This document shows, one piece after another, positions 1 through 49,391 of a stretch of 49,391 bases of DNA; within the stretch, counting starts at the first letter, position 1, and each line of letters opens with the position of its first letter. A program made the position numbers and the translations under genes. The stretch lies in the IMG/VR virus record IMGVR_UViG_3300030376_004391, positions 1-49,391 of that record; one strand, 5' to 3'. The DNA comes from a virus (taxonomy: Duplodnaviria; Caudoviricetes). The notes beneath the pieces are model-generated. The model made no database searches. It saw only the letters and a program-made list of their open reading frames with translations, and was not told where the DNA came from.

Positions 1-148
1 GTACGAGGCGGAGAAACTAACGCCAGAGCAGAGGCAAGATCCAGAAGCGCTCGTGATCCGAGACAAAGCAGTCCAGAACGCTCTCGTGAATCTGGACATG
101 AGATTCCGAACATACGCTGAGGACTCATGGACAGCGATGGTTCTCAAA
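1..148. repeat. Terminal direct repeat (circular assembly overlap), copy 1
   Basis: Identical to 49244-49391 except A78 vs C49321; an ORF reads through the junction. Confidence 0.95.
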
Positions 149-277
149 TACATTGAGGACAACTACTTCGGCTCAGGGGAACCAGACTGGGATCTCTGGG
201 TTCAGCGAGAAGAAGATATCATCGCTGAAGTATACTTGCAGATGGACAGGCTACATGTAGAGAGGAGCAAGAAATGA
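2..277 (+). CDS. Hypothetical protein, 3' part of the gene starting at 49173
   Basis: Open frame from base 2; stop overlaps next ATG (ATGA). Confidence 0.75.
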   Translation, partial: YEAEKLTPEQRQDPEALVIRDKAVQNALVNLDMRFRTYAEDSWTAMVLKYIEDNYFGSGEPDWDLWVQREEDIIAEVYLQMDRLHVERSKK

Positions 278-510
278 TACTCGCAATCATGAACGTGGCG
301 AATCCGTTGTACGAGTTCTTGATCCTACCAGTCGGATTCATTTCTCTGGGCTGGTTCTGCAACTCGCTCTCTGACAAGTACCTTGAGTATGAAACAAACC
401 GGAGCCAGCCAAAGCCAACGAACGTTCGGTTGTTGTTCCCTCCAGAGGACACAACGCCGGAACTGTATGACTGGCAGAACGATCCCTACTTTTCCACCGA
501 GGAACAGTAG
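274..510 (+). CDS. Small membrane protein
   Basis: GAGGAG RBS, ATGA overlap, N-terminal hydrophobic segment. Confidence 0.7.
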   Translation: MILAIMNVANPLYEFLILPVGFISLGWFCNSLSDKYLEYETNRSQPKPTNVRLLFPPEDTTPELYDWQNDPYFSTEEQ

Positions 511-519
511 AATGATCTG

Positions 520-616
520 AGAGCGTCGGTCGTAGAGCGCAAAGACCGAAGCCTGATATTTGTGAGTCGTCTACCCCAGACGGCGGGGCAATCAGGCTCT
601 TTGCGACCGGCGTTCT
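520..616 (+). ncRNA. Candidate structured RNA between convergent genes
   Basis: Nested stems 520-537/599-616 (four G-U pairs), 550-557/591-598, 566-572/578-584. Confidence 0.5.
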
Positions 617-662
617 TGTATCTTCTCAACGATCAGGCATATCCCGACCGCCAGCAAAGACA

Positions 663-1031
663 TCAACGAGATCCGCCTTCATATGGAACAGCGTGACCGA
701 GTGAGATCATCTCATCGTTGAGGCATTGACCGTCATCGTTCAGGATCCTTCCGAGAACTCTGCCGAACTTTCCTTTGCCGTCAAGTTGTGTCTGTACGAT
801 CACAACGCCGTCTCCTTCTTTGCACCACTCCTCCACATATCGTTTGGATAGAAGTCCAGCCTCTTTCTCAATGGGATCTCTGGTGCGTGACTCTGGCGCA
901 TTGATGCCAGCGAATCGGATCCTTGCTTTCATATGGATATCAAAACCGAGATCTAGAACAACATCAATGGTGTCTCCATCAATGATTCTTTCAACGGTTG
1001 CTTTGTAGTGGAATAGTTTTCCTTTGCTCAT
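663..1031 (-). CDS. Thermonuclease (SNase-like) family protein
   Basis: IIDGDTID...IRFAGINAPE...GKFGRVLG motifs; start MSKGK at 1031 after GGAGG. Confidence 0.9.
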   Translation of the reverse strand: MSKGKLFHYKATVERIIDGDTIDVVLDLGFDIHMKARIRFAGINAPESRTRDPIEKEAGLLSKRYVEEWCKEGDGVVIVQTQLDGKGKFGRVLGRILNDDGQCLNDEMISLGHAVPYEGGSR

Positions 1032-1033
1032 GG

Positions 1034-3997
1034 TTATGTCACCTCCGTGATTGTCACATTGTAGTATCCGTTCGTGTCTTGATTGTAGATGCCCAACTCT
1101 AGGCGATATGTTCCAGCCTCCAGTTGGCGTGTGATCGCCGAGTCCCAGCAGTTGCCGGACTCTCCGCATTCTTCGTAAGTTCCGCAAGTGCAACCTCCAT
1201 CATCGTCTTGTTGGAGCAGAGTTCCGGTTGAGTCATCGTACAGTTTGATGAATGGGTCGCCGTAGTCGCTTGGATCGTCCCACGCTCCGCAAGTTAGATC
1301 TGTTCGTGCCACGATCTCCAGTGTCGTGGTTTGTTGAATGGTAAATACAAGCGTATCCGGTTGTCCAAATGTGTCAATGTCCGCCACACAAGAATCTCCA
1401 ACACCGGACCAGCCTGCGGTCAATCCGCAGTCAATCGTTTGGACCGCTGTCACTGACGAAACTGTGTCCACCGTGTACGGATCACCGATCACGATATCAA
1501 TGAAGCCGTCAGTCCATTCCGTGGTCGTAGTGTCCACATATGTTGTTGTCACGGTCGTCTCTGTCACTGTGGTTTCGTACCAGTAGCCGTCACTAGAATC
1601 CAGAGCCTGAGTCGTCACCGAAGAATTGACAGAACTCTGATTCGTCTGTTCCGTCGTCACAACAGGATCCATCGGAGTCGCACAGCCACTCGGTTTCGGA
1701 ATCTGAGTCGTCGTCCATGAAATCGTCATCATCTCCGGTGGGTTGTCCTCCCTCCACAGGCAATCCCTCACTGTCGCCACCAGTTCCTCCGTCGTCCATG
1801 AAGTCTCCGTCTGTGTCTCCTGAATTGGTTTCTGAATTGTCTCCGTCAAGTCCTCCCAGATCGTCTCCGTTGAAGTCTCCGTCCCAGTCAGGAAAGTCTT
1901 GGTCGTTCCCTTCCGTATCTGGATCTCCTCCCATTTGATCTCCGTCGTCGTCTCCGTCCAGAGGGTATCCACCCACGTCTCCGTCAGCGTTCCCCCAACA
2001 TCGGTGTATTCCTCTGTCCTCGTCGTATTCGCAGATGAGATCACTGGGGAGTTCGTCGTGTAACTCCTCAGCAGAATCTCCTCCGAAATCAATTCCGTCC
2101 CTATCAGGACCGGCTCCGGATCCCCAAAAGGGTCGTCGTCATCAACTCCTTCAAAGTCGTCCCATTCGGTCGCTTCCTCAATGTAGAAGTCAGCGTCATA
2201 GTCCTCTGGATCCCAGTAGTCGTCATCCCAGTAGTCGTCATCAAAGTCGTCCCACACAAAGTCATCGTCATCGTCTTCGTCTGTGGCGATCAAGAAAATC
2301 TGATCTTCCTCAATCTGCTCAATCCAAGTGTCGCCCAGAACTTCCTTCACTGTTCCAGTCGCTACCGCTTGGAAGTAGTCAGCATCAGAAGCCACCCACG
2401 CTTCAATCTGATCTTCCTCCGTGGTGAGTTCACCGGTGTCAGCGTCGTATGTGATTTCGTATTCAATCGGCGCTTGATCTTCTTCCAGTTCAGTTTCAAA
2501 CTCGGTCTCAACTAGGATCTCCCCAGAGTCAGCGTCAACAATGTCAATCTCAATCAACTTATCTGCTTCTTGTCCTTCTTCTGGATCCTGCTCCTCCAGA
2601 TCAAACTCAATGTCTTGGTCAGCGTTAGTCGGGATCTCCACCGCCACATCTTCCACAGCGATCTCCAGAGTTCCGCCTTCCAGACCTTCAATCTCCACTT
2701 CGCCGTCATCGTCCCACTCAATCAGAGATTGCTCCTCCACCGGTTCGCAATCCTCACAAGATTCTTCCGGCTCCTCCAACGCCGTGACCGGTGCTTCAAT
2801 CTGAACGGATCGTTCTTCGTCCAGAACAAGCAAAGAGAACTGTGTCTCAGCCTCAGCGGTTTCTGGCTCCTCCACAACGTCCGCCGGATTCTGGCTCGTG
2901 CTTTGCGTTACGTCCGCCGAATAGGTTTCAACCTCTGGCGGTAAATACACGAGAACAGGATCAGCGGTTCCTCGGCTTATCAAATACCGGTATGAGGCGT
3001 TCGGAATCTCGTTGATGAACTCTCCATCAAACCAGCCGAGGCGATTGTTTTTGCCGTCTACGATCTGCAAACCGATTTGTGTGTCTCCGGTAGTCGCAAC
3101 CGTCAGGAGCGTCCCAGATTTGGTTTGTGCGTCGTTGGGACAGAATGGACATGTGAACGGTCCACGTCTGGCGCTCATCGGTGTCAGTTCCAGCGTTCCG
3201 GTTGATCCAGACCAACCTCCGCTCGTGTCGTTCGGGTTGAGGCTGGCGAGATCGTAGGACCAGCGATCGCCGTCAATGTTGATCCAACGCTCCTGATTCG
3301 GGTGATTTGAGTCATATATGAAGATCCGCCACTGATCTCCGATCTGTTCCACCCTGTACGGTGTCACAGCGTGTCCTCCTGCTTCTGAATACAATCCGAG
3401 CGTGTAACCCAGCGAAGAACCCTCAGAAGCGCCTGAGAAGTCCTCTGAGAGCGTCTGAGCGATCTGCGCCGGAGTTAGGGACAAGAACTTCTCTGCTTCC
3501 TCAGCGACCTCAAAAGCGAACTGTGTCGTGTACCAGTAAGCGAGTTCTGAGAGCAACCGTGGATCCTCCTTGACCATGGAAGCAACATCAGCCACATTCT
3601 GATATTCGCTGATGGCGTTTGCATCGTTAGCGAGCCTGAGCGCCAGCACAGCGAAACCTTCGCAGAGACCGTTCGCCATGGATCGGTTCGCCTGCTGAAT
3701 GAGTTGAAGCACCACCGGATAAGGCGTGCATTGATTGTCAACGACTTCAGAGCAGACTTGATGATCGCCGTACAAGCGCCGGACCATGTTCACGGTCAGA
3801 GATGCCGGTGCTTCACCGCCACCAAAGTTCTCAAACGAGAATCCATCTTCTGCTGGTTCGTAATCCAGAGACACGCTGACGGTTTGCTGACTGTCATCAA
3901 TGACGACAGGGGCGACTGTCTCCTGTTCGCCTCCACCGCCGGAACACGCTCCAGCGATCAGCGCCAGTGATCCAAGGAATCCAAAAAGTTTCTTCAT
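1034..3997 (-). CDS. Large acidic lipoprotein, papain-like Cys-His-Asp domain and C-terminal PPC-like domain
   Basis: Signal peptide and lipobox LIAGAC; GLCEG / GHAV / YDSN triad pattern; D/E- and T-rich tracts; DPFIKLY..DDDGG..LEAGTY. Confidence 0.7.
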   Translation of the reverse strand: MKKLFGFLGSLALIAGACSGGGGEQETVAPVVIDDSQQTVSVSLDYEPAEDGFSFENFGGGEAPASLTVNMVRRLYGDHQVCSEVVDNQCTPYPVVLQLIQQANRSMANGLCEGFAVLALRLANDANAISEYQNVADVASMVKEDPRLLSELAYWYTTQFAFEVAEEAEKFLSLTPAQIAQTLSEDFSGASEGSSLGYTLGLYSEAGGHAVTPYRVEQIGDQWRIFIYDSNHPNQERWINIDGDRWSYDLASLNPNDTSGGWSGSTGTLELTPMSARRGPFTCPFCPNDAQTKSGTLLTVATTGDTQIGLQIVDGKNNRLGWFDGEFINEIPNASYRYLISRGTADPVLVYLPPEVETYSADVTQSTSQNPADVVEEPETAEAETQFSLLVLDEERSVQIEAPVTALEEPEESCEDCEPVEEQSLIEWDDDGEVEIEGLEGGTLEIAVEDVAVEIPTNADQDIEFDLEEQDPEEGQEADKLIEIDIVDADSGEILVETEFETELEEDQAPIEYEITYDADTGELTTEEDQIEAWVASDADYFQAVATGTVKEVLGDTWIEQIEEDQIFLIATDEDDDDDFVWDDFDDDYWDDDYWDPEDYDADFYIEEATEWDDFEGVDDDDPFGDPEPVLIGTELISEEILLRSYTTNSPVISSANTTRTEEYTDVGGTLTETWVDTLWTETTTEIKWEEIQIRKGTTKTFLTGTETSTETIWEDLTETIQKPIQETQTETSWTTEELVATVRDCLWREDNPPEMMTISWTTTQIPKPSGCATPMDPVVTTEQTNQSSVNSSVTTQALDSSDGYWYETTVTETTVTTTYVDTTTTEWTDGFIDIVIGDPYTVDTVSSVTAVQTIDCGLTAGWSGVGDSCVADIDTFGQPDTLVFTIQQTTTLEIVARTDLTCGAWDDPSDYGDPFIKLYDDSTGTLLQQDDDGGCTCGTYEECGESGNCWDSAITRQLEAGTYRLELGIYNQDTNGYYNVTITEVT

Positions 3998-4455
3998 CGC
4001 CTCTTTCGTTTTGCTTGATAGATAAACAGACCGGCAAGTATCAGAATCAGCCCAACGCCGAGAAGAATCGGAATGAGAGATCCTGCTGGCGCTCCTGCCA
4101 GATCCAGAGAGAAGTTCTTCCCTCCACCGCCGAGCAGATCATTCTCTGATTTGAGTTCCGCCACCGCCGACTCCAACTGCGTGACTTGATACTCCAGTTG
4201 AGCCTGATCGTTGCCAGAGTCCCAGAGGAAACCGAACGCTCCGCCGATGGTCGCCGGTAGTCCGAGAATGTAAGCGATGTTGTCTTTGATCCGGTCAATG
4301 AGAGACTTGGCTTCATCAATCCGGTCCAGTGTGGATTCCACAGCGCTGGTCGCTGAATCCATTTTGGAATCAATCGTTGATCGCAAATCAGCGATCGCAT
4401 TTATGAGTTCATCATTTGTGTCGCTCACCTCAGCGACCTCCTCTTGGTCGGTCAC
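3994..4455 (-). CDS. Membrane protein with coiled coil
   Basis: AGGAG RBS, hydrophobic segments, C-terminal TM with basic tail, ATGA overlap. Confidence 0.7.
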   Translation of the reverse strand: MTDQEEVAEVSDTNDELINAIADLRSTIDSKMDSATSAVESTLDRIDEAKSLIDRIKDNIAYILGLPATIGGAFGFLWDSGNDQAQLEYQVTQLESAVAELKSENDLLGGGGKNFSLDLAGAPAGSLIPILLGVGLILILAGLFIYQAKRKRR

Positions 4456-4534
4456 TGTAGGACACTCCTATCAATAGAATATCAAATTTCTCGGATCGCC
4501 ACAGAAGGTTCTGAGAACAATGTATGATGAGTTG

Positions 4535-4665
4535 AGCAGATCCCCAAAGAGGTATGACCTCCTAGTCTTGGTGGTACAAAATTATGTGGTTTCTCCCTGC
4601 TTTGGGGATTGGAGCCGGTCGGACGTTGTTTCCAAAATCTCCGCCGACCGGCTCCTCCAGTTTCA
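4535..4665 (+). ncRNA. Candidate multi-target antisense small RNA
   Basis: -10 TATGAT at 4523-4528; stems 4540-4549/4600-4609 and 4611-4622/4644-4655; loops complementary to cassette leaders. Confidence 0.65.
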
Positions 4666-4669
4666 TCAA

Positions 4670-4836
4670 TTTCAATGTTTGGTGTTTTTTTGGGGCTGTT
4701 TTTGACGATTTTTGAGAAATTTCTTTGAGGTCAAAACCGTTGGATTCTAGGGCTTTTTGGGGATTCGGGAAAGAAATATCGTCAACTGGCGCTGAATGAG
4801 TTGCAAAGTTAGGTATTAGGGTCTATCTTTAAGGAC
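4670..4836 (+). promoter_or_regulatory. Cassette promoter C1
   Basis: CAATGTTT box, T-tracts, TTGCAA(4801)-17-TATCTT(4824), dyad TAGGTATTAGGGTCTA 4810-4825. Confidence 0.85.
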
Positions 4837-5355
4837 ATGGAAACAACCAAGGAGATCAACCAAATGATAAACGTAAACAACTACAAACTAGGCAAAGCAA
4901 AATTCATCAAGGCTTCAAGCCTTAAGACACTACGCCACCAAGTAACTTGCATGGCAAAAGTAATAACTGGATATAATTCAGAAACAGGAAATCCTGTATG
5001 GGAAGAAAAAACTGTTTGCGGTTGGGCAAGCAATGTTATCGCTACAGGACGAAGTGTGCAATTCTCACTAGTTGATGACAGAGGAAACCACAGAGGATTT
5101 GTAAGTAGCATCGGAGCCGAAACTGAAGTTTATGTTCAACACTCAAACATGTTCCCATTTGACCTCGTAGAAGAATTTCAAGCAAACGGTGAAAACGTAA
5201 AGCACTTTGACTGGGCATACGGAACCGAATGGCTAAACGTAAAATACACAACCGTATGGGGAGACTCCAAAATTGACCCACGAACCAAAGCCGGAAAGAA
5301 CGCTATCGCCGGACTAGAAGTTCCAACCTACGAAGAATACATCGCAACAATCTAA
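4837..5355 (+). CDS. Cassette 1 hypothetical protein (alternative RBS-led start 4864)
   Basis: METTKEINQM leader, A/C-rich coding strand. Confidence 0.8.
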   Translation: METTKEINQMINVNNYKLGKAKFIKASSLKTLRHQVTCMAKVITGYNSETGNPVWEEKTVCGWASNVIATGRSVQFSLVDDRGNHRGFVSSIGAETEVYVQHSNMFPFDLVEEFQANGENVKHFDWAYGTEWLNVKYTTVWGDSKIDPRTKAGKNAIAGLEVPTYEEYIATI

Positions 5356-5362
5356 GGCGACA

Positions 5363-5460
5363 GGGTTGAGCGGAGCGAGACCGCCACGAGGAGCGAGACC
5401 TCACAACTCACGACCGGACAATCCGGCAAACAAAACCACCAAGATCAAAAGGAGATCAAA
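5363..5460 (+). repeat. Structured intergenic repeat R1
   Basis: GGGTTG..CAACTC junction with two AGCGAGA-loop hairpins, CCGGA-CAA-TCCGG, ACCACCAAGATCAAAAGGAGATCAAA. Confidence 0.9.
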
Positions 5461-5799
5461 ATGGAAAATATAGAAATCACAAGATACTCAAAAGCATTTG
5501 ACGGAGCGGATTACAAAGACCGACACCTTCACATCTTCGCCAAAGGTGCGTATGTTACAGCAACGCAGTTGCAAGAAACAGAAGAAGTGTCAGACGTAAG
5601 AGTTAATGTAAACAAGGAAACGAAACTTTACTTTGCCTGCGGAACCAATGGAAGTCAAACTTTCCAATTCGGGAATGTAACAATTCGCTTGACATCGGAT
5701 CAGTTGGATCAGATGATCGCCAACCGTACTGATGTCACCGGAAAAAATTACATGGACTTGAAGGCTTTATATCCCGATGAGGAGATTGTCAGCGCATAA
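5461..5799 (+). CDS. Cassette 1 hypothetical protein
   Basis: Strong RBS supplied by R1. Confidence 0.8.
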   Translation: MENIEITRYSKAFDGADYKDRHLHIFAKGAYVTATQLQETEEVSDVRVNVNKETKLYFACGTNGSQTFQFGNVTIRLTSDQLDQMIANRTDVTGKNYMDLKALYPDEEIVSA

Positions 5800-5805
5800 T
5801 CAAAA

Positions 5806-5901
5806 GGACTGAGCGGTAAGACCGCCTCCGAGTTCACGACTCGGCAGTTCACGACCGGACAATCCGGCAAACAAAACCACCAAGATCAAAAGGAGATCAA
5901 A
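5806..5901 (+). repeat. Structured intergenic repeat R2
   Basis: GGACTG..CAGTTC; GCGG-TAAGA-CCGC; CCGAG-TTCACGA-CTCGG. Confidence 0.9.
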
Positions 5902-6090
5902 ATGAAAATCACAAAAGGAACAACAGTGGAACTAGTACACTCAGATCACTTCAATGGGATCATCGGGATTGGAACAAAAGGCGAAGTCCTTGAGGTCTAT
6001 GGAGATGGAAGCATCAACGTGAAATGGGAAAAAGGCGGAACGCTGTCATTGCTTCCACAACTCGGCGACTCATTCAAAGTCATCAACTAA
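5902..6090 (+). CDS. Small SH3-like beta protein (resembles DUF4314)
   Basis: GTTVELV..IGTKGEV....DGSINVKWEKGGTLSLLP..D pattern, recognised by eye. Confidence 0.6.
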   Translation: MKITKGTTVELVHSDHFNGIIGIGTKGEVLEVYGDGSINVKWEKGGTLSLLPQLGDSFKVIN

Positions 6091-6339
6091 TACAGACAAG
6101 AACACACTTGGTGGTGTGTTTCCATAGGGAAGTCCCCGACTTCGGTCGGGGGCTTTCTGCTTTCTGCCCTGATTCCACTCAACGAGATCAGCGAGCAGAG
6201 CATCAGCGCATTCTTCTTCCGTCAGAGGCTCCTCAGAGCCACACAGAGGCGTTCTAACGAGTTCTAAGCATGACCAACACCGGAAACCAGCGTCAGAGGT
6301 CCACGTCACGTCACAGCCGTCACAGCGGACAGCGGTCAC
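6070..6339 (-). CDS. Small Cys-rich (zinc-ribbon) protein; C-terminus runs through T1
   Basis: CDGC...CWSC, follows the lysis genes. Confidence 0.5.
   Translation of the reverse strand: MTAVRCDGCDVTWTSDAGFRCWSCLELVRTPLCGSEEPLTEEECADALLADLVEWNQGRKQKAPDRSRGLPYGNTPPSVFLSVLVDDFE
6130..6164 (+). terminator. Intrinsic terminator T1
   Basis: AAGTCCCCGAC-TTCG-GTCGGGGGCTT then TCTGCTTT; same family as T2 and T3. Confidence 0.85.
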
Positions 6340-6342
6340 AAA

Positions 6343-6672
6343 CTACTTTTTCTTCGCCGGAGCCTTTTTCTTGGCTGGGGCTTTCTTCGCTGGAGCCTTC
6401 TTCGCTGTCGTTGCTTTTTTCGCTGGTGCTTTCTTGGCTGGAGCCTTCTTCTTTGGCTTACCTTCTAACGCTTCCCACACAGCATCATCAACAACACCAG
6501 TCTGTTCCAACTTGTTGTCCTTCTGGAACGCCACAACGCCACGGAGAACCGCTTTGCTGAACATTCCCTTGTTGGACCGCCCAACGTCATATCCACGCTC
6601 ACGGAGTTGTTCCTTGAGTGCTATGACAGCGACACGGTTCGCTCTCTTGTTGCTTAATCTTGGCTTTGTCAT
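6343..6672 (-). CDS. Peptidoglycan-binding domain protein with histone-like KKAPA tail
   Basis: LKEQLRERGY...VVAFQKDNKLEQTGVVD..W; repeated KKAPA. Confidence 0.8.
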   Translation of the reverse strand: MTKPRLSNKRANRVAVIALKEQLRERGYDVGRSNKGMFSKAVLRGVVAFQKDNKLEQTGVVDDAVWEALEGKPKKKAPAKKAPAKKATTAKKAPAKKAPAKKKAPAKKK

Positions 6673-6681
6673 GTCTGTCTC

Positions 6682-6957
6682 CTACTCGTAGAGATGCTCG
6701 TCAGCATCTTCTGGAATATCTTCCAGTTGCTTCACGATGGAAGCAGTTGCGTCACCGATCGGAGCCATCGTGCAGATCGCTCCTTTGATGACTGAAATCA
6801 TCGCTGGCAGAGCGCCTATGCCTGCCATTTTGAGAGTTGAGATTCCGCCCATGTCCACGCCCATTCCGGAAGCAGAAAGCAGTCCGAGGAATGTTTGGAC
6901 ATAAGTGAAGATCGCTCTCTCAGCGATGTCTTTGAATTGGTCAATGTTTAATCTCAT
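6682..6957 (-). CDS. Holin (r1t-like)
   Basis: AERAIFTYVQTFLG motif, two hydrophobic segments, next to endolysin. Confidence 0.8.
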   Translation of the reverse strand: MRLNIDQFKDIAERAIFTYVQTFLGLLSASGMGVDMGGISTLKMAGIGALPAMISVIKGAICTMAPIGDATASIVKQLEDIPEDADEHLYE

Positions 6958-6966
6958 ATCATTCTC

Positions 6967-7719
6967 CTATTTGATAAGTTTTGCCCACGAAAGCGGACCG
7001 CACACGGAATCAACAACCAGATTATTCTGCCGTTGAAACTGACGGAAAGCCTTGTCAGTTTTTCTTCCCCAAATCCCATCTGGGAATCCGCATTTGTACC
7101 CTTTGGCGTTCAATCGTTCTTGAACGACTTTCACCGCCGAGTTCCGACTGCCTCTCCTGAGCGGTCGCCGAGCAACTTGAGCGCCGAGCATGGCGATCGC
7201 TCCTGCGACTCCCTTCATGTCCACCTTGGTTTTTTTCACCGCTTTGGACTCGCTCTTTTCGCCCTTCATCGCTGGCGCTTGGAAGATTCCATTTGAGTTG
7301 CGCCATTGATAGTGCCATGCCTCGTATTGAGGTCGGAAAACTGTTTGGCAAACGCCGTATTGTTTCGCTACTGGAACGAACTTTGCCCATGTCAAACCGG
7401 AGTAAAGCCGGATATCAACTGCGTGTCCGTAATTGTCAAAAGGTTGTTGCATATGCCATGACCCTTGGAACAATCCACCGCCGAACTTCCTGTCTGGGTT
7501 GCTGGCGAGATTGAAGTGAGAATAGCCAGCCTTGCCTTTCAACTTGTTCTGGTAACCGTCCCAGAAATACTTCTGATCCGCATACGAACGAACGCCACTC
7601 ACGATCTTCGCTTTGCCATTGAACTCACCATTGAGGAGAGCGTCAAGCCGAGCGACGAACGTCGGGTGCAAGAGATCCACTCTCACTCTGTTATGTACTA
7701 AAGGTAGTTTTTTTGCCAT
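6967..7719 (-). CDS. Endolysin: M15-type zinc peptidase plus PG-binding domain
   Basis: SGVRS..Q, SWH...AVDI, EAWH; C-terminal VQERLNAKGY..DGIWG..T..FQ. Confidence 0.85.
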   Translation of the reverse strand: MAKKLPLVHNRVRVDLLHPTFVARLDALLNGEFNGKAKIVSGVRSYADQKYFWDGYQNKLKGKAGYSHFNLASNPDRKFGGGLFQGSWHMQQPFDNYGHAVDIRLYSGLTWAKFVPVAKQYGVCQTVFRPQYEAWHYQWRNSNGIFQAPAMKGEKSESKAVKKTKVDMKGVAGAIAMLGAQVARRPLRRGSRNSAVKVVQERLNAKGYKCGFPDGIWGRKTDKAFRQFQRQNNLVVDSVCGPLSWAKLIK

Positions 7720-7746
7720 GTCATCTCCATTCTAGTTCAAAGGCTT

Positions 7747-7923
7747 TCAACTGTCTGTAGCCACGACATATCCATCGCTCAAAGCGTCAGCGACTTGTTC
7801 CGCTGAGGCGTTGAACTGATCGCCGTGTTGGTATTGGTTTGCACCAAGAATCTTTCCTGCTTCATACGTTCCAGTCACTTGATTGAAATACATGTTGTTC
7901 GTCACAACTCGGTATCTAGGCAT
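7747..7923 (-). CDS. Small hypothetical protein
   Basis: Start MPRYRV overlaps upstream stop. Confidence 0.6.
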   Translation of the reverse strand: MPRYRVVTNNMYFNQVTGTYEAGKILGANQYQHGDQFNASAEQVADALSDGYVVATDS

Positions 7924-8086
7924 CTTCAACCACCTTCAAATCAACGTCCTCATCTTCTGGCGTTGCTTCCTCAAGTAGTTGACCCATTTTGCGAATCTGG
8001 ACTGCTTGAACACAGATCTCAGTTTCTTTGGGGAATCTGTTCTGCATCTCTGCAAGAACCTCTGCTGGGTTGATATGTATTTCCAT
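7916..8086 (-). CDS. Small hypothetical protein, 56 aa (not in ORF track)
   Basis: AGGAG RBS; MEIHINPAEVLAEMQNRFPKE...; fills the gap after the tail fibre gene. Confidence 0.7.
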   Translation of the reverse strand: MEIHINPAEVLAEMQNRFPKETEICVQAVQIRKMGQLLEEATPEDEDVDLKVVEDA

Positions 8087-8104
8087 GTTTTCTCCTATTC
8101 TTCG

Positions 8105-9646
8105 CTATGCGTCTGCATCTGCGTTGATGTCTGCATTCTCATATTCTGTGATGAGTTTGCCGTTGCTGTCTGTTTGCTTTGAACCTTTGATGTTGTCGTC
8201 TTTGCGTTCTCCAATAACCATCCAAGAACACACAGCGCCGTTTGGTCCGTTGATTGTCAATGTCTTTCCTGACAGTGACCAAGTGACAGCGTTTCCTGAA
8301 CTGCTGACCATTGACCAAGTGTTTGTGTTTAGGGCTTCCCATGTTCCAGCAGTCATGTTTGAAACTGTGTCAAGATCAACCGTTGCTGAACTTCCTGAAA
8401 TTGTTACTGTGCCACGATATATGTTGTCACATGTTGGACCTTCAAGAAATGAGTGACGCAATCGCCAGTCTCCGCCTTTGGTTGGGTGTGGAATATCAAA
8501 TGATCCTGAACCTTTAGACAACGCTCCAGAAACTGTAACGTCTGCTCTAAGAAAAATGTCCTCAAACAATGACCCACCTGCTCTTGGTCCTATGTAGCAA
8601 GCACCACCAGCGTTTCCTGAGATCCAGAGCCGAGAGTTGTCTGATCCTGTTCCAGTGTTGTCTGCAAAAACGTTGTATGACTCCGCAAAGTTAATTTGGA
8701 AGTTTGTTGAACCAGCAGTTGTGCCGTTTAGGTTAATCTTTGAATTTCCGAAGAACTCAAGGTCGTCAGCAGAAGCGTCCCATAGCATGTGTGAACCAGA
8801 TTCGTCACCAAAAAACTTTACGTCGTATCCTGTATCATCAACGCCGATAGTGACGGTTCCATCTATTTGCACAGCACCGTCAATATCTACAGCGTCAAGG
8901 TTTGTTGTTCCATCAACATCAATGTCTCCATCAATATCAACATTGTTTTGGAAAGAAGCAATTCCGTTTGTCAGTTCAAGACCATTTCCACCATTTCCAT
9001 TGATTATCAATTTGTCAGCGCTTTCGTCCCATTGAACATAACTTCCAGACGTAGCGCCGAAGAACTTCACGTCATGTCCTGTGTCGTCCTGACCCACCGT
9101 GAGTGTTGCTTTCAATGTTGTTGCTGATCCGTCATAAGTGAAGTTAGCGTCAGCGCCGAAACTACCATTGTCGTTGAACTGGACCTGATGATCCGAGCCA
9201 GCAACAGTTGTAATGTCAGATGTGAATGCCACTGTTCCTGTTCCATCTTTGAATGTGATTGTCCGATCAGCGGTGGGATCAGTGATCGCAAACGTTGTCT
9301 CATGAGCGTTGGCGGTTGCTCCTTCAAATACAAGTGCCGATGCTCCTGAAATGACCGCTGACGTGAGATCCATTGTTCCGTTGAACGTTGATGAACCAAC
9401 GACCGACAATGTGGTGTCAGCATGGTTGGCGTTTTCCGGTGTCGCTGAGTCAGGGTCGGAAATATAAACCCTATCGTTCACCAGATCAATTCCGATCGGA
9501 AGCGGAACGTTGTCTGTCGTGCCTGATCCTGTTGTTTGGTCAATGAACGATCGGAAGCATGAACCGTAGTCGTTCCAGTCCGTAGCGGTCACAATGTAAC
9601 CGCCAGCCCGATTGTTCACTTGAAATTGCCAGTTGATTTGTGTCAT
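8105..9646 (-). CDS. Tail fibre / receptor-binding protein
   Basis: G/S/T-rich, internal repeat DDTG.DVKFFG, C-terminal GSFDIPHP..LRHSFLEGP, position after tail genes. Confidence 0.8.
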   Translation of the reverse strand: MTQINWQFQVNNRAGGYIVTATDWNDYGSCFRSFIDQTTGSGTTDNVPLPIGIDLVNDRVYISDPDSATPENANHADTTLSVVGSSTFNGTMDLTSAVISGASALVFEGATANAHETTFAITDPTADRTITFKDGTGTVAFTSDITTVAGSDHQVQFNDNGSFGADANFTYDGSATTLKATLTVGQDDTGHDVKFFGATSGSYVQWDESADKLIINGNGGNGLELTNGIASFQNNVDIDGDIDVDGTTNLDAVDIDGAVQIDGTVTIGVDDTGYDVKFFGDESGSHMLWDASADDLEFFGNSKINLNGTTAGSTNFQINFAESYNVFADNTGTGSDNSRLWISGNAGGACYIGPRAGGSLFEDIFLRADVTVSGALSKGSGSFDIPHPTKGGDWRLRHSFLEGPTCDNIYRGTVTISGSSATVDLDTVSNMTAGTWEALNTNTWSMVSSSGNAVTWSLSGKTLTINGPNGAVCSWMVIGERKDDNIKGSKQTDSNGKLITEYENADINADADA

Positions 9647-9655
9647 GTCGTCTCC

Positions 9656-10927
9656 TTAGAAGAATAGCCTTGTTGTGTTGCCCAGTTCTGAGAACGCCGA
9701 GTACGTTCCAGAGCCGTCGTCCAGTGTCCAATATCCGGCTGTGTCCGCCGGTGATAGTTCAAACTCAGTTGTCCATGAAGCGCCTCTGCCTTTGTGCAAG
9801 ATCCTCTCAACGATGACCGTTGAACTGATAGCGTTCCCAGCGGACGGCGTTCGCTCAATCACATATGCGTTTCCAAGTTCCGCCTGTAACACGACCGCCC
9901 AGAGAGCGTCCTGTTCCTGTGGGATCAGTTTAATTGACTGAACCCTGTTCGCTGGATTCGCTAAACGCCCGATATTGTATTCCGCCCATGAATCAGCCTC
10001 AGAGGTTGAAGTCAACAAAAGATCTCCCTGAGTCAGGGATCTGATACCGAACTTGGTTTGTGAATCAGTATTATTTTTCTGAGTTCCGGAAGATCCTGAA
10101 GAGATCACTGTGTCAATCCTGTTGATGATACTCAAGTCTTCAGATTCAAAGTTGAGTCGGTTGTACTTGACTCTCCCTCCGGAAGTTGATGTGTCAGAAA
10201 ATGTTGCTGAGATTGAAGCGAATTGAGAGACTCTGTTCAAGCGGTTCAAGAATGTCATCACACCGGAGCGTGACACAAAGAAAGAACCGATCTCCGCTGT
10301 TTCTATTTGCTGACATTGTAAAAGAACATCTTCCGTCACAGCATATGTTTTCGCTGGGATCGTTTGGTTGTTGGAATCATTGTCAATGTCCCGATATCCG
10401 GACACAGATGTAGAGCCGGAGCCGGAACCGATCCATTGAGCCTGATCCAAAAGGTTCGCTACTCTGAGACCAGAAAGTTCTTGAGATTCTGAAGTGCCGT
10501 CACATCTCGCCAGAGATAATGCTTTGAAAGCGTCTACGCATTCCAGTCTCGTCACTTGATCTTTCTCATGCGGATATTCCTGAACCCACTTCTCAACGAA
10601 CCCACGGAAAATCACATACGTCGTTGATGTCGCTGGATCAGTTGCTTTGACTCTGACGTGACGCATCGGAATCACGTTCGTTGATGCGCTCACATAGTAC
10701 GGCGATCCTGATGAAGTGTTTGATGGATCTAGTTTGCCATTAGCATTTGAACAAATGATGACGGCTCGCCCTGCCTGAGTTGTGGATAGTTCGCCTTTGC
10801 GTCCACGAACGATCTGGAACTCACGGATCGGATTGTCCGTTGAGATCGTTGTGAAGTCAGAATCCTGAGCATCTTCAGTGATGCCCTTCTGGAACGCCAC
10901 TTCCACGGTCACAGGTGCGAGAGCCAT
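9656..10927 (-). CDS. Minor tail / tail-tip protein
   Basis: Directly after tape measure; RGR...AG....SN..G..DP pattern of tail-tip proteins. Confidence 0.7.
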   Translation of the reverse strand: MALAPVTVEVAFQKGITEDAQDSDFTTISTDNPIREFQIVRGRKGELSTTQAGRAVIICSNANGKLDPSNTSSGSPYYVSASTNVIPMRHVRVKATDPATSTTYVIFRGFVEKWVQEYPHEKDQVTRLECVDAFKALSLARCDGTSESQELSGLRVANLLDQAQWIGSGSGSTSVSGYRDIDNDSNNQTIPAKTYAVTEDVLLQCQQIETAEIGSFFVSRSGVMTFLNRLNRVSQFASISATFSDTSTSGGRVKYNRLNFESEDLSIINRIDTVISSGSSGTQKNNTDSQTKFGIRSLTQGDLLLTSTSEADSWAEYNIGRLANPANRVQSIKLIPQEQDALWAVVLQAELGNAYVIERTPSAGNAISSTVIVERILHKGRGASWTTEFELSPADTAGYWTLDDGSGTYSAFSELGNTTRLFF

Positions 10928-13884
10928 TAGCCGAACTCCAGTGAAGCGTTCCGGTTCTTTGTGCGGATGAGTTGCGCTTGGATAACGTCAGCCAGATCCA
11001 TTTCGCTCAGGACCGATCCTTCAACGACAACGTTGACTGTTGTGCCACCGCCGAGCATATTCCCAGCCTGATTCAAGGGAATAATAGCCTCTGCGCCTTG
11101 CTCTCCTGCCTGAATAAAAGTGGGTTTCGTAATAATTCCGCCCTTTGCCATCGGTACTGCACCGCCAATGAAGCCGGTGATTTGCGCTCCGAAGTTCGCC
11201 AAACCGCCTGCCTGCGTCACGTTGTTGAGAAGACTTTGGAGTTGTGGGGTGATCTCAGCACTTCCAGAGATAATCAATTCACGGTCGTTGATAAGTCCGA
11301 TCTGATCAAAAGCATCATCAAGGAGACCATTCAGCAAGTCAAACTGTTCGTTGCTGATGAGGTTTGCTTCAGCGAGATCGTCAATGAAACCTCTTTGATC
11401 TTGGAACTTGGTGTTCACTTCTTCCATGGGTAAGCCGACAAGTTCAGAAGCGAAGTCGTCTATCTTGTCCGTATAGTCTGCCATGGCGGTGAGAGCGTCT
11501 CGTGATTCCTCAGTTTGAGTTCCGATCTGACCGTTGGATTCGGTCAACGCTTCTGTCAGTTTCTCAGATGCTTCAATGACATCAGCCTCAGCGAGAGCGA
11601 CAGCGAACAGGGGATCAGCGAGTGAACGCAACTGATCTTTCAATTCGTTGGTCAGATCAATCTGGTCTTGCATCTTCTGGTTCGCTTCTTCTATCTCCTG
11701 CGCTAGTTCTTCTTCGCTCTTTGCGACTTCTTCAGTTGCGTCAACCATGTCCGGCATCGTGAAGCCTGAAAGATCGCCCATCACAACGTCAAATTCTTCA
11801 AAGCCAGCGTTCACTTTGTCTTGAGTTTCTTTGGCTTTGTTCGCCTCAGTCTCAATGTCATCAAGAACTTCTTGGAATGATTTACCTTCGTTAACGCCAG
11901 CAATAAGTGAAGCAACCGTATCAACTCCCAAAATGTCGGCATAATCAGACATCGCTTCGCCGGACTCAATATATTCCTTTGCATTTTCTTTGAGTTTGTT
12001 GTTGTGGTCATCAAAAGCGTCAGCGGTTTCGTCCAACGAAAACAGGATCTTCCTCGCCTGATCCAGTGACAATTCTTCTGCTTCTATTCTTTCAGCGATG
12101 GCGTTCGTTACTTCTGACTCAGCGCCGGTCACTTTGCGAAGTTCCTCAACGAACTTGGCGTTGGTCATTCCTGCCAGATCCACTTTCTCTTTCAACTCTT
12201 GGAACTTGTCAGTTCCACCAGAAAGAACCTCCATCGTATCCTCCATGGACAATCCAAGCGCTTCAAACTGAGGAACAACTTTGTCTTTCAGGAGCAAGTT
12301 GTACAGGGTTTGTTCCCCTGCTAATCCTTCAAACTTCATGGCAGTCCCTTCAGCGCCTTCTTCCACCGCTTTCAGTTCCTGAGCCATGTCTCGGAGTCTC
12401 TGGACTTGCGTCGCTGTGGGGTCTCCAGCCTTGATAAATTCTTCTGTCAGTCCCTTCTGGCGTTTGCGTGCTTCTTCTGCTCGTTTCCTGAATTTGTGGA
12501 ATGCAACACTGGCGACACCGATCGCCACGGCGCTCGCAATAGCGATCTTCGGGTGTGCGCCAAGAACTTTCCCGAATTTAGACAGGACTCCGCCTGCTCC
12601 TTTGCCTGCTCCGAATCCAGCGGAAGAAGCCAACTTGCCGAACATCGTCACTAAACCGTTGATGCCATGTGACATCTTGCCGACAACAATCAGCGTCGGA
12701 CCCATGACCGCCAACAATCCAGTGAATCCCAGAATCACTTTCTGCATGAACGGCGACATGTTGCTGAACTTCTCCGAAAGACTTCCAACGAAATTGGCTA
12801 ACTTCTCTATGAGAGGAAGAACAATTGGAATGACTTTTTCACCGACTTCAATCATTGTGAGTTTGAACTGCGCCATCGCTTTGTCAAACTTGAATCTTGT
12901 GGTTTCTGAAGCGATCGCAAACGCCTCATCGGTTTTCCCAGCGGATTTCTCCAACTCAGCGAACACAGCCACAGCCTGATCTGCCTGAACGCCGGTCAGT
13001 TGCAACGCACCAGCCAACGCACGAGTGTTCTCAAACACATTCGCCATTTCCAAACCGTTGTCCTCTAACCTCCCACGCAACTCCAAAAGACCTTCCAAGA
13101 GACCTTCATCTTTGACGGCTTTCCTGAAATCCTGCGATGAGAAACCGATCTGTTCCAAAGCCTCTTTCGCCTGAGACGAAGGTTTCAGGATTGAGTTCAG
13201 GATTCCACGCAACTGAGTCGCTGAAGCGTTTGCATCACCAGAGGATCGTGTCAGGAACGCCATACCAGCGCCGATCTGATCAAACTCTACGCCCAACTCA
13301 GACGCAACCGGAATGATCTTTCCAAATGTAGGAGCAAGATCTTCTGCTGAGGCTTTACCCTGTTCCACAGTTTTCGTCAGAACATCGGTCGCAAATGAAG
13401 CCTGTTCAGCGCTCAAGCCATAACCATTCATGGCGTTCGTGACCGCATCGGCGATCGCTACCGTGTCACCCAAACCAGACGCTGACGCTTTCGCTGAGAA
13501 CTCCAACGCCCTGACCGCTGACGAGGCATCAAGACCGGCAGATGTGATGAAGAACATAGCATCAGCGAGTTCTTTCGGCGACCGAGCAGTCTCACCCGAT
13601 AAACGCTTCACATGTTCTGACAAATCAGCGACTTCTTCCGCCGAGCGACCAACCAACGACTGGATCTGAGTCATGGAATGCTCAAAGTCCATCGCCATCT
13701 TGAACGCACCAGCACCAGCACCAACAATAGGCGCTGTGAGTTTCAATGAAAGTGTTTTGCCAGCCTTAGCCGACGAATCGCCAAAACCTTTGAGTTTGCC
13801 CTGCGCTTTTCCGATCGCTTTGTCAAACTGTTCAGCGTCCATGGCGAGGACGGCTTTGATTCTGCCGATGATTGACTCAGCCAT
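10927..13884 (-). CDS. Tape measure protein (TP901-like core)
   Basis: 985 aa A/G-rich helical protein after tail chaperones; C-terminal MAKGGII..P...GE.GAEAIIPL. Confidence 0.92.
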   Translation of the reverse strand: MAESIIGRIKAVLAMDAEQFDKAIGKAQGKLKGFGDSSAKAGKTLSLKLTAPIVGAGAGAFKMAMDFEHSMTQIQSLVGRSAEEVADLSEHVKRLSGETARSPKELADAMFFITSAGLDASSAVRALEFSAKASASGLGDTVAIADAVTNAMNGYGLSAEQASFATDVLTKTVEQGKASAEDLAPTFGKIIPVASELGVEFDQIGAGMAFLTRSSGDANASATQLRGILNSILKPSSQAKEALEQIGFSSQDFRKAVKDEGLLEGLLELRGRLEDNGLEMANVFENTRALAGALQLTGVQADQAVAVFAELEKSAGKTDEAFAIASETTRFKFDKAMAQFKLTMIEVGEKVIPIVLPLIEKLANFVGSLSEKFSNMSPFMQKVILGFTGLLAVMGPTLIVVGKMSHGINGLVTMFGKLASSAGFGAGKGAGGVLSKFGKVLGAHPKIAIASAVAIGVASVAFHKFRKRAEEARKRQKGLTEEFIKAGDPTATQVQRLRDMAQELKAVEEGAEGTAMKFEGLAGEQTLYNLLLKDKVVPQFEALGLSMEDTMEVLSGGTDKFQELKEKVDLAGMTNAKFVEELRKVTGAESEVTNAIAERIEAEELSLDQARKILFSLDETADAFDDHNNKLKENAKEYIESGEAMSDYADILGVDTVASLIAGVNEGKSFQEVLDDIETEANKAKETQDKVNAGFEEFDVVMGDLSGFTMPDMVDATEEVAKSEEELAQEIEEANQKMQDQIDLTNELKDQLRSLADPLFAVALAEADVIEASEKLTEALTESNGQIGTQTEESRDALTAMADYTDKIDDFASELVGLPMEEVNTKFQDQRGFIDDLAEANLISNEQFDLLNGLLDDAFDQIGLINDRELIISGSAEITPQLQSLLNNVTQAGGLANFGAQITGFIGGAVPMAKGGIITKPTFIQAGEQGAEAIIPLNQAGNMLGGGTTVNVVVEGSVLSEMDLADVIQAQLIRTKNRNASLEFG

Positions 13885-14109
13885 CTAACGCCTCCTCGTT
13901 TTGTTTCGGTTCTGCGCTACTTGATGAGCGTGAGCCTTTTCTTCCGCTTCTAGTTTGTAATAGGCAACCCATTCAGTCAGTTCTCCAGAACTCATATTGT
14001 TGAGAAGGTCGCTGACTGTCATACCCAGATCCCTCGCTAATCTGAAATAGAAACGACGTTCTGGTCGTGTTCTTCCTCGGCTATCTGAGAATCCGAGGAA
14101 TCTTTTCCC
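13885..14109 (-). CDS. -1 frameshift extension of tail assembly chaperone (GT-like)
   Basis: G-GGA-AAA at 14109-14103; -1 frame reads RRFYFRLARDLGMTVSDLLNNMSSGELTEWVAYY to TAG abutting the TMP start. Confidence 0.85.
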   Translation of the reverse strand, partial: GKRFLGFSDSRGRTRPERRFYFRLARDLGMTVSDLLNNMSSGELTEWVAYYKLEAEEKAHAHQVAQNRNKTRRR

Positions 14110-14489
14110 GAATCATCTGCGCTATCTGAACTCAATCCGGATACCTCAAGACATTTGGTGGCTAGGTCGCCAACAACCTCACCGCTTTTCTCGTCCATGA
14201 GCCATTCCAGATCTTCTTCTGAGAACACTCGTTTCCCATTTTCAGGATCAAAGCAACATGCGACAATCATGGATCCCCAGAGGCTCTCAATCCGGCTCAA
14301 CGCCACCGATGCAATCGCATCAACGTCAGTTGCTCCTTCACTGGTCAACGTGCTGGCATAGATAGCACGTTGGCGAGCGCTCATTGACTTCACCATGATC
14401 GTCACTCCCCATTCAGGGATTGAATACAGTTCCGAGTGTAAATCCTCGGAGTTTCTTATTTTGTCTGCAAGATTGGACACTTTGGTCAC
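14037..14489 (-). CDS. Tail assembly chaperone (G-like)
   Basis: IPEWG..; position; slippery GGGAAAA near the end. Confidence 0.85.
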   Translation of the reverse strand: MTKVSNLADKIRNSEDLHSELYSIPEWGVTIMVKSMSARQRAIYASTLTSEGATDVDAIASVALSRIESLWGSMIVACCFDPENGKRVFSEEDLEWLMDEKSGEVVGDLATKCLEVSGLSSDSADDSGKDSSDSQIAEEEHDQNVVSISD

Positions 14490-14518
14490 TCCTTCTGCTA
14501 GTTGTTATTTAATTTTGG

Positions 14519-14929
14519 TTAGTAAGTCCCACGAGTCACAGCGCCGGTCACTTGGAAATCAGCACTGAAGGTCACGACATCAGCCACAGGATTTGAGATG
14601 CTGTATGAAGTCATGATCGCTTCTCCAGTGTACTTGACGTTCCCTCCGGTGGTTCCGGCTGGACCATAAATGAAGGACCGGCTGGCTGGCTCTGCGCCTC
14701 CTGCAAGATAACCGTCAAGTGTGGCATCCCAGATTCCGCTGATGCTGATAGTTGTGTTCTTGATACCGACAATATATGAATCATTTGATGATCCGTATGC
14801 TGTTGTCAGAGCGGTTGCAATGGTTTCAGGGAAGTCAACTGAAGTCAATGTGTCAGAGATATTCCGGCTTGAACCACCGGTGTCATCTATGGCAAAATCT
14901 GTTGATTTACCGTGTACAAATGTTGGCAT
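14519..14929 (-). CDS. Major tail tube protein
   Basis: Size, position, ..TFSADFQVTGAVTRGTY end. Confidence 0.75.
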   Translation of the reverse strand: MPTFVHGKSTDFAIDDTGGSSRNISDTLTSVDFPETIATALTTAYGSSNDSYIVGIKNTTISISGIWDATLDGYLAGGAEPASRSFIYGPAGTTGGNVKYTGEAIMTSYSISNPVADVVTFSADFQVTGAVTRGTY

Positions 14930-14941
14930 TTTTGATTCCTC

Positions 14942-15694
14942 CTAGAATCTAGCGAAAGCGATCATGAATGTGATGCTTCCTGATGAACCGGCGGTGCTAG
15001 CCGATGCCCGAAGGTAGCGATTAACTGTGCCGGATACTGCTTTAATTTCCGAAGTCTTGGCAGAACTGCCGACCACGGTGAATGAAATCAAGTCAGCCCA
15101 CGACACATTGTTCGCCGAGTGCTGAATCTTGATTGTTGTGTTCCCATCAACGGTGTTAGTGGGAACATGCAGAGTCCCAGCGCCACCACTTGCTGATGAT
15201 GCTGAGTTATCTACAGAACTGAGATTGCCCAAAGATCCATGAGCAATGCTGGCTCCGGCGGTGAGTTGAACTCCCGATGCCAGAGCGAACGTCAAATTGG
15301 TTGTGTTATTGGTAGAGCATTCAAAGTCGGCGGTCACGGTGCTAACATCAGCGACCGGTGACGAAATCGCATATGACGTTTCGTTTGCCTGAGCGACGAT
15401 CGCTCCGCTCCCAATAGACGCTGATCCTTCACGAACTGTGATGACCGGTGTCGTGGCGTTACCGAGAAGCGCTTGGAGTTCTTCATCGGAGCCGTCAGTG
15501 TCGCCTGCCCACATTCCGCTCAAGGATAACGTTCCGGACCTCATGCCCATGATGAACGCTGAGTCAGTTGCTCCATACGCTGTCGTCTCGGCGATAGAGT
15601 TGTTGATGCTCGTGTCGGCTGATGTGAAGTATGAAGAAAGATCAAACTCGTCAATGTAAACCGCAGTATCTTTTCCATGAATGAATGTTGGCAT
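14942..15694 (-). CDS. Tail-tube paralogue with extra C-terminal domain
   Basis: N-terminal half aligns by eye with 14519..14929 (MPTF.HGK, TTAYG..D, G.W, TSY.IS.PVADV.T..ADF). Confidence 0.7.
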   Translation of the reverse strand: MPTFIHGKDTAVYIDEFDLSSYFTSADTSINNSIAETTAYGATDSAFIMGMRSGTLSLSGMWAGDTDGSDEELQALLGNATTPVITVREGSASIGSGAIVAQANETSYAISSPVADVSTVTADFECSTNNTTNLTFALASGVQLTAGASIAHGSLGNLSSVDNSASSASGGAGTLHVPTNTVDGNTTIKIQHSANNVSWADLISFTVVGSSAKTSEIKAVSGTVNRYLRASASTAGSSGSITFMIAFARF

Positions 15695-15696
15695 GG

Positions 15697-15927
15697 TCAG
15701 TCACCGTCCTTTTCTGATTCGGGTTCTTCCGCTTCCGGTTCTTCCGGTTCCGGTTGTTTCTTTGAACTGGTTTTGGCTGGCGCTCCGGCTTTGATGTAGC
15801 CGTCATCAATGAGCCATTTCAGATCTTTTGATGGCGCTTCAAATGATTCTCCGACGTTGTATGTTTTGCCAGCGATCTCAATGCTGGCATCTCCTGTCGG
15901 TCCTCCTGTCACATGGTATTTCGGCAC
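15697..15927 (-). CDS. Small virion-associated hypothetical protein
   Basis: AAGGAG RBS, first gene of the tail operon. Confidence 0.65.
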   Translation of the reverse strand: MPKYHVTGGPTGDASIEIAGKTYNVGESFEAPSKDLKWLIDDGYIKAGAPAKTSSKKQPEPEEPEAEEPESEKDGD

Positions 15928-16065
15928 GCTGGCTCCTTAACTTTTCCATGGGAAAGTCAGCGGACCGTCCACATGGGAACTCAGGACACAAAGGTCACTT
16001 TGGGTTTGGGAACATGATAGTTCACCGGAGCGGAGAGTCATTGGAGGTCGCTCTAGTTTTGACGA

Positions 16066-16188
16066 TTTCAATGTTTTGTGTTTTTTGGCGCTCTTTTCAT
16101 GAAGATATTTATGGGGTCTGACCTGCGCTTTTGCAGATTTCTTTGTAGAACTTGCATGAAACTAGGTATTTATGCCTATTATGTACTT
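16066..16188 (+). promoter_or_regulatory. Cassette promoter C2
   Basis: CAATGTTT, CTGACCTGC 16118, TTGCAT-19-TATTAT, dyad 16163-16178. Confidence 0.85.
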
Positions 16189-16578
16189 ATGGAAACAACG
16201 ATCACAAAGGAGATCACAATGAGTAATCAAATTACAGTAAATGTAGAATGGCAAACAAGCGAAAACGGAATGTATTTCACCACCGTATTCGGAACAGTCA
16301 AGAAAACTTGGGAGCAAATAGTCGGACCGATCTTCGGCTTTGAAATCAAAGACAATGGCTGGGCAACTGGAGAACAAGCAATGCACTTTGCAGAAACCTT
16401 TTCAGTCAAGAGGTTCAGCGCTGACGAAAACGAAACAACCGTGATCGTGAACGCCGAGTACATAGGAACTGTTAATATCACCGCTTCTAGAGATCTAGTT
16501 CAAGTTTGGACTCAAAAGGATCTTGGACCTGTTGAGATACTCGGAAAAGTCTCATTCAGTGAGATTGTCGGCGAATAA
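16189..16578 (+). CDS. Cassette 2 hypothetical protein
   Basis: METTITKEITM leader. Confidence 0.8.
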   Translation: METTITKEITMSNQITVNVEWQTSENGMYFTTVFGTVKKTWEQIVGPIFGFEIKDNGWATGEQAMHFAETFSVKRFSADENETTVIVNAEYIGTVNITASRDLVQVWTQKDLGPVEILGKVSFSEIVGE

Positions 16579-16584
16579 TCAAAA

Positions 16585-16682
16585 GGGTTGAGAGGTAAGA
16601 CCTCCACCGGATTCACGATCCGGCAACTCACGACTCGGAACAATCCGAATCACAAAACCACCAAGATCAAAAGGAGATCAAA
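16585..16682 (+). repeat. Structured intergenic repeat R3
   Basis: GGGTTG..CAACTC; GAGG-TAAGA-CCTC; CCGGA-TTCACGA-TCCGG; TCGGA-ACAA-TCCGA. Confidence 0.9.
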
Positions 16683-17438
16683 ATGAAAACACTAAATAAA
16701 ATGAAATACCAATTCAAGAGTTGGTTCTACGCAGAAGAAGATCTAGCGAAAGCAATCAATCACTTAGGCGGAGCGGATTTCTTGAACCAAACACTGACAC
16801 CAGATCAGGAAGTTAAATACAACAAAGATGGATCAATCAAATGGAAGTACATGAGACAAAATCCTTACGCTTCATACAACAAACCAGCGCTTGATTCTTA
16901 TGACTGCCCAACCGGATATCAAGTCACTGTTGAGGTTTACGGTTCCTACGATCACAAAGCACCAATGGGAGACAGTAGAATCGGAATCACCACCGGACTT
17001 CAAGGAGTCAATGACGGATCTTTACTCCAAACCAGAATGACGAAAGAACTCACCGTAGTGATTCCAATGGAAGCACTCTCAGCCGGAACTGAGTTCAAGT
17101 TCCGTGAAGGTGAGAACCATGGTGTTGATGTTTATGTTGAACTCGGCAACGGAGACAAAGTTCTTCCGGTTGAATATGCACTCAACGTTCTCGCAGAGAC
17201 AGACAGTGACCTTGATGCGCTTCTCTCAAGCCAAGCCGATGAGAATGGTGTCATTGATACTGGTACACGTTGGACAATAGACACGGTGGAACTCGGCATC
17301 TCAATAGAAACTGGGTTCACAACCGCCAGCGGAGATTACAGATTGACACGCAGTTATGACTGCAACAAGAAATGCTGTTGGAAAGATGACCACAAGAACA
17401 TCAAAGAAGAACTCATCATTCTCGGTGACTTCTCTTAA
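16683..17438 (+). CDS. Cassette 2 hypothetical protein
   Basis: 251 aa ORF behind the R3 RBS. Confidence 0.8.
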   Translation: MKTLNKMKYQFKSWFYAEEDLAKAINHLGGADFLNQTLTPDQEVKYNKDGSIKWKYMRQNPYASYNKPALDSYDCPTGYQVTVEVYGSYDHKAPMGDSRIGITTGLQGVNDGSLLQTRMTKELTVVIPMEALSAGTEFKFREGENHGVDVYVELGNGDKVLPVEYALNVLAETDSDLDALLSSQADENGVIDTGTRWTIDTVELGISIETGFTTASGDYRLTRSYDCNKKCCWKDDHKNIKEELIILGDFS

Positions 17439-17456
17439 GCCAAAGCCCCCAGCGAT

Positions 17457-17491
17457 AGTCCCTGACTTCGGTCAGGGGCTTTCTGCTTTTT
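17457..17491 (+). terminator. Intrinsic terminator T2
   Basis: AGTCCCTGAC-TTCG-GTCAGGGGCT-TTCTGCTTTTT. Confidence 0.85.
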
Positions 17492-19505
17492 AGACCAGAG
17501 CCTTTTGAGGAAGATCTGCTTCCATTCGTTTTGCTTGACCGCCGATGGAGTAGCCACGCAACTCTCCGGACTTGACCATATTCCAAGCCCAGTCTTTCCA
17601 GATCACTCCCATGAACGGAGTGTTCGCTGGGAACTTGTACTTGGTCACGCCTTCATTGGGAACAGTCAACTCGGTTTCTATCGGGAATGGGAACGTCAGT
17701 ATCTCAACCATCTCTCCGGCTTCCTTCTCCGAGTGTTGCAAGTAGATCCGGCGGTCGCCTTTGCGAACCCATTTCCAGAGAGCCTTCTGCAACGTGTTCT
17801 CATCAGTGAACTCTTTGTGAGCGTCCTCCATGTTTGGAACGTACACCGGTCCCAGAGTGAATCGTTGCTCTGCTTGTTTGACGACTGGCAATGAGCCTTC
17901 CATCTTTTCCAGCATCGCTAGTTTCGCTTCGGAGTTTCCGAGCGTGTACGGCGGAGCGAATCCACGATCCTCCAGTTCTTCTTCAATGAGGTCATGAAGT
18001 GTCACCATGTCCGGAGTGAGCGCTTTGAGTGTGTGAACCCTGTCGTGCCATTGAATCAGTTCTTTGTCTGTCGCTGAATACACGCTGGAGTCAGAGAAAG
18101 ATTCTATCTGGCGGAGACGTGCCTCTGCTTGAGGTCGTGACTTGTAGCAACCGAACGATCTGCCAGTTGTCTTAGAGCGAACACAGAATTGTCCATCTTC
18201 CATCACGATTTCTTTCTGGGCTTTCTTTGACGGCGATGAGTAGTTGAATCCGTATCGTTCCTCATCTTCCCGATCAAGGTCAATTTCTATCATGCCCTCA
18301 TCTTCCATCATTTCTTCTCTGCGATGTTGTTCTTGATGCTCCTCCTGTATGTCCTCCTCCATTTTCGTTTGAAGTTCATGAATGAGCATCATGAGAGGAT
18401 CTAATAGATCATGGCAATGTGGTTTGTTTAATAAAGCACGATACGCCATTAGCATCAGTGTCATTGGATCATCGTCTAAGTCCTCGCCACCGTAGTCCTT
18501 GTACTCGTATCCGTATCCTTTTTCTAGCATCATTTGAGTTGCCTCCTTAAGTGTTTCTTTCTTTGCTTTGCGTTCTTCCATGATCTGGTTCCTGATTCGT
18601 TTGCTCCACGCCTTACCTTCGGTTCCTCCCCACAAAAGGTGCGCCTGAAAACCTTTGCTTGGGTAGTTGTCATCTGAGGGATCCCAGCCTCCGGCTCTTT
18701 CATCTACAGCATGGCGAGCGAAGAACGAATACATTCTGAGGACTGTGCTGGCGCTCAAGGACTTTCCGTTCACGATGTCTCTGGCTCTAGCGATACCTAC
18801 AGGAGTTCCGCCTCGTTTGCTGGGTGGTTGCTCCGATCTGAGTTTCAATCCACGCCGAGCCGAGGCGATCATGCCAGCGGTCGGTTTGTAGGTATCTTTG
18901 CTTATCTGTTTGAAGCGTGACTTCTTCGTGGATTTCGGGTGTCCCTTCGGGAGAAGATCCGTGTCGTGTGTTCCTCCTCGGAACCTTCCGTTGCGTAGAG
19001 CATACAGATATGAGTTGACTCTGGCGTATGCCCATTGATCCGGAGAACTCACTGTCGGACGTACCGATTGCGGATTGGTCCGATATGCGCCAACGCCTCG
19101 CTCAAAGACGGCGATCAGGGTTCTCAACGTTGTTCGTTTGCTGGCGGTGGAGCCAACCTTCTCATTGTGGTCCTTGACTTTGTTCTCCAACGCTGTCCGG
19201 ACTTTCTGAGATACTTGCTTCATCATCGGTTCGCTCCTGTGACGGAGCATTGAAACTTTGACCGGAACGTCACGGTCGCTTCTGGAGAACGTTCCATCTT
19301 CGTTGTTGATGAAGATGCTGACGATAGCGACAGGGGAATCCTCTGAGACTTCAATCGTTTCGGTTCCGCCTTCGCTGGTGACCACGGTTTCGGTTCCAGA
19401 GGTCACGACTCGTTTGACTTCCGCAATATAATTTCCTTTAGCAGTCCGGTAGGACACGAAATCTCCCTGCTTGACGGACTCGGCTTTGGTCAATTCCACG
19501 CTCAT
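17490..19505 (-). CDS. Multidomain protein with C-terminal XkdF-like prohead protease
   Basis: RFTLGPVYVP..EDAH.E...W..VKSGELRGYSIGG; several unknown N-terminal modules. Confidence 0.75.
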   Translation of the reverse strand: MSVELTKAESVKQGDFVSYRTAKGNYIAEVKRVVTSGTETVVTSEGGTETIEVSEDSPVAIVSIFINNEDGTFSRSDRDVPVKVSMLRHRSEPMMKQVSQKVRTALENKVKDHNEKVGSTASKRTTLRTLIAVFERGVGAYRTNPQSVRPTVSSPDQWAYARVNSYLYALRNGRFRGGTHDTDLLPKGHPKSTKKSRFKQISKDTYKPTAGMIASARRGLKLRSEQPPSKRGGTPVGIARARDIVNGKSLSASTVLRMYSFFARHAVDERAGGWDPSDDNYPSKGFQAHLLWGGTEGKAWSKRIRNQIMEERKAKKETLKEATQMMLEKGYGYEYKDYGGEDLDDDPMTLMLMAYRALLNKPHCHDLLDPLMMLIHELQTKMEEDIQEEHQEQHRREEMMEDEGMIEIDLDREDEERYGFNYSSPSKKAQKEIVMEDGQFCVRSKTTGRSFGCYKSRPQAEARLRQIESFSDSSVYSATDKELIQWHDRVHTLKALTPDMVTLHDLIEEELEDRGFAPPYTLGNSEAKLAMLEKMEGSLPVVKQAEQRFTLGPVYVPNMEDAHKEFTDENTLQKALWKWVRKGDRRIYLQHSEKEAGEMVEILTFPFPIETELTVPNEGVTKYKFPANTPFMGVIWKDWAWNMVKSGELRGYSIGGQAKRMEADLPQKALV

Positions 19506-19616
19506 TCTCCGATCCTAGTCCAAACACCGCTCAAATCGTTGTAGCGCTGAGGCGCTCTCAGGCGCTCTCTGAGCGATTGACCGGTATATCTGCCCATTTC
19601 AACCATATTTGAGCCT

Positions 19617-19835
19617 CTAGGAGCCGTTCTGAGCCGTCTCAGACGACTTTGATGGGCTGTTGGTAGGCTCTGGAGCGCTTTCGTTGACTGCTTTGCACCG
19701 TGGGCAACGCAACCTCCATGGAGCGCTGACCATTTCGGCGAGGAGTTTGCCACATTTAGCGCACCGGACTTTCGTTCTGGTAACTCTGCGAGACTCAGTG
19801 ACGATTCTTGTTTCACCATACGGATCCTGACTCAC
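19617..19835 (-). CDS. Mu Com-like zinc-finger protein
   Basis: RCAKCGKLLA......RCPRCKAVN; GTGA overlap start. Confidence 0.75.
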   Translation of the reverse strand: MSQDPYGETRIVTESRRVTRTKVRCAKCGKLLAEMVSAPWRLRCPRCKAVNESAPEPTNSPSKSSETAQNGS

Positions 19836-20236
19836 GGCGTTTTCACGATCTGGAAGTTGCACGCCATCATCATTCTGTCCTGCGAGTCACGTTCCAGAGC
19901 GAACGGTGATTGAACTGCGTTGATCCTGAAATAATGTGTTGAGGTCAACGTCTCGTTGGATACGAGTTGCAACTTGTCCCAGCAGTCCCTGATGAGTGTC
20001 TCTGCGCTGGAATAGTCTGAGGCTCGGACAATGATCTGGACTCGTGGGTTCTCAAACACTGGCGCTGAGTTGTTGCCCATGGTGTCCTCTGGGGCTTGAC
20101 CGCCGGTTTCATACAACGCCACGCAAGTATCAGGAGAATCAGGGAGCCGTCCATAGAACAGATTCGTTCCTGCTGTCAGAGAGACAGCGGTGACGTTGGT
20201 GTCTAGGTAAGCGCCGACATCAGTGAGGACCGCCAT
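19832..20236 (-). CDS. Tail terminator / minor capsid-type protein
   Basis: PDSPD..VALYETGG...PRVQIIVR; position. Confidence 0.7.
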   Translation of the reverse strand: MAVLTDVGAYLDTNVTAVSLTAGTNLFYGRLPDSPDTCVALYETGGQAPEDTMGNNSAPVFENPRVQIIVRASDYSSAETLIRDCWDKLQLVSNETLTSTHYFRINAVQSPFALERDSQDRMMMACNFQIVKTP

Positions 20237-20667
20237 CAGTATGTCCCCCCTGTCCATGTTGTGAACCCAGCCTCAGCCTCCATTCGTTCAACGAAACTCT
20301 GTGGGAAACCTTCTGTGTGTTTCAGGAACGGTTTCTCCAAGAATTTGGCTTCGCCTCCTTTGGGGTGATTGAAGTCTGTGCGCTCATGCTGAACAATCGC
20401 ATACGGAGCAGACGGTCCACCATAGGTGATTTCGGCTCGCACCGTTTTCTGAGTAAATGACTTCTGGCGAGTGATGTCCATGGACCCACGGAGAACGCCG
20501 GTGTCCACCGGAACGAGCGCCTGCGATTCGTTGCCGATATGTGTCGCCAGAGTGTACATCGCTTGACCGGCGACTTGCTTTCCGTTCAATCCAACCTTCT
20601 TCAGTTTGTTCTGGAGATCAACGAATGACTTCTGGTCAATCTTGAATGACACGCCCTTCTGAGCCAT
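20236..20667 (-). CDS. HK97 gp10-like tail-completion protein
   Basis: VPVDTGVLRGS...YAIVQHE...KFLE. Confidence 0.85.
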   Translation of the reverse strand: MAQKGVSFKIDQKSFVDLQNKLKKVGLNGKQVAGQAMYTLATHIGNESQALVPVDTGVLRGSMDITRQKSFTQKTVRAEITYGGPSAPYAIVQHERTDFNHPKGGEAKFLEKPFLKHTEGFPQSFVERMEAEAGFTTWTGGTY

Positions 20668-21044
20668 CAGCCACCTCGTTTCGCTTTGGTTCCGACATAA
20701 GCGATGACCGCCACTTGTCCATGAGTGTCTTTCTTGGTGTTGACTCGCACGATTGGTCGCACGCCAGAGATCGGCGCTGGAAGCGTGATCTGGTCGTCAA
20801 CGTTTAACGTCAATGAAGCGTCCGGAATGTAGACAATGAACTCAGTGTCAATCAGATCTTCCCGAACGTTCCTGTCGGAAGCGCTGACTCTGGTGATGAA
20901 AGCATCATATGAGGTCGCACCGCCAGAGAATGATCGCTCTCCGTAGGAGTTCATCGTGGAACTGGTTCGGATATCTACCGAATCCGGAGCCATGTTGACT
21001 TTCAGATCGGTCAGGAACACCGCCGATGGTGAAGCGCCTGTCAT
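20667..21044 (-). CDS. Head closure / stopper protein
   Basis: Position and size. Confidence 0.65.
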   Translation of the reverse strand: MTGASPSAVFLTDLKVNMAPDSVDIRTSSTMNSYGERSFSGGATSYDAFITRVSASDRNVREDLIDTEFIVYIPDASLTLNVDDQITLPAPISGVRPIVRVNTKKDTHGQVAVIAYVGTKAKRGG

Positions 21045-21532
21045 CAGGACGCTCCAAATGGACCGAAATCGGCGTACCGATCAACTGTTCCGCTCGCTCC
21101 GTCCCTGATATCTACGAACTGACCTCTCTTGAAGTAATGATCCACGAGGTCACTGTTTGCGTCATCAATCTCTTTGTCCGAGATCGTGATTCCTCCAGCG
21201 TATGGAGTCGGCGTTGAGCCTTCACGCAAAGCGAGTTTCTTGAGTTCTTCTGCCTGCTCTCTGGCTCCTTTGGCTTTCTGAGACATGCTGACACGCAAAT
21301 CACCGATTGCTTGGTCCGCTAGGCGTGAGAACTTGGAAGCGATTCCGAGGAGACAACGATATGAGGCTTCATACAAGCCATCAGTTGAGGTGGTGCTTCC
21401 GGTGACTTGACTATTGACCCAAGTGATTTCTTCGTTTGAGAGCAACTGATCGTTCGTGTCCGTATCTCCGATCAGGAAACGGATCGCATTCAAAGCACTT
21501 GAGTCTGGATCTCCTGAATAAGTCCACGTCAT
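21044..21532 (-). CDS. Head-tail adaptor protein
   Basis: IRFLIGDTD....LSNEEI motif. Confidence 0.8.
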   Translation of the reverse strand: MTWTYSGDPDSSALNAIRFLIGDTDTNDQLLSNEEITWVNSQVTGSTTSTDGLYEASYRCLLGIASKFSRLADQAIGDLRVSMSQKAKGAREQAEELKKLALREGSTPTPYAGGITISDKEIDDANSDLVDHYFKRGQFVDIRDGASGTVDRYADFGPFGAS

Positions 21533-21541
21533 GGTTTAGAC

Positions 21542-21838
21542 CTACGATGTGGAGTGGATAGAACCGGCGATTGCTCCAGAGGTGATGTCCACCCTGATTC
21601 CGTTAACTACTGCCAAACCATTTGCGAAGTTGATGTGTTCAACTCCACCTGATGCCAGTGAGATCTTTGCCAGTATCGTTCCAGAGTTCGCTGTGTTGTC
21701 ATAAATGATACAACCGGCAGTTGATCCGCCTGTCTCAGTGAATGTGCCTCCGAAGAAAACGCCTCCACCAGATAGAACTGTTTGATCGGAACCGGTCAAT
21801 GCTGTTGTTGTTGCTGTATTGTTTGGCGGACTTGCCAT
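21542..21838 (-). CDS. Small virion protein (hypothetical)
   Basis: AGGAG RBS, G/T-rich beta protein after the capsid gene. Confidence 0.65.
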   Translation of the reverse strand: MASPPNNTATTTALTGSDQTVLSGGGVFFGGTFTETGGSTAGCIIYDNTANSGTILAKISLASGGVEHINFANGLAVVNGIRVDITSGAIAGSIHSTS

Positions 21839-21864
21839 GAGTTCTCCTGTTCTGTCGTAAACGA

Positions 21865-21904
21865 TTTGAGGACCGGACCGGATAATCCGGAGCCGGTCCT
21901 CAAA
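21865..21904. terminator. Long hairpin after major capsid gene (terminator or stabiliser)
   Basis: TTTGAGGACCGG..CCGGA-TAA-TCCGG..CCGGTCCTCAAA. Confidence 0.6.
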
Positions 21905-21935
21905 CTAGGTTGATTCAATCAACTGTTATTCCATA

Positions 21936-22886
21936 TTAAGAAGCAACGCAGTTGCTGAGGAAATAACCGAGAGCAGAACTCACGACTTTGTAATCCCATG
22001 CGGATTCAATTTCCACACGAGTTGCTCGTCGCTCTGGGAGTTCAAACTGGCTGATTGCTGTGTTGGTCCCTAGTCCCCCACCGACACCACTCCAGACCAT
22101 GTTGTAGCCTGCGGAAGGCATCATGAGTCCAGCGTTTGGTGCAACGTAGCAGACAAGAGCATCACGGTCTCCGATTTGACTGTAGGAAGCAGATGCACCT
22201 TCGTCAGCGGAGTTGAATGTACTCATCATAATCAGGACACGATCAAGTCCAAACAGTCTAGCGAGAAGATCCGCTGTGACTGAATCAGATGATGTGTATT
22301 TGATCCGATCAGTGATGTCGTCGTTGTCAACAAGATTTGAGAACACTTTGTATGACATGACCATTGTGTTTGCCATGTAACCGGTGTTGCTCAAAATTGT
22401 GTTCTTGGCGGTTTCAACGTCAGCGATTGGAGTTGAAGATGAAGCGCTCCAGAGTGTGGAAGGCGTTGCATCTGTGTCCCAAACTGAAGTCGTGAAACAG
22501 TTGGTCGCCCAGTCACGTTCTTGTTTGATTAACATTTGTTGTGATAGGAAACGAGTTGCGTCAGCCATTGGATCCAGCGGAGCGTCTGCGTTTGCCATGG
22601 TCAAGTGACCGATGTCTTTATGCAGAGCATAGTTAGTTGCTGAATATGTTGCTGTGCTGAGGCTGTAACCGGTTCCAGCGGATTCCGTACCATCGGCACG
22701 AGGTAACACTTGATCTCTGAAGAAGTCTGCTTGTGAGTAGACAAAGTATTTGTCGCTCTGCTTGTTCACATTGATCGTTGGAAACACTCGTGATGACACG
22801 AAAGCGTTTTGGTCCTGCATAAACGCAACACTCATTTGAGTGAGGATTGCGTCTATATGGACATCTTGTGAAGTTGGTTGTGGCAT
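21936..22886 (-). CDS. Major capsid protein
   Basis: 316 aa; HID..LT..SVA...FP...V.KQSDKY; position after scaffold and decoration genes. Confidence 0.85.
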   Translation of the reverse strand: MPQPTSQDVHIDAILTQMSVAFMQDQNAFVSSRVFPTINVNKQSDKYFVYSQADFFRDQVLPRADGTESAGTGYSLSTATYSATNYALHKDIGHLTMANADAPLDPMADATRFLSQQMLIKQERDWATNCFTTSVWDTDATPSTLWSASSSTPIADVETAKNTILSNTGYMANTMVMSYKVFSNLVDNDDITDRIKYTSSDSVTADLLARLFGLDRVLIMMSTFNSADEGASASYSQIGDRDALVCYVAPNAGLMMPSAGYNMVWSGVGGGLGTNTAISQFELPERRATRVEIESAWDYKVVSSALGYFLSNCVAS

Positions 22887-22887
22887 A

Positions 22888-23274
22888 TTAGGCTCCTCTG
22901 CCGTTCGTTACATTGATGAACGCTGTTTGAAGTGTGCCAGATGCTCCTGCTCCGATTGCTTGACCGCAAACGTGAACAGTTGTCTCAGAACCGAGTGAGA
23001 TTGGTTGCGCCTGTCCATCTGCTGAAGTTCCGATGACATCGCCAGATGCGAGAGTCGCATCAGCGCTGACTTTGGAAACTCCGAGACAGCGAACGATTGC
23101 TTGCTCTCCGGATTCTGGGTTGTTTTGCAGAACGCCGATTGGTTTATCGGTAACTGCTCCACAAACGGTGACTTGAGTTTCTGACGATAACTTCACAAAG
23201 TAATACTGCTTCGCTGATAGGTCAGCAGAAGCGGTGAAGAAACCAATGTCAAAACCTTGTAATTCATTCGCCAT
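22888..23274 (-). CDS. Capsid decoration / cement protein
   Basis: ADLSAKQYYFVK...IGVLQN.P..GE.A.V. Confidence 0.75.
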   Translation of the reverse strand: MANELQGFDIGFFTASADLSAKQYYFVKLSSETQVTVCGAVTDKPIGVLQNNPESGEQAIVRCLGVSKVSADATLASGDVIGTSADGQAQPISLGSETTVHVCGQAIGAGASGTLQTAFINVTNGRGA

Positions 23275-23275
23275 A

Positions 23276-24007
23276 TTAGATCACCTTTTCTTCTATGTAG
23301 CGTTGATATAGGTCTGGTTGCCTTTCAGCAACAACGGTGATTGCTTTTGCAAAATTTTCTACTTCGCCGGACTCAACGAGTTGTTTGGCTGTAGTTTCAA
23401 TTTGTGCATAAGCATCTCCACCATTTGATTCAGGGGTTGCTGTTCCGAGTTCTTTCAGAATGCCAGCCTCTGATAGTGCCAGAGCGGTTGCATCTAAGAT
23501 TGATTCAATCTTTTCTGCTGACTCTGGATCAGCGGTTCTCACAGAACGTAAGACAGGAGCGAACTCTGTTGGATTCAACTCAGGAAGGATAGCCCAGCGC
23601 TGAGAAGCGTCAAACGCTTTCTCCATCTCACGTTCTTCAACGAGAGCCTCATTTGCCTTCTGAGTGATCTCCAACTCTTTTCGCACGTCTGTCAGTTCTT
23701 TGACAACTGCTGAAAGATCGGGACTGTCTACTGAAGCGAGGACAGGAGTTGCTTCAACCTCTGGTGAGGTTTCTTCAACTACTGTTTCTTCTTCGGCGAC
23801 AACACCCTCATTTTCATTTTCTTGAAGTTCCACTTTGGGTTCTCCTTCAGTTGATGTTGGATATGTCTCCTCGTCATTGAGTGAGTCAAGAGCCGTGTCC
23901 AGATCACTGGACTTCATCACGATCCAGCCTTCGTGAAGATGTGCTGGGTGGTCAACGCCACTCGCTTCCTCCACGATTAGGTCAGATAGTTTTGTTGATT
24001 TCGGCAT
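23276..24007 (-). CDS. Scaffolding protein with N-terminal protease-like strand
   Basis: Acidic coiled coil before the capsid genes; N-terminus KLSDLIVEEASGVDHPA. Confidence 0.7.
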   Translation of the reverse strand: MPKSTKLSDLIVEEASGVDHPAHLHEGWIVMKSSDLDTALDSLNDEETYPTSTEGEPKVELQENENEGVVAEEETVVEETSPEVEATPVLASVDSPDLSAVVKELTDVRKELEITQKANEALVEEREMEKAFDASQRWAILPELNPTEFAPVLRSVRTADPESAEKIESILDATALALSEAGILKELGTATPESNGGDAYAQIETTAKQLVESGEVENFAKAITVVAERQPDLYQRYIEEKVI

Positions 24008-24091
24008 GTGAAATTCTCTCTTTGACGAGTTGCCCAACATTAACGCAATCACCGACGATCTCATTGTAGGTTTGGCGAGTTTGTTGACTGG

Positions 24092-24211
24092 TCAATGTTT
24101 TGTGTTTTTTGGGGCTGTTTTTGGGTATTCAAAAATGATGTCTGACCTGCGCTTTTGTAAGTTTCTTATTTAGGTGTTGCATTGTTAGGTATTAGCACCT
24201 ATCTTGGAGGT
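24092..24211 (+). promoter_or_regulatory. Cassette promoter C3
   Basis: CAATGTTT, CTGACCTGC 24142, TTGCAT-17-TATCTT, dyad 24186-24201. Confidence 0.85.
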
Positions 24212-25483
24212 ATGGAAACAACGAAGGAAATCAACCAAATGGAAATCAACTCATATACCAAAACATGCGATCTTGAACTCGCCGTTCAAATCGCCAACAA
24301 AGCAGACCGCATCAACAAGCGTGCAGAGCGCAACGGTCTTACCGGACGCATCACAGTCACGACTGAGCCTGCTCCTTCACGCAAAGAACCAGTCCTCATC
24401 AAGATTGACAACGGATATCACAAAGAAATCATTCAGGTCAAAGACGCTGACGGAAACGACGTATTCAGAACGATTGAACGAGTTCACCTCAGCGTCGGAA
24501 TCTCAGGCGTGTTCACCATCGGTAATTTCACGCCAGTCGCTTTCGTTGAGTTCATACTCAATGAAGATGAAGAACCAGAGGCGATGATTCAATCAGTTGG
24601 AGATGTCCAAGTCCTTCGTGACGTTCACCCTTCCGACTGCGATCACTGTCACGCTCACCGCAACCGGAACTCAATCTGGGTTGTCGCTAACGAAGCCGGA
24701 GAACAATTCCATGTTGGCTCCACATGTGTTGCTGACTTCCTCGGAATTGATGCCTCTTACATCATCAAGGAATGGCAAACGATGGTCACCAATGTTGTTG
24801 ATGACTTCTCACAAGATCCAGAGGAGGACGAGAGCGGAAGATACTTCGGAGAAAGTGGAGAGTCACTCCTCACAGTTGTTCTCAAGAGCATCTACGCAAT
24901 GATGGTCCAAGGACAGTACGTCAGCGCCAAGAACGCTACAGATGAAAAGAAGTCAACCAGACAACTCGTTGAATCTGAAGGCACAGATATCCTCCACGAA
25001 CTTGAGGAAGAAGTTGACCACGAAATGATCGTCACCTTCGCAGTTGAAGCGATCAACTACTGGAAGAACATTGAAGTCACCAACGACTTTGAGCGCAACC
25101 TCAACACACTCGCTCGCAACGCTGAGAACTATGAGTCAAAGTTCGCTGGGTTCGCCTGCTACATGGCTGAGGGATTCCGCAGAGAGTTCGTCAAGTTCAT
25201 TGAAATGGCAAACAGCCAAGCAGAGCGATCAGAGATCCCTGCTGAACTCACCAACGGACAACGCCACGAGATCTCCGGAACGGTTCTCTCAGTCAAGAAC
25301 ACATTCTCATATGGCAACGAGGTCATCAAGATGAGAGTTGAAGATGACCGAGGATTCGTTGTCTGGGGAACCAACACCATGAACGCTGAAGTCGGTGACC
25401 GAGTTACCTTCACCGCCACAGTTTGCAAGTCAGACAATGATCCAACATTCGGATTCTTCAAACGACCAAAGGTGGTGTCATAA
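24212..25483 (+). CDS. Cassette 3 protein with zinc-finger-like and C-terminal OB-fold-like regions
   Basis: CDHC...VGSTC; ISGTVLSVK...VGDRVTFTATV. Confidence 0.75.
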   Translation: METTKEINQMEINSYTKTCDLELAVQIANKADRINKRAERNGLTGRITVTTEPAPSRKEPVLIKIDNGYHKEIIQVKDADGNDVFRTIERVHLSVGISGVFTIGNFTPVAFVEFILNEDEEPEAMIQSVGDVQVLRDVHPSDCDHCHAHRNRNSIWVVANEAGEQFHVGSTCVADFLGIDASYIIKEWQTMVTNVVDDFSQDPEEDESGRYFGESGESLLTVVLKSIYAMMVQGQYVSAKNATDEKKSTRQLVESEGTDILHELEEEVDHEMIVTFAVEAINYWKNIEVTNDFERNLNTLARNAENYESKFAGFACYMAEGFRREFVKFIEMANSQAERSEIPAELTNGQRHEISGTVLSVKNTFSYGNEVIKMRVEDDRGFVVWGTNTMNAEVGDRVTFTATVCKSDNDPTFGFFKRPKVVS

Positions 25484-25540
25484 TGAATCGCCACGCCAGA
25501 CTCTGGAACGTCATCTATGATGGCAGGAGGAGGTCATAAA

Positions 25541-25933
25541 ATGATCTGGACAGGGTTCTTCCTATTAGGAGGACAACGAGCAAAATTCAGAATGGAGTTC
25601 AACCCGAACAAGAATGAATGGGTTGAGTTCCCTGACTGGCTTCGTTCTGCGCTAGAGGATTACATTGAACAGAACCCTCAAACGTTCCGGACGATGGTGA
25701 TTCCTCCGAGAATAATTACGCCCAGTTTAGAAACGCCATTCATTGATGTGGAGTCACTTGATGACAGGGAAGATTTGAAAGAGGCTGGCGATTTGGTGCT
25801 GGTTGCTGGAATGGGAAACATGAGCAACCTTGTTGAGACAATGCTGTGGCTGGAATCTCAGGGAGTCATCGGTGTCACTAGAGTTGAACAGATTGTTGAA
25901 CCAGCAGATGAGAACATGCAGATCATTTTCTAA
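25541..25933 (+). CDS. Hypothetical acidic protein
   Basis: AGGAGG RBS before ATG 25541; stop overlaps the MuF gene stop. Confidence 0.65.
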   Translation: MIWTGFFLLGGQRAKFRMEFNPNKNEWVEFPDWLRSALEDYIEQNPQTFRTMVIPPRIITPSLETPFIDVESLDDREDLKEAGDLVLVAGMGNMSNLVETMLWLESQGVIGVTRVEQIVEPADENMQIIF

Positions 25934-28900
25934 ACTCCGCCGAACAATCCGAAAATCCAGTTTGCTGTGTCCTCGCTTTTAACGGAACTTTGTCCACCGA
26001 AAACATTGTCTCCCTTCTCCCAGATGTTCAAAGCGTCTGGAGTGTATCCGGTATCAACGAAGTTCCCTGCTTCATCAACCTTTGTGATGAACATTGCTTC
26101 GGTTCCCATGGTTGTCGCTTCTAACGGTGATTGTAGTTTGGGGATTGATAGGTCAACCACGTCACTCGCTTTGTCTCCATAAGTTCCGATATCTCCTCTG
26201 ACTCTTTGTGTTCCCACTTGCGCTCCGCTGGTGTTGTAGGTCTTGCCTGCATATGGGTTGATGAACTCATCTTCAATTCCGACTTCACTTGATCTGAAGC
26301 CAGCGATCTTTCCTCCTGTTGTCGTTCGGTTGTATTCGTTGATTCCCATGATGTCGTTCATTGTTCTTTGCTGATATCGGATATCGTTCGGATCCACCTT
26401 CGGTCCGTCCAATGCTTTGAATCTGTACCAGCCTCGCTCCAAAGCCAAGAACGTTCCGTTCTGGTGTTGCATCATGTGAGTCAGTTCGTGCGCCATGGTG
26501 CTGGTTGTCATTCCGGTTCCTTGAATGTTGATGAAACCGCCTGCGTTGATAACGTCATCGCCGATCATGAATGGAGAGTTTTCCAGATCTATCATTTGAT
26601 TAAGCCAGCGTTGCTCCGATAGTCCGAACAAGATATCGTCATTGCGTTCAAATCCGCTGTAATATGCTCTGTCCCAGTGAGCCTTGCTACTGTTCGCATC
26701 AGTTCCCAGAACGATTCCTCTGCGCCTGATAACGCCTTGTTCTATTTGTTTCTTTGTGGTGGCGTTGTAACCGCTGACTTTTCTGTTTGCGCCATCTCTC
26801 GCTCTCTTTCCGTACACGTCAGCACCGTCCATGGTGAATGAATCTTCCAGTCGTTGAGTCCACTTTGAAGGCATGAACTCCATTGCGTCATCAAGTTGTT
26901 GAGCGACCATATCTTGATATCCCTTCGGACCGAGTTCCTTCCCAGTCGCCTGAACCTTTTTCGTTCCCCATGCGGTCTTTCCTGCATCTTTGGATATTGG
27001 ACCTTCAATGACGTTGCCGTCTGAAGTCATTCTGCCGAACATAACGTTCTCAAACGTCTGACCGGTTTCTCGTGCTTCGGACAGGACTTGCTTTCGCAAT
27101 ACTGCCATGTCTGCCGGAACGATTTGAACGTCGTATCTTTCAGGATCAACAAGTCTGACTAGTTTCTTGAAATCGCTGACTGCTTTCTGCTCGGACAAGA
27201 CCAACGAATCAAAATCAAATAGTTCTGTGAATGTCGTCAAATCTTCATCTGCATATCCGGCGAGTTCATGCCTCTGAGAGAATAGTTTGCTTCCGTCAAG
27301 GCTTTCAATCAGATCAATGTCAATATCAATGTCGCCGAGTTCTTCTAGTTCATCTGCGTAGTTCATCAGACCGGATTTCTTGAGTTCGTCTAGGCTGTCT
27401 GTGTGTAGTTTGACGAGTATGTCATCAACTCTCCTTGTGTGTAACGCTCCGCCCTTAGAACTCCATTTCCTTCCTGTGCCGAGCATGTCCATCGGCGTGT
27501 CCAACGCTGTGAAGTACATGTCCATCGCTTCATCAAGAACTTCTTTGAACTCTCGCCGATATAGATACTGGGTGGAGTCTGGAATGTCCACTTCGTTTGC
27601 TCTTGCCGATTGTCTCTCCATTATCCTTTGGATCCTTGGAGAATCCTTTTGGCGGACACCGACAAGGCGGTCTCTTAACTCTGTTAGGCTTTCTGCATTA
27701 ATTGGCTTTCCAATGCGTTGGTCAATGCCACTCGGATTCTTAGTTTCGTATTCAATCCAGTCATTCAAGAAACTTTCTAGTCTTTCCACTGATGCGTTCG
27801 GTGGAAACGTATCAAGCGCCGGAACTGCCTCGGCTACTTCGTCCAAGTTCATGAACACATCAAAGTCTCTTTGCTTCTTTTTTATGCTGACGACTTCTTT
27901 GATATCTGAATAAAACTCGGATTTCCCTGCGCCGTCTCTGGCAAAGTATTTCTTCTTTTTAATTTTGAAAATGTCTCGTGAATCTGCTTGCTTGACTAGC
28001 GCTGGAATCAATTCGCTTGACCATTTAGTCACCGCTTCTTGTGGAACTAAACCTTGAGCCATAAGATCGTCAATTACTTTCAAATGATGCCCCAACTGGC
28101 TCGCTCTGGCATCTTTTAGGAAGAAACTGTCTACAAGATCTCTTATTCCTTCAACTTGTTCTTCTGATAGGAAAGTCCGGAGCGCTCCTTTGGTTTGTTT
28201 CCCATCAACGACCAAGACGACTTCTGTGTCTAGCCCATTCGGGAACGTGTCATTCAACCAATTATTGATCGCATTCGTATCAAACTCCATTTCGTTTTGA
28301 ATGTGTTGAACCTTCGCTGGGTTCTCCGGATCATAAACAAAACTCCTCCTGTCGTCATATTCTAAATTCCGAGAACCTAAGCCTCCACCAAGTTCAGGAT
28401 CAGCGAGTTCATCAATTTGACGTTGAACAGTTTGCTTCGCTTCAAGTATTTCATCAGCGGTTTTTCTTCCTGCTGATTGAGAAGCAACAAAGTCATCGGC
28501 TCGGCGAACTGCTTCTTTCTCCATTGCTTCACCGAGAGCGTTGAGTTTAGCGATCGCATCGTCAACATATCCGTCCATTTCTTCGGGTCTGATCGCCCAC
28601 CGTTTCTGAAGGCGGTCACGGAGTTGGCGTTCCGTCACCATGGTCCCACGACTCTCAGCATCTCTGATTCTTTTGAACACTGGATCTCCGCCTCGGATTG
28701 TTTCGTCAGGGAAATCAATTTCGTCAACTATTGTGCGCCCAGAGAACTTCCGTGATTTCGTGACTCTTGTTCCCTTCTGTGTTACGTTTCCGAGAACCTC
28801 ACCAGAATCTCTCGTCCATTCAGCCGTTTCTCGTTGGATCTGGAGTCCCTGCAACCGGCGTTTTGAGTCAAGGGTGATGAGTGCCTCCTGAACTTCGTCC

Positions 28901-30498
28901 TGAAGCCTGCGAATCTCCTCAGCGACTTCTGGCGGTGTCGGCGGACTTGTCATCAACTTGTATCCCTGATCGCCTTGGAAATGAGAAAGCGTTGAAATCT
29001 CATCAACCGCTTTCTGTACTTCAACGTCAATCATTGTGTCAGTCAAATATCTTTGTTCATCAATATCTAAATCCGCCCACTTTCGTCCAGCGTCGTCCCA
29101 GACAAAGTTGTCCACATACTCATCAATATCTGTGATCTCATCTGGTATTGGAACAACGTCATCAACGACTTCAGCGACTTCATCAGTGACCGCCGTTGAT
29201 TGCATCGGTTTCGGATCTGGGATTGTGTCCGGCGCTCCGCTGGCTGTAGCGCCACCGGTTTGGATTCCAGCCAGAGATTGGTTCTGCTGGTTAGCGAAGT
29301 TCCAAACAAATGGATTGCTGGCGGTTCCGTCTCCGCTGACAGTTGGTACACCGTACACTGGAACGTTCGGGATCAGGAGCCAAGTGCAACGACAGTTCGG
29401 GTGAACGAACGCTGGCTCTCCTTCGTACCATGATTCGTTGTAGGGTACAGCGACACCGTTGAGCGGTCCGCAGATGTAGCACGCATCTTGAGGAGCGGTG
29501 ATCCATTGCCGTTTGGCTTTGTCCCTGTCAAACAATCCCTTTGCTGATGCCTGATCGGAGGCGTGAAGCCTTCCTGCATTATTCGCTCTCATGATTTCTG
29601 TTCTGGAGATCATCTTGGCTCTGGACCTTCGGAGTTTGTTGGCGTATTTGTCGCTCCGTTGCTGAACGATCTTCAACGCTTTGGAACCGGTGATTCCTCT
29701 TTCGGTGAGATCCAGAGCGGTTTGTTCAGCGAAGTTAGCGACAGCGTTGGCGTATCTGGGGAACAAACCATTGGCGTTGATGCCGTAAACCGATCCGAGG
29801 CGCTGAGATACAGAGTTCAGGGGAACAGCCTCTGAGAGAAGCGCTGTGAGCGCTGTGGCGGTTTGCTGATAAGTTCGTTGCTCTTGGAATGCTCGCCCGA
29901 CCAGAGAACGAACGCCAGCGATGTTTGTGTCTGCCAGATCCGTGACCATGCTCGCCGAGGACTTGACCGCATACGCTTCCGCCGTTGGGCTGGTCCGGTC
30001 AAACCGGAACCTCATGATTGCTTCTGATGGTAGAACATCATCGGCTTTGGTGACTTTCTTGAATCGTTTGTATTCTTTGCTCAACTGCTTTGTGAACTCT
30101 CGCATTGAGTATTCGCCAGAGTCCAGATATTGGTCCAGCAGAACTTCCCTGAATCGTTCCTGATATTCTCCTGTCACGAGATGAACGTTGAGATCGTATT
30201 GAGATTCGTCGTTGAGCGCCATGGAAGTCACCGGACCGATCGGAAACATTTCAGTCACCAGAGTTTCCACCAGAGGTTTCGTTTCTTCCCAGCATTCCAT
30301 GATGAGGTCCGCTAATTCTTTCTCTCTCCGGTTCAGATCACCGATGCCAGCGATCCGCCACGCTGGTTGCCCTGACTCTCGTTTCTTCTCAACGTTGGAG
30401 TGGTGCTTTGTGGAGACGTGGCAGTTGTCGTGATGTTCGTGTGGGAGGCTCAGGAGAATCTCTGGAACTCTCCGCCTCTTAGCGACACGGACTTTCAC
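25930..30498 (-). CDS. MuF (SPP1 gp7-like) minor head protein with ~1100 aa C-terminal extension
   Basis: RAKMISRTE...W.....C.IC...HPNCRC; HELTH near the C-terminus; follows portal. Confidence 0.85.
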   Translation of the reverse strand: MKVRVAKRRRVPEILLSLPHEHHDNCHVSTKHHSNVEKKRESGQPAWRIAGIGDLNRREKELADLIMECWEETKPLVETLVTEMFPIGPVTSMALNDESQYDLNVHLVTGEYQERFREVLLDQYLDSGEYSMREFTKQLSKEYKRFKKVTKADDVLPSEAIMRFRFDRTSPTAEAYAVKSSASMVTDLADTNIAGVRSLVGRAFQEQRTYQQTATALTALLSEAVPLNSVSQRLGSVYGINANGLFPRYANAVANFAEQTALDLTERGITGSKALKIVQQRSDKYANKLRRSRAKMISRTEIMRANNAGRLHASDQASAKGLFDRDKAKRQWITAPQDACYICGPLNGVAVPYNESWYEGEPAFVHPNCRCTWLLIPNVPVYGVPTVSGDGTASNPFVWNFANQQNQSLAGIQTGGATASGAPDTIPDPKPMQSTAVTDEVAEVVDDVVPIPDEITDIDEYVDNFVWDDAGRKWADLDIDEQRYLTDTMIDVEVQKAVDEISTLSHFQGDQGYKLMTSPPTPPEVAEEIRRLQDEVQEALITLDSKRRLQGLQIQRETAEWTRDSGEVLGNVTQKGTRVTKSRKFSGRTIVDEIDFPDETIRGGDPVFKRIRDAESRGTMVTERQLRDRLQKRWAIRPEEMDGYVDDAIAKLNALGEAMEKEAVRRADDFVASQSAGRKTADEILEAKQTVQRQIDELADPELGGGLGSRNLEYDDRRSFVYDPENPAKVQHIQNEMEFDTNAINNWLNDTFPNGLDTEVVLVVDGKQTKGALRTFLSEEQVEGIRDLVDSFFLKDARASQLGHHLKVIDDLMAQGLVPQEAVTKWSSELIPALVKQADSRDIFKIKKKKYFARDGAGKSEFYSDIKEVVSIKKKQRDFDVFMNLDEVAEAVPALDTFPPNASVERLESFLNDWIEYETKNPSGIDQRIGKPINAESLTELRDRLVGVRQKDSPRIQRIMERQSARANEVDIPDSTQYLYRREFKEVLDEAMDMYFTALDTPMDMLGTGRKWSSKGGALHTRRVDDILVKLHTDSLDELKKSGLMNYADELEELGDIDIDIDLIESLDGSKLFSQRHELAGYADEDLTTFTELFDFDSLVLSEQKAVSDFKKLVRLVDPERYDVQIVPADMAVLRKQVLSEARETGQTFENVMFGRMTSDGNVIEGPISKDAGKTAWGTKKVQATGKELGPKGYQDMVAQQLDDAMEFMPSKWTQRLEDSFTMDGADVYGKRARDGANRKVSGYNATTKKQIEQGVIRRRGIVLGTDANSSKAHWDRAYYSGFERNDDILFGLSEQRWLNQMIDLENSPFMIGDDVINAGGFINIQGTGMTTSTMAHELTHMMQHQNGTFLALERGWYRFKALDGPKVDPNDIRYQQRTMNDIMGINEYNRTTTGGKIAGFRSSEVGIEDEFINPYAGKTYNTSGAQVGTQRVRGDIGTYGDKASDVVDLSIPKLQSPLEATTMGTEAMFITKVDEAGNFVDTGYTPDALNIWEKGDNVFGGQSSVKSEDTANWIFGLFGGV

Positions 30499-30500
30499 GT

Positions 30501-31829
30501 CTAGACTTCTTCAGCAGATTCCGCTGGTAGCCCAGCCACCTCTCTCAAGTATGATTCAAGACCTTCATCTGGGAACAGCATCGCTCCGGCTCCGCTAATG
30601 TTTTGAATGAACTTGGACAGGGCTTCAAGATCAATGTTTGTCGGTGGCGTGTATCTCAACGTCGGTGTCAGTTCTTCAGAAATGCCGTTGATTCTTAACA
30701 GTCGGCTGAATCCATAGTTTGAAACGACTTCGGCGATTCCGTACAGCCAAGCGTCCAGTGAATCAGTGAACAACTGGATCTTGGAAACTGACAGCGCTTG
30801 AGTCCCGACTTTCTCATGACCAAGGAGAATGAAGTCGGCAAGGAGACTCATGGCGATCCTCTGATCGTATCTATTGATGATCTCAGAGGTGTCAAACTGT
30901 CGTGAACCGCCAGTGGCGAGCAGTTTCAGATCATAAGCAAGATTGCCGTCCTCGTCGTATGCGAGAGGGAACACAATGCCCTCCTGCTCGTCCCTTTTAA
31001 TGTTCCGGACGATCTGCTTAACAGCGCTTAATGCCTGCTGTTCTTGCGCTGTAGCGTTGTCTGAGAGGAGATGCGGAGGCACGAGAGCGATTGGCATACC
31101 AGCCAGATCACGCTCAACGCCGATTGCTTCTATCTCTTGAATCTTTGATTTCATGTACCAAGGAACGAACGCATTCCGGAGAACTGAGCGACCGTTCGGA
31201 TTGTTCATCTTTGAAGTTGTGCGGAACAGGAGCGACTTCTCTATCGGTAGGAACACCAAACTGGATCCGGCGAACGTGGCGTACATGTCTCGTTGGAACG
31301 CTCCGTTGATTCCACCGTGTTTGTCCATGTCCCATTTATGGATTGTGTTCTGGTTACGGATAGCGAGTTTGCGCCAGCCGATCATTCCGTCATTGTGTTT
31401 GGAGTTCGTTTCAGCCTTATCGGTTCTTCCCTGTCGGCGTTTGTAAACGATCTCATGATATGAAAATCCATAGATCAACATTGACATGATATTGGACAGG
31501 GTATCCGCCCAAGTCTGAGACATGTCAGAGAGGCACGACGCACAGAACTCGGCGACTTCAACTGACTTCTGATCTTCGGTGTCTGTCGGTTCTACAGTCC
31601 AGTCCACTCCACGAATCATCATCTCTATGGCATGGAGGCACGCTCCGATGACCGGATCGTTGTCTGCCATTTGCGTGTAGTTGGCGTAGGCTTTGCGCCC
31701 TTGTAAAGCACGCAAGAAATCCTGACGAACCGTCCCGCCGTATTGGACGAGACCAGAGGAACCGATCTCTCTGAAGTCGTTGGAAGAAGGTTTGACAGCC
31801 TTCTCAAAGTCGTTTGTCAAATCGGTCAT
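30501..31829 (-). CDS. Portal protein
   Basis: 442 aa after TerL; NP.GRSVLR..., ERDLAGMP. Confidence 0.85.
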   Translation of the reverse strand: MTDLTNDFEKAVKPSSNDFREIGSSGLVQYGGTVRQDFLRALQGRKAYANYTQMADNDPVIGACLHAIEMMIRGVDWTVEPTDTEDQKSVEVAEFCASCLSDMSQTWADTLSNIMSMLIYGFSYHEIVYKRRQGRTDKAETNSKHNDGMIGWRKLAIRNQNTIHKWDMDKHGGINGAFQRDMYATFAGSSLVFLPIEKSLLFRTTSKMNNPNGRSVLRNAFVPWYMKSKIQEIEAIGVERDLAGMPIALVPPHLLSDNATAQEQQALSAVKQIVRNIKRDEQEGIVFPLAYDEDGNLAYDLKLLATGGSRQFDTSEIINRYDQRIAMSLLADFILLGHEKVGTQALSVSKIQLFTDSLDAWLYGIAEVVSNYGFSRLLRINGISEELTPTLRYTPPTNIDLEALSKFIQNISGAGAMLFPDEGLESYLREVAGLPAESAEEV

Positions 31830-31869
31830 GAATACACCCTAGACCAACTCGTCAGAAATGTCACTGAGG

Positions 31870-33228
31870 TCATTGAGGGATCCATGGGTTGCTTTGCTCC
31901 AAAGAAACCGGAACGATCGCTGAGACTTCCCTTCTTCTAGAAACCATCAACTCGGTGATCGCCCAGACAACAGCGTCCAAGCGGTCCGGTGATGGTCCTT
32001 CGTGAGGAACCCATGAGCAGAGTTGGTCCTCAAGGTCGCTGAAGAAGCCGACATGATGGACTTTGCCTTGTTCGTAGAGGCTGGAAACCGGTTCGGCTCT
32101 GGTTTGTTTCCCTCTGGAAGCGTGAACGAGTTTGATTGGGAGGTTCGGATCTATCATTCGGAGTGTGTGACTGACCATCTCTCCGCCCTGATTGGATTCG
32201 GCGACGATCCTGTCGGCGTTGCTTCGGTGGTAGGCGGACACGACAGCGGTTCCCCATTCCAGCGGTGTTCCCCTGATTGATTTGTCGTCCAGAACATATC
32301 CGTGTCCTTCGGCGCTGACTCCGGCGACAACGATTCCTGTTTCTGCTGATGACTTGTTGCTGGTTGATGCTGGGTCAACGGCGACGATGATTCTGGTGAG
32401 GTCTGGGTGGTCGGTCACTCGGTGGCGGTCAATATCTTCCCGAACCCAGAGAGAGCCTTCCACGTCCTCAAGCACCTCGGCATGAATCTCCTGTCTCCCC
32501 AACCGGCTCCCTTCATAGCGAGCGAGGATCTCAGCCATGAACGAAGGAGCGAGGTTCTGCGAGTTCTCATAGGTTGATCCTCTGGTTACATGAACAGATC
32601 CGTCATTGATAGCGAGAAGTTCCCTGATGATCCTGACCGGTTTCGGCGTTGTCGTCACGACCGCTCTGGGGTGCTTCCCGATCCTGAGTCCCAACATTGT
32701 CATTTCATATGATAGGGGATACCGCCAAGAACTGACCTCATCTAGCCAAGCCAGATCTGCATTGTTGCCCCTTAATCTCTCAGGCTCGTCAGCAGAAAAG
32801 GCACTACAGACGGATCCGTTGCGGAAAGTCACTCGGCGCTTTGATGGTTCATATCGTGGTCGTTCGTCTTTGGGGAAGATCTTCAGCAGTCCAGACTCGC
32901 CTTCAATCATTGTGTCCCTGACCGCTGATGCTGTAGGACCAACGAGAGCGATATGTCTTGCCTTGTTCTGGTTGACTTGTTCCCTGATGAACTCGGCTCC
33001 GGTTCTGGTTTTGCCGAATCCACGACCGGCGAGGATCAGCCAGATCCGCCAGTCTCCTTCCGGCGTTCGTTGTTTGGGTCTTGCCCAGTATTCCCACGAG
33101 TTCAGAATCTCCGGATCGTTGACTTCCATTTCGTTGAGGATCTCCAGTCGTTCCTCGTTGGGTAGCCGAGCCAACTGATCCATGATTGACAGCGTTGGAT
33201 CCGTAAGCACGAGAGCAATGTCGTTCAT
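31870..33228 (-). CDS. terL: Terminase large subunit
   Basis: AGRGFGKTR Walker A, WLDE Walker B, TTTP, VDPA and PDRLDA nuclease motifs. Confidence 0.95.
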   Translation of the reverse strand: MNDIALVLTDPTLSIMDQLARLPNEERLEILNEMEVNDPEILNSWEYWARPKQRTPEGDWRIWLILAGRGFGKTRTGAEFIREQVNQNKARHIALVGPTASAVRDTMIEGESGLLKIFPKDERPRYEPSKRRVTFRNGSVCSAFSADEPERLRGNNADLAWLDEVSSWRYPLSYEMTMLGLRIGKHPRAVVTTTPKPVRIIRELLAINDGSVHVTRGSTYENSQNLAPSFMAEILARYEGSRLGRQEIHAEVLEDVEGSLWVREDIDRHRVTDHPDLTRIIVAVDPASTSNKSSAETGIVVAGVSAEGHGYVLDDKSIRGTPLEWGTAVVSAYHRSNADRIVAESNQGGEMVSHTLRMIDPNLPIKLVHASRGKQTRAEPVSSLYEQGKVHHVGFFSDLEDQLCSWVPHEGPSPDRLDAVVWAITELMVSRRREVSAIVPVSLEQSNPWIPQ

Positions 33229-33365
33229 GTGTACCTCAGCCAGATCACTCCGAGCGCAACCATGACGATCGGATATGCGTACAGGAGCGAGATTTCAAAG
33301 ACTTCCGAGATCGTCATGACCGCTACGAAAGCCAGAACCACGCACGTTCCCAGAAATTTAGTCAT
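33225..33365 (-). CDS. 46 aa membrane protein between terminase subunits (not in ORF track)
   Basis: MTKFLGTCVVLAFVAVMTISEVFEISLLYAYPIVMVALGVIWLRYT; ATGA overlaps at both ends. Confidence 0.7.
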   Translation of the reverse strand: MTKFLGTCVVLAFVAVMTISEVFEISLLYAYPIVMVALGVIWLRYT

Positions 33366-34069
33366 TCGTTCTTCCTGAGTATCTTCAAACCGTTCACAAC
33401 ATCTGCTCTGTCAGCGATCTCTGAGCGCTTCTCCGCCAGATCCACCTCCATATCAGTGATATTGTCCTCATTAGAGGCGTTTATAAGCGATTCTGAGGCG
33501 TTCTGAGGTGTTTCAGCGGTATTTACACCCTGATCGGTCTCAACAGCCTCTGTGAGCGCATCAGGCTCCTCTGACGTGGATTCAACATATCGGTCATGTA
33601 GCGCTTGAAGCCGGTCCTTCAGGATCTGCCCAACATCGGTTTTGATCTCATCGCCGTCCTGCCCAGAGATCTCCAACTGGCGAGGAGCGTCCAGTCCATG
33701 GAGTTTGCGCTTTGACTCCGTAACCTTCAACGCCGTTTCCATAATCCGCAAAGACTCAGAAAGCGTCAGCGTTGGATCCTCCAACATCTTGTATGTCCTG
33801 CGCCAGAGATCCTCAACACGCTCATTCTCAATCACCCTGAGTTCCGTCACCGACTCATGTCCCCAGTATTTCACCGCCGAATCAAAAGCCATCTTCGCTC
33901 CAGAGCGAGACTCATACCCGACATTCTCCGCAATCTCCTCAAAAGTAAGCCCAGCCTTCCGAAGATCAATGACTTTCATGTACTTATCAATCGTTGTTGT
34001 TGGCAAAGAACGTTTCATAATGTTCAGAGTATCAGTGTTCAGAGGAGCGTTCAGGGTTTTGGGGGTCAT
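33362..34069 (-). CDS. Terminase small subunit (HTH)
   Basis: LRKAGLTFEEIAENVGY, KLHGLDAP..LEISG; upstream of TerL; start uncertain. Confidence 0.75.
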   Translation of the reverse strand: MTPKTLNAPLNTDTLNIMKRSLPTTTIDKYMKVIDLRKAGLTFEEIAENVGYESRSGAKMAFDSAVKYWGHESVTELRVIENERVEDLWRRTYKMLEDPTLTLSESLRIMETALKVTESKRKLHGLDAPRQLEISGQDGDEIKTDVGQILKDRLQALHDRYVESTSEEPDALTEAVETDQGVNTAETPQNASESLINASNEDNITDMEVDLAEKRSEIADRADVVNGLKILRKNE

Positions 34070-34074
34070 TCTTT

Positions 34075-34419
34075 GTGTTTGGTTGGTGGTCTATTCTGGT
34101 TTCTATGTTTGGTGGTGAGGTTTCTTCTCCTCTGTTTGATTTTGATTATGCGTTCCCTCGTGGGGAGTGGATAGAGAAGGCTGAGTGTCGTGGGTTGGAC
34201 GTGTCTGCTTTCTTTCCTCCAAATGGTGTCCGCCCGAAGTTGGCGTTGCGTGCTTGTGAGAATTGTTCTGTGAAGCCGGAGTGTTTGGAGTGGGCGTTGG
34301 AGAACAATGTTCATTTCGGTGTGTGGGGTGGTTTGACTGAGCGTCAACGGTTTGATGAGAAGCGGAAGCGGAGAAGTGTTCTGTCTTTGGGTGACATTAT
34401 TGAGGGTAATGGTTTCTAG
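34075..34419 (+). CDS. whiB: WhiB-family transcription factor
   Basis: W...A.C...FFP...C..C....C....GVWGGLTERQR; true start probably downstream. Confidence 0.9.
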   Translation: MFGWWSILVSMFGGEVSSPLFDFDYAFPRGEWIEKAECRGLDVSAFFPPNGVRPKLALRACENCSVKPECLEWALENNVHFGVWGGLTERQRFDEKRKRRSVLSLGDIIEGNGF

Positions 34420-35459
34420 GAGATTGCTTTCAAACGGTTGATTGCTTCTGAAACACTTGTGCTTTCCTGAGCGACTGTTGATTCGTATTCGTATCGGTTG
34501 CCCCTGTCTGTTTCTGCTTCAAAGTGAACGTCGCAGATGAGGTCAAGGTTGATTGTGACGTGGACCTTGACTGCTTCCTGTTGGTTCTCAAGATATCGGT
34601 TGCCTGTGTACCAGACATCATCGTGATGGAAACTGGAGTGTGGCACTCCGTATTCTGAGCAGTCCAGCGTGAATGAAATGATGTTGCCCTTGGCGGTGAA
34701 GTCGGTTGCGACCATTTCGTGAATGTCAAACAAGAGAGTGGCGACTGTGACCGGTTCCATGGTTTGACCATCTTCCAGTTCCTGAACGATTGAGATTGCG
34801 TCAGTGACTTCTCCTCGGAGTTTCGCTCTCTGGAGGAAGATGCCCATGTCGTCTTTGATCGTTGCGTTGGTGACACTGTGGAACGCAACTTGTCGTTTGT
34901 AGGCGTAAGTTGAGGAAGGGAGTTTGATGAGCCAGTTGCGAATCTTGGAGACGAGTGCTTTGTCATGCTTGGCGACGTTCTTGAGAACTTCCTGAGTGAC
35001 TGTCATTGGTGTCCTCTTGTTGGCTTTCCATGTCTTAGCGAAAGCGTCAGCGGTTGCGTCACCGTAAACGAATCGGACGACATCAACGTAGGCGTTGAGG
35101 AACGCTGGACCATGACCGGCGGTGAGTCCGGCTGGGAGAGCGATACCAACTTCTCCCTTGAGGAGACTCATGCGGTGGTCGTTGAGAGCGTGAGCGAACT
35201 CGTGAACGACGATCCAACGCTTCATCATCTGTGGAAGGATTGAGATGGTGCGACCGTAGGCTCTCCAGAAAGAGGCTTTGCCTTTGTCGCCCTGAACGAC
35301 TGTGATTTCTTCCACGTCAAACTCTGAGCAAAGAACGTCAACGAGTTCTTGAGCGTCAGCGATAGAAGCAACGTCAATTTTGTTTTCGCCGAGTGCGGTC
35401 CAGAAGGCGTTTTCTATTTCGTAGGTATTTGATTTCTTGGAGTCAGTAGTGCGGTTCAT
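34416..35459 (-). CDS. HExxH metallopeptidase-like protein (cassette 4)
   Basis: VVHEFAHAL...GHGPAF. Confidence 0.7.
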   Translation of the reverse strand: MNRTTDSKKSNTYEIENAFWTALGENKIDVASIADAQELVDVLCSEFDVEEITVVQGDKGKASFWRAYGRTISILPQMMKRWIVVHEFAHALNDHRMSLLKGEVGIALPAGLTAGHGPAFLNAYVDVVRFVYGDATADAFAKTWKANKRTPMTVTQEVLKNVAKHDKALVSKIRNWLIKLPSSTYAYKRQVAFHSVTNATIKDDMGIFLQRAKLRGEVTDAISIVQELEDGQTMEPVTVATLLFDIHEMVATDFTAKGNIISFTLDCSEYGVPHSSFHHDDVWYTGNRYLENQQEAVKVHVTINLDLICDVHFEAETDRGNRYEYESTVAQESTSVSEAINRLKAIS

Positions 35460-35469
35460 CAGTCAGTCC

Positions 35470-35721
35470 TCAGATCTTGAATACAACGTGAAGTCGGAAA
35501 GCGAGTTCTGATGCTTCCATATCTGCTTGTGTAAGTTCGTTACTCGTTCCGCCTGTCAAGAATGCGTTTCGGATTTCTTCCATGTTGTCCTCACGGATTT
35601 TGTTGATGGTTGCTTTTCCGATGATTGCTTCCTCTTTGCTGTTTGTGTATCTGAAAGTTTTGATTGCTTCGTTGAGTTGTGCTGTTGTGTTCATTTGGTT
35701 GATCTCCTTGGTTGTTTCCAT
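35470..35721 (-). CDS. Cassette 4 hypothetical protein
   Basis: METTKEINQM leader. Confidence 0.75.
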   Translation of the reverse strand: METTKEINQMNTTAQLNEAIKTFRYTNSKEEAIIGKATINKIREDNMEEIRNAFLTGGTSNELTQADMEASELAFRLHVVFKI

Positions 35722-35845
35722 AGGTACATAATAGGCACAGATACCTAGTTTCGTACAACTTATTTGAAGATTTCTGCAAAAGTGCTGGTCAGCCCTCATA
35801 AATATCCCTCCGAAAACAGTCCCAAAAAGACCAAAACATTGAAAA
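35722..35845 (-). promoter_or_regulatory. Cassette promoter C4
   Basis: CAATGTTT, CTGACCAGC, TTGTAC-19-TATTAT, dyad 35732-35747. Confidence 0.85.
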
Positions 35846-36412
35846 CTACGCTTCCTCATTTTGATCGCTCACGATGAGTTGCTCGCCCTGCTTGGATCTA
35901 AGCATCGGGTTCCGATCTTCGTACTGGACGTTCCTTCCCTGATTCATTCCCAACGGAACCTCAACAGGGTTGCCGTCAGAGTCAACGATGGATTCCCAAC
36001 GTGGGAACTGTCCGGTCGGGTAGACATAGATCCAATACTCGTTCGCTGTGTCCACGAGTCTGGACTCGGCTGGGTAGATCATCACCGCTTCACGTTCCGG
36101 TCCAGAGACCTCGTTCTTGATCTGTTGCATGTGCGCCCATGGAACGATCGTTGTCCGGTTGTGATTGTGAACGCCGATCTCCAAATATCCTTCACGCTTC
36201 CGATTATCCTTGAACGTGACGCTGACCGTGTAGCGATCATTCCCCCAGACTTCATCTTTGTGAACGGCGCATCGGATCTCATCATCGGACATGTCTGGGA
36301 ACTCTGATCTGAGTCCGGCGATTAGTTTGTCCTCCATCACTTTTCTGACAGCCGGTGAGTCTTGCTTCAATGGTTGCCATGGTTTCTTCTTCGTTGGTTT
36401 CTTCTTAGCCAT
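35846..36412 (-). CDS. Hypothetical protein
   Basis: W..MQQIKNE..G.E.EAV..YP.ESRLVD.AN motif that I recognise from phage proteins; RBS before 36412. Confidence 0.7.
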   Translation of the reverse strand: MAKKKPTKKKPWQPLKQDSPAVRKVMEDKLIAGLRSEFPDMSDDEIRCAVHKDEVWGNDRYTVSVTFKDNRKREGYLEIGVHNHNRTTIVPWAHMQQIKNEVSGPEREAVMIYPAESRLVDTANEYWIYVYPTGQFPRWESIVDSDGNPVEVPLGMNQGRNVQYEDRNPMLRSKQGEQLIVSDQNEEA

Positions 36413-36422
36413 TCTAGTTTTC

Positions 36423-36992
36423 CTATCTGTTGGTCGTTCCTTGACGAGCCACAACGAACTCATCAACTGGCAATGTCATCGCTTCACCGAATCCATCAAG
36501 ATTGACTTTGACGTATCCGTTCTCGTAACACTCAACGACGTATCCTTGATCCTTCCGTGTTCCTTTGCATCGCTTGAGTTGGACATACACGTTGGTCCCA
36601 GACTTCAGGATCCGTTGTCCTTCTCGGCGGATCTCTTTGACCGGCTCGCCGATGTCACTGTCATCAATCACGATGACTTCTTCTTCCTGCTGACTCCATT
36701 GAAGACAACCATCAATCCATTCGTCTTGAATTGATTTGAACTCTGGACTGAACCGATGATGACCAAGCACATCATTCAATCGTTGAGTCGCTTTGCTCTC
36801 GCCCATGGTCGCCTTCTGCTGATGCCAAGTCTCCAAGGCTGTGAGCAGTCGGTCAATGAGGTCAAGCGATGACGTTGCTTTCCATGGCACGAGGTTCGGA
36901 TCAGTGATTCCGAGATCGCTCATGATCTGGTCGTAGCCTTCGCAGTAGATCCTTTGCCTGATCTGTTCTGTTGGTACTTTGATTAATTTCAT
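36423..36992 (-). CDS. Hypothetical protein
   Basis: Leader ACCACCAAGACCGCAAGGAGGTCAAAATG, same class as repeat R4. Confidence 0.75.
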   Translation of the reverse strand: MKLIKVPTEQIRQRIYCEGYDQIMSDLGITDPNLVPWKATSSLDLIDRLLTALETWHQQKATMGESKATQRLNDVLGHHRFSPEFKSIQDEWIDGCLQWSQQEEEVIVIDDSDIGEPVKEIRREGQRILKSGTNVYVQLKRCKGTRKDQGYVVECYENGYVKVNLDGFGEAMTLPVDEFVVARQGTTNR

Positions 36993-37023
36993 TTTGACCT
37001 CCTTGCGGTCTTGGTGGTGTCGC

Positions 37024-37212
37024 CTAAGCGAGTTTCTTTTGAATGCTGGTGAATGTGTTTAGTTGCCGAGCGAATAGTCCTTTGGGATTGTGCCTTCTGT
37101 TCTGCTTCGCTTTGGTGATGTTCCTCTCGTAGTATGCGATCCTCCCATCAACACATTTGGAGAGTGCTTCAAACTCTTTCTGTGTGAGTGTGATTGTGAT
37201 TTCTGTTTCCAT
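37024..37212 (-). CDS. Small hypothetical protein
   Basis: AGGAG RBS, starts ATGGAAACA. Confidence 0.7.
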   Translation of the reverse strand: METEITITLTQKEFEALSKCVDGRIAYYERNITKAKQNRRHNPKGLFARQLNTFTSIQKKLA

Positions 37213-37340
37213 ATTGAACTCCTGTTCGTCTAGGTGGTATTACCTAGTTTACACTACTGACATGAGTTTGCAAATCGTAATTTTTGGAGATGGACAAAAC
37301 CGCTGGTCAGAAAAAAAGCCAAAACGCTGTGACCAGCACT
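37213..37340 (-). promoter_or_regulatory. Variant cassette promoter C8
   Basis: TTGCAA..TAAACT; perfect dyad TAGGT-N6-ACCTA 37231-37246; inverted TGACCAGC boxes 37302-37309 and 37330-37337. Confidence 0.7.
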
Positions 37341-37365
37341 TTAAGAAATTTTGAAATTTCTTTTT

Positions 37366-37716
37366 CTAATTTGCCGATGAACGCTGAATCAGACCAAGTT
37401 TTTCTGACTCTCCAACGTTGTCATGGATCCATCGGTGACACAATCGGCACAGCGCCACCGAGTTCTCAACGCTGGTGATTGATCCGCCAGCAGAGCGCAG
37501 AATCGGTTCGTGGATTTCTGTTGAGAGTCGTTGGCATTTGGGATCGTGTCCGGCTCTCATGATCTTCGGACCAGCCTCGCAGAACTGACGGACCGATAAC
37601 TGATCCGCAACAAACGTTCGGCGTTTCCGGTTCAGTGATGCCTGCTTCTTTGAGACAGGATTCAATCTGCCTCCACGCTTCAGGGGAGTCTTACGCTTAA
37701 GAGGAGTTCGCTTCAT
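37366..37716 (-). CDS. HNH endonuclease-like protein
   Basis: C...C....HE...RSAGGS....N...LCRLCHRWIH. Confidence 0.8.
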   Translation of the reverse strand: MKRTPLKRKTPLKRGGRLNPVSKKQASLNRKRRTFVADQLSVRQFCEAGPKIMRAGHDPKCQRLSTEIHEPILRSAGGSITSVENSVALCRLCHRWIHDNVGESEKLGLIQRSSAN

Positions 37717-37805
37717 TCTTGGTCAATGCTTTCCCTGCTGGGTGTCGTTGTCTTGCCTTCCACTCCCACATATCAATCACGTTTGATTCAGTGTCGGCGT
37801 TGCGT

Positions 37806-38057
37806 TCATCTGTCTGTGAGTTCATACCAGTCTGTCCATATTTCTTTCGGGTGTCTCCCCAGATTAGTCGCTAACCGGTCAGCGACGATCCATGATATTT
37901 CATTTCTGTATTTCAAACGCTTGTAATATCCGATAGAGATTCCCAACGCCAAGGATCGGCGTTCGTTGTCTTGTCCCCAGATGCCGTCTGGGACAGTGCT
38001 GTCCAGATACTCCTGCAATGGAGCAGTCGGAACCCAGTAACAGTTTCTAGGCATCAT
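37806..38057 (-). CDS. Small HTH-like DNA-binding protein
   Basis: ADRLATNLGRHPKEIW. Confidence 0.6.
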   Translation of the reverse strand: MMPRNCYWVPTAPLQEYLDSTVPDGIWGQDNERRSLALGISIGYYKRLKYRNEISWIVADRLATNLGRHPKEIWTDWYELTDR

Positions 38058-38269
38058 CGGCTCCGGCGATTGTGGATCACATTGTGAACCGTCTGTGGAT
38101 CAAGTTCGCATTCCTTGGCGATCTCTCTCTGGCTGACTCCGCTCTGGAAAAGTTCACGGAAAAGTTCACGGCGTTGGCTCGCCATGTCGCTCCGGATCTC
38201 AAGTTGCTTCGCCATGCCCTGCGTCAAGTCTTTCGCTTTCTTCATCATGGTTTCTGTTTGTTCAGTCAT
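38054..38269 (-). CDS. HTH DNA-binding protein
   Basis: GVSQREIAKECELDPQTVHNVI. Confidence 0.8.
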   Translation of the reverse strand: MTEQTETMMKKAKDLTQGMAKQLEIRSDMASQRRELFRELFQSGVSQREIAKECELDPQTVHNVIHNRRSR

Positions 38270-38271
38270 TT

Positions 38272-38607
38272 CTATCCTCCTAAGGATCGGACATTTGCAC
38301 AGATGGTTCTCAGTGCGTCCATTTGGTTTCGTATCGCAATCAACGATTGTTGAGTTGCTTTCTCTTTTGCTTCAGCGATCTTCCAAGCGTGGAACGCCTC
38401 CGCTGAGTGTACTTGAGCCAGCGCTTCTCTCGTGGCGACTGTTCCTTCACTCTGGAGAAGCGTCGTGGCGTACAACTTTTTGTATGTCGCTTCGTTGACC
38501 GCTCGTTCGGTTGCGACAGTGGCATAGTATTCCACTTCTTTGTCCAGCCGGTCGGCGAGGAGTATCAATCGTTCCTCAACGTCGCTTTGAATGATCGGTC
38601 CGTTCAT
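38272..38607 (-). CDS. Helical hypothetical protein
   Basis: Operonic overlap, RBS. Confidence 0.7.
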   Translation of the reverse strand: MNGPIIQSDVEERLILLADRLDKEVEYYATVATERAVNEATYKKLYATTLLQSEGTVATREALAQVHSAEAFHAWKIAEAKEKATQQSLIAIRNQMDALRTICANVRSLGG

Positions 38608-39356
38608 GTCTCTCCATACAGAGGCAACACTGGCTCGGCGAATCTACGCACAGCAATCTCACACGCTTCCTCTTTGAGATCAGATCCAATGAATCTACGG
38701 AAATGATTACACGCCGAAACTCCGGTTGATCCAGAACCCATAAATGGATCAAAAACTAGATCTCCGATATTTGAATGAACTTGAACAAAAGGATTCAATA
38801 TCTTCAATGGCTTTTGATTGGGGTACTTCACTCTCTCTGAATCTGAATTGCTGAATGTGTAATCCCAAACACTCCCAACGCTCTTGTCCGATGGATAGCC
38901 TTTTGATTCAGCAACTCTGTCCGTTCTTGGAACATGCTCCTCGTTGAAAATTCCTGATGTTTCATTTTCTGTGAACGTCAAAATGTGATTGTGCTTATTC
39001 GCCCACCATGAAGTTCTCGGATTGCCTAATCCAAAAGACCAAATGATTTCACCACGAAGAACCAAACCAAATTTGGTGAGTCTCGCTACCAATGAATAAG
39101 CCAAACGATAGTCGCATATCACAGCGAGAGTGGTATCTGCTCCAAACCAATTTTCGCACACTGTTTCTATCTTGACTGAAACTTCTTCTGCTGATTCTTT
39201 GTCCTCGTAACTTTCACCACCGAGACGGCTTTGGATTTTTCCTGTCGCATACGGCGGATCAGTCAAAATGAGTTTTGGTTTTTGATTCGTTGGTTTAATG
39301 TTCACACAGTCGCCGTGATAGATCGTTGCAGAGTCATCTTCATAAAAGGGTTTCAT
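38604..39356 (-). CDS. DNA N4-cytosine/N6-adenine methyltransferase (beta class)
   Basis: TDPPY before DPFMGSGST; YPNQKP. Confidence 0.9.
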   Translation of the reverse strand: MKPFYEDDSATIYHGDCVNIKPTNQKPKLILTDPPYATGKIQSRLGGESYEDKESAEEVSVKIETVCENWFGADTTLAVICDYRLAYSLVARLTKFGLVLRGEIIWSFGLGNPRTSWWANKHNHILTFTENETSGIFNEEHVPRTDRVAESKGYPSDKSVGSVWDYTFSNSDSERVKYPNQKPLKILNPFVQVHSNIGDLVFDPFMGSGSTGVSACNHFRRFIGSDLKEEACEIAVRRFAEPVLPLYGET

Positions 39357-39730
39357 GTCTCCTCCTTGAAAGATGCCACGACAATCCTCAGTCCATCTTT
39401 GTCGCCGAACTCTGGAGCGTGAAAAGATATCCGGCGGACATGGCATGGATCATCGTCAGGAATTATTCCAGCATCAACCAGTCCATCAATTCCGGCTTTG
39501 ACCGCTGGGTAACATGAAGCCACATCTGGAATGGAAACTTTGCGAGCCAGTAGAGGAGTCGCTGAGATTGTGATGCAGTCCTGCTTCGGGATCTTCGCTT
39601 CCAGAGCGAGCCATGCGAAACGCTCACGAGTTTCTTTCACGATCCTTGCTCTCTTGTGGTAGTGCCATCGGCGTTCGGCGTTGGCGGTCCATGGGCGTTC
39701 GTTGTCCTCAATGATCCATTCTTCTGTCAT
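39353..39730 (-). CDS. RusA-like Holliday junction resolvase
   Basis: D......VKAGIDGLVDAGIIPDDD. Confidence 0.8.
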   Translation of the reverse strand: MTEEWIIEDNERPWTANAERRWHYHKRARIVKETRERFAWLALEAKIPKQDCITISATPLLARKVSIPDVASCYPAVKAGIDGLVDAGIIPDDDPCHVRRISFHAPEFGDKDGLRIVVASFKEET

Positions 39731-40032
39731 TCTTCAACAGCCTTTAGTTTCGGAAAATGCTCAACTTGCTCTAGATGAAGTTTTCTACTGCTCAAACCAT
39801 TCCACGTTACTTCTTCTATTAAAAAATCGTTGACAATCAAATCTCGTGCATCGGTTAACGGTATTTCTAAATCTTTTGAAAGCGCATCTGCGATGTTGTA
39901 TTCAACATTGATTTTCAGTTTGATTTTTCTACTAACAAACCCCAAGTTCAAGTCGCCTTTGATTTCTAACCAGTGCCGATTATTGCCTTTGTAGTAGAAC
40001 GGATCCATTTCGGGTTTTGATAAATCTGTCAT
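39727..40032 (-). CDS. AT-rich hypothetical protein, probably leaderless
   Basis: TATAAT 6 nt before ATG 40032. Confidence 0.65.
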   Translation of the reverse strand: MTDLSKPEMDPFYYKGNNRHWLEIKGDLNLGFVSRKIKLKINVEYNIADALSKDLEIPLTDARDLIVNDFLIEEVTWNGLSSRKLHLEQVEHFPKLKAVEE

Positions 40033-40083
40033 GTTTTGATTATAGGCGGACACCTAACTGAGACTGGTGGCGAAACACCAAAA

Positions 40084-40204
40084 ACAATGTTTTGTGTTTT
40101 TTGGCGCTCTTTTCATGAAGAAATTTATGGGGTCTGACCTGCGGTTTTGTTGATTTCTTTGTAGAACTTGCATGAAACTAGGTATTTATGCCTATTATGT
40201 ACTC
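40084..40204 (+). promoter_or_regulatory. Cassette promoter C5 (near-identical to C2)
   Basis: TTGCAT-19-TATTAT, dyad 40179-40194, CTGACCTGC 40134. Confidence 0.85.
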
Positions 40205-40477
40205 ATGGAAACAACACAAGGAGAAACCAAAATGACAAACATATACACATGCACATGTAACGTTGATAGTTCAAGAATAAAAATTGATTACGCTAAATTC
40301 ACAATAGATGCTCCATGGGAAGAACTTTGTGATTATTGTGCAAATGGTCTTGATGAGGTATTTGCACAAGTAGGACAAATGGAAGCCGAAGCAGTAGGTA
40401 GCGCTGTCCAAGGTGGTTTAAGTGTAAGCGATGCCAAACTTTATGTAGCGCAAGAACGACCAGTTGAAGATCTATAA
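40205..40477 (+). CDS. Cassette 5 small Cys-containing protein
   Basis: METTQGETKM leader; CTC..CDYC. Confidence 0.75.
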   Translation: METTQGETKMTNIYTCTCNVDSSRIKIDYAKFTIDAPWEELCDYCANGLDEVFAQVGQMEAEAVGSAVQGGLSVSDAKLYVAQERPVEDL

Positions 40478-40499
40478 GGCGAAGGACTGAGGAAGTGAG

Positions 40500-40532
40500 A
40501 GTCCCGACTTCGGTCGGGGCTTTCTGCTTTTT
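40500..40532 (+). terminator. Intrinsic terminator T3
   Basis: AGTCCCGAC-TTCG-GTCGGGGCT-TTCTGCTTTTT. Confidence 0.85.
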
Positions 40533-41154
40533 ACAAACAACCGAAGTCCCAGTGTTGCCAACCTCCGCCGGTCGCTTCATACATGAGCCAAGCGCTGACC
40601 CAAATGTTCGCCTCTCCGTTCGTGGCTGGCTCGCCTCTGAACGCTCCTGACAAAGCGACTCTGGCACGAGCGTCCCAGAACTGCGGAAGATGTTGGAGCA
40701 GTCCAGTCGCTCCGGAACTTGGATTCACAGCGTCCTCAATTCCTCCGCTCTCGCATTGGATCAAAGCGAGGAAGCGGTCCAGTTCGTGAAGTTTGTTGTA
40801 ATGTGTCAGAGCCAGCGTCGCCGTGTTTCTCCAGACCTCAACGCTGTCTCTGAATGTCCTTGGCGATGAACGCCAGACAGGGAGATGATCGGAAGCAACG
40901 ATGTCGCTGTATTTCATCAGCGTTGAACTGTGCCGGTTGAAAGTTTCCGGACCGTACACGCCATCGGGTTCCGCTCCGATTATGTACTGGAGCCACCGAA
41001 CAGAATCTGATTGTTCGCCGAACTGGTAGTCGTCTTGGATTGCGTATCTGGTGATCTGGTCCCAGACGTGTCCAGAAAATACTTCAGCCTGCGCCGAGTT
41101 CACGGACATCAGCAGAATGATCGCTGATATGAATGTCGCTATTGCTTTTTTCAT
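40531..41154 (-). CDS. Secreted lytic transglycosylase (SLT-like)
   Basis: Signal peptide MKKAIA..AQA; IQCESGG..AVNPSSGATGLLQ; PDGVYGPET. Confidence 0.8.
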   Translation of the reverse strand: MKKAIATFISAIILLMSVNSAQAEVFSGHVWDQITRYAIQDDYQFGEQSDSVRWLQYIIGAEPDGVYGPETFNRHSSTLMKYSDIVASDHLPVWRSSPRTFRDSVEVWRNTATLALTHYNKLHELDRFLALIQCESGGIEDAVNPSSGATGLLQHLPQFWDARARVALSGAFRGEPATNGEANIWVSAWLMYEATGGGWQHWDFGCL

Positions 41155-41608
41155 TGTTTCCTCCCAACAATATGTTCCGGCGTTCACCGGTCGCTGTTCT
41201 TTGGTATGCGTTCTTGAATCTTGCTTCCACCGCTCCGATGGAAGTCGCATCGCAGACACGTTGATATCCGCCGAGCGCTTTCAGTGCTTCAGGGATCGCT
41301 TCATTGGACCATTCTGTTTCTCGGTTGCGTCCTTCTCTCTGGATCTTAGTCATGACTTCTTCCCATGCTTCGTCCCACGCTTGAGGCAAAGCGATCTTCT
41401 CGTCAAGCCTCATCGTGACCTCACGGATCTCCGCCACGGTCGGGAAGAACTTTGATGTCTTGATGATTTCATCACAGGCTCTGGCGAGAACCTCCGGCGA
41501 TAGATCAGCCATGGCGTTCAGATAGATCCGGATTGTTGGCTTCGGTAACTCTTTCCCAAACCCAGCCGTCAGGATCGCTAGTGCTGACGCTGATGCTTCT
41601 GATGACAT
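41084..41608 (-). CDS. Helicase loader-like replication protein
   Basis: KFFPTVAEIRE motif, downstream of initiator. Confidence 0.65.
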   Translation of the reverse strand: MSSEASASALAILTAGFGKELPKPTIRIYLNAMADLSPEVLARACDEIIKTSKFFPTVAEIREVTMRLDEKIALPQAWDEAWEEVMTKIQREGRNRETEWSNEAIPEALKALGGYQRVCDATSIGAVEARFKNAYQRTATGERRNILLGGNNEKSNSDIHISDHSADVRELGAG

Positions 41609-41716
41609 GTTGTTCCTTCCATGGCTAAATGTGCCTCTAAATGGCTCTCAGAGGGCTTAGAATCCATTCTAGCGCCTCCTCTAAGCCTTCTCGTGGCGCT
41701 TTCAAGTCGTAGAGCC

Positions 41717-42529
41717 TCACAGACGCTCCTGAAGGATTTCGTTGATCGCTCCCCAAGATGGACCGGATTCGGTCGGCGCTCCTTCTTGAGCCATGTCTCG
41801 GAAGTACTCAATCTTTGAAGCGTCTCTCAGGAGCAGACCGAGATCGTTGTAGACCTTGTTTTGATCGTTGCGCCCTGAATGCCATGGAGAGTTCCGCCAA
41901 CCAACGACAGCCATCAACACATCTTGCTCCGAGTAATCCTTCAACGCATTCTCAATGAGGCGTTTGCGTTTGCTGTCTAACTTGGTTCTGTTCGGATTTT
42001 TCTTTGCTACCTCACACCAAGTTGAGAAAATTCTGTCCACGACTTCCTTCTGGTTAAGTTCCTTTTTAATAGTTAAAGGGGTGACAGATTGACCGCCCTC
42101 AAGGGTGACAATTTGACCGCCCTCGTGGGTGTCACTCTGACCGCCCTCTAGGGTGACAGTTTTGTCGCCCTCCCCGACAGGAATGTCCTCCTCCCAGACA
42201 GGAGCGTGGAGACAATAAAGATCCGAAGTCTGGCGACCGCTGTCAGTGATCCGTGGCGTGACCGTTATCAGCCCAGCCGAGATCAGTTCCTGCTTCGCTC
42301 TCTGGAGAGTCCTGCGACTCGTTCCCTCCGGCATCATCTCCTCCAGTCGGCGGTTAGATGGAAAGCATTCATGTTGAGCATTGGCAAACGATGCCAGCGC
42401 CAGCCACAACCTCAACGCCGTTCCTGATAGTGCTTTGCCTTCAGCGTTAGTCGCTCCGATCATTGCTGTCGGAACAATAACTAGTTTGTGCCCTTCCCAG
42501 TGTCTCACTGTTGAACTATTCTTGACCAT
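41717..42529 (-). CDS. Replication initiator (N-terminal HTH, internal iterons)
   Basis: CFPSNRRL...RRTLQRA..EL..AGLI; four 24-bp repeats. Confidence 0.8.
   Translation of the reverse strand: MVKNSSTVRHWEGHKLVIVPTAMIGATNAEGKALSGTALRLWLALASFANAQHECFPSNRRLEEMMPEGTSRRTLQRAKQELISAGLITVTPRITDSGRQTSDLYCLHAPVWEEDIPVGEGDKTVTLEGGQSDTHEGGQIVTLEGGQSVTPLTIKKELNQKEVVDRIFSTWCEVAKKNPNRTKLDSKRKRLIENALKDYSEQDVLMAVVGWRNSPWHSGRNDQNKVYNDLGLLLRDASKIEYFRDMAQEGAPTESGPSWGAINEILQERL
42079..42174. repeat. Four 24-bp iterons, probable replication origin
   Basis: GGGTG(A/T)CA..GCCCTC units at 42079, 42103, 42127, 42151 next to an AT-rich tract. Confidence 0.8.
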
Positions 42530-42571
42530 GTGATTCTCCTCTTGTAGATCATGAAAAAGTTTCCCCTGATT

Positions 42572-42608
42572 AACCGGTCACTTGATCGCTTCAGTCAAGT
42601 GACCGGTT
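42572..42608. promoter_or_regulatory. Perfect 14-bp inverted repeat upstream of the initiator
   Basis: AACCGGTCACTTGA-N9-TCAAGTGACCGGTT. Confidence 0.6.
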
Positions 42609-42620
42609 GGGGATTTTAGA

Positions 42621-43667
42621 TTATCTCAGGGAATGATATTCCGCTACACCTTGACGGAACGATTGATCTCGGAGACTCTTGTGAGCGATCTGTGTCCACG
42701 TTCCTGACACGGCGTTCAACTGTGTGAGCAATGTGCGCTCCGCCAGTCCTCGCTCGCTGGTCTTTGGTCGTGGAGTCCACTGATCCATTTCGTTGAGAGC
42801 GTTGATCCAACCCCAGCCAGTTTCTCGGATTCCATCAAGTGTTTCCGAAGTCAACCAGTGACGGATCACATCATCCTGACGTTCTTCACGGATTCGGATT
42901 GCTTTGTCGCTCAATTCTTTCCATTCCCCACTTGGATTCTTCATCTCACCGCCGAATCGTTTGCCTTTGAGTCCGGCGACTTTATGGAGTGGAATGATTT
43001 TGTTGACCAGATATTTGGCATCTTTGAGATTGATCTTCATGTCCAGAAGTCTCTCAATTTCTTCGTCAAGTTTCTCAGCATACGCCACAGCGATTCCCAG
43101 AGCCTCTCGTGCTTCCTCAAAACGTTGATCCATATGTTTGGAGTGCTTCAGAACGAACGATGATTTGGCTCCCCTCATCATCAACTGGACGGCGTTGTTG
43201 CAAACAGGTCGGAGCGGAGTGTTTGCGAACCGGAGTCCAGAACTCATATCAAACGAGTTCATGATCGCTAGGTTCGCTTCAAACTCGCCTGACTTGGGCT
43301 TGAATGGTAACGCTCCAACGAGCCAGCCGACAGCGCCCTTCCTCATCGTTCCTCCGGCGAGCGGAGACCAGCCGGTCCCGACGAGCGCCTCAAGGAGCGG
43401 TATTGCGTCACGATGCTGGAGAACGTGGTATCTGTTGCCAACGAAACCGAGAGGCTCCATGGTGTCTATCCTGTATGTGACTCTTTTATTCGGGAACGGA
43501 ACTGAGATTGCTTCATACTGGTTTACTGGAAGATCCACGATCGCATCAGTGATCCCGACTGTGTAGTCAAGACCACTGGCAACCATGGCTTCATTGATCG
43601 TTGTTCCTTCTGGCAACCGTGTCCCGATCTTGGACCACGGCGCTGTTCTTTCTTCTGCTAATTTCAT
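42621..43667 (-). CDS. DUF932-family protein
   Basis: LGFVGNRY..LQH, NSFD.S, TP.RPVCNN, KHSK. Confidence 0.8.
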   Translation of the reverse strand: MKLAEERTAPWSKIGTRLPEGTTINEAMVASGLDYTVGITDAIVDLPVNQYEAISVPFPNKRVTYRIDTMEPLGFVGNRYHVLQHRDAIPLLEALVGTGWSPLAGGTMRKGAVGWLVGALPFKPKSGEFEANLAIMNSFDMSSGLRFANTPLRPVCNNAVQLMMRGAKSSFVLKHSKHMDQRFEEAREALGIAVAYAEKLDEEIERLLDMKINLKDAKYLVNKIIPLHKVAGLKGKRFGGEMKNPSGEWKELSDKAIRIREERQDDVIRHWLTSETLDGIRETGWGWINALNEMDQWTPRPKTSERGLAERTLLTQLNAVSGTWTQIAHKSLRDQSFRQGVAEYHSLR

Positions 43668-44497
43668 TTGAACATCTCCTCTTGTTCTTGGGCGACTTCA
43701 TCGCCTTCAGTTTGTTCTTTGAAGTCTTGCTTCATTTCTGCCATCGTTGTCGCTTGACGAATCAGAACTTGCAGTTCTTCATCAGTGACTTCCTTCGGCA
43801 TGTCATCGGCGTTGGAGCGATCTCCCCAGATCTCAACGGCGAGGTCTTTGTCTCCATTACATGCTTCCAGAAGTTTGGTCTTTGCTTCAGCGAACGTGTG
43901 CCACATGATCTCTGGAGCGAAGGGATCAATCTCTTTGACTTCAGAGACTTCAATCTCAATCACTTCACCTTCCGGATCAGTGTCCGCTCCGATCTCCTCC
44001 GGAACGTATCCGGCTCCGAGAACAACGTCACTGAAAAGGTATCGGCAGAGTTTACTGACTGCTCTCCATGTCAGCATGGCGTTCTGATACTGCTTCCAGT
44101 TTCGCTTCCCTGCGAGTCCTGCTGACTCAGCATCAGCGACGCTGAATCTTGACTCATACACGTCTCCGGTGTCGTGGCGTTTGCCGATGGCAACGACCGC
44201 ATCTGGTTCCTCTCGGAAGTCAACGGAATGTCCATGGAGTCGGACAAGTCCCAGCATTGCTTCCGGTCGGAGCGACGCTGAACCTTCTATGACGTGATAG
44301 TTCCGCATTGAGGTCATCACGTCCCAGTTGAACGCACGCCCAGCGAGTCCTGAAGCGATGATGTCCGCTGACTTGCCACGGTACGCTTTCGGAACGATGG
44401 AACTTTTTGCGAGAACTTCCGCCTGCTTTACGACCAGTTCAAAGTGAGCCTGCTCACTCATCATTGGAGCGCCTTCTTGTTTCACGATCTCGCTCAT
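43664..44497 (-). CDS. RecT-like single-strand annealing protein
   Basis: LAKSSIVPKAYRGK...HVIEG...AGL....W..Y...ML..RA. Confidence 0.7.
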   Translation of the reverse strand: MSEIVKQEGAPMMSEQAHFELVVKQAEVLAKSSIVPKAYRGKSADIIASGLAGRAFNWDVMTSMRNYHVIEGSASLRPEAMLGLVRLHGHSVDFREEPDAVVAIGKRHDTGDVYESRFSVADAESAGLAGKRNWKQYQNAMLTWRAVSKLCRYLFSDVVLGAGYVPEEIGADTDPEGEVIEIEVSEVKEIDPFAPEIMWHTFAEAKTKLLEACNGDKDLAVEIWGDRSNADDMPKEVTDEELQVLIRQATTMAEMKQDFKEQTEGDEVAQEQEEMFK

Positions 44498-45051
44498 AGT
44501 GAACCGCCTTGAGTGATCTTGACCGTGGTGTCCCATCCCTTCACACAGAACTCGTCATCGTCAATTCCGATTGCTTTCAGTTCGGTCCAGCGTGGTTCCA
44601 TTCGGAAACATTTGTTGTACAACCGGTTCCGGCTTTCGTGAATGTCAACCAGTTCACCGGTGTCAGTGTTGACTCTGTGTTTGTTCTCGTTGGCGATCTT
44701 GTTGACTGCCATGACGAGCGCTTCACGATCAACGTCTTTGCGAGTTGATTTGTTCACTTGTTCAACGCTGACTTGAACGCCGGTCGGTAATGCTACAACC
44801 GCCATTTTGTTTCCGTCAGATTTCATTTTCTCTCCGACTGATTTCTGGATCAACCCATTTATGTATCGGAGATGCTTCATGCTATTCGTTAAAGAATGAC
44901 TTGTTGCAATCTTTACCTCTGGTGAAACTTCTTGCTTCTCAATTTCGTTGGTGATTGTCTGAGTTGCATCTTCAATCTGTCGGATCGCTTTGAGGACTGC
45001 ACCGTCAATGGTGATGTCATCTTGTTGGATCTCTTTGGTTTCTGATTCCAT
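44494..45051 (-). CDS. Hypothetical protein
   Basis: RBS before ATG 45051; overlap with the next gene. Confidence 0.7.
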   Translation of the reverse strand: MESETKEIQQDDITIDGAVLKAIRQIEDATQTITNEIEKQEVSPEVKIATSHSLTNSMKHLRYINGLIQKSVGEKMKSDGNKMAVVALPTGVQVSVEQVNKSTRKDVDREALVMAVNKIANENKHRVNTDTGELVDIHESRNRLYNKCFRMEPRWTELKAIGIDDDEFCVKGWDTTVKITQGGSL

Positions 45052-45143
45052 CAGATTCCTTCCTGTTTCATTTCTTGTGCCAGACTTTGGCACGACTCCC
45101 AGACTAAAACATGGCTGTGACATTCCTGTGGCGATTTCACCGA

Positions 45144-45266
45144 TTTCAATGTTTTGTGTTTTTTTAGCGTTACTTTTCAAAGAAATTTAGGTGGTCTGAC
45201 CTGCGGTTTTGTAGATTCTTTTTTTATGAGTTGCAAATGTAGGTATATGGACCTATCTTGAAAGAC
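45144..45266 (+). promoter_or_regulatory. Cassette promoter C6
   Basis: CTGACCTGC 45196, TTGCAA-17-TATCTT, dyad 45240-45255. Confidence 0.85.
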
Positions 45267-45788
45267 ATGGAAACAACGATCAACAAGGAGATCAACATGG
45301 AATACCAAGTCAAATTTGTAAAACAAGGAAACCAAGGATTCGTCTTTGAGTTTACCAACAAAGCAACAGGCGAATCATTTGAGGTTGCTCACACTTCACT
45401 CTCATGGTTGAGTGAGGACAAGACCAAGTTCGCAGACTTTATCCAAGCCAACCCAGACGTAATCTTTGACATCGTTCCAGCCGGAGACAAATACGATGAT
45501 GGCGTGGATCATTGCAGAAGGCTCATCAATGGCGCAAGGCTAGAACTTAAGATCCGAGCATATGATCTTGAGCCATGCGAACGAGTACGAGCCAAGGAAA
45601 TCATCAAAGCAGATCGTGAAGAAATGCTCATTGAACTCAAGTGGAAATACCAAAGAAGAAGCCACTACGCAATGGACAACCCAGTATCAACCACAGAGTT
45701 GAAAAAATGGGTCATGGACTGGACACACAGCATGAACAACGATCACTCACTAAAACTAGCCCTACAAGAAGCAGGCGAACTGTTCTAA
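45267..45788 (+). CDS. Cassette 6 hypothetical protein
   Basis: METTINKEINM leader. Confidence 0.8.
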   Translation: METTINKEINMEYQVKFVKQGNQGFVFEFTNKATGESFEVAHTSLSWLSEDKTKFADFIQANPDVIFDIVPAGDKYDDGVDHCRRLINGARLELKIRAYDLEPCERVRAKEIIKADREEMLIELKWKYQRRSHYAMDNPVSTTELKKWVMDWTHSMNNDHSLKLALQEAGELF

Positions 45789-45794
45789 CCAAAA

Positions 45795-45889
45795 GGACTG
45801 AGAGGTAACGCCTCCACCGAGTTCATGACTCGGCAGTTCACGACCGGACAATCCGGCAAACAAAACCACCAAGACCACAGGAGGTCAAC
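45795..45889 (+). repeat. Structured intergenic repeat R4
   Basis: GGACTG..CAGTTC; CCGAG-TTCATGA-CTCGG; ACCACCAAGACCACAGGAGGTCAAC. Confidence 0.9.
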
Positions 45890-46288
45890 ATGAAAGCATC
45901 AACCACTAATCGGAAAGTAGAGTACTCAATCAACGGCAGAGTTCTTGAATATCGGACTGTTGAGGAAGAAGCACAAGCAGTCCAAGAGGAGCGGAACAAT
46001 GTTGTTCGCTCAGACAGGCTCCGGCTTCAGAATTATGAAAACAGGATCCGTTACGTTGGAAGGAAAGACGACGACAAGGGACTCATTCAGATAGCGAATG
46101 CGATTGACAGCGCTATCCATTGGGAGTCATTTCCAAAAGGTTACACAGCGGATCAAGTTGCTGTCGCTCAGGAACTCCACATTGCTTCCAGAGGAACAGA
46201 CATCAACAACTTCATTGAGTCAGCCACGGACGAACTTCTCAAGGTCATGGTCCTCAAAGATATTGAAGAACTAAGGAGATCAAAATGA
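45890..46288 (+). CDS. Hypothetical protein
   Basis: RBS from R4. Confidence 0.8.
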   Translation: MKASTTNRKVEYSINGRVLEYRTVEEEAQAVQEERNNVVRSDRLRLQNYENRIRYVGRKDDDKGLIQIANAIDSAIHWESFPKGYTADQVAVAQELHIASRGTDINNFIESATDELLKVMVLKDIEELRRSK

Positions 46289-46677
46289 TTGACGGAATGA
46301 GAGCAACAGTGATCCAGCCATCAACATATGAATGGCAATCCAAGTCAGCGTGTCGCACAGAAGATCCATCATTGTTCTTCACCGAGACCGGACAATCATC
46401 AGGACCAGCGAAAGCGATCTGCGCTCAATGCCCAGTCGTGTTTGATTGTCTGCTGGACTCATTGATCCATGGAGACCGGTTCGGGATCTTCGGAGGACTG
46501 ACAGAGCGTGAACGCCGTGAAGTCAAACGCTACTGGTCAGCATTCCGAGACAGCGGAGCGGATCCAGAGTCGGCGTTGGAGTCAGCGATCAAAGAGTACG
46601 GCGATCGCCACGACAAGTTCAGCGTTGAGAGTTACATTCAAAACAGAGAAACAGAAAGCGAGGAGAATCATGGATGA
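46285..46677 (+). CDS. whiB: WhiB-family transcription factor
   Basis: W...SAC...LFF...AKAICAQCPV..C....FGIFGGLTERERR. Confidence 0.92.
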   Translation: MIDGMRATVIQPSTYEWQSKSACRTEDPSLFFTETGQSSGPAKAICAQCPVVFDCLLDSLIHGDRFGIFGGLTERERREVKRYWSAFRDSGADPESALESAIKEYGDRHDKFSVESYIQNRETESEENHG

Positions 46678-47143
46678 AGATATTGAGAAAATAATTGACG
46701 GCGCTCCTGATTACCTTCAGGACGCTTTGAGGAAAATGGCGACCGGAGAAGGCTACGTCAAAACCAATCCGGCGACGATGGGCGAGATCCGCTCCATGGA
46801 GTACGAGCCGAACGATGGCTTTGTCTATCGTGCGTCAGCGTGTCCAATTCCGTTCAGGGGATTTGAAGGCGGAGGCAATGTTGAGGACTACATGATCCTG
46901 ACGATCTGGAGTCCGTCCTACAACCCGACAGGGATCACATACGTCACTGAAACGAATGGATATCTGGCGGAGCATTACATCGCCGAGAAGTTTGATCCCC
47001 AAGGCAAGATGAATGACTTTGAGTTGGGAGCGGTTGTGCATCTGGCGAGAGCGATGCAACTCGGAGACGGAACACCAAAGCCAAAGACAGTGTTCCAAGT
47101 CATCACAGAATACATTGATGAGAAAGACAAAGATAATGAGTAG
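46670..47143 (+). CDS. Hypothetical protein
   Basis: AGGAG RBS before ATG 46670. Confidence 0.7.
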   Translation: MDEDIEKIIDGAPDYLQDALRKMATGEGYVKTNPATMGEIRSMEYEPNDGFVYRASACPIPFRGFEGGGNVEDYMILTIWSPSYNPTGITYVTETNGYLAEHYIAEKFDPQGKMNDFELGAVVHLARAMQLGDGTPKPKTVFQVITEYIDEKDKDNE

Positions 47144-47318
47144 AAAGAGGCTGGCGGTCAACACGATTGATTTCTGTGAGTGCGGAGACACTCGCTGGAT
47201 CAAAGCGAAGAAGTGGGAAGGCGGATTCGTGAAAACGTTCGTTGGCTACGTCAGTGTCTGCGCTCACTGTGGAGCCGAGTGGGAAAACCTCAGAAGCGAG
47301 CATCATCGTCATGAGTGA
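47136..47318 (+). CDS. Small zinc-ribbon protein
   Basis: CECG...CAHCG; overlaps both neighbours. Confidence 0.65.
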   Translation: MSRKRLAVNTIDFCECGDTRWIKAKKWEGGFVKTFVGYVSVCAHCGAEWENLRSEHHRHE

Positions 47319-47817
47319 TCTATTCCAGCAACCATCATTTGAATATCAGGAGACAACCGGATACGTCTCTGACTCTGACACCAGCATCAGTCACGCTCAG
47401 TTTGAGAAGCGCCGAGCCGGTCAAGTCCAAGACACAATCCTGTCAGCGATCAGCGCCACAGGAACGATCGGAGCGACCTCAGCGGAAGTTGAGGAGCGAA
47501 CAGGGCTGGCTCACCAAACAGTCAGTTCAGCGATCAGGAACATGGAACTGGACGGCTATGAGAAAGACAGGAGCAAAGGCAAGGTCGTCAAGTTGCGAAC
47601 GATTCGGAACGGCGGTCACGCTTACATCGCAACGGCGTTCATGTCGGAGATCCCAGCGAGCCAGACCATGGAGCCGAGCGTTCGCCGGACCTCGTGGAAG
47701 AAGAAACTGGCGGAGGTCATGACGGAGGTTGAGTCGGTTCTTCATTACCCTGAGCCGTTCCTCGCCAACCATTTGAGGGACTTGATCGCTGAGGTTCGGG
47801 CGGACCTTGAAAACTGA
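47311..47817 (+). CDS. Winged-HTH protein
   Basis: GATSAEVEERTGLAHQTVSSAIRNME. Confidence 0.7.
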   Translation: MSDLFQQPSFEYQETTGYVSDSDTSISHAQFEKRRAGQVQDTILSAISATGTIGATSAEVEERTGLAHQTVSSAIRNMELDGYEKDRSKGKVVKLRTIRNGGHAYIATAFMSEIPASQTMEPSVRRTSWKKKLAEVMTEVESVLHYPEPFLANHLRDLIAEVRADLEN

Positions 47818-47819
47818 CT

Positions 47820-47986
47820 TTTCAATGTTTTGTCTTTTTTGAGGCTCTTTTTTGCCTGTTTTTAAGAAATTTCTTTTTAGCAAAAACCCTTGGATTCTAG
47901 GGCTTATTTGGCGGTTTTGGAAAGAAATTCGCTCAACTGACGCTGAATGAGTTGCAAAGTTAGGTATTAGGACCTATCTTGGAGTC
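47820..47986 (+). promoter_or_regulatory. Cassette promoter C7 (upstream part similar to C1)
   Basis: TTGCAA-17-TATCTT, dyad 47961-47976, TTGGATTCTAGGGCT shared with C1. Confidence 0.85.
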
Positions 47987-48781
47987 ATGGAAACAACACA
48001 AGGAGAAACCAAAATGAATCCACAAGAAATAGACACACAAATCCAAGACAAGAGAATTGAACTCGGCAAACTCTTTGACAAAGAGGGACGAACAATCCTC
48101 AGCGCAATCAATTCTCTCTCATGGGTCCGAGATCAATTTGATTCACGGACTGATGAACTCACCGAAGTTGGACAAGAACTTCGTGATGCTTTCTTCGGAA
48201 CTTACCGAGGCAATAATGCTGGATACTGGTTCCAAGTAAGTGGAAGTGACAGAGCCGGAGTTGTAAACGCAAAGATCCGAGCATTTGGAATTGTAGAAAA
48301 CAACAACCCAGAGGTCGTCTCAGAAAAACTTTCAGCCGTTCGTGCAGAGATCGCAGAACTTGAAGCAGAGATCGCAGAACTCAACGGATCATACACCGGC
48401 TGGACACGATGGGAACTCTGCCTCGGCGGACACCTCCACAAATGCACACAAGGCGCACGATGCCACAGTCTTGACAAAGGTGTCAGCGGACGAAGCATGA
48501 CAGCATGGTTGCCACAGTTCTCCGGAATGGAATGGACAGAAGTTGCTTCACAACTCGGAGACGCAACCGTAGTATGTTCACACTGTGTTCCAGAGGCTCC
48601 GGTTGAATACCACACCAAACGAGAAGAAGGAATCTGCGAAGGTTCACGACAATTTCCAGTCAAAGGCAAATCACGCCAAGGATACTACACAGGGAATTAT
48701 CACACTTGCCCAGTCTGCGAAAAGAAAATAGGCGGAAAAGGACAAATGGTTCGGAAGCACAAAGTCGGATCAGGGTACTGA
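47987..48781 (+). CDS. Cassette 7 protein, coiled coil plus Cys/His-rich C-terminus
   Basis: METTQGETKM leader; GGHLH..C, CSHC, CPVC. Confidence 0.8.
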   Translation: METTQGETKMNPQEIDTQIQDKRIELGKLFDKEGRTILSAINSLSWVRDQFDSRTDELTEVGQELRDAFFGTYRGNNAGYWFQVSGSDRAGVVNAKIRAFGIVENNNPEVVSEKLSAVRAEIAELEAEIAELNGSYTGWTRWELCLGGHLHKCTQGARCHSLDKGVSGRSMTAWLPQFSGMEWTEVASQLGDATVVCSHCVPEAPVEYHTKREEGICEGSRQFPVKGKSRQGYYTGNYHTCPVCEKKIGGKGQMVRKHKVGSGY

Positions 48782-48788
48782 TCCGACA

Positions 48789-48891
48789 GGGTTGAGAGGT
48801 AACGCCTCCTCCGGATTCACGATCCGGCAACTCACGACTCGGAGAACAATCTCCGAATCACAAATACCACCAAGATCAAAAGGAGATCAAA
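48789..48891 (+). repeat. Structured intergenic repeat R5
   Basis: GGGTTG..CAACTC; CCGGA-TTCACGA-TCCGG; TCGGAGA-ACAA-TCTCCGA. Confidence 0.9.
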
Positions 48892-49158
48892 ATGAGTTTA
48901 AGAAACTGGATATCAAATTCCAAGAAAACACAAATCAATGAAGAAGCAATCATAGTTTATTCAAGAGAAGGAAGCAGAGTCACAACCACTGTTTCTGATC
49001 TGGACAAAATCATGATTAAAGCAGATTCACGAAATGAAATCGGCTTTGTGGAAATAGCAATGCTTTCCACACAGCAAGACATCAAGGTCAATTTGTCTGA
49101 AGATCAAGTACGATTTCTCAGAGATAAATTTGACGAGGCTCTAAAGTACCATTTCTAA
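48892..49158 (+). CDS. Hypothetical protein
   Basis: RBS from R5. Confidence 0.75.
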   Translation: MSLRNWISNSKKTQINEEAIIVYSREGSRVTTTVSDLDKIMIKADSRNEIGFVEIAMLSTQQDIKVNLSEDQVRFLRDKFDEALKYHF

Positions 49159-49172
49159 AAAAGGAGAAACTA

Positions 49173-49391
49173 ATGCAACCAATAAAAATCACAAAACCAT
49201 CAGCATATGATCCGATCCCTAGGCTCGGAATCTATGCTCGCTGGTACGAGGCGGAGAAACTAACGCCAGAGCAGAGGCAAGATCCAGAAGCGCTCGTGAT
49301 CCGAGACAAAGCAGTCCAGACCGCTCTCGTGAATCTGGACATGAGATTCCGAACATACGCTGAGGACTCATGGACAGCGATGGTTCTCAAA
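49173..49391 (+). CDS. Hypothetical protein, 5' part; continues across the junction to the stop at 277 (~115 aa)
   Basis: AAGGAG RBS then ATG at 49173 (MQPIKITKP...), in frame with ORF 53..277. Confidence 0.8.
   Translation, partial: MQPIKITKPSAYDPIPRLGIYARWYEAEKLTPEQRQDPEALVIRDKAVQTALVNLDMRFRTYAEDSWTAMVLK
49244..49391. repeat. Terminal direct repeat, copy 2
   Basis: Matches 1-148 with one mismatch. Confidence 0.95.

Follow-up and report, generated by a model that had tools for sequence, protein, structure and literature searches.

A predicted two-hairpin antisense RNA complementary to the shared leaders of dispersed gene cassettes in a probable actinobacteriophage

Antisense RNAs of phages have so far been described, in the papers cited here, as acting at a single locus, and multi-target phage RNAs as Hfq-based regulators of mostly host genes. 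The C4 RNA of phages P1 and P7, which RNase P releases from a longer precursor and which folds into three stem-loops, is assigned a role in immunity (PMC5320573), and the CI RNA of phage P4 is reported to pair with two sequences, seqA and seqC, that flank it in its own transcript, causing termination (PMC4825925). PreS and VpdS are described as Hfq-dependent phage sRNAs that act in trans, mainly on host targets (bioRxiv 10.1101/2024.10.31.621285; PMC12197685). In cluster K mycobacteriophages, a private motif, the start-associated sequence (SAS/ESAS), precedes many non-structural genes and is tied to inverted-repeat promoters (PMC3203893, PMC11373665, PMC12699233); the original description left open whether its partner is an RNA or a protein and noted one reversed copy in four K1 phages (PMC3203893), and its role is still called unknown in a paper that maps the onset of late transcription to the interval separating genes 92 and 93 (PMC11373665). 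The PeSL of T4-like phages are described as repeated early-promoter cassettes that serve as exchange points for unrelated genes (PMC4122927).

The locus analyzed here is located in a complete virus record of 49 kb with a 148-nt end repeat (the window, that is, the entire analyzed stretch of 49,391 nucleotides) and is predicted to encode a small RNA with two hairpins, the loops of which are complementary to two classes of leaders. As in the cited account of C4, this would be a structured phage RNA with two single-stranded seeds, one directed at the ribosome-binding site and the other upstream of it, and, as regards loop 2, with seed and target changing together, pairing in the present case being predicted; unlike C4 as described there, it consists of two tandem hairpins in all three variants (the window and the records L172 and L389 of a relative, hereinafter species B), has its own predicted promoter 7 nt upstream and faces 14 dispersed genes. 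No Rfam family matched the window at the gathering score, and no C4 match was found up to an E-value of 5 in L137 and L172. The likeness to the reported P4 CI, a small structured phage RNA pairing with more than one site, ends at the targets, which here are translation starts dispersed on both strands, the nearest cassette having its own promoter. With PreS and VpdS, to the extent that the cited reports describe them, the locus shares the scheme of one phage sRNA with many targets, but the targets here carry a purpose-kept shared tag. As in the published SAS, a repeated asymmetric motif stands just before the starts of non-structural genes; however, the leaders lack the consensus GGGATAGGAGCCC, the host is a different one, and two motif classes and a two-loop partner are present. 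The cassettes resemble PeSL in being repeated promoter units that exchange genes, but the abstract on PeSL names no antisense partner, and each of the cassettes described here is inserted singly between core genes, in most cases with the opposite orientation to these. The distinctive features are the two loops for two leader classes, the likely leaderless AUG as a target and the second promoter class. In the literature outside subscription papers, our searches revealed no phage RNA that targets a regulon defined by a common leader.

The window encodes siphovirus head, tail and lysis genes along with RecT, RusA, a replication initiator and two WhiB proteins; given the presence of the WhiB genes, the host appears to be an actinobacterium. 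Iteron-like 24-nt repeats within the replication initiator gene (42079-42172) are a likely origin. The 20 source runs listed are labelled marine, seawater or viral metagenomes; none is an RNA run, and they have no bearing on expression.

The two leader classes, class I (ATGGAAACAAC) and class II (ACCACCWAGA), are represented by seven copies each and together head 14 genes in eight operator-bearing cassettes (Table 1). The original prediction had counted about 13 genes and seven cassettes; the additional cassette promoter is the one at 37238, where the cassette starts with a class II leader. The leader copies precede mostly family-less genes, and our searches with the cassette proteins found no informative family. 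Each cassette includes one palindrome TAGGY-N6-RCCTA (seven exact copies and one with a single mismatch), likely an operator, which occurs in species B as well; in addition to the example in Table 1, palindrome/promoter copies are located at 16163, 24186, 35732, 37231, 40179, 45240 and 47961. At seven of the eight sigma-70-like cassette promoters, ATGGAAACAAC lies 7 nt past the -10 box. In all 11 distinct class I leaders from the window and its relatives, the 5' AUG shares its reading frame with the AUG led by a Shine-Dalgarno (SD) sequence (at a distance of 27, 30 or 33 nt), so leaderless initiation at the 5' AUG is likely; the sole leader seen without this AUG (L124) is out of frame.

Close relatives carry different genes at the same cassette slot (L166, L170 and others). 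Because these relatives swap genes between slots at the repeats, the identity of leaders on unrelated genes needs no RNA, and the original argument that an antisense RNA would explain this identity is weakened, gene swapping being sufficient. Five of the class II leaders are preceded by R elements (5356-5434, 5797-5875, 16576-16656, 45786-45864 and 48778-48865), with stacked helices and a TTCACGA loop that we take to resemble a tRNA acceptor stem and T arm; these elements are possible processing sites between cassette genes.

Table 1. Positions of the predicted RNA, its promoter class, the leaders and associated elements in the window
Feature	Position	Strand	Remarks
Predicted promoter of the RNA	4495..4528	+	ATCGCCAC (4495-4502), 20 nt, TATGAT (4523-4528)
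Predicted small RNA, two hairpins	4535..4660	+	5' end put 7 nt past the -10 box; 3' end approximate; ~125 nt
Hairpin 1	4540..4609	+	outer stem 4540-4549/4600-4609, 10 bp; inner helix weak, its G-U pair conserved
Class II leader seed	4555..4575	+	anti-SD TGACCTCCT plus GTCTTGGTGGT
GGAGAAACCA complement	4587..4596	+	minor, not conserved
Hairpin 2	4611..4655	+	12-bp stem 4611-4622/4644-4655
Loop 2 seeds	4624..4642	+	CGTTGTTTCCA (anti class I start) and ATCTCC
Second-class promoter	45101..45135	-	strict copy ahead of RecT/replication operon
Other second-class site	25487	+	spacing range of the sites N20-22
Other second-class site	46604	+	
Other second-class site	40074	-	one mismatch
Other second-class site	41700	-	one mismatch
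Example cassette promoter	4800..4829	+	TTGCAA-17-TATCTT; palindrome TAGGY-N6-RCCTA at 4810-4825, putative operator
Class I leader	4837..4866	+	AUG at probable +1, in frame with SD-led AUG
Class I leader	16189..16221	+	
Class I leader	24212..24241	+	
Class I leader	35692..35721	-	
Class I leader	40205..40234	+	
Class I leader	45267..45299	+	
Class I leader	47987..48016	+	
Class II leader	5435..5463	+	
Class II leader	5876..5904	+	
Class II leader	16657..16685	+	
Class II leader	45865..45892	+	strongest predicted target (-19.0)
Class II leader	48866..48894	+	
Class II leader	36990..37018	-	internal, without R element (-17.0)
Class II leader	37210..37238	-	at probable transcript start, overlaps palindrome
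Example R element	5797..5875	+	three-way junction RNA; 8/21 consensus pairs with compensatory changes
Second antisense element	6101..6125	+	hairpin with CTTGGTGGT and GTTTCCAT in adjacent cassette 3' UTR, before terminator

The locus is a real, conserved structured element. Both stems of the original prediction are exact, and the + strand of 4535-4665 folds at -57.6 kcal/mol (z -6.9), with none of 200 shuffled sequences being equally stable; the minus strand of the same segment folds at z -5.0. The two principal seeds were also confirmed. The seed GTTGTTTCCA in loop 2 is complementary over 10 nt to all seven class I leaders and over 11 nt to three of these, whereas the seed at 4565-4575 pairs over 10-11 nt with six of the seven class II leaders, with one mismatch at 37238; both halves of the latter seed are perfect at 45865/45879 and 37018/37003. 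Two more seeds that had been proposed add little: the complement at 4587-4596 does match 40220 and 48002, but none of the 14 cassette starts has its best site there and the relative has not retained it, and ATCTCC is indeed located at 4637-4642, but is only a hexamer. The opening cost is 3.6 kcal/mol for the loop 2 seed and 5.8-11.6 kcal/mol for the class II seed. Across the genome, a perfect 10-nt complement of each leader class occurs only at this locus, the leaders' own mirror strands aside. When stems of at least 9 bp enclosing a loop antisense to at least three start regions were sought in a blind scan, 3 of 12 stems passed, and the first two ranks were taken by the two hairpins of the locus, with seven and six start regions, respectively.

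Predicted pairing is strongly enriched at cassette starts over other genes, as the original prediction required. With energies that include the opening costs of both partners and were checked against constrained folding, the 14 cassette starts, a list partly defined by the leader motif itself, occupy ranks 1-12, 14 and 15 among 72 starts (mean -12.1 vs -4.5 kcal/mol, p 5e-9), the comparison set being 58 other starts that were chosen from the ORF list and may include wrong ones. None of 100 loop shuffles reached -12.1 (mean -4.4, best -10.6), and the opposite strand yielded -4.6. The site is absent in two cassette genes, 46285 (-3.7) and 49173 (-6.3), and one non-cassette start, 8086 (-10.1), takes rank 13, above two cassette starts. 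We consider it very likely that the RNA pairs with the leaders.

In class II, the predicted duplex extends over the SD sequence, and in class I, the best pairing site leaves it free. The latter observation, together with the two in-frame AUGs of all 11 distinct class I leaders and the fact that most seeds target what appear to be the first nucleotides of the transcripts, would fit a scenario in which the same pairing tunes the messages, by shielding their 5' ends from nucleases, by processing in conjunction with the R elements or by favouring initiation at the SD-led AUG over that at the 5' AUG. Given the coverage of the SD sequence in class II as well as in two relatives with hairpins of their own (G022 and G015, see below), such tuning appears rather improbable.

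The locus is identical (126 of 126 nt) in four close records, one of which is identical to the window throughout, and the region downstream of it differs by up to 6%; across eight runs, there is one change within the locus, at an unpaired base. In species B, which is approximately 70% identical, a homologue occupies the same genomic place and keeps the structure with compensatory stem changes: between L172 and the window, 11 of the 21 stem pairs are changed on both sides (5 of the 9 aligned pairs of hairpin 1 and 6 of the 12 of hairpin 2), and the 11-nt seed GTCTTGGTGGT is invariant in the window, L172 and L389. The true homologues comprise two species and three variants and thus few independent changes. 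The species B fragments do not overlap, were assigned to one species on the basis of their similar divergence and of the palindrome that they have in common, and miss the region of most cassettes.

These patterns bear on two alternatives in which no antisense RNA is involved. Pieces of leaders could have been inverted by the recombination that shuffles cassettes, leaving a DNA relic with no RNA role, a possibility that is brought to mind by the change of slots by cassette genes in close relatives and by a second, fused inverted copy at 6101-6125; yet the stems are fully compensated, the seeds are fixed, and separate lineages have the complement of their own leader inside hairpins, so that a relic is highly improbable. 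The 6101-6125 hairpin, which contains complements of both leader classes, is retained in close records and was not detected at the corresponding position in species B; it is possibly a self-feedback element or a relic. The second alternative, a small peptide gene corresponding to the ORF 4520-4705 (61 aa), is exceedingly improbable: the ORF is open in the same frame in the window and L172, with LVLVVQ common to both, but is frameshifted to 38 aa in L389 and interrupted by the stop T4585A in contigs of two runs, and its ATG belongs to the conserved context of the -10 box and lacks an SD sequence.

Because G-U pairs and U-tracts fit the + strand, the antisense strand is favoured as the RNA over the minus strand. 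The inner helix of hairpin 1 keeps a G-U pair and hairpin 2 of L389 has acquired a U-G wobble, both wobbles being possible on the + strand only; a U-tract follows stem 2 in species B, and the + strand is lower in energy in all three variants. A minus-strand RNA acting as a sponge, that is, a decoy for a leader-binding protein, would be in line with the good folding of this strand (see above) and with the GGA motifs in its loops. Nevertheless, this is very unlikely given the strand-specific wobbles, the conservation of promoter-like elements 5' of the + strand, and the presence, in species B, G022 and G015, of U-tracts after the antisense strand. In the window itself, the predicted T-rich stretch does follow the locus, but on its own is not evidence of a terminator in this genome because it is part of the D2 repeat that precedes cassette promoters. 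The D2 family (4661-4790 and other copies) is a phased T-rich stretch upstream of cassette promoters and has the opposite orientation at one species B promoter (L538).

The covariation of seeds and leaders that the original prediction called for was found in loop 2 as well as across G022 and G015 (see below), and not in the class II seed. The four cassette starts present in the species B fragments take the first four ranks among 22 starts for pairing with the species B RNA. Loop 2 of this RNA pairs with the cognate start TGGAAACCACTATTG over 14 bp with one bulge (-11.2, compared to -7.4 for the window RNA), and the class I leaders of the window are bound at only -6.9 by the species B RNA vs -10.8 by the window RNA. 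The predicted ATGGAAACCC promoter leader was not found in species B, but an internal cassette start did match. For class II, there is no species preference: the species B RNA binds the leaders of the window at -15.2, better than the window RNA does (-13.4), and the species B leaders are bound alike by both RNAs (-13.9 and -13.5). Given the invariant class II seed and the ability of each RNA to bind the class II leaders of the other species, at least as predicted, the RNA of a resident phage might silence the early cassettes of a later relative, in the manner of C4 and CI immunity, C4 belonging to an immunity system according to PMC5320573. However, no integrase or clear immunity repressor was detected among the 61 ORFs of the window that were scanned, and the promoter class of the RNA is common to replication operons, so exclusion is an unlikely primary explanation; it is, nonetheless, compatible with translational shut-off of the phage's own cassettes, the two roles not being exclusive.

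The reading that we prefer is translational shut-off. The TATGAT -10 box noted in the original prediction is upheld by the relatives: L172 and L389 have retained the upstream element, the spacing and the -10 box around a divergent spacer. The region upstream of the RNA is without the palindrome and matches ATCGCCAC-N20-21-TAnnnT, of which there are four strict copies in the window compared to 0.04 expected in shuffled sequences (maximum of 1 in 200 shuffles); looser copies precede the RusA/methylase operon and gene 41608. We infer that this second promoter class is the middle class, and, given that it is common to replication and recombination operons, the RNA would represent an early-to-middle off-switch.

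Under this scenario, the cassettes would fire first, from host sigma-A-type promoters, and a phage factor would then activate the ATCGCCAC-type promoters, including that of the RNA; a WhiB protein or the helix-turn-helix (HTH) protein at 38054-38269 would be a guess for this factor. In class I messages, the 5' AUG would be covered by loop 2; in class II messages, pairing would nucleate between ACCACCAAG and the UGGU loop at the apex of hairpin 1 and extend across the SD sequence. Ribosome loading would likely be blocked, such that translation of the likely-early set would stop together, perhaps with decay of the messages, and any gene that enters a cassette by recombination would come under this control as well. 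Judging from the sequence, middle-phase translational shut-off of the 14 cassette genes by the predicted RNA appears likely, under the assumption of repression rather than stabilisation. The HTH protein mentioned above (minus strand, 71 aa) shows weak matches to sigma-70 region 4 and is a candidate activator or repressor.

Four other complete records of the family were examined. One of these, G022 (72% identity in the capsid protein), has a different leader, GATGGGAAA, in five cassettes, and its antisense hairpin with a terminator (L548:16361-16480), the top of 2636 prefiltered segments, is predicted to bind the leaders of G022 at -12.4, compared to -3.1 to -5.5 for those of other phages. Another, G015 (71%), has an intergenic 17-bp hairpin followed by a U-tract (L552:2100-2190, about 22000-22090), the loop of which is antisense to this phage's own GAAAGGAGA ribosome sites. 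In both phages, the duplex would extend over the SD sequence; the two hairpins are neither syntenic nor alignable with the locus of the window. No antisense hairpin was detected by two scans in G017, which has shared ACCAAGGAG leaders, nor in G016, which shares sequence with G017. In G016 (L567-L571), the palindrome TGTACACTGTACA is repeated before several genes; the record repeats G017 sequence and may be a joined assembly.

Among less complete or more distant sequences, five fragments scanned yielded no antisense hairpin, G014 (25% complete) has class I leaders at two starts, its syntenic slot being devoid of the RNA, and no RNA was present at this slot among the listed sequences of the distant relatives inspected. 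A comparison of the locus with INPHARED phages, where all capsid relatives are below 60%, produced one chance match of 22 nt. The scan with the locus pattern returned at least 120 loci, with none homologous among the matches listed, and two further scans gave only the two known species; 76 genome matches to the pattern were judged from their titles to be due to chance. The metagenome scan returned at least 8 loci, with one new variant among the matches listed. The leader motifs in 50 records were level with controls (class I in 2 records, class II once each in 6).

A possible parallel in cultured phages is the cluster K SAS. In Adephagia (L563:33660-33715, between genes 92 and 93), the single reversed SAS is located close to the late start described there, within the apical loop of a hairpin that shows covariation. 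Of the 11 phages compared at that locus, five have the reversed SAS in the hairpin loop, three have an imperfect pyrimidine loop and three (Pixie, ShedlockHolmes and Marshawn) have a non-complementary one. Covariation of loop and SAS was not found, the SAS being unchanged in four of the six phages with a departing loop, the four that were checked; in ZoeJ, the stretch fetched contains no reversed SAS apart from a real gene start. The cluster K hairpin is a lead and not support for the reading proposed here.

More tentatively, and with some doubt, we propose a plug-and-play regulon in which accessory genes swapped by recombination are marked by fixed barcodes at their 5' ends. A single two-loop RNA, made from a middle promoter, would recognize two such barcodes, one of which is a leaderless start codon, and would shut the set off and silence incoming relatives; the same logic would account for the K1 SAS, with its one reversed copy in a hairpin loop at the onset of late transcription. 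If true, such a system would be an RNA-level timing switch inherited by any newly acquired gene, would offer a concrete candidate for what start-associated sequences do, with Adephagia in M. smegmatis as the cultured case, and would provide actinobacteria, which are not known to have Hfq, with a repressor design that is compact and probably independent of this protein. Apart from the locus itself, short matches to the stem junction of the RNA and an inverted match to its promoter region are found inside a gene for a 987-aa protein (2108-2130 and 2280-2308) and are probably due to chance.
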